From the NCBI RefSeq assembly GCF_035084215.1, contig NC_090352.1:38440001-38504000 (forward strand): a stretch of DNA of 64,000 nt. The letters are read 5' to 3'. Positions 1-64,000 of the stretch are shown here, piece by piece (the stretch's first letter is position 1; each line of letters starts with the position of its first letter). The notes beneath the pieces were generated by a model that saw nothing but the letters and a program-made list of their open reading frames with translations, was not told where the DNA came from and searched no databases. Both the position numbers and the translations under genes were made by a program. The stretch comes from Heptranchias perlo. Its lineage: Eukaryota.

Positions 1-850
1 CCCCCTCCTCAAAAAAAAAACACCCTTGATCCCTCTGTCCTTGCAAACTACCGCCCCATCTCCAACCTCCCTTTCCTCTCCGAACGTGTTATCGCCTCCC
101 AAATCCGTGCCCACCTGTCCTGCAACTCCATGTTTGAATGCCATGGAACAGTTACCTGCGTTAAAGGCGCTATATAAATGCAAGTAGTTTTTCCAAATCC
201 CCCCCCTCACCCTTTGGAAGCAAACTCCATTAAACAGCCGCTCGCCCCAAAACTCTCAAAGATTTTAACCGAAAGAAGAAGGGAACAGGAGGAGGCCATT
301 CAGCCCCTCGAGCTAGTTCCGCCATTCAATCAGATAATGGCTGATCCGAATCTTAACTCCATCTACCCGCCTTGGTTCCATAACCCTTAATACCCTCACC
401 CAACAAAAATCTATCAATCTCAGTTCTGAAATTTTCAATTGACCCCCAGACCCCACCCCAGACACACTTTTAAACTAAACACTTCCGCTATTTCACACAA
501 CAACTTGCATTTATATAGCGCCTTTAACGTAGTAAAATGTCCCAAGGCGCTTCACAGGAGCGATTATCAAACAAAATTTGACACCAAGCCACATGAGGAG
601 ATATTAGGACAGGTGACCAAAAGCTTGGTCAAAGAGATAGGTTTTAACGAGCGTCTTAAAAGGAGGAGAGAGAGGCGGAGAGGTTTAGGGAGGGAATTCC
701 AGAGCTTAGGGCCGAGGTAGCTGAAGAGAGAGAGACACACACACACACAAACTAAGGAGGGTGAAGATCATTTGATCCCTGTCAGCTCACCCCCACTCAG
801 CTCCAGACATTACAACAGCTCCAGATGAGCTCCTGCTCCTCTGTCTTTAC

Positions 851-939
851 CTTGCCAGTGACCAGAGCGTAGAGGAGGATGCCAAGGGACCACCAGTCAG
901 CTGAATGATTGTAGGGCCTGCCACCCAACACTTCAGGAG
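851..939 (-). CDS. RSKR: RSKR exon 10 (APE and DWWSLG motifs)
   Basis: cag|CT CCT GAA GTG...GGC AAG|gtaaag; (A)[29 protein letters not shown]. Confidence 0.93.
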
Positions 940-3900
940 CTGTGAACAGCAACAGGTCAAATGTGAAGAGAGACTCGTGTACAGGTTACAGATAAAGCAC
1001 TGAGCAGAGACCCACAGCCACGCAGTGAAAGGTTCTCCCAGCATCTGGATAAAGTTCAGTCAAAAATACAGACCCCTCCCACCCGTCACAAAATACAGCC
1101 CCCTCCCCCCCGTCACAAAATACAGCCCCCCCGTCACAAAATACAGCCCCCCCCCGTCACAAAATACAGCCCCCTCCCCCCCCCGTCACAAAATACAGCC
1201 CCCCCGTCACAAAATACAGCCCCCCCCCGTCACAAAATACAGCCCCCCCGTCACAAAATACAACTCTCCCCCCCCCCGTCACAAAATACAGCCCCCCCCC
1301 CCGTCACAAAATACAGCCCCCCCCGTCACAAAATACAGCCCCCCCCGTCACAAAATACAGCCCCCCCCCCGTCACAAAATACAGCCCCCCCCCGTCACAA
1401 AATACAGCCCCCCCCCCCCCGTCACAAAATACAGCCCCCCCGTCACAAAATACAGCCCCCCCCCCGTCACAAAATACAGCCCCCCCCCGTCACAAAATAC
1501 AGCCCCCCCCGTCACAAAATACAGCCCCCCCCCCCGTCACAAAATACAGCCTCACCCCCCGTCACAAAATACAGCCCCCCCCCCCGTCACAAAATACAGC
1601 CTCACCCCCCCGTCACAAAATACAGCCCCCCCCCGTCACAAAATACAGCCTCACCCCCCGTCACAAAATACAGCCCCCTCCCCCCCCGTCACAAAATACA
1701 GCCCCCCCCCCGTCACAAAATACAGCCTCACCCCCCCGTCACAAAATACAGCCCCCCCCCCGTCACAAAATACAGCCTCACCCCCCCGTCACAAAATACA
1801 GCCCCCCCCCGTCACAAAATACAGCCTCACCCCCCGTCACAAAATACAGCCTCACCCCCCGTCACAAAATACAGCACCCCCCCCGTCACAAAATACAGCC
1901 TCACCCCCCCGTCACAAAATACAGCCTCACCCCCCGTCACAAAATACAGCCTCACCCCCCGTCACAAAATACAGCCTCACCCCCCCGTCACAAAATACAG
2001 CCCCCCCCCGTCACAAAATACAGCCTCACCCCCCGTCACAAAATACAGCCCCCTCCCCCCCCGTCACAAAATACAGCCCCCCCCCCGTCACAAAATACAG
2101 CCTCACCCCCCCGTCACAAAATACAGCCCCCCCCCGTCACAAAATACAGCCTCACCCCCCCGTCACAAAATACAGCCCCCCCCCGTCACAAAATACAGCC
2201 TCACCCCCCGTCACAAAATACAGCCTCACCCCCCGTCACAAAATACAGCACCCCCCCCGTCACAAAATACAGCCTCACCCCCCCGTCACAAAATACAGCC
2301 TCACCCCCCGTCACAAAATACAGCCTCACCCCCCGTCACAAAATACAGCACCCCCCCGTCACAAAATACAGCCCCCCCCCCGTCACAAAATACAGCCCCC
2401 CCCCCATCACAAAATACAGCCCCCCCCCCGTCACAAAATACAGCCCCCCCCCCGTCACAAAATACAGCCCCCCCCCCCGTCACAAAATACAGCCCCCCCC
2501 CCGTCACAAAATACAGCCCCCCCCCGTCACAAAATACAGCCCCCCCCCCGTCACAAAATACAGCCCCCCCCCGTCACAAAATACAGCCCCCCCCCGTCAC
2601 AAAATACAGCCCCCCCCCCGTCACAAAATACAGCCCCCCCGTCACAAAATACAGCCCCCTCCCCCCCGTCACAAAATACAGCCTCACCCCCCCGCCGTCA
2701 CACACACCTTGCATTGCTACCGATCCCCGCGCTCTGTTTGGAGTTTCCGGTTTGCATCCCTATCTTTCTTATCCTCTGATCCCAGTCCTTGATCACATTT
2801 CCCAGTGGCCGCACCCCCCACGCCCCGCGATCTTACCCATGTACTGCATGGTTCCACAGATAGTGCACGCCCTCTCTCCCCGGCACAGTCTACGCGACAA
2901 ACCAAAATCCGTCAACTTCAGGTGGCCTGAGACAGAGAGAGGCAAGTGTTGTACTTTGTTGCTTAACAGTACTTAGTACTTACAGCGAGTAACACATTAC
3001 AGTGCACGCTGCTCAGTGGCAGCACCTGTCCAGGACAGCCAGTAACACATCTGGAATGCGCTGTCTAAAAGGGTGGTGGAAGCAGATTCAATCGTGACTT
3101 TCAAAAGGGAATCGGATAAATACTTGAAAGGAAAAAATTTGCAGGGCTATGGGGAAAGAGTAGGAGAGTGGGACTAATTGGATCGCTCTTTCAAAGAGCC
3201 AGCACAGGTACGATGGGCTGAATGGCCTCCTTCGGTGCTATGATCACAGTGCACACTGCTCAGTAACAGCACTTGTCCATTAGACAGTAACGTATTACAG
3301 TACATGGTCCTCAGTGATGGTGCTCACCCATTCCAACCTAGAAACCCATTACACAGCCCGTACAGAACACAGTGTGAATCCCACCTGCCAACTCCTGCTC
3401 ACCTCGTTCATTCAGAAGAACGTTCTCCATCTGAAAAAGTCAAAGTTCAAAATTTAACAGCTGATCCTTAAAGGTGAAGAGAGATTACCAGCTGGTCCCA
3501 GACTGGGCACGGTGCAGTGACTCTTCAGTGGCACAGTCTCCGACTTCAGCTCATTCCCAGCACCTCAGGACCGTGAAGCTCCTGAGTCTCCCCCCAACCC
3601 CAACCCCCTCCTACAATCCACAGGCCATTAAACCCCAACCTCAGCCTGGCCCGATACCTGCCACTCGATTTATCCCCTCCCTCCAGCCTTCAGTGACTCC
3701 CTGCATCGTTGGCCTCAGCACCCCCACCCCACATGTAGTGACCCCATCGTTGGCCTGGCCCCCCCACCCCGCATGTAGTGACCCCATTGTTGGTCTCGGC
3801 CCCCCCACCCCGCATGTAGTGACCCCATCGTTGGCCTCACCCCCCACCCCGCATGTAGTGACCCCATCGTTGGCCTCACCCCCCCACCCCGCATGTAGTG

Positions 3901-6900
3901 ACCCCATCGTTGGCCTCACCCCCCCACCCCGCATGTAGTGACCCCATCGTTGGCCTCACCCCCCCACCCCGCATGTAGTGACCCCATCGTTGGCCTCACC
4001 CCCCCACCCCGCATGTAGTGACCCCATCGTTGGTCTCGGCCCCCCCACCCCGCATGTAGTGACCCCATCGTTGGCCTTGGCCCCCCCACCCCGCATGTAG
4101 TGACCCCAGGCAGGGCGGAGTGAGCTCCTACCTTCACGTCCCGATGAACCACTCCAAAATCATGGAGGAAACCTGAAGACAAAATAGAGTCCGATATAAA
4201 CAGAGGCACCGCCGAGCCACACAAGAAAAAAAGACTTGCATTTCTATCGTGCTTTTCACGACCTCAGGACGTCCCGAAGCATTTTACAGCCAATGAGGTA
4301 CTTTTGAAGTGTGATAATGGAGGAAACGCAGCAGCCAATTTGCGCACAGCAAGATCCCACAAACAGCAAAGTGACAATCTGTTTTTAGTGCTGTTGGTTG
4401 AGGGATAAATATTAGCCAGGACTCTCCTGACGTGTTTCATTCCCTCAGTCGGTCACCTGCACTCAGGGGCCGGGGGAACAAGCACGGAAAAACCACAGCC
4501 CACCGGGGAGAACTCCCCTTCTCTTCTTCCAATAGTGGCCAGAGGATCTTTTACATCCACCTGAGGGGGCAGACGGGACCTCGGTTTAAAGTCTCCTCCG
4601 ATAGACGGCTCCTCCGACAGTGCAGCACTCCCTCGGTACTGCACTGGAGAGCGTCGGCCTGGATTGTGGGCTTGAGTCTCTGGAGCGGGGACTGTCGCAT
4701 CAAACGCCCCCCACCCCGCCCAACCTCCGACACCTGCGCACTCACCGATGGCGGAGCCCAGCTCGGCTGCAAACACTCGCACTCTGCCCTCGTCGAACGG
4801 CCCGCAGGCAGACCACAGCACGAAGAGGTCTCCGGAGCAGTGGTAATCGCACACTGCAGTCAGGAACACAGAACGAAAAGACAGTCACCGAGAGCGAGCA
4901 GGGGCAAGGGGGCAGACATTTTGGGAGCAGGACGGGGCTGAAATCTCACAGCAAGAAACTGCCCCTTCGTCCCTGTTTATATTTCGTAGTGGGTTGAAAG
5001 GTCAAAGCAGTGACCTTTCGTAGTGGGTTGAAAGGTCGGAGCAAGTGCAGGCTGCAAGATCAGCTGTAATTTTGGCCCCAGGCCCTGAAGATATTTCCTT
5101 GCTAAGATTTTGCAGAATGTTTCTCCCCCCCCCTCTCCCTCCCCTGAAGGTGCGCTCATTCTGGGTACAGCTCCCTGGGACCCGGGCTGCTTTCTGTACC
5201 TCGCCCAGTGACATCCCTGTGCTTGGTGATGGTGGTGGGTGCTATTTAACTATAGGGGGCATCGCAACCCCGCCCCGCCCCACCCTCTCCTCGCTCCGCA
5301 TCCACATTCCAGAAGGGGAGGGGTGGGGGGGTCACTGGGTATCGAACAGGAGCCCGACCCCTGGTCGATTTCCCCTCCCTAGCCCAGGGGCACTGAAGCC
5401 AATTGGAGGGCCCTAATCTACACAGAATTATAGAATGTACAGCACAGAAACAGGCCATTCGGCCCAACGGGTCTATGCCGGTGTTTATGCTCCACATGAG
5501 CCTCCCTCCCTCCCTCCTTCATCTCACCCTATCAGCATATCCTTCTATTCCTTTTCTCCCTCATGTGTTTATCCAGCTTCCCCTTAAATGCATAGATTTT
5601 GTGCTCAAGTGGGAATTGAACCCACAAACGAATGACTCAGAGGCGAGAGTGCGGCCCACTGAGCGCGGAGACAGGGAGGGTCGGGATCTTGCTGCTCTGT
5701 ACGGCTCATCTGTTCAGTAGATAATCCAGCTGAGTCAGGGATCGGGGACTTGGGGGGTGGGGGGGAATTACCTCATGAAAGATATTAAGACAGTGAGAAG
5801 AGCTCTCTCCCTGTGGGCAGGTGTCTGGCTGGTGAGGGTGGGAGAGGGAGCGAATAATCAATTGATCAGGAGTTCATCTCATCCTGTTTGTGACCGACCT
5901 CAATGATTCTAAAAAATCATCGTCCCAGAAAGTATTCATTCTGCTCAGTGCCAACTGGTGCCTGGCACTGGGGAGGGGGGGGTGAACGGGTACTGAGAGC
6001 GTGTGGCAGAGCTGATCAGCGCCAACCTGGCACTGGGGAGGGGGAGGGGTCTCAAATGGCATGAGGAAGAGAGATTAAATATTCCAACAGCCCCCCCACC
6101 CCGCCACAGATCCAGGGAGAATGGTCTGCGTCGACAACTGTGTAATCCCACCTTTTTTTTTTAAACTTCTAATTTATTTAACCCCGATTTGTGGCGAATC
6201 TGGACCAGGATTTTCTGCAGAAGCTCTCGCTGCTTCTTACAGAAGACAGGCTCCTACTTTGCAGAAGGATATACCGCAGTACCCAGTGCAAAGTGAGGGC
6301 TGGGGTTCTCCACTGACATTCCACACACCCACACACACAGACACAAAGGATAATTCCACCGCCCTCGTCACTGTGGATAAGCTTCAGTGCAGGGATTCTG
6401 AGTTCCTCCCCTCAAGAGCACCAAAAATAGGAGCGGGAGTCGGCCATTCGGCCCCTCGAGCCTGCTCCGCCGTTCAATAAAATCATGGCTGATCTTCGAC
6501 CTCAACTCCACTTTCCTGCCTAATCCCCATATCCCTTGATTACCCCAGAGTCCAAATCGATTCATCTCAGCCTTGAATATATTCAGTGTCTGAGCATCCA
6601 CAGCCCTCTGGGGTGGAGAATTCCAAAGAGTCACAACCCCCCCCGAGTGAAGAAATTTTTCCTCATCTCGGTCCTAAATGGCCGACCCTTTATCCTGAGA
6701 TTATGCCCCCTAGTTCTAGACCCTCCAGCTTTCTCACCTGTTGTCGCTGACTCTTACTGGGGATGGTGTCCTCTGGTTAATGACCCTCCAGCCAGTGGAA
6801 ACTGTTTCTCCTTATTTACTCTATCAAAACCCCTCATGATTTTGAACGCCTCAATTAAATCTCTCCTTAACCTTCTCTGCTCTAAGGAGAACAATCCCAG

Positions 6901-9900
6901 CTTATCATAGAATGATACAGCACAGGAGGCCGCCATTTGGCCCATCTTTGAAAGAGCTGTCCAATTAGTCCCATTCCCCCTGCTCTTTCCCCATAGCCCT
7001 GCAAATTTTTCCTTTTTCAAGTATTTATCCAATTCCTTTCTGAAAGTCACTATTGAAGCCGCTTCTACTGCCCTTCCAGGCAGTACATTCCCGATCATCA
7101 CAACTCGCTGGGGTAAAAAAAAATTCTCATCTCCCCCCTGGATTTTTCTCCAGTCTCTCCACATAACTGAAGTCCCTCCTCCCTGGTATCGTTCTGTTAA
7201 ATCTCCTCTCCTGGCGTTCTTAACTTAAAATACCCAAGCACTAAAGTCTGTTGGTTTGCACTGCTCAGGCCCCTCTCACCGGTCATCCTCCGCGAACAGA
7301 CCCTGTCAGAGAGTTTTCACAATATCCACAGTGGCGTCAGTGAGAGCGGGCTGTCATCCTTTGAAGACTAATTGTGCAAACTGGTAGAAACAACAGGGGC
7401 TCTACAGTAGGACACACTATTCTATGGGTCAGAAGCTCATAGACACACAGAGCAAAAACACACTTGCACCGAGTAAGAAATCGCCGGCACGTCCGTGAAC
7501 TCACTAATAAAAAGCAGCCGTGAAGTCTGCCAACATTCCCGTAAACTCTGCACGAACGGATGGTGGACCTGCTTCTGGGAAGGAGAACGAAAGAAGAAAG
7601 CATTTCCACAAACTGCTCCCAAGGTACGGGGGGAGGGGAGAGCGGGAGGGATGGGGAGGGCGGGAGGGGAACCAAGCTAATGTGTCAGCTGGGTCTGGGG
7701 AGGGGGGGGTCGGGTTGGAGGTAAACAGGGATCATAGGAACAGGGGGAGGCCATTCAGCCCCTCAAACCTGTTCTGCCATTCAATCAGATCACGGCTGAT
7801 CTGTTCCTCAACTCCATTTACACCCCTGTGCTCCGTATCCCTCGATGCCCTTACCCAACAAATCTATCGATCTCAGTTTTGAAAGCTCCAACTGACCCCC
7901 AGCATCCACAGCATTTTTGGGGGAGAGAGTTCCAGATTCCCACTCCCCTTTGTGTGAAGAAGTGCTTCCTGACATCACCCCTGAACAGCCTGGCTCTAAT
8001 TTTAAGGTTATGCCCCCTTGTTCTGGACTCCCCCCACCAGAGGAAATAGTTTCTCCTCATCAAATCCTTTTATCGGGGTGGGGGGGGGGGTTGGGGGAGA
8101 CGAGAGGAGAGGAGGAGGAGGGAGAGCGAGAAAGAACATAAGGAATAGGAGCCGTGCGCCATTCGGCCCCTCGAGCCTGCTCCGCCGTTCAATCAGAGCA
8201 TGGCTGATCTTCGACCTCAACTCCACTCTCCCGCCCGATCCCCATATCCCTCGAATCGGCGGCAGCGAAGAGGCCTCGCGGCGGGTTAATTACCTGAATG
8301 ACGGCTCCATCTTTACACTGCTGGAGGATTCCATGTCGCACAACCTCCGCTTTCAGCAGGACCTGTAGGGCGAGCAACAGATACAATCAGAGCCTGCGAG
8401 GGCGGCCGCGATGGTGGGAGATCAATGAATCAATCGCACAGGAAGAGAACCAGACAGCGTGTTCCGATTGGGAGCAAATTACTGTTGAAAGAAGGTTGGC
8501 GGGTGCTTGTAAATTCCAGCTGCAGGTCGGGCAAAAACCAGCATGAAATAACTGGCTTTTTTTTTTACTTCTCATTGTTTGAGACGGGACATCTGAAGAG
8601 CGATGGGCTCGAAACTTAACAGATGTGTCCACTCGAACCTTTAACACCCAGCCGTACGTTCATAGATACTGTCCTTCCAAACTTGGGTCGTGTTTTGGGA
8701 AGAGCCTAGCACGTGGGTAAAGTACCAGCAGGCAGAAGATCTCACGCTGGTGGTGGCAGCGGAGAGAACAAACAGAGACTGTAAATTAAAAGCAGCACAG
8801 GATCGCACATAAAGGCAATCGGACTCTGAGCTCAGCAAGATATTTCTAGAGCGAGTTTACATCGAATTTACAGCACAGAAACAGGCCATTCGGCCCAACA
8901 ATGCCGGTGTTTATGCTCCACTCGAGCCTCCTCCCTCCCTACTTCATCTCACCCTATCAGCATATCCTTCTATTCCTTTCTCCCTCGTGTGTTTATCTAG
9001 TTTCCCCTTAAATGTATCTACACTATTCACCTCAACTACTCCTTGTGGGAGTGAGTTCCACATTCTCACACTCTCTGGGTAAAGAAGTTTCTCCTGAATT
9101 CCCTATTGGATTTATTAGTGACTATCTTATATTATGGCCTCTCGTTCTGGTCTCCCCCACAAGTGGGAACATCTTCTCTACGTCTACCCTATCAAACCCT
9201 TTCATAATCATAAAAACCTCTGTCAGGTCACCCCTCAGTCTTCTTTTTACTCGAGAAGAGCCCCAGCCTGGTCAGCCTTTCCTGATAGTTATAACCTCTC
9301 AGTTCTGGTATCCTCCTAGTGAATCTATTTTGCACCTTCTCCAGTGCCTCTGTATCCTTTTTGTAATATGGAGACCAGAATCGTACACAGTACTCCCAGT
9401 GTGGTCTAACCAAGGTTCGATACAAGTTTATCATAACTTCTCTGCTTTTCAATTCTATTCCTCCAGTACGTTGCACGTTTTAATGGCTTTGTTAACCTGT
9501 GTCACTACTTACCTTTACAGCATAGATCTGCTCATCAGTCCTTTGACAGACTTTCAGAATTGGTCCAAAGGAGCCTTTTGCAATGAATTCGATGTCCTAA
9601 ACAGGGAAAAGCACAGGCAGCAGTCCATGACCAGGAGTAATTTGAGACATGACATTTGATGAGTGTAGGAGGCTCGGGAGGAACAGGTGACTTTGGACCT
9701 GTGGTTCCCAAAGCTCTCCCCCACTGGGGGTTTTCCTCACCTCATGTCTGGGTCTGTTGGGAAACTAATTGATAGAGATTGATTGCTGTGATTAGTCAAC
9801 AACTCCATTATCATTGTACGATGCGATTACCAGGACAGTAGAAGGCAAACTAGACGGACCCTGGTCTTTTCTTGTCCAGCATTCCTATGTTCCTAATGTT

Positions 9901-12900
9901 GCACAACACTCCTCAGCGGCAGGGACTCGGCACTGCAGGGGCTCCGCGAGGCTTCATCCAGAGCTCAGAACACCAAAAAGGCACCAACACCACAACTGAT
10001 AATCCACAGGTGTGAATGTTATCAAACATCACTGGGTATGCTGCAGCAAGTGGCTCACCTCCTGACTCCCCAAAGCCTCTTCACCATCTACAAGACAGGA
10101 GTGTGATGGAATACTCTCCACTTGCCTGGACGAGTGCAGCTCCAACAACACTCAAAAGCTCGACACCATCCAGGACAAAGCAGCCCGCTTGATTGGCACC
10201 CCATCCACCACCCTAAACATTCACTCCCTTCACCACCGGCGCACTGCGGCTGCAGTGTGTACCATCCACAGGATGCACTGCAGCAACTCGCCAAGGCTTC
10301 TTCGACAGCATTTTAATTAAGAGTATTTACGGGGGTGGCGGGGGGGAAAAGAGAGGGAAAACACTGGTCGGACACTGGCCTTTCACCTCTGGGCCCAGAT
10401 CGAAATCCAACAGTCTGGAAAAAGGTCACAGGGTTGCAGTGGGGGGTTTCGCCTCATTGTGTTAGGGATGTATTTTCGGGGCAATTGTCTTCATTGAAAG
10501 TGTACCAATCGTACTTACGGACATAACAACTTGCATTTATACATCACCTTTAAGATAGTAAAACATCCCAAGAAACTTTACAGGAGCTTAAGAGAAAAAT
10601 TGACACCGAGCCACATAAGGAGATATTAAGACACACGAACATATGAATTAAGAGCAGGAGTAGGCCATTCGGCCCCTCGAGCCTGCTCTGCCATTTGATA
10701 AGATCATGGCTGATCTGATTGTGACCTCAACCCTACTTTCCCGTCTACCTACTATAACCTTTGACTCCCTTGTTAATCAGGAATCTATCTAACTCAGCCT
10801 TAAAAATATTCAATGACCCTGCCTCCACCACTCTCTGGGGAAGTTCCACAGATTCACGACACTCAGGAAAAAATTCTCCTCATTTCTGTCTTAAATGGGA
10901 GACCCCTTATTTTTAAACTGTGGCCCCTAGTTCTAGTCTCTCCCACAAGGGGAAACATCCTCTCAGCATCTACCCCTTCTAGTCCCCTCAGGATCTTATC
11001 TGTTCATTCTTCTAAACTCCAATGTATACAGGCCCAACTTGTCCAACCTTTCCTCATAAGATAACCCCCTCATCCCAGGAATCAGTCGAGTGAACCTTCT
11101 CTGAACCGCCTCCAAAGCAATTCTGCCCTTTCTTAAATAAGGAGACCAAAACTGCACACAGTATTCTCGATGTGGTCTCACCAATGCCCTGTACAACTGT
11201 AGCAAAACATCTCCACTTTTATATTCCATTCCCCTTGCAATAAATGACAATATTCCATTTGCCTTCCTAATCACTTGCTGTAACTGCATACTAACTTTTT
11301 GTGATTCATGTACTAGGACACCCAGATCCCTCTGTACCTCAGAGTTCTGCAATCTCTCTCTATTTAAATAATAAACTGCTTTTCTATTCCTCCTGCCAAA
11401 GTGGACATGTTCATATTTTCCCACATTATACTCCATCTGCCAAATTTTTGCCCACTCACTTAACCTATCTATATCCCTTTGCAGACTCTACGTCCTCTTC
11501 ACAACTTACTTTCCTACCTATCTTTGTGTCATCAGCAAATTTAGCAACCATACATTCGGTCCCTTCACCCAAGTCATTGATATAGATTGTAAATAGTAGA
11601 GGCCCCAGCACTGACCCCTGAGGCACTCCACTCGTTACATCTTGCCAACCTGAAAATGACCCATTTATGCCTACTCTCTGTTTCCTGTTAGCTAACCGAT
11701 CCTTTATCCATGGTAATATGTTACCCCCGACACCATGAGCTCTTATTTTGTGTGGTAGCCTTTGAGGTGGCACCTTGTCAAAAGCCTGGTCAAAGACAGG
11801 TGACCAAAAGCTTGGTCAAAGAGATAGGTTTTGAGGGGCATCTTCACGGAGGAGAGAGAGGCGGAGAGGTTTAGGGAGGGAATTCCAGAGCCTAGGGCCT
11901 AGACGGCTAAAGGCACGGCCGCCAATGGTGGGACCTCGATGTAACATGCTTTTACAGGAAGTGCGTGCTAGCCCTAAGACTTTTTGTACGATATTGGTAG
12001 TTGCCGACAGTCAATTGATGAATTTAAGGGTTTTTTATTTGGTACACAAAATGGCAATGGAGGCAGATTAACTTCAGAAGCTCACAACACCACGCCACCG
12101 AGTGGCCAGAGCTTGCAACTACACCGTGACAGTTTACATAGAAAAATTAAATGGGAAATGTCAACTTAGGAATTTACAATGATAAATGACCGAGAAGAGG
12201 GACCAACAATCAGGACAAAAAGTAAGGGTTTGTGCCCTATGCAATTTTGTTTTAATAGAGATACAGAAAGATGTAGAGATAGAGGAACATTTTCAAAAAA
12301 AAAGGGGGGCATATTTAGACCAATAAAATCCCCTTTAAACATTGTTATGAAACTATAACAGAAGCTGAGTGGGAGGGTTGATAGCTTCACTATAAGGTAC
12401 CTGGAATTCCTGGTCGACAGGCTGCGATCGATAGGGGAACACTGGAAAGAAGAGAGAGATAAAGCGTGGGAAGGGCCACTCTGTGCTTCCAGTGGTGTTG
12501 GACTTGGCTCGCTCCTGTTCAGGAACGCTCTTCCGGGCAGTTTGGAACACCCCCAAGGTATACCGGCTGGAGAGGGAGCTCCTCCATTTAGAGATGGACA
12601 CCCACCTCCTTGTGGGGTTACCTCCCTACAGAAAGGGACAGGAGAGAAGCAACGATAAAGGGAGTCAGGGGAAAGAACAGGCCGTGTGGCCCAACAGCAG
12701 CCGATCCCTCGCCAAAATAACATTCACCGGCCGAGTGCAGCCCCTCTTTGTGGTTAGAGCTTTCGAGCAGTTTAAGATAACCTGCTCCTTGGGCTTAATC
12801 CGGGGGGATATGGAGGTCAGCAGGGGGGGGGGGATATGGAGGTCAGCGGGGGGGGGGGGGGGATATGGAGGTCAGCAGGGGGGGGGGGATATGGAGGTCA

Positions 12901-14908
12901 GCAGGGGGGGGGGGATATGGAGGTCAGCAGGGGGGGGGGGGGATATGGAGGTCAGCAGGGGGGGGGGGGATATGGAGGTCAGCGGGGGGGGGGATATGGA
13001 GGTCAGCGGGGGGGGGGGATATGGAGGTCAGCGGGGGGGGGGATATGGAGGTCAGCGGGGGGGGGGGGATATGGAGGTCAGCGGGGGGGGGGGGGGGAGG
13101 ATATGGAGGTCAGTGGGGGGGGAGGATATGGAGGTCAGCGGGGGGGGGAGGATATGGAGGTCAGCGAGGGGGGAGGATATGGAGGTCAGCGGGGGGGGAG
13201 GATATGGAGGTCAGCGGGGGGGGAGGATATGGAGGTCAGCGGGGGGGGGGGGGAGGATATGGAGGTCAGCGGGGGGGAGGATATGGAGGTCAGCGGGGGG
13301 GAGGATATGGAGGTCAGCGGGGGGGAGGATATGGAGGTCAGCGGGGGGGAGGATATGGAGGTCAGCGGGGGGAGGATATGGAGGTCAGCGGGGGGAGGAT
13401 ATGGAGGTCAGCGGGGGGGAGGATATGGAGGTCAGCGGGGGGGAGGATATGGAGGTCAGCGGGGGGGAGGATATGGAGGTCAGCGGGGGGGAGGATATGG
13501 AGGTCAGCGGGGGGGAGGATATGGAGGTCAGCGGGGGGGGGTGGGGGGGGGAGGATATGGAGGTCAGCGGGGGGGGAGGATATGGAGGTCAGCGGGGGGG
13601 GGGGGGGGGGAGGATATGGAGGTCAGTGGGGGGGGAGGATATGGAGGTCAGCGGGGGGGGAGGATATGGAGGTCAGCGGGGGGGGAGGATATGGAGGTCA
13701 GCGGGAGGGGAGGATATGGAGGTCAGCGGGGGGGGGGAGGATATGGAGGTCAGCGGGGGGGGGGGAGGATATGGAGGTCGGCGGGGGGGAGGATATGGAG
13801 GTCGGCGGGGGGGAGGATATGGAGGTCAGCGGGGGGGAGGATATGGAGGTCGGCGGGGGGGAGGATATGGAGGTCGGCGGGGGGGAGGATATGGAGGTCG
13901 GCGGGGGGGAGGATATGGAGGTCGGCGGGGGGGGAGGATATGGAGGTCGGCGGGGGGGAGGATATGGAGGTCAGCGGGGGGAGGATATGGAGGTCAGCGG
14001 GGGGGGAGGATATGGAGGTCAGCGGGGGGGAGGATATGGAGGTCAGCGGGGGGGAGGATATGGAGGTCAGCGGGGGGGAGGATATGGAGGTCAGCGGGGG
14101 GGAGGATATGGAGGTCAGCGGGGGGGAGGATATGGAGGTCAGCGGGGGGGAGGATATGGAGGTCAGCGGGGGGGAGGATATGGAGGTCAGCGGGGGGGAG
14201 GATATGGAGGTCAGCGGGGGGGAGGATATGGAGGTCAGCGGGGGGGGGGGGGGAGGATATGGAGGTCAGCGGGGGGGGAGGATATGGAGGTCAGCGGGGG
14301 GGAGGATATGGAGGTCACCGGGGGGGGAATATGGAGGTCAGCGGGGGGGGGGGGAATATGGAGGTCAGCGGGGGGGGGGGGAATATGGAGGTCAGCGGGG
14401 GGGGGGAATATGGAGGTCAGCGGGGGGGGGGGGATATGGAGGTCAGCAGGGGGGGATATGGAGGTCAGCAGGGGGGGGGGATATGGAGGTCTGCGGGGGG
14501 GGGGGGGGGGGGGATATGGAGGTCAGCGGGGGGGGGGGATATGGAGGTCAGCGGGGGGGGGGGATATGGAGGTCAGCAGGGGGGGGGGAGGATATGGAGG
14601 TCAGCAGGGGGGGGGGAGGATATGGAGGTCAGCGGGGGGGGGGGGGGAGGATATGGAGGTCAGCGGGGGGGGGGGGGGGAGGATATGGAGGTCAGTGGAG
14701 GGAGCGGCGATTGCAGGGGGGCGGGATGGGGGAGCGGTGATTTGCGGATTCCCAGTTCTATTCCCGGAGGCCGCCATTTACCCGGTTCCCCGGACCCTGT
14801 TTTATTCGCTGCCGCTGCTGATTCCGCTCTTCTCGAGCTAACTGTAAATGAGAGGCCCAGGCCTGGGCCCTCGCCTCTTACCCGGGCTGCGCTCCGCTCA
14901 TTGCCCAT
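851..14908 (-). CDS. RSKR: Ribosomal protein S6 kinase-related protein (RSKR/SGK494), spliced gene, 3'-partial. Exons: 14882-14908, 12401-12625, 9513-9596, 8294-8362, 7505-7574, 4746-4853, 4132-4172, 3403-3430, 2837-2926, 851-939
   Basis: Ten GT-AG bounded exons join in phase to give [17 protein letters not shown]...[16 protein letters not shown]...IAKGSFG...YAVK...HPFVQSL...FAAEL...HRDVK-MENVLL...LKLTDFGLS...[12 protein letters not shown]...DWWSLG. This is collinear with my recollection of human RSKR, including its distinctive EWPxPxFIxLFxPxFP N-terminal motif. Confidence 0.93.
1060..2700. repeat. Minisatellite with ~21-25 bp unit CGTCACAAAATACAGC(C)n
   Basis: Direct tandem copies in RSKR intron 9; source of the 584-aa pseudo-ORF. 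Confidence 0.97.
2837..2926 (-). CDS. RSKR: RSKR exon 9 (DFG, activation loop)
   Basis: (G)[29 protein letters not shown]; ag acceptor and gtaag donor. Confidence 0.93.
3403..3430 (-). CDS. RSKR: RSKR exon 8 (28-nt micro-exon)
   Basis: ttttcag|ATG GAG AAC GTT CTT CTG AAT GAA CGA G|gtgag = MENVLLNER. Confidence 0.9.
3715..4108. repeat. Minisatellite with ~38-40 bp unit CCCCGCATGTAGTGACCCCATCGTTGGCCTCACCCCCCA
   Basis: About 10 tandem copies. Confidence 0.95.
4132..4172 (-). CDS. RSKR: RSKR exon 7 (HRD catalytic loop)
   Basis: (G)[13 protein letters not shown]; cag acceptor and gtagg donor. Confidence 0.92.
4230..4690 (-). mobile_element. tRNA-headed SINE (shark HE1-like) copy
   Basis: Same body (GTGGGATCTTGCTGTGCGCAAATTGGCTGC; GGCCCCGTCTGCCC) as other dispersed copies in the window. 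Confidence 0.7.
4746..4853 (-). CDS. RSKR: RSKR exon 6
   Basis: (M)[35 protein letters not shown]; cag acceptor and gtgag donor. Confidence 0.9.
6425..7150 (-). mobile_element. CR1 LINE 3' fragments
   Basis: [24 protein letters not shown] and WNSLPQ C-terminal ORF2 motifs plus 3' tail. Confidence 0.8.
7505..7574 (-). CDS. RSKR: RSKR exon 5
   Basis: [23 protein letters not shown]; cag acceptor and gtgagt donor. Confidence 0.9.
8294..8362 (-). CDS. RSKR: RSKR exon 4 (alphaB/alphaC helix)
   Basis: [23 protein letters not shown]; 69 nt, phase 0-0, cag acceptor and gtaatt donor. Confidence 0.88.
8850..9500 (-). mobile_element. CR1 LINE 3' fragment
   Basis: [20 protein letters not shown]...[10 protein letters not shown]. 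Confidence 0.85.
9513..9596 (-). CDS. RSKR: RSKR exon 3 (Gly-rich loop, beta3 lysine)
   Basis: [28 protein letters not shown]; tag acceptor and gtaagt donor. Confidence 0.92.
10640..11785 (-). mobile_element. CR1 LINE RT fragment (5'-truncated, frameshifted)
   Basis: [21 protein letters not shown]...KFADDTK; [20 protein letters not shown]. Confidence 0.92.
12401..12625 (-). CDS. RSKR: RSKR exon 2
   Basis: [18 protein letters not shown]...[27 protein letters not shown]; pyrimidine tract plus tag acceptor, gtacc donor. Confidence 0.88.
12800..14700. repeat. G-rich minisatellite with ~20-25 bp unit GGATATGGAGGTCAGC(G)n
   Basis: Tandem array filling RSKR intron 1; explains three overlapping 600-900 aa pseudo-ORFs. 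Confidence 0.97.
14882..14908 (-). CDS. RSKR: RSKR exon 1, coding part (MGNERSAAR, myristoylation-like MGxxxS)
   Basis: ATG in a CpG-rich stretch followed by a CGG|gtaag donor; phase 0 matches exon 2. Confidence 0.7.
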
Positions 14909-15184
14909 AGCCGGGACTCCTCAGGCCGCGCTCCCGACCCGGCCTTTCTCACATCTGCCGCCGACTAACACCCGCGGCACTCTGGGATACTGGAGGACCG
15001 CCCCCCCCCCCCCCCCCCCCGTGGCACTCTGGGATACTGGAGGACCGCCCCCCCCCCCCGTGGCACTCTGGGATACTGGAGGACCGCCCCCCCCCGTGGC
15101 ACTCTGGGATACTGGAGGACCGGCTGGGGGGTGAAGGAGGAGCTGCACCGGCCTCTGGCCAGTGCTGAGTGTCGGTGTGTGGGG

Positions 15185-16075
15185 GGGGGGGCCGTGTTAT
15201 TGGCCCAGGGGTGGGGGGGGTGGTGAGGGGCCGTGTTATTGGCCCGGGGGGGGGGGGTGGAGAGGGGCCGTGTTATTGGCCCGGGGGGGGGGGGGGGGTG
15301 TGTGGAGAGGGGCCGTGTTATTGGCCCGGGGGGGGGGGGGGGGTGGAGAGGGGCCGTGTTATTGGCCCGGGGGGGGGGGGGGGGGGTGTGTGGAGAGGGG
15401 CCGTGTTATTGGCCCAGGGGTGGGGGGGTGGTGAGGGGCCGTGTTATTGGCCCGGGGGGGGGGGTGTGGAGAGGGGCCGTGTTATTGGCCCGGGGGGGGT
15501 GTGGAGAGGGGCCGTGTTATTGGCCCGGGGGGGGGGGGGGGTGTGGAGAGGGGCCGTGTTATTGGCCCAGGGGTGGGGGGGTGGTGAGGGGCCGTGTTAT
15601 TGGCCCGGGGGGGGGGGGGGGGGGTGGAGAGGGGCCGTGTTATTGGCCCAGGGGTGGGGGGGTGGTGAGGGGCCGTGTTATTGGCCCAGGGGTGGGGGGG
15701 TGGTGAGGGGCCGTGTTATTGGCCCAGAGGTGGGGGGGTGGTGAGGGGCCGTGTTATTGGCCCAGGGGTGGGGGGGTGGTGAGGGGCCGTGTTATTGGCC
15801 CAGGGGTGGGGGGGGTGGTGAGGGGCCGTGTTATTGGCCCAGGGGTGGGGGGGGTGGTGAGGGGCCGTGTTATTGGCCCAGAGGTGGGGGGGTGGTGAGG
15901 GGCCGTGTTATTGGCCCAGGGGTGGGGGGGGTGGTGAGGGGCCGTGTTATTGGCCCAGGGGTGGGGGGGTGGTGAGGGGCCGTGTTATTGGCCCCTGGGG
16001 GGGGGGGGTGTGTGTGTGGAGAGGGGCCGTGTTATTGGCCCAGGGGTGGTGAGGGGCCGTGTTATTGGCCCGGGG
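15185..16075. repeat. G-rich minisatellite with ~36 bp unit GAGGGGCCGTGTTATTGGCCC(A)GGGG...
   Basis: Tandem copies upstream of RSKR exon 1. Confidence 0.96.
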
Positions 16076-16599
16076 GGGTAACCCCCAGACCCCGGGCTGG
16101 GTTTGGGGTCGTTTCAGTCGCCTGGCACCATCCTGGGCCTTGGGGGGAGGCGGGAGGATCACCCGCTGAATGATGAACCGGCAGAGGTGGACTCGGGGCA
16201 CCCCACGGAGCCACACAGAGAAGAAATAGATACCAAGCGAAAGAGGGAGATATTGGGACAGGTGACCAAGCGCTTGGTCAAAGAGATCAGGTTTTAAGGA
16301 GCGTCTTAAGAACATAAGAAAAAGGAGCAGGAGTCGGCCATTCGGCCCCTCGAGCCTGCTCCACCATTCAATCAGATCATGGCTGATCTTCAACCTCAAC
16401 TCCACTTTCCCGCCCGATCTCCATATCCCTTGATTTCCTTAGAGTCCAAAAATTTAAATACAGGATGAAATGGGAGTGTTTGTGAAGGGAGATAGGGGAG
16501 AAAGACATGAGTTCAGGGCACCTGTGGGTGAGTTGGGGGGGAGCAAAGTTTGACTTTGTGGGTAAGGGGAAGGGTGGGGAAAGCAGCTGAACAGATGGT

Positions 16600-17490
16600 C
16601 TCTATCTAAGTGATAAAGTAGCCCATGAGCTCCTCGCCCTTGCTGGAGGTGAAGATGGGAGGAGACAGGGGAGAGGGGTGTAAGGAGATACTTGGTAGCG
16701 GAGAAAAGAAGCCTGGGATTATCTTTGATGTCCAGGATGATCCTGAAGTAGTGACTGGTTTTGGGAGAGGTGAGTGAGGTGTGCTAACCTCACTGTGCTC
16801 CACCCAGATCAGATGATAGCTGGCTAAACCTAGTTCTGTGCCAAATATGCTCAAGTCTGCACCCCTTGGATTTAAGGGATAAAAAATGGGGGCCATATCA
16901 GGGAGAGAGTAAAGGTTTTGCTGGTGACAAGGGCATCAAAGAGGGAAGATGAGGGAATGGTTGAGCAGATCGATAGCTGCAGAAGTATCGTGATGAATGG
17001 AGGGCTGAAGGTTAGACCGTTGGGAGTTTGAAAGTGTCTTTGTAAGTGAATTGTGGAAGTTTTTTTTTGCAGTGGCGGATGCAGAAGATTGGGACTGGGG
17101 CGGGGGAGGGGGGAGGAGATTGTGAGTGGTGAGGGGATACGAGAGAGTGTTCGGAGATGGCCTTGTCTCTGATTGAGACGTTGGGAGTAGGGAGGCCACG
17201 TGAGATAGCAAGGTGGAGGGGGTGGCCGTGAATACGGGTAGGAGAGTTTATGTGGAGGGAGAGGTTAAGGGAAGGACAGTGAATTCAGAGGGGAGTGGGC
17301 AAGGGGATCTGAGACGAAGATTGAAATCACCAAGGATGAGGAGTGCAGAGGCTGAGGGAGGAAAGGGAGTGAGGATATCTCAAGGAGAAACTCAGAGTGG
17401 GACTTGTTGGGCAGCAGGCAGCAAGGATTTTAAAGGAGAGGGGAGGAACAGAGTGAGGTGTTTGAAAGAGGAAAGGGAGTAAACAGACAG
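16600..17490 (-). mobile_element. Degenerate L2-type LINE, endonuclease region
   Basis: The minus strand reads LLILGDFNL at ~17315-17345 (APE-endonuclease motif) in otherwise decayed sequence. Confidence 0.5.
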
Positions 17491-17509
17491 AAGCTAAAGC
17501 AATTTCTCA

Positions 17510-18880
17510 GAGAAGTGGAAAGTGGTGTCCCACAGGGGTTCAGCCCTGGGACCGTTTCTGTTCATTGTGTAGATCAATTATTTGGATGTAGGGCTGGAGA
17601 GAGCGGTGTCCAAATTTGTAGACAGGAGAAATAGTGAATCTGAGGGGTAAAGGAAGCTTCAAGGGGGGATATCGATCAAATGGCTGGGTGATGGGGAAGA
17701 GCGGAGGGATTTGGAGGGGTTCAGGTTCACAAGACAGTAAAAGCGGCACCTCAAGGCCATAAAAAAGCGAATGGAATCCTGTGCTTTAGAGGTGTCGGAT
17801 ATAAAGGAGATGTGATGGTGGATCTCTGCAAACCTCAGTATGACCGTAGTTGGAGTTCTGCGTGCAGTTTAGGTCCCACACTATAGGAAGGATGTGGAGA
17901 GGGTACAGCACAGATTCAATGGGACACTGTCCCGCTCTGAGGAAATACAAATGTAAAGAAAGACTTGAAAAATTGGGATGTTTTAATTAGAGCAAAGATT
18001 AAAGGAGGATTTTATAAAAGTGTCGAAAATTATGAAGGGATGAGGCAAAAGATGGAAACAGATTGTTTCCACCGATGGAGGGGACATAGATATAAGATTA
18101 AATGGAAGAGTTAGGACAGCAAGTGGGAGAATCTTTTTACACAGAAAGAGCTACGAGGGTTGTGGAATGCACAATCGGAGTTAATGATTGAAGCAAAGAC
18201 CATGTCCACATTTAAGAATAGGTTTAATAGCTGGTTGTAGGAAAGTGGGATAAAGGGATATGGGATTAGGATTACTGCTCGTGTGGAGGATAAACCACCA
18301 ACACGGACTGGGTGGGTCGAATGGCCACTTTCCTTGTAATTCTATCTAAAGGGGGAGAAGGTGCCAGAGAGGTGGGGTAATGGACAGAGGGCTCCCTGAA
18401 CGAAGGTTCACTCGATTAATTCCTGGGATGAGAGGGTTGTCCTATGAGGAGAGATTGAGTAGAATGGGCCTGTAGTCTCTGGAGTTCAGAAGAATGAGAG
18501 GTGATCTCATTGAAACCTATAAGATTCTGAGAGGGTTTGACAGGGTAGAGGCTGAGAGGCTGTTTCCCCTGGCTGGAGAGTCTAGAACCAGGGGGCATAG
18601 TCGCAGGATAAGGGGTCGGACATTTAAGACTGAGATGAGGAGAAATTTCTTCATTCAGAGGGTTGTGAATCTTTGGAATTCTCTACCCCAGAGATGCTTA
18701 GTCGTTGAGTATATTCAAGACTGAGATCGATAGATTTTTGGACTTTAGGGGAATCAAGGGATATGGGGATCGGGCGGGAAAGTGGAGTTGAGGTGGAAGA
18801 TCATCCATGATCTGATTGAATGGCAGAGCAGGATCGAGGGGCCGAATGGCCTACTCCTGCTCCTATTTCTTATGCTCTTA
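17510..18880 (+). mobile_element. Old CR1 fragment plus a younger CR1 3' fragment
   Basis: Decayed GVPQGS-like sequence; [18 protein letters not shown]...WNSLPQ. Confidence 0.75.
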
Positions 18881-18884
18881 TAAT

Positions 18885-19790
18885 CCGTTTTTAGTGATCT
18901 TGGTTAAGGGAGAAATATTGGCTGGGACATTGGAGAGAACTCCCCTGCTCTTCTTCCAATAGTGGCCATGGGATCTTTTACGTCCACCTGAGAGGGCGGA
19001 TGAGGCCTCGGTTTAACGTCTTTTCCGAAAGACGGCACCTCTGACACTGCAGCGCTCCCTCAGTACCGACCCTCCGACACTGCAGCGCTCCCTCAGTACT
19101 GACCCTCCGACACTGCAGCGCTCCCTCAGTACCGACCCTCCGACAGTGCAGCGCTCCCTCAGTACCGACCCTCCGACACTGCAGCGCTCCCTCAGTACTG
19201 ACCCTCCGACAGTGCGGCGCTCCCTCAGTACTGACCCTCCGACAGTGCAGCGCTCCCTCAGTACTGACCCTCTGACACTGCAGCGCTCCCTCAGCACTGA
19301 CCCTCCGACACTGCAGCGCTCCCTCAGTACTGACCCTCCGACGGTGCGGCGCTCCCTCAGTACTGACCCTCCGACAGTGCAGCGCTCCCTCAGTACTGAC
19401 CCTCCGACAGTGCAGCGCTCCCTCAGTACTGACCCTCCGACAGTGCAGCACTCCCTCAGTACCGACCCTCCGACACTGCAGCGCTCCCTCAGTACCGACC
19501 CTCCGACGGTGCAGCGCTCCCTCAGTACCGACCCTCCGACGGTGCAGCGCTCCCTCAGTACTGACCCTCCGACGGTGCGGCGCTCCCTCAGTACTGACCC
19601 TCCGACGGTGCAGCGCTCCCTCAGTACCGACCCTCCGACGGTGCAGCGCTCCCTCAGTACCGACCCTCCGACGGTGCAGCGCTCCCTCAGTACCGACCCT
19701 CCGACGGTGCAGCGCTCCCTCAGTACTGACCCTCCGACGGTGCGGCGCTCCCTCAGTACTGGCACTGGGAGTGTCAGTCTGGATTATATG
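18885..19790 (-). mobile_element. SINE with an internal 31-bp tandem amplification (19040-19760)
   Basis: SINE body flanks about 23 copies of CTCCGACAGTGCAGCGCTCCCTCAGTACTGAC. Confidence 0.85.
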
Positions 19791-20359
19791 AAATGAAAAA
19801 TAGCACGACTGGGTGGCAGGAAGGGGATGAGACATGAGAGAAGGAGTCAAGAGAAAAAAGGGAGATAGAGTAATGGGCCCGGGTCCAATAAATGATTGAT
19901 AATCAGACTGAACTGATTCTGTGCTCTTTATTGATGAATTCCCTTTGATCAGGTAAATGCGCTTCCAGCATTATCTTAAATTTCTACATTGAAATCTCCA
20001 CCAATCCTTGCCTTGTCTGCTTCCTCCAAACCTTTTTACTTGCTGATTGTCGCCATTTTCACCTGGTCACGTAGCTCGGTGTCTCCAACCAATCCCGAGT
20101 CTGATACGGAGTCCCGTCCTCCGAGTGTTTCCGGCGGAGGGCGTGTGTTATTTACGATTGGATATTCGATCAAATCCTCAAAATCAATGAGGTCAACTAT
20201 TCGTTGATTTATTACACACACAATCCATGCACTGGCACTTATACACTGAAAAGATAGAATTTACAACACACCTGATGGTTATAATCATAGAATGATACAG
20301 TACAGAAGGAGGCCGTTCAGCCCATCGTGCCTATGCCAGCTCTTCGAAAGAGCTTTCCA

Positions 20360-21680
20360 AGAGTCCCACTGCCCCACTCTCTCCCCATAGCCCTGTATCA
20401 ATCCCCAAACTAATCCCACTGCCCCGCTCTCTCCCCATAGCCCTGTATCAATCTCCAGACTAATCCCACTGCCCCGCTCTCTCCCCATAGCCCTGTATCA
20501 ATCCCCAAACTAATCCCACTGCCCCGCTCTCTCCCCATAGCCCTGTATCAATCCCCAGACTAATCCCACTGCCCCGCTCTCTCCCCATAGCCCTGTATCA
20601 ATCCCCAAACTAATCCCACTGCCCCGCTCTCTCCCCATAGCCCTGTATCAATCCCCAAACTAATCCCACTGCCCCGCTCTCTCCCCATAGCCCTGTATCA
20701 ATCCCCAAACTAATCCCACTGCCCCGCTCTCTCCCCATAGCCCTGTATCAATCCCAAACTAATCCCACTGCCCCGCTCTCTCCCCATAGCCCTGTATCAA
20801 TCCCAAACTAATCCCACTGCCCCACTCTCTCCCCATAGTCCTGTATCAATCCCAAACTAATTCCCACTGCCCCACTCTCTCCCATAGCCCTGTATCAATC
20901 CCCAAACTAATCCCACTGCCCCACTCTCTCCCCATAGTCCTGTATCAATCCCAAACTAATCCCACTGCCCCACTCTCTCCCCATAGCCCTGTATCAATCC
21001 CAAACTAATCCCACTGCCCCACTCTCTCCCCATAGTCCTGTATCAATCCCAAACTAATCCCACTGCCCCACTCTCTCCCCATAGCACTGTATCAATCCCA
21101 AACTAATCCCACTGCCCCACTCTCTCCCCATACCACTGTATCAATCCCAAACTAATCCCACTGCCCCATTCTCTCCCCATAGCCCTGTATCAATCCCAAA
21201 CTAATCCCACTGCCCCGCTCTCTCCCCATAGCACTGTATCAATCCCAAACTAATCCCACTGCCCCACTCTCTCCCCATAGCCCTGTATCAATCCCAAACT
21301 AATCCCACTGCCCCACTCTCTCCCCATAGCCCTGTATCAATCCCAAACTAATCCCACTGCCCCACTCTCCCCCCATAGCACTGTATCAATCCCAAACTAA
21401 TCCCACTGCCCCACTCTCTCCCCATAGCCCTGTATCAATCCCAAACTAATCCCACTGCCCCACTCTCCCCCCATAGCACTGTATCAATCCCAAACTAATC
21501 CCACTGCCCCACTCTCTCCCCATAGCACTGTATCAATCCCAAACTAATCCCACTGCCCCACTCTCTCCCCATAGCCCTGTATCAATCCCAAACTAATCCC
21601 ACTGCCCCGCTCTCCCCGTAGTCCTGTATCAATCCCAAACTAATCCCAGTGTCCCACTCTCTCCCTGTAGTCCTGTATCT
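20360..21680. repeat. 40-42 bp minisatellite inside a minus-strand CR1 3' end
   Basis: Unit TAATCCCACTGCCCCACTCTCTCCCCATAGCCCTGTATCAATCCCAAAC; CR1 tail sequence on both sides. Confidence 0.93.
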
Positions 21681-22159
21681 TTCTCTACTTCAAATATTTA
21701 TTCAATTTTCCCTTAAAAGATGCAACGTTTTCTGCCTCATCCACTCCCCACGGTAAAACTCTGTAAAGAAATTTCTCCCACTCGTAGTGACAATTTTAAA
21801 TTGATGGCCCCTCATTGAACCATACAAAGTTACGGCACAGAAGGTGGCCATTCGGCCCATCATTATTTCCTCTAGTTTGAGGAGTCAGTAAGTAGTCTTT
21901 CCCCATTCACTCTATCAAAAGCCTTCATAATTTTCAAAAAAACTCTATTAAATCTCCTCTCAGCGTTTTCTGTTCCAGTAGAGATGGTCCCAGTGTATCA
22001 ACTCTCTGCTCACAACTAGAGTTTCTCATCCTGGTGAATCTACACTGTACGCTCTCTATGGCTTTAATGTCCCTTCTGTAATGGAGTGTCCAAAATTGCA
22101 CTCAGTACTCTAACTGTGGCGTAACTAATGTTTTTGGACAAATTTTGTTTAGAAAAATG

Positions 22160-22579
22160 TTGCTGAATCATTAAAGATTAAAGATTAATCATTTGACGGG
22201 AAACCCTGTGTTTATCCAAGAGCGCAAAAAACATTTCCCCAAAATGGTTCCCCCCCCAGATTGTACAAACTCTTTCCGGAGTTTTTCCAAAGTCTTGGCT
22301 TAGGGGAGTCCGCAAGAGGAAGAAAAAAATTAATTTCCTGACGTATTTACATTTGAAAAATGATAAAAGAATAACGTTTAATTCTCCCTTCATTTCTGAC
22401 CAAGTTTAAAAGAGTTTTTTTCTTTTATTAAAAAAGAGAAAATCGATGCGGTTCTTCGTTTGGTTAAACATTACTGAAAATCAACAGAATAGTTTAAACA
22501 AACTGTCCGACAAAACAAACACGAGGTGGTTAAATCCCCAAATCCTATTCCAGAGTCCAGCACAACCCTGTCTTCAGCT
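22160..22579 (+). promoter_or_regulatory. Putative VTN proximal promoter with liver-type factor motifs
   Basis: HNF1-like GATTAATCATTTGA (~22183) and GGTTAAACATTAC (22462-22474), ONECUT-like AAATCGAT (~22440) and forkhead-like AAACAAACA just upstream of the ATG. Motif matches only. Confidence 0.45.
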
Positions 22580-22640
22580 ATGAGGCCGCTGATCATCCTT
22601 CTCGTCTGCTCCTTCCTCAGTTCTGTGGCCGCCGACCGAG
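22580..22640 (+). CDS. VTN: VTN exon 1 (signal peptide)
   Basis: [20 protein letters not shown], then G|gtaac. Confidence 0.92.
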
Positions 22641-34853: not shown

Positions 34854-37800
34854 GACTCCGTCTCTTTCTCTCAGTCTCTCATCTCAGCCCCAGGGCATTG
34901 CTGCAGGAGTTCCTCAGGGCAGTGTCCTAGGCCCAACCATCTTCAGCTGCTTCATCAATGACCTTCCCTCCGTCATAAAGTCAGAAATGGGGATGTTCGC
35001 TGATGATTGCACAGTGTTCAGTTCCATTCGCAACCCCTCAGATAATGAAGCAGTCCGTGCCCACATGCAGCAAGACCTGGACAACATCTAGGCTTGGGCT
35101 CATAAGTGGCAAGTAACATTTGCGCCAGACAAGTGCCAGGCAATGACCATCTCCAACAAGAGAGAGTCTAACCACCTCCCCTTGACATTCAACGGCATTA
35201 CCATCACTGAATCCCCCACAATCAACATCCTGGGAGTCACCATTGACCAGAAACTTAACTGGACAAGCCACATAAATACTGTGGCTACAAGAGCAGGTCA
35301 GAGGCTGGGTATTCTGCGGCGAGTGACTCACCTCCTGACTCCCCAAAGCCTTTCCACCATCTTCAAGGCACAAGTCAGGAATGTGATGGAATACTCTCCA
35401 CTTGCCTGGATGAGTGCAGCTCCAACAACACTCAAGAAGCTCGACACCATCCAGGACAAAGCAGCCCACTTGATTGGCACCCCATCCACCACCCTAAACA
35501 TTCACTCCCTTCACCACCGGCGCACTGTGGCTGCAGTGTGTACCATCCACAGGATGCACTGCAGCAACTCGCCAAGGCTTCTTCGACAGCACCTCCCAAA
35601 CCCGCGACCTCTACCACCTAGAAGGACAAGAGCAGCAGGTACATGGGAACAACACCACCTGCACGTTCCCCTCCAAGTCACACACCATCCCGACTTGGAA
35701 ATATATCGCCGTTCCTTCATCGTCGCTGGGTCAAAATCCTGGAACTCCCTTCCTAACAACACTGTGGGAGAACCTTCACCACACGGACTGCAGCGGTTCA
35801 AGAAGGCGGCTCACCACCACCTTCTCAAGGGCAATTAGGGATGGGCAATAAATGCTGGCCTCGCCAGTGACAACCACATCCCATGNNNNNNNNNNNNNNN
35901 NNNNNNNNNNNNNNNNNNNNNNNNNNNNNNNNNNNNNNNNNNNNNNNNNNNNNNNNNNNNNNNNNNNNNNNNNNNNNNNNNNNNNNNNNNNNNNNNNNNN
36001 NNNNNNNNNNNNNNNNNNNNNNNNNNNNNNNNNNTTTCTCTCTTTTGCTCTGTCTGTCTCTTTCTTGCTCACTCTCTCTCTTTTCTGTCTCTATCTCTCT
36101 TGCACTTTCTCCATTTTACTTTCTCGTTCTCTTTCTCTTTCTCTAATCTCTTTTTCCTTTTCTCATTTATCTATTTCTTTCTTTCGATGCGATAAACCAA
36201 AAAGGATTGGTTTGGTGATACCAAGTTTGGCTTTTAAAATTCTGTTCATTGTAGAAGGGAGGTGAGACTGGGGGAGGGGAGACAGAGGGAGGGGAGACTG
36301 GGGGAGGGGAGGGGAGACTGGGGGAGGGGAGACAGAGGGAGGGAAGACTGAGGGAGGGGAGACTGGGGGAGGGGAGACTGGGGGAGGGGAGACTGGGGGA
36401 GGGGAGGGGAGACTGGGGGAGGGGAGACAGAGGGAGGGAAGACTGAGGGAGGGGAGACTGGGGGAGGGGAGACTGGGGGAGGGGAGACTGGGGGAGGGGA
36501 GGGGAGACTGGGGGAGGGAAGACTGGGGGAGGGAAGACTGAGGGAGGGGAGGAGTGCCAGAGTTTTGAGGTTCTGGGAAAACAGGAGTTCGGAACATAGG
36601 AATTTCTAGACGAGAAAGACCAAAGGTCCATCTAGTTTGCCTTCTACTCTCCTGGCATTGATGCAATGATAATGGAATTGTTGACTGATCCTAGCAATCA
36701 ATCTCCATCGCTGAGTCTACAACAGGCCCAGACATGAAGTGAGGAAAGCCCCCAGTGGTGGAGAGATTTGGTTATCGATCCTAAGTCACCTGTTCCTCCC
36801 GAGCCTGTTACACTCACCACGGGTCATAGTTAGAGTAGGAAACGGTGCAAAGAATCTGGGTACAGATCAGCCTGTTCTAAATTGGATAGCCAGGTGGTGA
36901 AGGATGGAATACTCGAGCCTGGTCTTCAGTTGTTTCCAAGTCTTCATTCATCCCCTAGATAAGCTCCCTCTCTACAAATGGATACAAGAGAGTTCCCAAT
37001 TGAGAGGCACCACCTGAATACAATTAACACTAATTGATATAAATCACATGGTTACAGTTAGCAGCCACAAACTAATTGACTGGTGAAATGGGCTCGAGGG
37101 GCTGAATGGCCTCCTCCTGTTCCTATGTTCCTTCCAAAGTCAACACCGTGAGAATGGAGGGAGGTGGAGCATCATGGCACGAGTGGGAAGGAAAGTTTGA
37201 AAGAGCATTGACTGCACTGATATTGATAACGTCGAGAGAGACTAGGAAAATTTTTATAGGGGGGAAGCTGGAGGGTTGTGACAAGAGAATTATCTTTTCT
37301 TAAATTATTATTATTCATTCTCGGGATGTGGGCATGACTAGCAAGGCCGGCATTTATTGCCCGTCCCTAGCTGCCCTGAGAAGGTGGTGGTAAGGACTTG
37401 CTAGGCCACTTCGAAGGGCAGTTAAGAGTCACTAAAAGGACATTTGTGAACAAAGTTGGGTTTTTATTTCCAGATTTCTTCAAACTGAATTCAAATTTTC
37501 AAACTGCCCACAGTGGGATTTGAACTCAAATTCTCTGGATTATTAGCCAAGGCCTCTGGATTACTAACTCCAGTAACATAACCACTACACTACCGTACCC
37601 CTAACGTATCTGGACAAGCTCTCTCCATCCAGACATCAAGAGATTCTGAATGAACCTCCGCAGATAGGGGTACAGATACACAAATCACTAAAAGCAGCGA
37701 CACAGGTCAATAAGGCCATAAAAAAGGCAAATCAAGCACAGGGGCTCATTTCTAGAGGGATAGAATTGAAGGGCAGGGAAGTTATGTTAAACTTGTCTAG

Positions 37801-40800
37801 AACCTTGGTTAGACCACACTTGGAGTATTGTGCACAGTTCTGGTCTCCATGTTATAGAAAGGATATAGATACACAGGAGAGGGTGCAAAAAAAGATTCAC
37901 AAGGATGATACCAGAACTGAGAGGATATCCTTATCAGGAAAGGCTGAACAGGCTGGGCTCTTCTCCAGAAAAGAGAAGACTGAGGGGTGACCTGATAGAG
38001 GTCTTTAAGATTATGTTTGATAGGGTAGATGTAGAGAGGATGTGGGGGAGACCAAAACTAGAGGTCATAAATATAAGATAGTCACTAATAAATCCAATAG
38101 TGAATTCAGGAGAAACTTCTTTACCCAGAGAGTGGTGAGAATGTGGAACTCGCTCCCACATGGAGTAGTTGAGGTGAATAGTGTAGATACATTTAAGGGG
38201 AAGCTGGATAAACACATGAGGGAGAAAGGACGAAAAGGAAATGCTGATAGGGTGAGATGAAGTAGGGAGGAGGCTCGTGTGGGAGCATAAACACCGGCAT
38301 GGACCTGTTTGGGCCGAATGGCCTGTTTCTGTGCTGAAGTTTTGATTAACATGGGAACAGGAGCCGGATTCAGTGCACTTTCAGGAAAAGTTTTCACAAC
38401 TTTTATATTTGTGATTTTTTTTTTGGCAACTACCAACCACAATCAGCAAGAGCGAACAGTTCCGACGGAGGACAACTTTGCTGAGCGGCCGTCTGTTAAT
38501 GGGAACAATAAATTACCAGGGCCTGGAACTTACTCCTCCCAACTCAGGGAGATCGGAGTGGTACATGAACACACTACCCTGACCCTGTCCAGTTCCCGGG
38601 GTCAGGCCGGGGGTCACTCTTTCTCCATGCCCCTTGTTACTGATCCACTGACCAGTAGGAATAATCTTGCACCATTCTTTACCCTTTACCCTGTGCTAAT
38701 TTTGGAGCATATGACAAGAACTTGCATCTTTAATGTAGAAGAAGTAGAGTGGAGTGGGTCAATACTGTCTGGAGTTTAGAAGAATGAGAGGTGATCTCAT
38801 TGAAACATATAAGATTCTGAGGGGGTTTGACAGGGTAGATGCTGGTGTGAGATTGTTTCTCTGGCTGGAGAGTCTAGAACCAGGGGGCATAGTCTCTGGA
38901 TAAGGGGTCGGCCATTCAAGACTGAGATGAGGAGGAATTTCTTCACTCAGAGGGTTGTGATCTTTGGAATTCTCTACTGCAGAGGGCTGTAAATGCCTGA
39001 GTCATTGAGTATATTCAAGGCTGAGATCGATAGATTTTTGGACTCGAGGGGAATCAAGGGATTATGGGGATCGGGCGGGAAAGTGGAGTTGAGGTGAAGA
39101 TCAGCCATGATCTGATTGAACGGCGGAGCAGGCTCGAGGGGCCGAATGGCCGACTCCTGCTCCTATTCGTTTGTTCTTAAAAAATGTCCCAAGGTGCTTC
39201 ATGAGGGCGTAAAAATACAAAGTGAAAGCAGGAGATATTGGGGGGGCGGGGGGCGACCGTAAGATTGGTAAAGGTGGTGGTTTTGAAGATACTGAGGCTT
39301 CATTTCCACGATGAACTGTAAATCCAGAGTCAGGACTCCATCTGATTCCGGAGAGAAATCGAGTGCAAATCCCTGCTCCAGATTGGGCTCCGACTCTGGA
39401 TTTACAGCTGCAGATTACGGGCGGTCCAGATGTTTGGCTGAGAGACCCCTCCCCCCCCCTTGTCTCTCGATCTGACGCCCCCGCGACTGCTCCGTCTTTC
39501 AGTTCAAACCTCCGGACCTCACTCGATCAGCCAGGACTGGTGTGGGATCCCCGGCCGCGTGGACTCAGCCATGATCGGGAAGCTCTTCCTGTTCCGCCAG
39601 AACCGGGAAAAGAAACGGCGAAGAGGGAACCAGCGAAGAGGGAGGAACCGGTACAAAGGGCAATGGTGGCAAGACTCCTCCAGCATGGAAAAGGACATGT
39701 TCTCGCTCTTCCCCCTCTTCCCCAGCCAGAGTGTCTACTTCTTTGTGAAAGGTAACATTTGAAACTCTGCTTAAACATTTTTCCTGTCTTAAACGTTCTC
39801 CACCACAAAACCCCCCCTCAACACATTCCCCGTCCCCGTCCGCCCCTCAACACATTCCCCCGTCCCCCCTCAACACATTCCCCCGTCCCCGTCCGCCCCT
39901 CAACACATTCCCCCGTCCGCCCCTCAACACATTCCCCCCGTCCCCCCCTCAACACATTCCCCCGTCCCCGTCCGCCCCTCAACACATTCCCCCGTCCCCC
40001 CCTCAACACATTCCCCCGTCCCCGTCCGCCCCTCAACACATTCCCCCGTCCCCCACCCTCAACACATTCCCCCGTCCCCGTCCCCCCCTCAACACATTCC
40101 CCCCGTCCCCCCCTCAACACATTCCCCCGTCCCCGTCCCCCCTCAACACATTCCCCCGTCCCCGTCAGGAACGGGAAACCAGGCTGACATCTTTCCCCTC
40201 CCTCACCTCATTCCCCCCCAAATCCAGAGACGTTGCAGCCAATCGCAGGGGCCCTAACTATCCAGGGGACTCAGCACAGATCCCAGGGGACGAATCTAAA
40301 ACCTTCAGCTCAGTGGGGGGGGGTTTTAACATTTATTCTGGGATGTGGGCATCGCTGGCAAGGCCCAGACCGGGTCCAAGCCCCAAACACCGGGAAAACA
40401 CGGGCAGAGCTCCAAACACCGGGAAAACACGGGCAGAGCCCCAAACACCGGGAAAACACGGGCAGAGCCCCAAACACCGGGAAAACACGGGCAGAGCCCC
40501 AAACACCGGGAAAACACGGGCAGAGCTCCAAACACCGGGAAAACAACGGGCAGAGCTCCAAACACCGGGAAAACACGGCAGAGCCCCAAACACCGGGAAA
40601 ACACGAGCAGAGCCCCAAACACCGGGGAAAACACGGGCAGGGATCCAAACACCGGGAAAACACGGGCAGAGCCCCAAACACCGGGAAAACACGGGCACAG
40701 CCCCAAACACGGGAAAACACGAGCAGAACCCACACGAGTTAAGTAACATCTGATCGACTCTCTGTTTCCAGATAAGTATTACCGCGTAGACCTGGAGACC

Positions 40801-40890
40801 AAGCAAGTAGCTCATGCTCGGCCCGCGTATCCGCGATCCATCGCCAGGTACTGGTTCAAGTGCAAAGCCATGGAGATGTTGCACGAATAA
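22580..40890 (+). CDS. VTN: Vitronectin, complete 8-exon gene of about 486 aa. Exons: 22580-22640, 23754-23870, 30511-30975, 31730-31869, 34357-34513, 34617-34769, 39503-39751, 40772-40890
   Basis: Signal peptide, 8-Cys somatomedin-B domain, RGD, acidic DDEY, hemopexin repeats, a basic segment and a C-terminal [12 protein letters not shown]. Exon lengths sum to 1461 nt with consistent phases. Confidence 0.96.
22755..23060 (-). mobile_element. Non-LTR retrotransposon 3' end (same family as 34880-35885 and 41310-41800)
   Basis: Near-identical to the tail of the RT-bearing copy at 34880-35885. Confidence 0.85.
23340..23710 (+). mobile_element. tRNA-headed SINE
   Basis: B-box GGTTCAAGTCCC plus SINE body. 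Confidence 0.75.
23754..23870 (+). CDS. VTN: VTN exon 2 (somatomedin B domain)
   Basis: [39 protein letters not shown]. Confidence 0.95.
23905..24335. repeat. Imperfect (CA)/(CATA)/(CGTA) microsatellite
   Basis: Direct inspection; resumes at 28045-28240 after the LINE insertions. Confidence 0.95.
24345..25887 (+). mobile_element. CR1 LINE, 5'-truncated ORF2 (RT) with an in-frame stop at ~25349
   Basis: [37 protein letters not shown] and the 3' tail TTCCTATGTTCCTA. Confidence 0.95.
25900..28045 (+). mobile_element. Young CR1 LINE (second subfamily), 5'-truncated ORF2 with an open RT frame
   Basis: 675-aa frame with [40 protein letters not shown]; 11-nt deletion near 27837; (TTCTATGA)n tail. 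Confidence 0.96.
28935..29520 (+). mobile_element. tRNA-headed SINE followed by an inverted SINE head
   Basis: A-box TGGCTCAGTG, B-box GGTTCA and SINE body; 29370-29520 is a reverse-oriented head. Confidence 0.75.
29740..30425. repeat. Dispersed 65-bp satellite interrupted by a CR1 fragment
   Basis: Unit CTGCCCTGGGAGTGTTTGATGGGACAGTGTAGAGGGAGCTTTACTCTGTATCTAACCCGTGCTGTAC. Confidence 0.9.
29851..30207 (-). mobile_element. CR1 3' fragment, near-identical to 27700-28045, in inverted orientation
   Basis: [27 protein letters not shown] is identical in both copies; TTTA on both flanks. Confidence 0.93.
30511..30975 (+). CDS. VTN: VTN exon 3 (RGD, acidic EP linker, start of hemopexin repeat 1)
   Basis: [15 protein letters not shown]...(EP)n...[25 protein letters not shown]. 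Confidence 0.95.
31483..31697. repeat. Dispersed 65-bp satellite
   Basis: About 3 copies of the same unit. Confidence 0.9.
31730..31869 (+). CDS. VTN: VTN exon 4 (hemopexin)
   Basis: [47 protein letters not shown]. Confidence 0.95.
31948..32445 (-). mobile_element. L2-type LINE 3' fragment
   Basis: [17 protein letters not shown] motif and the tail AAAGGCGCGATATAAATGCAAGTT; related copies at 500-725, 11790-11935, 49260-49550, 52750-53030 and 53095-53510. Confidence 0.8.
32560..33050. repeat. 7-bp microsatellite (CTCTACG/CTCTGCG/GTCTACG)
   Basis: Direct inspection. Confidence 0.95.
33410..33830. repeat. G-rich low-complexity repeat (GGGGAGT)
   Basis: Direct inspection. Confidence 0.9.
34040..34232. 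repeat. Dispersed 65-bp satellite
   Basis: About 3 copies of the same unit. Confidence 0.9.
34357..34513 (+). CDS. VTN: VTN exon 5 (hemopexin)
   Basis: [52 protein letters not shown]. Confidence 0.95.
34617..34769 (+). CDS. VTN: VTN exon 6
   Basis: [51 protein letters not shown]. Confidence 0.93.
34880..35885 (+). mobile_element. Non-LTR retrotransposon (CR1/L2 group), RT 3' portion
   Basis: [21 protein letters not shown]...MFADDCTVF; [15 protein letters not shown]; in-frame stop at ~35089. Confidence 0.9.
35886..36034. other. Assembly gap (N run)
   Basis: Run of Ns. Confidence 1.
36265..36550. repeat. Purine-rich 15-bp repeat GGGGAGGGGAGACTG
   Basis: Direct inspection. Confidence 0.9.
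37665..39180 (+). mobile_element. Two CR1 3' fragments (37665-38340 and 38740-39180)
   Basis: [16 protein letters not shown]; [17 protein letters not shown]. Confidence 0.85.
39503..39751 (+). CDS. VTN: VTN exon 7 (hemopexin plus basic heparin-binding-like segment)
   Basis: [52 protein letters not shown]...SQSVYFFVK. Confidence 0.93.
39810..40165. repeat. C-rich minisatellite CCCTCAACACATTCCCCCGTCCCCGT
   Basis: Tandem copies in VTN intron 7. Confidence 0.93.
40380..40730. repeat. ~30-bp minisatellite CCCCAAACACCGGGAAAACACGGGCAGAG
   Basis: About 12 tandem copies. Confidence 0.95.
40772..40890 (+). CDS. VTN: VTN exon 8 (terminal)
   Basis: [39 protein letters not shown]; AATAAA signals near 41052 and 41101. 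Confidence 0.94.
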
Positions 40891-41309
40891 ATCCAGGACC
40901 CGGGAGAAAGTGTGGGAGAAATCACCATTTCCACGAGCAGAGTCAGGCGGGGCTTTAATTCCGTTATAAAAACAGCCCCGGCATTGAAGACCTGTTTTAT
41001 GTAAAATGTACCAGCGAGACCGAGCAATGTAGCAAATAAGTGAATGGGGAAATAAAACACGACTAACGGGCCTCAGAGTCGATTATATTCAAGAATCAAA
41101 AATAAAATGCTTCGTTTTCAGAGTGACGGAGTTCATCAGAGGGAGCCACAAACCAACATAAAAAACAGGGAGGTTTCCTAAATTACAGGAGGAGTCTCTC
41201 AATAGGATGGTCGTTCCTGTGCCACATTTTCCTGCAGATTACTTTTAAAAATTAATAATTGAATAAACTTTTTTAAAATGTGAGAAACCTGAAGAGTTTT
41301 CACAGCAGC

Positions 41310-41800
41310 TCCAGTGCAGCTCCAACAACACTCAAGGAGCTCGACACCATCCAGGACAAAGCAGCCCGCTTGATTGGCACCCCATCCACCACCCTAAACA
41401 TTCACTCCCTTCACCACCGGCGCACTGTGGCTGCAGTGTGCACCATCCACAGGATGCACTGCAGCAACTCGCCAAGGCTTCTTCGACAGCACCTCCCAAA
41501 CCCGCGACCTCTACCACCTAGAAGGACAAGGGCAGCAGGCGCATGGGAACAACACCACCTGCACGTTCCCCTCCAAGTCACACACCATCCCGACTTGGAA
41601 ATATATCGCCGTTCCTTCATCGTCGCTGGGTCAAAATCCTGGAACTCCCTTCCTAACAGCACTGTGGGAGAACCTTCACCACATGGACTGCAGCGGTTCA
41701 AGAAGGCGGCTCACACACCACCTTCTCAAGGGCAATTAGGGATGGGCAATAAATGCCGGCCTCGCCAGCGACGCCCACATCCATGAATGAATAAAAAAAA
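41310..41800 (+). mobile_element. Non-LTR retrotransposon 3' fragment with A-rich tail
   Basis: Near-identical to 35410-35885; ends ATGAATGAATAAAAAAAA. Confidence 0.88.
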
Positions 41801-41864
41801 GCAGGAAAAAAATGTCAGACACAGAAGCACCTCCTTATAGATAAACCTCAACTAACCATCTCAC

Positions 41865-42074
41865 ATATCCCTCAATCCCACCCACCCACCTTCTCCCCAA
41901 TCCCTCAATCCCACCCACCCACCTTCTCCCCAATCCCTCAATCCCACCCACCCACCTTCTCCCAATCCCTCAATCCCACCCACCCACCTTCTCCCCAATC
42001 CCTCAATCCCACCCACCCACCTTCTCCCCAATCCTCAATCCCACCCACCTACCTTCTCCCCAATCCCTCAATCA
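41865..42074. repeat. ~33-bp C-rich minisatellite abutting a gap
   Basis: Copies of CCCTCAATCCCACCCACCCACCTTCTCCCCAAT. Confidence 0.9.
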
Positions 42075-42274
42075 NNNNNNNNNNNNNNNNNNNNNNNNNN
42101 NNNNNNNNNNNNNNNNNNNNNNNNNNNNNNNNNNNNNNNNNNNNNNNNNNNNNNNNNNNNNNNNNNNNNNNNNNNNNNNNNNNNNNNNNNNNNNNNNNNN
42201 NNNNNNNNNNNNNNNNNNNNNNNNNNNNNNNNNNNNNNNNNNNNNNNNNNNNNNNNNNNNNNNNNNNNNNNNNN
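42075..42274. other. Assembly gap (200 N)
   Basis: Run of Ns. Confidence 1.
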
Positions 42275-42440
42275 TTAGGAATACTGGGACCTGTAGAAAT
42301 CTTAATAAATTGAACTTGGTTCTAAAAATAGTAACCTAGATGTTTAGACAGTGAGAGGTGGCGTGTCTCAGGCATTGTGTGTGTGTGTTTAGGGGTGGCA
42401 GGGTCAATGTAGGTGTATTTCTGTGCTGGGGGTGTGTGGG

Positions 42441-42669
42441 NNNNNNNNNNNNNNNNNNNNNNNNNNNNNNNNNNNNNNNNNNNNNNNNNNNNNNNNNNNN
42501 NNNNNNNNNNNNNNNNNNNNNNNNNNNNNNNNNNNNNNNNNNNNNNNNNNNNNNNNNNNNNNNNNNNNNNNNNNNNNNNNNNNNNNNNNNNNNNNNNNNN
42601 NNNNNNNNNNNNNNNNNNNNNNNNNNNNNNNNNNNNNNNNNNNNNNNNNNNNNNNNNNNNNNNNNNNNN
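42441..42669. other. Assembly gap (N run)
   Basis: Run of Ns. Confidence 1.
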
Positions 42670-42715
42670 TTTGGTGTCTGTTTCACCCTCCCCCGTGCTC
42701 TGTCCTGTGTTACAG

Positions 42716-42987
42716 ACAGTGGTGCTGATCCAGCTGTGGTCTGTTATTGTACGATCGGATTCCACGCCTCACAACTGGCACAGAAACTCCACAACTTTTT
42801 AGCCGGAGATCCCGGCCGGAATTTACACGGCTCATTGAAAGTTTACAACCTGGAGGGGGGGTTCCTGAAATGGGCCAAGGAGAGGAAGGCCATGGTTGAC
42901 AGCAGGAATCAGCCAACCAGCCTCGTCCACCCCTACAGCGAGCTCTGGGCTGAGCTCGTGAAAGCTGACTTCAAAGCCCCTGTGTGA
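42716..42987 (+). CDS. Rhodanese-domain protein, paralog A, terminal exon (upstream exons probably lost in the N-gaps)
   Basis: tacag|AC AGT...; VVCYCTIGFHAS (active-site Cys loop), KVYNLEGGFLKW (rhodanese C-terminal signature), LVHPY..W, TGA stop; 272 nt, the same length as the paralog B exon. Confidence 0.85.
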
Positions 42988-42992
42988 ATGTC

Positions 42993-43728
42993 CACTCTCC
43001 CGCCATTGGTCACCCAGCATGCCCACTCTCGTGGTGCCCCGCCCCCACTCTCCCGCCATTGGTCACCCAGCACGCCCACTCTCGTGGTGCCCCGCCCCCA
43101 CTCTCCCGCCATTGGTCACCCAGCATGCCCACTCTCGTGGTGCCCTGCCCCCACTCTCCCGCCATTGGTCACCCAACACGCACATTCTCGCGATGCCCCG
43201 CCCCCACTCTCCCGCCATTGGTCACCCAACACGCACATTCTCATGATGCCCCACCCCCACTCTCCCGCCATTGGTCACCCAACACGCCCATTCTCATGAT
43301 GCCCCACCCCCACTCCCGCCATTGGTCACCCAACACGCCCATTCTCATGGTGCCCCGCCCCCACTCTCCCGCCATTGGTCGCCCAACGCGTCCATCTTTG
43401 CGATGCCCCCCCCCCACTCTCCCGCCATTGGTCGCCAACATGCCCATTCTCATGGTGCCCCCCCCCCCCCACTCTCCCGCCATTGGTCGCCAACATGCCC
43501 ATTCTCATGGTGCCCCGCCCCCACTCTCCCGCCATTGGTCACCCAACACGCCCATTCTCATGGTGCCCCGCCCCCCACTCTCCCGCCATTGGTCGCCCAA
43601 CACGTCCGTCTTTGCAATGCCCCGCCCCCACTCTCCCGCCATTGGTCGCCCAACACGTCCGTCTTTGCGATGCCCCGCCCCCACTCTCCCGCCATTGGTC
43701 GCCCAACACGTCCGTCTTTGCGATGCCC
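42993..43728. repeat. ~55-bp minisatellite immediately after the rhodanese A stop codon
   Basis: About 13 copies of CCACTCTCCCGCCATTGGTCACCCAACACGCCCATTCTCATGGTGCCCCGCCC. Confidence 0.94.
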
Positions 43729-44809
43729 TGTCTTCCCACACCAAACGAACAGACTCTCTGTTACCCAATTGGATGATTCCTGACTGACCCTCAAACAGCT
43801 TTTTTCCCCCCCCCCCGATCTCCGATATTTTTATAACCAATGAACAGATAGGTTCAAAAAACATTTTGAAAAAACACACCATTTTGTTTAACGCCCCTGT
43901 GATTTCTCTCCCGGGTTGTTGCTCGCAGCAGTGACCTGGAGATCAATCTTCAATTCCTGGAGACTCCAGGCCAATCCGGGAGGGTTGGCAACTCCCTCTT
44001 CCCGGCAGACAGACCCAGGTTTGCTGGGAAGTTCTAATCCTTCGATAAATGGGAACGATTCGCTGGAACGGTGCATCCGCACAGGATCCGAATCTTAACC
44101 TGGATCATGAATGCATTCATCTGGACTTCAGCGCATGGAACTTTCTGGACGAATCCCGTTGACTCTTGTGCCGTGTGGAGTCTGTAGCGATGGGCTGACT
44201 CTCGGCCTGGCACGAGCAGGCTTGGCCGGCAAAATATATATCGATTTGTTCTTGGGGTGTGGGTGATGCTGACAAAGCCACATTCATTTATTGCCCATCT
44301 CTAGTTGCCCCGGAAGAGGATGAAGAGTTAGCCACGGACTGGAGTCACGTGGAGGCCGTGCCCCTCGAAAAGACATCAGTGAACCAACTTTTACCAACAA
44401 CCCATCAGCTTTCTCGGTGCCAGCCAAAACCACCAGATTTATCGGGTTCGATAATCACACCTTAACGTGGCGGGATTCGAACTCATGACCCCTGGGGTGA
44501 TGGTGTGCAGGACCAGAATCAAGAGCCCAACATAACTCTGATCGAAATGTTCCCGCAAGTCACTTCAAATTTTCAAAAATCAGGACTTTGAACTGTAATT
44601 GCGAGCTGGCCTTTTGTTCATTATTGGTTTATTAAATCTAATTCGCTCAGTGCGGTTGACTTGATTTCAGGGAATCTTTCCCTATAATATCGAGAAGCCC
44701 AGATTTAAGTCCGAAGGTCACGGTGCAGGAAGTACTGAGGCTGCGAGGGCTCGTGGAGAAGGAAGGAATGATTAGCTGACGTCAAACTTGAGATTTCAAA
44801 GTCTAGGTT

Positions 44810-45700
44810 GTCAGAAGGTCGTGGGTTCGAGCCCCCACTCCAGAGACTTGAGTTAATAATCCAGGCTCACACTCCCAGTGCAGTACTGAGGGAGTGCAGC
44901 ACAGTCGGAGGGTCAGTACTGAGGGAGCGCTGCGCTGTCGGAGGGCAGGACTGAGGGAGCGCTGCGCTGTCGGAGGGTCAGTACTGAGGGAGCGCTGCAC
45001 TGTCGGAGGGCAGGACTGAGGGAGCGCTGCGCTGTCGGAGGGTCAGTACTGAGGGAGCGCTGCATTGTCGGAGGGTCAGTACTGAGGGAGCGCTGCACTG
45101 TCGGAGGGTCAGTACTGAGGGAGCGCTGCACCGTCGGAGGGTCAGTACTGAGGGAGCGCTGCACCGTCGGAGGGTCAGTACTGAGGGAGCGCTGCACCGT
45201 CGGAGGGTCAGTACTGAGGGAGCGCTGCATTGTCGGAGGGTCAGTACTGAGGGAGCGCTGCACTGTCGGAGGGTCAGTACTGAGGGAACGCTGCACTGTC
45301 GGAGGGTCAGTACTGAGGGAGCGCTGCATTGTCGGAGGGTCAGTACTGAGGGAGCGCTGCACTGTCGGAAGGTCAGTACTGAGGGAGCGCTGCACTGTTG
45401 GAGGGGCTGCCCTTCGGATGAGACGTTAAACCGAGGCCCCGTCTGCCTCCTCAGGGGCATGTGAAAGATCCCACGGCCACTATTGGAAGAAGAGCAGGGG
45501 AGTTCTCCCAATGCCTTGGTCAATATTTATCCCTCAACTAACACCTGAAAACAGATTATCTGGTCCTTGTCACAGTGCTGTTTGTGGGATCTTGCTGTGC
45601 GCAAATCGACTGCCGTGTTTCCTACATCATAACAGTGACGACACATCAAAAAGTACTTCATTGGCTGTAACGTGTGTTGGGACGTCCTGCGATGAAAGGT
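44810..45700 (+). mobile_element. tRNA-headed SINE with an internal 31-bp tandem amplification (44880-45405)
   Basis: B-box GGTTCGAGCCC, array of CAGTACTGAGGGAGCGCTGCACTGTCGGAGGGT, then SINE body. Confidence 0.88.
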
Positions 45701-46096
45701 CCTTAATATCTCCTTTTCCGTTCACACCACTATCCGTGACAGAACCACAAATCCCAGGAACGTTGAGTAATCGGCAGTGTGTCAGCATGACAGTGAGGGG
45801 GCCAGTTAGAGTATTAATGGGAAGAATAAGGCCCCTTTAGTTTAACCATTGGACACGGGCCAGAACTCTCCCCTTGGAACATATTCTGAACACAGACCGA
45901 GGGCCCGTCTCTGTGGAATATTAAGGGATGTGTTCGCACGGCAGTCAACGACATGGCTCATGGCTGCCCGAACTGACCAGGTCATTTCCACATCAATGGT
46001 GAGTCTGGAGGAGGAACGACTCGCAGGTGTGGACCAGGGGAGGGGCACTGAGTCAGCTCGATACACCCCCCCGTCATCTGTGACAGCCAGGATCCC

Positions 46097-46240
46097 AGAG
46101 AGTGAGGGTGCAGAGAGTGAGGGTGCAGAGAGTGAGGGTGCAGAGAGTGAGGGTGCAGAGAGTGAGGGTGCAGAGAGTGAGGGTGCAGAGAGTGAGGGTG
46201 CAGAGAGTGAGGGTGCAGAGAGTGAGGGTGCAGAGAGTGA
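46097..46240. repeat. 15-bp repeat GAGAGTGAGGGTGCA
   Basis: About 10 perfect copies. Confidence 0.95.
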
Positions 46241-46479
46241 GGGGAGATCCTGGGGTGGAGTGTGGAGCTCTGTTCTGCTCTGGTTCCATTGCTTCTTTTT
46301 ACCCAATGTAGAGCCGAGGCCCAAAGTGCAGGAAACCCCGAGGTTGGAACGACCCGGGGGAGAGGATGAGGTGAATCAGGATTGAGTGAATGGGTGCCAC
46401 CACATCTGGATTTTAAAAGCCTAGAGGTTGGAGGAGGAAGGGAGGCCTGAGAGAGGGGACGGTCCTTCAAAAAACCAAA

Positions 46480-46965
46480 CCCGTACCCCAGTAAGAGTCA
46501 GTGTGTGTGGGACCCGTACCCCAGTGAGAGTCAGTGTCTGTGGGACCCGTACCCCAGTGAGAGTCAGTGTCTGTGGGACCCGTACCCCAGTGAGAGTCAG
46601 TGTCTGTGGGACCCGTACCCCAGTGAGAGTCAGTGTCTGTGGGACCCGTACCACAGTGAGAGTCAGTGTCTGTGGGACCCGTACCCCAGTGAGAGTCAGT
46701 GTCTGTGGGACCTGTACCCCAGTGAGAGTCAGTGTCTGTGGGACCCGTACCCCAGTGAGAGTCAGTGTCTGTGGGACCCGTACCCCAGTGAGAGTCAGTG
46801 TCTGTGGGACCCGTACCCCAGTGAGAGTCAGTGTCTGTGGGACCCGTACCCCAGTGAGAGTCAGTGTCTGTGGGACCCGTACCCCAGTGAGAGTCAGTGT
46901 CTGTGGGACCCGTACCCCAGTGAGAGTCAGTGTCTGTGGGACCCGTACCCCAGTGAGAGTCAGCA
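46480..46965. repeat. 33-bp minisatellite CCCGTACCCCAGTGAGAGTCAGTGTCTGTGGGA
   Basis: About 14 near-perfect copies. Confidence 0.96.
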
Positions 46966-47238
46966 CCTTGAGGAGGGGCGGAGAGAAGTTTAATAAAGGA
47001 CATAAGACAGATACAGGTTCCACACCGCACAGACTCGTCTTTCCAGATTCATTTATTTTCTACTGAGTCCCACCAGCAAAATGGAGGGGTGAGTGCTGCA
47101 ATCTCCAGCAGGATTCTCACGCTCTGAATTACAAATTCATCATCCCCTTTTGATTCCCCGATCCCTGGATTCGAACTTCCCAGCAAATCAGCTGCAGTTC
47201 AATCCGACGCATAAGAAGCAGCAGGACACGGTCTCCCC

Positions 47239-47510
47239 TCAGATAGGGGCCCTCAACCTGGGCTCCAGGAGCTGACCCCACACCGCGTTATAGGGGTGAA
47301 CCAGGCTTGTGGGCTGGTTCGTGCCGTCCACAATGGGCTTCCTCTCGTTGGCCCACTTCACCAGACCCCCCTCCAGGTTGTAAACCTTCAGCGACCCGTC
47401 CTGTTTCTGCCCGGGATCCCGCGTTAAAAAGTTGCTGAGATTCTGCGCCATTTCTGAGCCGTGATATCCAGCCGTACAGTAACAAACGACCGTCTTATCC
47501 TTCGAACAAT
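47239..47510 (-). CDS. Rhodanese paralog B exon 3
   Basis: DCSKDKTVVCYCTAGYHGSEMAQ...LRAPI*. Confidence 0.9.
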
Positions 47511-50500
47511 CTGCAACAGACAGCACCGTCAGAACAAGAAACCAGAATACTAACAAGATTAAAAGACCCCAGTCAATGTCCCAGGGTATTACAGACGGGG
47601 AGTCCAGTGAAGTGGGGTTAGAGGGCAAGGGGATAATTAGACCGGGGGCGACCGACGGAATTCAGTCCCTATTTTAAAGTCAAACATTCAGTCCTTATGT
47701 ATTTAGTTCACAAATCATTGAAGGTGGCAGGGCAGGTGGAGAAAGCGGTTAAAAAAGCATACGGGATCCTGGGCTTTATAAATAGAGGCATAGAGTACAA
47801 AAGCAAGGAAGTCATGATGAACCTTTATAAAACACTGGTTCTGCCACAACTGGAATATTGTGTCCAGTTCTGGGCACCGCACTTTAGGAAAGATGTGAAG
47901 GCCTTAGAGAGGGTGCAGAAGAGATTTACTAGAATGATTCCAGGGATGAGGGACTTCAGTTACGTGGATAGACTGGAAAAGCTGGGGTTGTTCTCCTTGG
48001 AACAGAGAAGGTTGAGAGGAGGTTTGATCAAGGTATTCAAAATCATGAAGGGTCTAGACAGAGTAGATAGAGAGAAACTGTTCCCATTGGCAGAAGGGTC
48101 AAGAACCAGAGGGCATAGATTTAAGGTGATTGGCAAAAGAACCAAAGGTGACATGAGGAAAAACTTTTTTACACAGCAAGTGGTTAGGATCTGGAATGCA
48201 CTGCCTGAGGGGGTGGTGGAGGCAGATTCAATCATGGCCTTCAAAAGGGAACTGGATAAGTACTTGAAAGTGAAAAATTTTCAGGGCTACGGGGATAGGG
48301 CGGGGGAATGGGACTAGTTGGATTGCTCTTCCATGGAGCCGGCGCGGACTAGATGGGCCGAATGGCCTCCTTCCGTGCTGTAATCTTTCTCTTTCTATAT
48401 GTTTCCTTTATAAATTCCTATGTCCACATTTATAATGGAAAAAGCCTATGTAAAATGTCACGCTGTAATTACACCCTCAAGCCAGTGGTGGTGCTGAAGT
48501 GCTTCCACTGAGGGAGGGGGAGGGTGTAATTGCACGTGAGATGTTTACATAGGAAGATTCCATTATAAATGTGACATAGGAATTTATGATGGTAAAAGTA
48601 GACAGGAATTGTGTGAAGGCCCAAGATTTTTAATGTGTTAAATACAGATGTGGAGCCATTGAACACCTGGATTTCACTGGGACCCGTTCACTGTCTGGGT
48701 TCATAACTGGCGCTGGACAGCAGTGAGTCCCATCGCTCATGGATTCACTGCCTCAGTCCCAAACATTGAATCATAGAATCATAGAAAAGTTACAGCACAG
48801 GAGGAGGCCATTCGACCCATCGAATCCATGCCGGCTCTATGCAAGAGCAATCCAGCTAGTCCCACTCCCCCGCCCTATCCCCGTAGCCCTGCAAATTTTT
48901 TCCTTTCAAGTACTTATCCAGTTCCCTTTTGAAGGCCATGATTGAATCTGCCTCCACCATCCCCTCGGGCAGTGCATTCCAGATCCCAACCACTGGATGT
49001 CCCAATTCAGATCTGCCCAGAGTCTGGGCTGTTTGTGACCCCCTCCCCCCGCCCCCAGAAGGGGTCAAGTGATTAACGAGAGCACGAGGGGAGTAGACTG
49101 TCCCTACCTGCCAGGCCCAGCTGCTTGACCACATGGTCCATGTTGGTGTTGTCTGGGTCAATGCGAACGGCTCCTTCCAGGTGACTGACCTCATATTCGG
49201 CCGGACTCCGAGCATCCTGGAACAACAGGGAGACATCGTGGTTTATGTTTCTTTGTGCACGAGGCCAGAATTGGAGGAGCGCAGAGATCTCGGAGGGTCG
49301 TAGGGCTGGAGGAGGTTACAGGGATAGGGAGGGGGCGAGGCCATGGAGGGATTTGAAAACAAGGATGAGAATTTTAAAATCGAGGTGTTCCCGGACCGGG
49401 AGCCGATGTCGGTCAGCGAGCACAGGGGGTGATGGGTGAACGGGACTCGGTGCGAGTCAGGATACGGGCAGCAGAGTTTTGGATGAGCTCAAGTTTACGG
49501 AGGGAGGCCGGGCAGGAGAGCATCGGAATAGCTGAGTCTGGAGGTGACCGTCTAAACTCGAGGGAACACAAGCCAGGGTTCACTCGATGATTACCGCCCC
49601 CACATTCCCACTGCCCGGGGCCCTCGGAAAAGGGGCCAAGTGAAGTCAGACCCCCCCCCCCTCCTCCCCCGCTCTGTCCGAGGGACTCTGGGCAACTTCA
49701 GTTAATCAGCAGAGGCCTGAAGCAGGGGCCTTTCCTGGCTCTGTTGGCCAGAGAATGGTTCACGATGTTGGGGGTAGAGACGAGCACTGATCCGAGGCCG
49801 TTGAATAACCCATGAAGCCTGGAAAGGCCCGGCTGAGGATCCCGGGGGTCGAGGACTGAAGGCCTTTGCCCCCCATCATTACCGGAGGGTTTAACCCATT
49901 TAAGATGAAGCAGTTAACCCTGCGTTAGACCAGCGGGTGAAGGGACGGGACGGGACGGGACGGGACGGCCTTCACCCACTCAGGGTTTGCCGCTGTTATC
50001 ACCAACGGCAACTTCAAGGCTTCAGTCTTTCACAATTAAATCCCAGAATTTCCCACTAGAATCAAAGTTCATTCCCCTGCCCCCTCCCCGTGTACAGATA
50101 CTCGGAGGGCGGTCTCTCCGGGGCTCCCAGGGCAGCCTTTGCTTTAATGTTTCTCCTCCCGTCTAACACCGACAACACGGGCCGCCCTCACAGCTCAGCA
50201 GGAAGCTCAGACCCCCATCTCTGGGCGATTCCACCCTTGGCCGAACAGCTGCTTCCCAATGACACCTCCCCCCCCAGAATGGCAGAGTCGGTCGGGAGTC
50301 ACTCACCACCAGCAGCACCCCCTCCCCCCCCCCCCCCAGAATGGCAGAGTCGGTCGGGAGTCACTCACCACCAGCAGCACCCCCTCCCCCCCCCCCCCCA
50401 GAATGGCAGAGTCGGTCGGGAGTCACTCACCACCAGCAGCACCCCCTCCCTCCCCCCCCCCCCCCAGAATGGCAGAGTCGGTCGGGAGTCACTCACCACC

Positions 50501-51786
50501 AGCAGCACCCCCCTCCCCCCCCCCCCCCCCAGAATGGCAGAGTCGGTCGGGAGTCACTCACCACCAGCAGCACCCCCTCCCTCCCCCCCCCCCAGAATGG
50601 CAGAGTCGGTCGGGAGTCACTCACCACCAGCAGCACCCCCTCCCCCCCCCCCCCAGAATGGCAGAGTCGGTCGGGAGTCACTCACCACCAGCAGCACCCC
50701 CTCCCCCCCCCCCCCCCCAGAATGGCAGAGTCGGTCGGGAGTCACTCACCACCAGCAGCACCCCCTCCCCCCCCCCCCCCCAGAATGGCAGAGTCGGTCG
50801 GGAGTCACTCACCACCAGCAGCACCCCCTCCCTCCCCCCCCCCCCCCCCAGAATGGCAGAGTCGGTCGGGAGTCACTCACCACCAGCAGCACCCCCTCCC
50901 CCCCCCCCCCCCCAGAATGGCAGAGTCGGTCGGGAGTCACTCACCACCAGCAGCACCCCCTCCCCCCCCCCCCCCCCAGAATGGCAGAGTCGGTCGGGAG
51001 TCACTCACCACCAGCAGCACCCCCTCCCCCCCCCCCCAGAATGGCAGAGTCGGTCGGGAGTCACTCACCACCAGCAGCACCCCCCTCCCCCCCCCCCCCA
51101 GAATGGCAGAGTCGGTCGGGAGTCACTCACCACCAGCAGCACCCCCTCCCCCCCCCCCCCCAGAATGGCAGAGTCGGTCGGGAGTCACTCACCACCAGCA
51201 GCACCCCCTCCCCCCCCCCCCCCAGAATGGCAGAGTCGGTCGGGAGTCACTCACCACCAGCAGCACCCCCTCCCCCCCCCCCCCAGAATGGCAGAGTCGG
51301 TCGGGAGTCACTCACCACCAGCAGCACCCCCTCCCGATTCTCCTTCACCAGCTGCTCCACCGCGTCTGAACAAACGTTCTCCACCGTGTGGAACCGCTGC
51401 CGGATCCACTCAGTTATCGGCTCCAACTCCCGGCCGGACACCGGCTCCGTCTCCCGGCCGGACACCGGCTCCGTCTCCCGGCCGGACACCGGCTCCGTCT
51501 CCCGGCCGGACACCGGCTCCGTCTCCCGGCCGGACACCGGCTCCGTCCCCCGGCCGGCCACCGGCTCCGTCTCCCGGCCGGCCACCGGCTCCGTCTCCCG
51601 GCCGGCCACCGGCTCCGTCTCCCGGCCGTTCACCGGCTCCATCTCCCGGCCGGACACCGGCTCCGTCTCCCGGCCGGCCACCGGCTCCGTCTCCCGGCCG
51701 TTCACCGGCTCCATCTCCCGGCCGGCCACCGGCTCCGTCTCCCGGCGGGACACCGGCTCCGTCTCCCGGCCGGCCACCGGCTCCAT
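47239..51786 (-). CDS. Rhodanese-domain protein, paralog B, 3 exons (51316-51786, 49108-49216, 47239-47510), about 283 aa including an N-terminal 8-aa repeat
   Basis: Spliced product reads ...ITEWIRQRFHTVENV...EGVLLV|DARSPAEYEVSHLEGAVRID...|...VVCYCTAGYHGS...VYNLEGGLVKWANE...VHPYNAVWGQLL. Phases are consistent; AATAAA on the minus strand at 47052-47057. The start codon is uncertain because several ATGs lie in the repeat. Confidence 0.88.
47695..48385 (+). mobile_element. CR1 LINE 3' fragment
   Basis: 206-aa C-terminal ORF2 frame ([11 protein letters not shown]...WNALPEGVV) plus tail; a similar inverted tail lies at 48770-48995. Confidence 0.92.
49108..49216 (-). CDS. Rhodanese paralog B exon 2
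   Basis: ccag|GAT GCT CGG...GCA G|gtagg; DARSPAEYEVSHLEGA matches the classic D-x-R...EY...H-x-x-GA rhodanese motif. Confidence 0.9.
50265..51335. repeat. ~60-bp minisatellite containing the exon-1 splice donor of rhodanese B
   Basis: About 17 copies of CAGAATGGCAGAGTCGGTCGGGAGTCACTCACCACCAGCAGCACCCCCT(C)n. Confidence 0.96.
51316..51786 (-). CDS. Rhodanese paralog B exon 1 (24-bp coding repeat plus domain start)
   Basis: Open frame (ETEPVSGR)n-ELEPITEWIRQRF...EGVLLV|gtgagt. Confidence 0.75.
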
Positions 51787-51795
51787 CTCCCGGTC
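51420..51795. repeat. 24-bp coding minisatellite (ETEPVSGR/EMEPVAGR)
   Basis: About 15 copies of CTCCCGGCCGGACACCGGCTCCGT with no indels. Confidence 0.95.
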
Positions 51796-52134
51796 ACTGG
51801 TTCGGTCTCTCGTTGGCTCCACAGGGACGGAGTGTGAAATATTGGGGAATCAAGCCCCTTTCCCTGGGGGGGACTCGCTCGCTGCTCTCCTCCCCGGTCT
51901 GTCGGAGATGAATGAGCCGCTCGGCTCTGCTCAATAACAGGGCCGGGAGCTCACTGCGGGCATTTCACAATAAGAGTCTGTGCTGGGTGTGTTGGGCAGG
52001 GATCAGTGGGGCCATTTCTGGGTCACTCGGCTCGACGCAGCGCCTGACTGAGAAATGTTTGTGAGAGGGGCTCGGACCCCTGTGACAGGGACCCCCACCA
52101 AAGAGTGAGGGGGCATTGAACAGGAGAGAGGCAG

Positions 52135-52545
52135 GACTTGCTTAATGTCGCACCTTTCACCATCGCAGGACGTCCCAAAGAGCTTTACAGTCAATGAGGT
52201 ACTTTTTGAAGTGTAGTCACTGTTGTAATGTGGGAAACATGGCAGCCAATTTGCGCACAGCAAGATCCCACAAACAGCAATGTGATAATGACCCAGATAA
52301 TCTGTTTTTAGTGACATTGGTTGAGGGATAAATATTGACCCCAGGACACCGGGGAGAACTCCCCCTGCTCTTCTTTGAAATAGTGGCCGTGGGATCTTTT
52401 ACATCCACCTGAGAGGGGCAGACGGGGCCTCGGCACCTCCGACAGTGCAGCACTACCTCAGTACTGCACACGAGTCTCTGGAGTGGGGGACTTGAACCCA
52501 CGACCTTGTGACTCAGAGGTGAGAGAGCGACCCACTGAGCGAAGG
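52135..52545 (-). mobile_element. tRNA-headed SINE
   Basis: Reverse-strand A and B boxes plus SINE body. Confidence 0.78.
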
Positions 52546-53914
52546 ATAACACCATCTAAAATGGGGCTCAAAGCCACACCCCCCTATTCAAAAGGTGACA
52601 GGACTACCAGCCGGCCCACAGTGGAAAGCAGAGGCCCATTATTCAACAGATTTTCATCAGCGTGACACACACCAGAACTCGGGCTGTCTCAGCTCTGCAT
52701 CAACAAACTCAGTCCTGTACCTCGGGTGTGAAGTTTCCCAAACCGATTCTGGCCTCTTGCCCATCCCCGATTTCCGTCGCTCCACCATTGGCGGCCGTGC
52801 CTTCAGCTGCCTGGGCCCTAAGCTCTGGAATTCCCTCCCTAAACCTCTCTGCCTCTCGACTCCTCCTTTAAGATGCTCCTTAAAACTACCTCTTCGACCA
52901 AGCTTTTGGTCGCCTGTCTAATATCTCCTTATGCGGCCTCGGTGTCAAATTTTGTTTGATAATCGCTCCTGTGAAGCGCCTTGGGACGTTTTACTACATT
53001 AAAGGCGCTATATAAATGGGAGTTGTTGTTGTCTCACTTCACTCTGCCTGCAGCAGAATTGCAAACCCCGCATTCTCTGACACCTTTTACAACAAACAAC
53101 AACTCCCATTTATACTGCGCTTTTAATGTAGTAAAATGTCCCGAGGGGGTTCACAGGAGCGATTATCAAACAAAATTTGACACCGAGCCACATCAGGAGA
53201 TATGGTCAAAGAGGTAGGTTTTAAGGAGCGTCTTAAAGGAGGAGAGAGAGGCGGAGGGGTTTAGGGAGGGAATTCCAGAGCTTAGGGTCTAGGTGGCTGA
53301 AGGCACGGCCGCCAATGGTGGAGCGATTAAAATCGGGATGCGCAAGAGGCCAGAATTGGAGGAGCGCAGAGATCTCGGAGGGTTGTAGGGCTGGAGGAGG
53401 TTACAGAGATAGGGAGGGGGCGAGGCCACGGAGGGGTTTGAAAACAGGGATGAGAATTTTTAAATCGAGGCGTTCCGGACCGGGAGCCGATGTAGGTCAG
53501 CGAGCAGAGGCAATGGGTAAACTTCATTTAAACTTTTACATGTTAATGAACAGACCGTCCCATCTGCTCTAACCCAGTATTAAAATTTACTCCTATTTTG
53601 AGTCCCCGTAACCATGCACGAGGCTCCATTTTCCCTGCATGGAGGATGATGCAAAGACTGCAGTATAACTAGGTCTGCTCGCCCCCTGCCCATATTTCTA
53701 AACAGGTACCAGTCTCAAACCAATCTGTATATATGGATCTAGTGCACAACCACCATACTACAGGCGTCACACTTTGAAATATTATTACAGAGAAAAGAGA
53801 AAGCCAGTCACAGATCCGCAGCCTGAAATTTCCTAGCAGTTGCAATTGCCCTCTGATTGACTACAATTCCCTGGTATTCCTTATTTACAGCAATGGCCTT
53901 AAAGCACAGGCCAA

Positions 53915-54775
53915 ACAGAAACATAGAAACATGGAAAATAGGAGCAAGAGTAGGCCATTCAGCCCTTCGGGCCTGCTCCGGCTTTCAAAATGATCATGGC
54001 TGATCATCTAACTCAGTACCCTGTTCCTGCTTTTTCCCCATATCCTTGATCCCTTTAGCATTAAGAAATATATCTATCTCCTTCTTGAATACATCTAATG
54101 ACTTGGCTCCACTGCCTTCTGTGGTAGAGAATTCCACAGGTTCACCACCCTCTGAGTGAAGAAATTTCTCTCATCTCGGTTCTAAATGGTATACCCCGTA
54201 ACTGAGACTTTGACCCCTGGTTCTGGACTCCCCAGCCATCGGGAACATCCTCCCTGTATCTAGTCTGTCTAGTCTGTTAGAATTTATATGTTTCGATGAG
54301 ATCACCTCTCATTCTTCTAAACTCGAGTGAATATAGGCCTAGTCGACCCAATCTCTCCTCATACGTCAATCCTGCCATCCCAGGAATCAGTCTGGTAAAC
54401 CTTCGTTGCACTCCCTCCATGGCAAGGACATCCTTCCTCAGATAAGGAGACCAAAACTGCACACAATACTCCAGATGTGGTCTCACCAAGGCCCTGCATA
54501 ACTGCAGTAAGACATCCTGCTCCTGTACTCAATCCTCTTGCAAAGAAGGCCAACATACCATTCACATTCCTAACTGCTTGCTGCACCTGAATGCTCGCTT
54601 TCAGCGACTGGTGTACAAGGACACCCAGGGTCTCGTTGCACCTCCCCTTTTCCCAATCTATCACCATTCAGATAATAATCTGCTTTCTGTTTTTACAACC
54701 AAAGTGGATAACCTCACATTTATCCACGTTATACTGCATCTGCCATGTTCTTGCCCACTCACCCAACTTGTCTAA
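53915..54775 (-). mobile_element. CR1 LINE 3' fragment (frameshifted)
   Basis: [35 protein letters not shown]. Confidence 0.9.
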
Positions 54776-55040
54776 ATCAAGGGTCAGAGCTAAACAGTGC
54801 AGCCTGGACTGCAGCCCGAGATACCCAGGGACAGGGAAATCAGTTAGTAGTTAGTAAAAGCACAAAGTTCCCGTAAACTAAAACGTCTCGTCCCCAAGTG
54901 AGATGGTTGTTGGTGGATTCCACTATCTGCCCCACGCTGTTTATCAGGTGCACCATTCACACTTATCACAGGTCGCCACACAGGGCCATCTCTGGGGCTT
55001 TCACACATCACAAACACAAGACTATTTTGCTCCAGACATT

Positions 55041-55046
55041 TTTATT
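55041..55046 (-). terminator. Candidate MED31 polyadenylation signal (AATAAA)
   Basis: TTTATT on the plus strand about 1.45 kb past the stop codon, in unique sequence. Confidence 0.5.
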
Positions 55047-55254
55047 GGTAGATAAGTGAGTAAATTACTCACAAACACAAATTTAAAAAAAACTACAACA
55101 GTTGTTTTACAAAACAGCCCATCTCGAACATAACTTCAACCTGAAATCCCACTCACTGTCCACTTAATTCATCAGTGTTGTCAATGGGGGATTCAGTTTA
55201 TCAAAACTAACAAAACCTATCCTGCTCCAGACAATCCCCTTCAAACTGCTCCCA

Positions 55255-55935
55255 CTGTACCCACCAGTACTGTACCCCAGTGTTATTCAGGGACAGACCT
55301 GTACCCACCAGTACTGTACCCCAGTGTTATACAAACCACCAGTACTGTACCCCAGTGTTATACAGAGACAGACCTGTACCCACCAGTACTGTACCCCAGT
55401 GTTATTCAGGGACAGACCTGTACCCACCAGTACTGTACCCCAGTGTTATTCAGGGACAGACCTGTACCCACCAGTACTGTACCCCAGTGTTATACAGTGA
55501 CAGACCTGTACCCACCAGTACTGTACCCCAGTGTTATACAGTGACAGACCTGTACCCACCAGTACTGTACCCCAGTGTTATACAGGGACAGACCTGTACC
55601 CACCAGTACTGTACCCCAGTGTTATACAGTGACAGACCTGTACCCACCAGTACTGTACCCCAGTGTTATTCAGGGACAGACCTGTACCCACCAGTACTGT
55701 ACCCCAGTGTTATACAGTGACAGACCTGTACCCACCAGTACTGTACCCCAGTGTTATACAGTGACAGACCTGTACCCACCAGTACTGTACCCCAGTGTTA
55801 TACAGGGACAGACCTGTACCCACCAGTACTGTACCCCAGTGTTATACAGTGACAGACCTGTACCCACCAGTACTGTACCCCAGTGTTATACAGTGACAGA
55901 CCTGTACCCACCAGTACTGTACCCCAGTGTTACGC
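55255..55935. repeat. 44-bp minisatellite in the putative MED31 3' UTR
   Basis: About 15 copies of CTGTACCCACCAGTACTGTACCCCAGTGTTATACAGTGACAGAC. Confidence 0.96.
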
Positions 55936-56500
55936 AGCTCTAAATGCTCTCTGCAGACACAGTCCAGGTTTGGGAGGATAGTATGGGAGTTTTTGCTGGG
56001 TCTGGTTTTCTCACACACCGACTGTTCCACTTTGCTGAAACCCTAGTGACAACACTGAATTATGCACTGCGCTCGTCTCATATACAAATCGTTTAACCCT
56101 CCGGTATCAGAAAGCGTTCCTGAGCTGCGGACTCAATAACCAAGCACGGGTCCTGCAGGTTCAGAGGGGGGATGTGTTCCATCATATTCATTTCAATTTC
56201 CGTGAGTGAATCCAGCTGAAGTTGGTGACTCTTTGTGTCCATGAGGTGACCGCACCAGTGCCACTCAATTACCGGCCAGTCCAGGCCTGGGCAGGGGCGA
56301 GGAGGCCAGCACTGATTCCAGCCTCCCCACAATCGCTGCCGTTTGGCGCTAATGTGGTCCATGAGACATAAATGCCTGGGGGTTATCCCCACCAGACGCT
56401 CCTCTATGCAGTCGGAGATAGTGTCCATTTGTTATAGTCAGGGTACGGGTAAAGCTCCCGTATTCTGACGGCAATCCCTCTTCCCCGCCGGGCGGTCCCC

Positions 56501-56693
56501 TCACTTGCTGGACGCATTGTTCTGCTGTTGCTGCTCTGCCAGTGCCTGCTGCAGCCTCACCCGTTTCCTGGAATAATGTTGCCAGTGCAGCAGCTGCTGC
56601 TCGTCGATGAACTTGGCGCACTGGGCATTGACCAGCTCCTTGCGGAAATGCTCGTACTGGAGCAGCTCGAGCATGTGGAGGCACTGAGGGTAC
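56501..56693 (-). CDS. MED31: MED31 exon 4
   Basis: [20 protein letters not shown]...NNASSK*. Confidence 0.96.
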
Positions 56694-59600
56694 CTGCAGG
56701 AGAGAGAGAGAGAGAGTGAGTGAAAGTGTGAGCGAGAGCGAGCGGGAGAGCGAGCGGGAGAGCGAGCGGGGAGAGCGAGCGGGAGAGAGAGCGGGAGAGA
56801 GAGCGGGAGAGAGAGCGGGAGAGAGAGCGGGAGAGAGAGCGGGAGAGAGAGCGGGAGAGCGAGCGGGAGAGCGAGCGGGAGAGAGAGCGGGAGAGCGAGC
56901 GGGAGAGCGAGCGGGAGAGAGAGCGGGGAGAGCGAGCGGGAGAGAGAGCGGTGAGAGCGAGCGGGGAGAGCGAGCGGGAGAGCGAGCGGGAGGAGCGAGC
57001 GGGGAGAGAGAGCGGGAGAGAGAGCGGGAGAGAGAGATAGAGCGATGGGGGGGGGGAGGGAGAGCGATGGGGGGGGGGGGGGGGGAGGGAGAGCGATGGG
57101 GGGGGGGGGAGGGAGAGCGATGTGGGGGGGGGGGGGGAGCGATGGGGGGGGGGGGGGGAGCGATGGGGGGGGGGGGAGCGATGGGGGGGGGGGAGGGAGA
57201 GCGATGGGGGGGGGGGAGGGAGAGCGATGGGGGGGGGGAGGGAGAGCAATGGGGGGGGGGAGGGAGAGCAATGGGGGGGGGGGAGGGAGAGCAATGGGGG
57301 GGGGGGGGAGGGAGAGCGATGGGGGGGGGAGGGAGAGCGGGGGGGGGGAGCGGGGGGGGCGAGCGGGGGGCGTAGAGCGGGGGGGGGGTGAAGAGAGCGG
57401 GCGGGGGGGGGGGGGGGGAGAGCAGGGGGGGGGGGGGGAGAGCGCGGGGGGGGGGGGGGAGAGAGAGCGGGGGGGGGGGGGAGAGGAGAGAGCGGGGGGG
57501 GGGAGAGGAGAGAGAGCGGGGGGGGGGAGAGGAGAGAGCGGGGGGGGGGGGGCGGGGGAGAGCTGATGTGGAGCACTGGGGATACCTGTAGCAGAGAGGG
57601 GGAGTTCGAGCATGTGTTGGGGAGCGGAGAAAGAGCACGGGAGAGGGAGAGGGAGATCGCAGGAGAGTGAAAGCATGTGGGAGTGAATTTTTGAAGGAGA
57701 AAGGGAGTGTGAAAAGGAGGGAATGTGGCGGGAGAGAGTTGAGAGTGAGGGAATGTGGATGAGAGCGGAGGGGGAGGAAGGGAGGTAGAGCACGCCATGC
57801 CACATCACATAATTACAGGCGCTACTGAAAATAATTAACAAATGTCCACAGAGGGAAACAGCATTGTTGAGAACGGCCAAACAGCTTCTGCATAAAACTG
57901 ATTCACAGCAGCAATGAACAGTCGGCATTCTAAAATATTCAGGAGGGACAATGAGTGTGACAATGACCTTCGCCTCTGGGTCTGAGGAAAGCTCAAAGTC
58001 TCTCAGTCCCCTGACCGTGAGGGCCCTGTGTGGAATGAGGCCACGGTACAAAACCAGTCACAATTTGACAATCTCCCTCATTAGGAAATGCTGCACGGGA
58101 TGAACTCGAGGTCAGGGCTGAGGCACATTGTCAGAGTTTTACTCTGTATCTAACCCGTGCTGTACCTGCTCTGGGAGTGTTTGACGGGACAGTGTAGAGG
58201 GAGCTTTACTCTGTATCTAACCCGTGCTGTACCTGCCCTGGGAGTGTTTGACGGGACAGTGTAGAGGGAGCTTTACTCTGTATCTAACCCGTGCTGTACC
58301 TGCCCTGGGAGTGTTTGACGGGGCAGTGTAGAGGGAGCTTTACTCTGTATTTAACCCTGTACCTGCCCTGGGAATGTTTGATGGGACAGTGTAGAGGGAG
58401 CTTTACTCTGCATCTAACCCTGTACCTGCCCTGGGAGTGTTTGATGGGGACAGTGTAGAGGGAGCTTTACTCTGTATCTAACCCGTGCTGTACCTGCCCT
58501 GGGAGTGTTTGACGGGGCAGTGTAGAGGGAGCTTTACTCTGTATTTAACCCTGTACCTGCCCTGGGAATGTTTGATGGGACAGTGTAGAGGGAGCTTTAC
58601 TCTGTATCTAACCCGTGCTGTACCTGCCCTGGGAGTGTTTCATGGGACTGAATTGCAGAATTGCTTGAGGGGCTGAATGGCCTGTTCCTGTTTGAACGTT
58701 CCTAACCTTACTGACACTCGCAGTCACATACGAAGATGAGCAGTTGAGTGGCACACTGAATGCACCGGTGACGTTTTACCCCAGCAAAAGGGTGAGCATC
58801 GTCAGGAGGAGGGGAGAATATTGGGGGGCGGGGAGGAGGTATCCAGGGCCATGGGGTAATGATCTCGATTGGCAGAGGCTGGGGTGAAACACGGCATCGA
58901 TTCTCCTCCCACACGGGTCAGAGGCCAGGCACTTACTTCAGGTACTTGGCATATTCCGGCTCCTTCCAATACAGGAGGTACTTGAAATAATTGACAAATG
59001 TTCGGTCTCTGAAGTACCCACGCTGTGCCAGGACTGTGGGACAGGGAAAATAAAGAAAGCATTTGATTATACGCGGGTAGCAACAGTATCCGGGCATGAT
59101 AGATTGAGGATTCTTAACCGGGGCCCACCGCCGTAACCGGGGGCCCACCGCCGTAACCGGGGGCCCACCAAGGCGGGCCTACACCTTCCCACCCCACCCA
59201 GGGTCCATGTCTAGTTGTTTTATCATGGACTCTCTCCCTGCAAGACCGCGGTTATATTCCCGCTCTGCTCAGTGAAGCACAAGGGAGATACATTCCCGCT
59301 TATGGGTAAAATGGAGATCAGCAATTCCAACATCACTGCATCAAACAGCAGATTGATGATTCTCGGGGATGATCCTGGGGGTACTTACAGTTCAAGTAGT
59401 TTGGGTTCGCCAGACACTGAACGAACTCCAGCTCCATCTGGAAACGCAGCTTTGCCTGTTCCTCTGAACCCGGGGCGAAGGGGAGGGAGGGGGGTAAGAA
59501 AAAAAGGACAAATTTATTTTCTCATTATTTAAATTCGAATGCAGCGTGATACTTGTTGCTGTCGGCACAACTCTAAATGGGGGAGGATGGAGGAAATCAC

Positions 59601-62232
59601 AGCGCTGTAATCGCTGGCACTCAGACTGGAGCCTGGGTCAGTAACAAGTGGAGGAGAGAGAGGGTCGAGATGTGGAACAGCCTGTCCCGATTACCTCTGA
59701 ACCAATTCGGAGACACATAGGAAAATTCAGCCCCTCGAGCCTGTTCTGCCATTCAATTAGATCATGGCTGATCTGTTAGAACTTATAAAGAAACAACTTG
59801 CATTTCGATCACGCCTTTCACCACCTCAGGACGTCCCAAAGCGTGTTACAGCCAACGAGATACTTTTGAAGTGTAGATGCTGGTGTGATGTAGGAATCGT
59901 AGCAGCCAATTTCCTACATTACAACAGTGACTACACCTCAAAACTACTTCATTGACAGTGATGCACTCTGGAATGTCCTGAAAGGCGCTATATAAATGCA
60001 AGTTCTTTCTTCAGGGAATATACACCGCGTTTTCCTATAAATTGGCCTCAGATTTGTCCTGTTTCCCCCCATTCCTATGAGTTAGAAGTTGAGGTGGCTG
60101 TGGTCCGTTCTCCTCTTTCTATTCTACATTCATCTACTGCATGTTGGAGCCACCAGCTCACTTTCTCTCTTTCCCCTTCGATCCCTTCTCTCCAGTGAGT
60201 GACAGTGCCGGGATTGAGGAGTTTCAGCAGGGCAGTGTACTATGGGTAAGTGATACCACCACAGGATGACAAAGCAGTCCAACCGACGCTGAGAGAGCGT
60301 CACAACTCCTTCCACGGATGCATTCTGAGAGTTCCTCTTGTTTGCCTAGCTCTGTGACTAATTTAACCCACTGTGGGATTTGATCATATGGAGAAAGACG
60401 ACTCCTGCCCTTGAACAGTCCCACCTCTCTCCTGCACTCAAACACCTTACTGGGCTCGTTCTGTGCCCCGGCCGGGCGAACAGACCAGGAGGGCCCCAGT
60501 TAGAAAAGATAGAAAGAACTTGCATCTATAGATTGCAGTTGGCAAAACTGTAGGGCTAATTTCCTCCTACACTTTCCCACCCCACCCAGGGTCCATGTCT
60601 GGTTATTCCATTATGGAGTCTCCCCATCAGTCCCTCTCCTGTTGGTGTTCAGAGGGATTTAGGTGTCCTTGTACACAAAGTACAGAAAGTTAGTATGCAG
60701 GTACAGCAAGCAATTAGGAAGGCAAATAAGCATGTTGGCCTTTATTGCAAGAGGGTTGGAGTACAAGAGTAAGGAAGTCTTACTACAATTGTACAGGGCT
60801 TTGGAGAGACCTCACCTGGAGTACTATGTATAGTTTTGGTCTCCTTATCTAAGGAAGGATATACTTGCCTTAGAGGGGGTGCAATGAAGGTTCACTAGAT
60901 TGATTCCTGGGATGAGAGGGTTGTCCTATGAGGAAAGATTGAGTAGAACGGGCCGATACTCTCTGGAGTTTAGAAGAATGAGAGGTGATCTCATTGAAAA
61001 ATATAAGATTTTGAGGGAGCTTCACAGGGTAGATGCTGAGAGGCTGTTTCCCCCGGCTGGAGAGTCCAGAACTAGGGGGCATAGTCTCAGAATAAGGGGT
61101 CGGCCATTTAGGACTGAGATAAGGAGAATTTCTTCACTTAGAGGGTTGTGAATCTTTGGAATTCTCTACCCCAGAGGGCTGTGAATGCTGTGTCGTTGAA
61201 TATATTCAAGGCTGAGATCGATAGTTTTTTGGACTCTAGGGGAATTACAGGATACGGGGGATCAGGTGGGAAAGTGGAGTTGAGGTCAAAGATCAGCCAT
61301 GATCTGATTGACCATATGGCCTACTCCTGCTCCTATTTCTTATGTTCTTATCTGGCACCTTTCACAAGCTCAGGATGTCCCAAAGCACTTTACAGCCAAT
61401 TTAGTATTTTTGAAGTGTAGTCACTTCACTTGTAATGCAGGAAACGCAGCAGCCAATGTGTGTACAGCAAGGTCCCACAAACAGCAACGTGATAATGAGC
61501 AGATAATCTGTTTTTAGTGGTGTTGGTTGAGGGATCAATATAGACCCAAGACACTGGGGAGAAACTCCCCCCTGCTCTTCTTCAAACTAGTGCAGTGGGA
61601 TCTTTTACGTCCACCTGAGGAGGGCAGACGTCTGCTTAACGTCTCATCCGAAAGATGGCATCTCTGACAGTGCAGCGCTCCCTCGGTACTGGCACAGGGA
61701 GGGTCGGCCTGGATTACGGGGGCTCAAGACTCGGGAGTGGGGGCTCGAACCCACGGCCTTCTGACTCCGAGGCGAGAGTGCGACCCACCGCGCCACGGCT
61801 GGCACCAGTCGGCTGAGGCAGAGGCCTCATATGGGTCTTAAAGTCCCAGGTTAGAGAAGGGGAAAGCAGCCAGGGGTTCCCTCTCCTGGGAACCCTCTGG
61901 TGGTGAGTGTTTGTGTGTGGGGATGTCAGGTGAAGGCAGGATCAGGCTCAGGTGTGGTGCCTTCCACTGCCTGGGCTCACATATAAAGAACAGCCCCTGG
62001 ATGGGGGAAGGTTATCAGAGGGTCGCCAGGGCCAATGGAACCTGTACCCCAGCCACTCAGCACCCCTTCCCCACATCCAGTACCAAGGCTAAAACAGCTG
62101 CAAGGTCCTCACTTCCGCCCCGCTGTTGCCCCGCGACCCCAATTTCCGCCCCGCACCAGGTCACGTGACCAGCCTAACTTCCGCCCCCTTCCCGTTACCT
62201 GTCTCGGCGCCGCCGGTTGGGGCCGCCGCCAT
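56501..62232 (-). CDS. MED31: Mediator subunit 31, complete 4-exon gene of 132 aa. Exons: 62199-62232, 59389-59463, 58937-59033, 56501-56693
   Basis: [132 protein letters not shown]; 399 nt in phase. Confidence 0.97.
56700..57560. repeat. GA-rich and poly-G low-complexity arrays in MED31 intron 3
   Basis: (GAGAGCGGGA)n followed by (GAGAGCGAT(G)n)n. Confidence 0.93.
58138..58648. repeat. Dispersed 65-bp satellite
   Basis: About 8 copies of the unit seen in the VTN introns. Confidence 0.92.
58937..59033 (-). CDS. MED31: MED31 exon 3
   Basis: [33 protein letters not shown]. Confidence 0.96.
59389..59463 (-). CDS. MED31: MED31 exon 2
   Basis: [25 protein letters not shown]. Confidence 0.96.
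60650..61350 (+). mobile_element. CR1 LINE 3' fragment
   Basis: [13 protein letters not shown]...RMRGDLIE; WNSLPQRAV. Confidence 0.88.
61355..61805 (-). mobile_element. tRNA-headed SINE
   Basis: Reverse-strand head (GGTTCGAGCCC) and SINE body. Confidence 0.78.
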
Positions 62233-62550
62233 TGCTCTTTTCAGCCCGCCGCCTCCTCTCGCCCGAAGGAAATGCGGTGGAAGCAGCCGCTCCGGTCTAA
62301 CCACGGTTGACGGCAGTGCTGGTCGGTACTAGTTACAACGTGCTCTAACCAGTATAACTTAGCGGGAACTGATTTAACTAATCGGCCGCTCGCGTCGGCG
62401 GCGCTCCCCTCCGTCGAACAACAACAACAGCGGTCGGAGGAAGTGACGCCGCTCGGAACAGCGACACCGGGAGGCGGGGCGCTGCTGCCCCCTGGGCTGG
62501 AGGGGCAGCGCCGCGGTACTGCAAGCAGGGGGCAGCAATACACATGGTAA
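62100..62550. promoter_or_regulatory. CpG-island, probably bidirectional promoter (MED31 and an unidentified plus-strand transcript)
   Basis: High CpG content; ETS-like ACTTCCG (~62111, ~62177) and GGAAGTGACG (~62439); E-box TCACGTGA (62161-62168); plus-strand donor ATG|gtaagg at 62546/62547. Confidence 0.6.
62199..62232 (-). CDS. MED31: MED31 exon 1, coding part
   Basis: gcaATGGCGGCGGCC...GAG ACA G|gtaac in a CpG island; phase 1 matches exon 2. Confidence 0.88.
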
Positions 62551-62799
62551 GGGCAACCAGCTTATATACAAACATACTTTACACAGATAAAGGCAATAAT
62601 CTAAAGCAATAATAATAATAATCACAAACAGAGTTGGGTATATATTTATAGCTGAGAGATTAGCTCATTGGTCGCATTTGCAAGGCAAAGTGGTCACCTA
62701 ATCCCCAATGTAGAAGAGATGTCACTGTGAGCAGTGTATACAGTATACTAGACTAGACTAGACTAGAGTGTTGGGTGTTTGGCTGTCAGCCCTGGCTCT

Positions 62800-63940
62800 A
62801 TGAGTCAGCAGGTCGTGGGTTCAAGTCCCACTCTAGAGACTAAAGCACAAAATCCAGGCTGACACTCCCAGTGTAATACTGAGGGAGCGTCGGAGGGTCG
62901 GCACCGAGGGAGCGTCGGAGGGTCGGCACCGAGGGAGCGTCGGAGGGTCGGCACCGAGGGAGCGTCGGAGGGTCGGCACCGAGGGAGCGTCGGAGGGTCG
63001 GCACCGAGGGAGCGCCGCGCCATCGGAGGGTCGGCACCGAGGGAGCGCCGCGCTGTCGGAGGTGCCGTCTTTCGGATGAGACGTTAAACCGAGGCCCCGT
63101 CTGCCCTCTCTGGTGGACGTAAAAGATCCCACGGCCACTATTTCAAAGAAGAGCAGGGGCGTTCTCCCATTGTGCTGGGGCCAGTATTTATCCCTCGATC
63201 AACGTCACTAAAAACAGATGGTTTGGTCATTTAGCTTATTGCTGCTTGTGGGATCTTGCTGTGCACAAATAGGCTGCCGCAGCGCTCCCTCTGTACTGCC
63301 CCTCCGACGGTGCGGCGCTCCCTCTGTATTGCCCCCCCGACGGTGCGGCGCTCCCTCAGTACTGCCCCCCCAACGGTGCGGCGCTCCCTCAGTACTGCCC
63401 CTCCAACGGTGCGGCGCTCCCTCAGTACTGCCCCTCCGACGGTGCGGCGCTCCCTCAGTACTGCCCCTCCGACGGTGCGGCGCTCCCTCAGTACTGCCCC
63501 TCCGACAGTGCGGCGCTCCCTCTGTACTGCCCCTCCGACGGTGCGGCGCTCCCTCAGTACTGCCCCTCCGACAGTGCAGCGCTCCCTCTGTACTGCCCCT
63601 CCGACGGTGCGGCGCTCCCTCTGTACTGCCCCTCCGACGGTGCGGCGCTCCCTCAGTACTGACCCTCCGACGGTGCGGCGCTCCCTCTGTACTGCCCCTC
63701 CGACGGTGCGGCGCTCCCTCTGTACTGCCCCTCCGACGGTGCGGCGCTCCCTCAGTACTGACCCTCCGACGGTGCGGCGCTCCCTCGGTATTACACTGGG
63801 AGTGTCAGCCTGGATTTTGTGCTTTAGTCTCTAGAGTGGGACTTGAACGCACGACCTGCTGACTACACTTCAAAAAGTCTTTCATTGGCTGTGAAGTGCT
63901 TTGGGACTGAGGTTGTGAAAGGCGCTATATAAATGCAAGA
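62800..63940 (+). mobile_element. SINE with internal tandem amplifications and an inverted copy of its own head
   Basis: Head 62803-62890, 22-bp array, body, 30-bp array in reverse, inverted head ending at 63864, then the normal tail AAAGGCGCTATATAAATGCAAG. Confidence 0.85.
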
Positions 63941-64000
63941 TTTCTCCCTTGTGTTTATCGAGCTTCCCCTTAAATGTATCTACACTATTCGCCTCAACTA

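Follow-up and report, generated by a model that had tools for sequence, protein, structure and literature searches.

The genome of the sharpnose sevengill shark, Heptranchias perlo, raises the question of how genes for small rhodaneses of bacterial appearance came to lie beside MED31, and what their products might do. An earlier note had described them as a convergent pair of intact genes forming an undescribed vertebrate family, either ancient and patchily lost or horizontally acquired. We analyzed a window of 64,000 nucleotides, the whole stretch of DNA under study, together with its surroundings. Our favored reading, which we consider fairly probable, is that the locus holds three spliced paralogues (A, B and C) of a single-domain rhodanese-fold subfamily, likely inherited vertically from an ancestor of animals and choanoflagellates, and that these are predicted cytosolic sulfurtransferases.

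Gene B consists of three exons separated by GT-AG introns, and its open frame of 283 aa encodes a protein identical to database protein P0001 of the same species. The repeat units in exon 1 are copies of the start-codon region. ATG occurs in the units at 51786, 51714 and 51642, and the unit aligned to the orthologues' methionine reads TTG (51426). The active-site Cys codon is located at 47478-47476 (loop C-T-A-G-Y-H), and AATAAA is found near exon 3 at 47052-47057. The joint 47510-49108, corresponding to the predicted 1597-nt GT-AG intron, was present in four of four sequencing runs, which represent one sample, are RNA by guess and may underlie the database gene model. Exon 2 is joined to the first donor copy of the tandem array (exon end 51316), and the loose-end consensus in the runs was reproduced exactly by mixing the exon-1 ends of B and C.

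Table 1. Features of the rhodanese cluster (positions relative to the window).
Feature	Position	Strand	Remarks
200-N run	42075..42274		N in the genome copy too, as an assembly gap or a stretch withheld; inferred site of copy A exons 1-2
Copy A exon 3 (last coding)	42716..42987	+	272 nt with stop; phase-1 AG acceptor
Copy B exon 3	47239..47510	-	272 nt with stop; Pfam Rhodanese match
Copy B exon 2	49108..49216	-	109 nt; carries DxR and H..GA motifs
62-bp tandem array	50268..51335	-	17 copies of the B intron-1 donor
Copy B exon 1	51316..51786	-	16 units of a 24-bp repeat, then 37 conserved codons
MED31	56502..62232	-	Pfam Med31 on two exons; ATG at 62232; between B and C
Copy C	68786-73811 (G000:C31:38508786-38513811)	+	past MED31

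As described before, the last exons of A and B lie tail-to-tail, are of equal length and share the phase-1 acceptor. The claim that both frames are intact holds for the full frame of B and for exon 3 of A (Cys codon 42748-42750; loop C-T-I-G-F-H). Exons 1 and 2 of A were found neither in the window nor in 60 kb of flanks nor elsewhere in the genome, where the two matches to each of these exons are those of B and C, so the intactness of A was checked on exon 3 alone. Exon 3 of A lies inside a contig in all four runs of the RNA-like sample, and this contig opens with the end of an exon 2, which has the same sequence in B and C. As far as this one sample reaches, splicing was shown for B and for exon 3 of A. 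Exon 3 of A is preceded at about 440 bp by the 200-N run, which probably covers exons 1 and 2 of A. Alternatively, A might have no first exons of its own, and its exon 3 might act as an alternative last exon of B through local mis-oriented assembly or trans-splicing. This would agree with the two genomic copies only of exons 1 and 2, with the identity of the exon-2 end joined to A, with only two exon-1 variants being joined to exon 2 and with the identical exon-1 peptides of A and B in three species. However, an N run precedes A exon 3 and there is none between A and B, and A and B are separate loci in other species, with exon 1 or exon 2 differing between them in Hemitrygon, Heterodontus and Callorhinchus. 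Moreover, B and C, whose exon-2 copies stand physically apart, are near-identical in this exon as well. We therefore regard the alternative-exon arrangement as distinctly unlikely, and treat A as a gene whose first exons are probably hidden by the N run.

Rather than a pair, the genes form a trio, as copy C starts about 4.8 kb beyond the window's right end. The proposed flanks were recovered as matches to hemopexin (VTN-type) and Med31, and we take the hemopexin-matching gene to be VTN. In human, MED31 neighbors TXNDC17. Linkage of the cluster to this thioredoxin-like gene was rejected, since it lies on the same contig yet 16 Mb off. A Pfam search of the genome listed five other rhodanese-domain matches, and the A/B/C cluster, TSTD1 and TSTD3 were all unlisted there; having missed this cluster, the list is no guide to the TSTD genes of the shark. 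Another contig (C43) carries a gene that, judged by its translated exons, is presumably TST/MPST-like.

All three copy types are present from chimaera to sharks and rays. Exon 3 of A and B is identical at 52/89 residues and 193/272 nt, and its dN/dS of 0.26 (bootstrap 0.12-0.46) falls among the values of 0.20-0.43 seen across exon 3 comparisons; exon 1 of B and C gave 0.8 on 37 codons, a point against the favored reading. The earlier proposal of an old duplication under purifying selection was supported. Exon 2 of B and C is identical at 105/109 nt, with the identity extending into both intron flanks. Taking exon borders in other species from alignment, the closest exon-2 peptide was the same-species paralogue in 25 of 28 cases, and the closest exon-3 peptide was the orthologue in 27 of 27. 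Exon 1 identity between A and B reached 100, 100, 81 and 100% in four species, and exon 2 of the chimaera is not homogenised (61-72%). Judged from these alignments, exon 2 of all copies and exon 1 of A and B appear to be homogenised in each species. Exon 3, which bears the loop, appears copy-specific from chimaera to sharks. Gene conversion between inverted copies would keep exon 2 (A/B/C) and exon 1 (A/B) alike, and selection would hold exon 3 distinct among the three. The cluster offers no new mechanism but a clean case of exon-by-exon concerted evolution beside a selected, unconverted exon.

The label 'bacterial-type' was apt with respect to similarity: no rhodanese of solved structure is as near to the shark proteins as those of bacteria. 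However, the family is widespread in animals. It was found in sharks, the coelacanth, a caecilian, reptiles and palaeognath birds (ratites), as well as in many invertebrate phyla (amphioxus, hemichordate, echinoderms, protostomes, cnidarians, sponge), a choanoflagellate and bacteria. Because of these invertebrate and choanoflagellate carriers, it is not a vertebrate family. The named matches (best 120 or 150; 30 proteins named) included no teleost, frog, mammal, neognath bird, lamprey, fungus or tunicate; the caecilian orthologue was found by HMMER and was unlisted in a word-based search. ESM Atlas gave leads to a 327-member eukaryote cluster, in which Chordata are commonest, and to a Chlorophyta-rich cluster. 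Humans have likely lost the gene, as perhaps have further lines of vertebrates.

Vertebrate genes group with those of animals in FastTree and LG+C20 trees. The LG+C20 trees (short searches without bootstrap, on alignments of 159-176 columns) gave animals at 94 and animals plus Salpingoeca at 98 with 45 rows, and Holozoa at 93 with 48 rows. Vertebrates and amphioxus were joined in no tree. In AU tests, clades of Holozoa (p 0.245), of vertebrates with amphioxus (0.245) and of vertebrates with deuterostomes (0.187) were not rejected, which makes these clades allowed rather than shown. We weighed this against a horizontal transfer from a bacterium into jawed vertebrates, separate from the invertebrate genes and followed by introns and duplication. 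Such an event would fit the level of identity, which is ~35-45% to bacterial and invertebrate relatives alike, the missing lamprey and tunicate records among the named matches, and an LG+G4 tree of 64 rows in which the bacterial protein P0216 (Filomicrobium) is sister to vertebrates (96/82) with the invertebrates as a separate clade (81/94). However, P0216 has the second-longest end branch (1.1) and leaves the vertebrates under LG+C20 and FastTree. Vertebrate-specific transfer is unlikely because the site-heterogeneous trees give one holozoan clade, and because family members are present in sponges, cnidarians, protostomes, echinoderms, amphioxus and a choanoflagellate and group with the vertebrate genes. 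Two mollusc gene models also break just before the DxR motif, at the site of shark intron 1, a weak and indirect pointer in the same direction. Taken together, we consider a transfer into vertebrates very unlikely and the cluster probably not its product. Of the two origins initially proposed, the ancient and patchily lost one is favored: the family likely descends from early animals instead of having been acquired from bacteria. A far earlier transfer, into the holozoan stem, is possible.

Exon 3 alone matches Pfam Rhodanese (PF00581) with 25.3 bits for B and 23.0 bits for A (cut-off 22.2). C, the copy modeled with AlphaFold2, is predicted to adopt a rhodanese fold (pLDDT 94.4), and a structure search with this model listed 50 entries (Z 8.4-14.2) with rhodanese-fold proteins on top. 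C possesses D38-x-R40 (DxR) and a six-residue Cys-x4-Arg loop (C85...R90). The loop Cys is kept in all copies and Cys+6 is Ser, Gly or Ala, but A and B carry His at Cys+5 in place of the loop-end Arg or Thr of class 1, and the A copies of two other species carry Tyr or Gln. Among 334 full-length family proteins, Arg occupies Cys+5 in 308 and is replaced in 21 (five were not parsed), namely 20 A/B copies of cartilaginous fishes and one skate-like protein; in this set the His loop was seen in cartilaginous fishes only. Cys-x4-R/T loops mark sulfurtransferases and Cys-x5-R loops phosphatases or arsenate reductases (PMC10135228). Yeast RDL2 and DUF442 require the Arg that closes the loop at Cys+5 in order to form persulfide from thiosulfate (PMC8533005). 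The sources searched held no solved structure or measured activity for any subfamily member (best PDB match to C: E 2.5e-6), and the predicted function therefore rests on motif rules.

By these rules, the best reading is that A, B and C, small and probably soluble proteins, are cytosolic persulfide-forming sulfurtransferases with diverged specificity. The loop cysteine would take sulfane sulfur from a donor as persulfide and pass it to a thiol or cyanide, following the standard two-step scheme. C, with the ancestral Cys-x4-Arg loop, may use thiosulfate or polysulfide as donor. The changed Cys-x4-His loop of A and B would likely alter what they act on, and in place of thiosulfate they may now prefer different donors or acceptors, e.g. 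glutathione or protein persulfides. As Arg and His versions of a residue needed for thiosulfate use occur naturally, the cluster offers a ready test of how the loop sets specificity.

Could these proteins simply be orthologues of TSTD1, TrhO/TSTD2 or the MOCS3 rhodanese domain? The fold is the same, TSTD1 is likewise a single-domain protein, and database names such as 'tRNA uridine(34) hydroxylase-like' and 'MOCS3-like' point that way. However, the shark profile matched 58 PDB sequences with E values of 10 or less, TSTD1 not being among them, and its structural match to the C model reached Z 11.2 at 18% identity (rank 22 by Z). With the models for TrhO, MoeB and GlpE, scores were 24-40 bits where the cut-offs are 102-647. 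A, B and C have no catalytic partner domain, and the profile matched the bacterial subfamily at E 7e-54 over 145 columns. A tRNA hydroxylase of the TrhO/TSTD2 type was rejected separately (35.6-39.8 bits versus 170; a 163-aa single domain). Model scores, sequence search and structural alignment thus reject membership in TSTD1, TrhO, MOCS3 and Cdc25, upholding the earlier distinction from TSTD1, MOCS3 and CDC25, and ordinary orthology is extremely improbable.

A weaker lead points to arsenic chemistry, as a bacterial sister subfamily often occurs in arsenosugar clusters. The best NCBIfam match of the shark proteins is NF045521 (rhoda_near_glyco). In 201 genomes from a single bacterial phylum, 15 members exceed its cut-off, and 8 of them lie no more than 1.5 kb from ArsS, the TIGR04282 arsenosugar glycosyltransferase or arsenosugar ArsM. 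Sharks and marine invertebrates are high in arsenic, and the Leishmania As/Sb reductase (Z 14.2, rmsd 2.4, 122 aligned) heads the structural matches, level with a thiosulfate sulfurtransferase. The substrates of the subfamily might accordingly be compounds of arsenic or selenium, with thiolation of oxo-arsenicals or arsenosugars or reduction of arsenate as its reaction, and cartilaginous fishes might have retained and expanded it to handle arsenic from the diet. Against this, the shark proteins score 88-100 bits versus the cut-off of 145, and the proteins linked to arsenosugar genes fall into their own clade (100). In the nearer bacterial group, ArsS, TIGR04282 and TIGR04169 were found at 0 of 80 loci (mean 10.5 kb) and an ArsM-like match at one; the best 80 of at least 594 bacterial loci showed no conserved neighborhood, the largest neighbor clusters reaching at most 12 of 80, antisense frames aside. 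The loop also lacks the Cys-x5-Arg of Cdc25-type arsenate reductases, and the gene is kept in land reptiles and ratites too. We consider a role in arsenic or selenium metabolism rather unlikely. There is a similarly small chance for a broader scenario, in which a three-enzyme set, of an unrecognized animal subfamily missing in humans, was kept since before the chimaera-shark split with scaffold exons shared by conversion and the active-site exon in three fixed forms, and in which the His-loop forms perform chemistry undescribed for rhodaneses. Because the arsenosugar-cluster sister family hints at arsenic, this might be thiolation or reduction of dietary arsenic compounds. Sulfur transfer is the reading we retain.

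The literature searched, whose scope ended at subscription journals, contained nothing on rhodanese in elasmobranchs, on rhodanese together with horizontal transfer in chondrichthyans or with gene conversion in sharks, nor on rhodanese with arsenosugar and glycosyltransferase or with arsenosugar, arsS and arsM, and rhodanese went unmentioned among the 15 matches listed, of 229, for gene loss, coelacanth and cartilaginous fishes. The family can thus be called undescribed within that literature, but databases already list its genes, with automatic names that say little or mislead. The vertebrate set of active rhodaneses is usually taken from human, with eight proteins of which TSTD1 is the lone single-domain one (PMC10135228). 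The subfamily would be an ancient addition to this set, kept in sharks, coelacanth, a caecilian, reptiles and ratites under wrong automatic names.

Among known systems, human TSTD1 and yeast RDL1 and RDL2 resemble C in having one rhodanese domain, DxR and a Cys loop of six residues, the last being Arg, with a targeting sequence not seen, and RDL1 (3d1p) is the best PDB sequence match. However, structural alignment gives 15-18% identity to the shark protein, the shark family adds an N-terminal helix and a C-terminal VHPY..W..LL tail, the A/B loop ends in His, and TSTD1 has four exons (PMC10135228) compared to three in the shark genes. NF045521 shares the YCxxGYRS loop, NLxG..F/L.W.N and the H.Y...W tail (E 7e-29 for C), but C (100.4 bits) and B (88.3 bits) stay below its cut-off and are not members. 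Many of its bacterial members have an N-terminal hydrophobic leader and some lie in arsenosugar clusters, unlike the nearer bacterial group. CDC25A/B, the Leishmania reductase and yeast Ygr203w have the rhodanese fold in common (Z 12-14, 12-17% identity), yet Cdc25-type phosphatases and arsenate reductases possess a seven-residue Cys-x5-Arg loop, while the shark loop has six residues with Arg or His at Cys+5. With TST and MPST the shark proteins would share persulfide chemistry, but those enzymes are two-domain proteins and the shark proteins are single-domain ones.

The earlier note had proposed a convergent pair of rhodanese genes between VTN and MED31. Both members, A and B, are real, but the pair turned out to be a trio: exon 3 used as a query matched the genome at three places, of which the one outside the window is copy C. 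Along the contig the genes run VTN>, A>, <B, <MED31, C>. The last exons of A and B lie where they had been placed, have the claimed common length and phase-1 acceptor, share 52 of 89 residues and each alone exceed the Pfam Rhodanese cut-off. Purifying selection between the two, also suggested beforehand, is borne out by an exon 3 dN/dS of 0.26 (bootstrap range 0.12-0.46). The spliced frame of B (283 aa) is identical to the database entry P0001, entered for Heptranchias perlo as an uncharacterised protein, and the 163 aa product of C equals the entry P0004. Exons 1 and 2 of A were not found: in the genome each of these exons matched at two places, which belong to B and C. The missing exons likely fall in a stretch of 200 N that lies about 440 bp before the start of A exon 3 and is likewise N in the genome copy.

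Exons of the rhodanese cluster (positions in the window unless stated otherwise)
Feature	Position	Strand	Remarks
Copy A exon 3	42716-42987	+	272 nt, phase-1 acceptor
Copy B exon 3	47510-47239	-	272 nt, phase-1 acceptor
Copy B exon 2	49216-49108	-	GT-AG introns
Copy B exon 1	51786-51316	-	GT-AG introns
Copy C	68786-73811 (window-relative); G000:C31:38508786-38513811 (genome contig); L004:4786-9811 (right flank)	+	just beyond the window; exons of 111, 109 and 272 nt

Exons flanking the cluster match hemopexin and Med31 (a family was matched by 4 of the 8 exons queried), and we take the hemopexin-matching gene to be VTN. A VTN-type exon at 30526-30976 (+) carries a long Pro/Glu-rich repeat, with units of 6-66 bp, ahead of the first hemopexin repeat. 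Kinase-like exon frames with an HRDVK motif lie at about 4150-4900 (-); the two short exons gave no Pfam match, and we presume that they resemble RSKR/SGK494, a neighbour of VTN in human. A TXNDC17-like gene (G000:C31:22455780-22459526) is located on the same contig as MED31, 16 Mb away.

Splicing was analyzed using contigs from four runs of one sample, tentatively taken to be RNA; they may be the source of the database gene models and are not independent of them. In all four runs 47510 was joined to 49108, exactly at the predicted B intron. A loose end at the exon-2 acceptor was a letter-for-letter mix of the exon-1 ends of B and C (agreement 0.87 by the tool, 0.867 computed), which shows that the first of the 17 tandem donor copies of B is used. 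In every run a contig covers A exon 3 and opens with an exon-2 end that does not differ from those of B and C. A is thus likely a transcribed and spliced gene; the trio as a whole is real and likely expressed.

The 5' part of B is rich in repeats. The intron-1 donor occurs in 17 copies within a tandem array of 62-bp units whose G runs vary (50268-51335, -), with use seen for the first copy only. The start-codon region is amplified to 16 units of 24 bp (51426-51793, -). As the unit matching the Met of the orthologues reads TTG, translation would start at 51786, 51714 or 51642, adding 72-120 repeat residues that did not appear in B proteins of other species.

The copies have not diverged evenly along their length. 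In this genome exon 2 of B and C is identical at 105 of its 109 nt, with the similarity continuing into the intron flanks, but the two agree at 73/111 in exon 1 and at 220/272 in exon 3. We extended the comparison to 28 proteins from 12 species that have two or more copies, setting aside single-copy species and most of the partial models and assuming the exon borders. The closest exon-2 peptide was the same-species paralogue in 25 of the 28, and the closest exon-3 peptide was the orthologue in 27/27. A/B identities in exon 1 were 100, 100, 81 and 100%. In exon 2 the chimaera is the exception, at 61-72%. The pattern likely arose by gene conversion between the inverted copies, the DNA-level evidence coming from this genome and the other species being compared as peptides.

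A search with a shark profile (best 120 of 985 matches) listed A-, B- and C-type proteins of sharks, rays and chimaera first, next palaeognath birds, turtles, crocodile, squamates and coelacanth, and then cnidarians, molluscs, nemertean, sponge, brachiopod, crustacean, the choanoflagellate Salpingoeca and bacteria. Looking up 30 proteins by name added caecilian, amphioxus, hemichordate, echinoderms, annelids, acoel, flatworm and hydrozoan. As the range lists hold best matches and the word-based search omitted the caecilian orthologue, a loss from frogs, teleosts, neognath birds or mammals other than human is no more than a possibility. One Callorhinchus contig carries three separately named gene products of the family. 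Records such as P0005, P0143 and P0147 are widely labelled 'tRNA uridine(34) hydroxylase-like', 'MOCS3-like' or 'MoeZ-like'; six family members that we scanned scored far below the models behind names of this type. PMC10135228 gives eight active human rhodaneses, with TSTD1 as the sole single-domain one. That the sharks' genes are not TSTD1, as had been claimed, holds: TSTD1 was not among 58 PDB sequences matched by the profile at E up to 10 and showed 18% identity in a structural alignment. In the literature searched, no paper linked rhodanese with sharks or with this subfamily. The trio belongs to an animal rhodanese subfamily that is undescribed yet annotated in databases.

The earlier note had left two origins, an ancient gene patchily lost or horizontal acquisition. 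A FastTree built from 334 of the 352 proteins, after removal of 18 rows that were partial or multi-repeat, placed the vertebrates (99) amid sequences of animals and protists. An LG+G4 tree of 64 chosen rows disagreed: vertebrates (99/95) were sister to a long-branch Filomicrobium protein (96/82), with invertebrates in a separate clade (81/94), which counts against vertical descent. AU tests on these 64 rows did not reject Holozoa (p 0.245), vertebrates with amphioxus (0.245) or vertebrates with deuterostomes (0.187). In short LG+C20 searches the Filomicrobium protein left its position beside the vertebrates, with support of 94 for animals and 98 for Holozoa (45 rows) and 93 for Holozoa (48 rows). 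Rows labelled 'bacterial' include unnamed sequences assigned by tree position. The simplest account is vertical inheritance followed by losses, which in our judgement is very probably correct; the trio probably did not originate by transfer into vertebrates. A transfer at an earlier date, on the stem of Holozoa, is a possible alternative.

The top NCBIfam match of the family, under cut-off, is NF045521. Its cut-off was passed by 15 loci in 201 genomes of one phylum, and arsenosugar biosynthesis genes lay within 1.5 kb of 8 of them (model scan of 34 of 59 adjoining ORFs plus one more; tblastn over all loci). In several genomes (bacterial loci L102-L116) the NF045521 rhodanese sits between ArsS, a TIGR04282 glycosyltransferase, TIGR04169 and purine-nucleoside phosphorylase; we found no literature on its role there. 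Since the arsenosugar-linked proteins form a separate clade, score lower against C (63-79 bits versus 86-106 for three further members found alongside them), and ArsS, TIGR04282 and TIGR04169 occurred at 0 of 80 loci of the nearer bacterial group, we treat arsenic chemistry as a lead rather than the main reading.

An AlphaFold2 model of C, built with 26 sequences (pLDDT 94.4), matches rhodanese-fold entries with Z up to 14.2 and identity of at most 28% among the rows listed. Many bacterial relatives carry a hydrophobic leader that the shark proteins lack, so the latter would be cytosolic. C carries D38-x-R40 and the loop C85-T-V-G-Y-R90. Arg follows at Cys+5 in 308 of 334 family proteins and another residue in 21 (5 unparsed); of these 21, one is an unnamed skate-like sequence and the other 20 are named copies of A or B from cartilaginous fishes. 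C may thus represent the ancestral enzyme, with thiosulfate or polysulfide as donor, while A and B would have changed specificity and retained the loop cysteine. The trio, a variant of a known enzyme kind, is split between Arg and His in the loop and shows concerted evolution confined to certain exons. In PMC8533005, Arg at Cys+5 of yeast RDL2 is required for persulfide loading from thiosulfate and R111I costs ~90% of activity; C carries Arg at the same position. Cys-x4-Arg is the sulfurtransferase type in PMC10135228, and the C loop conforms to it, unlike the Cys-x5-Arg of phosphatases and arsenate reductases.
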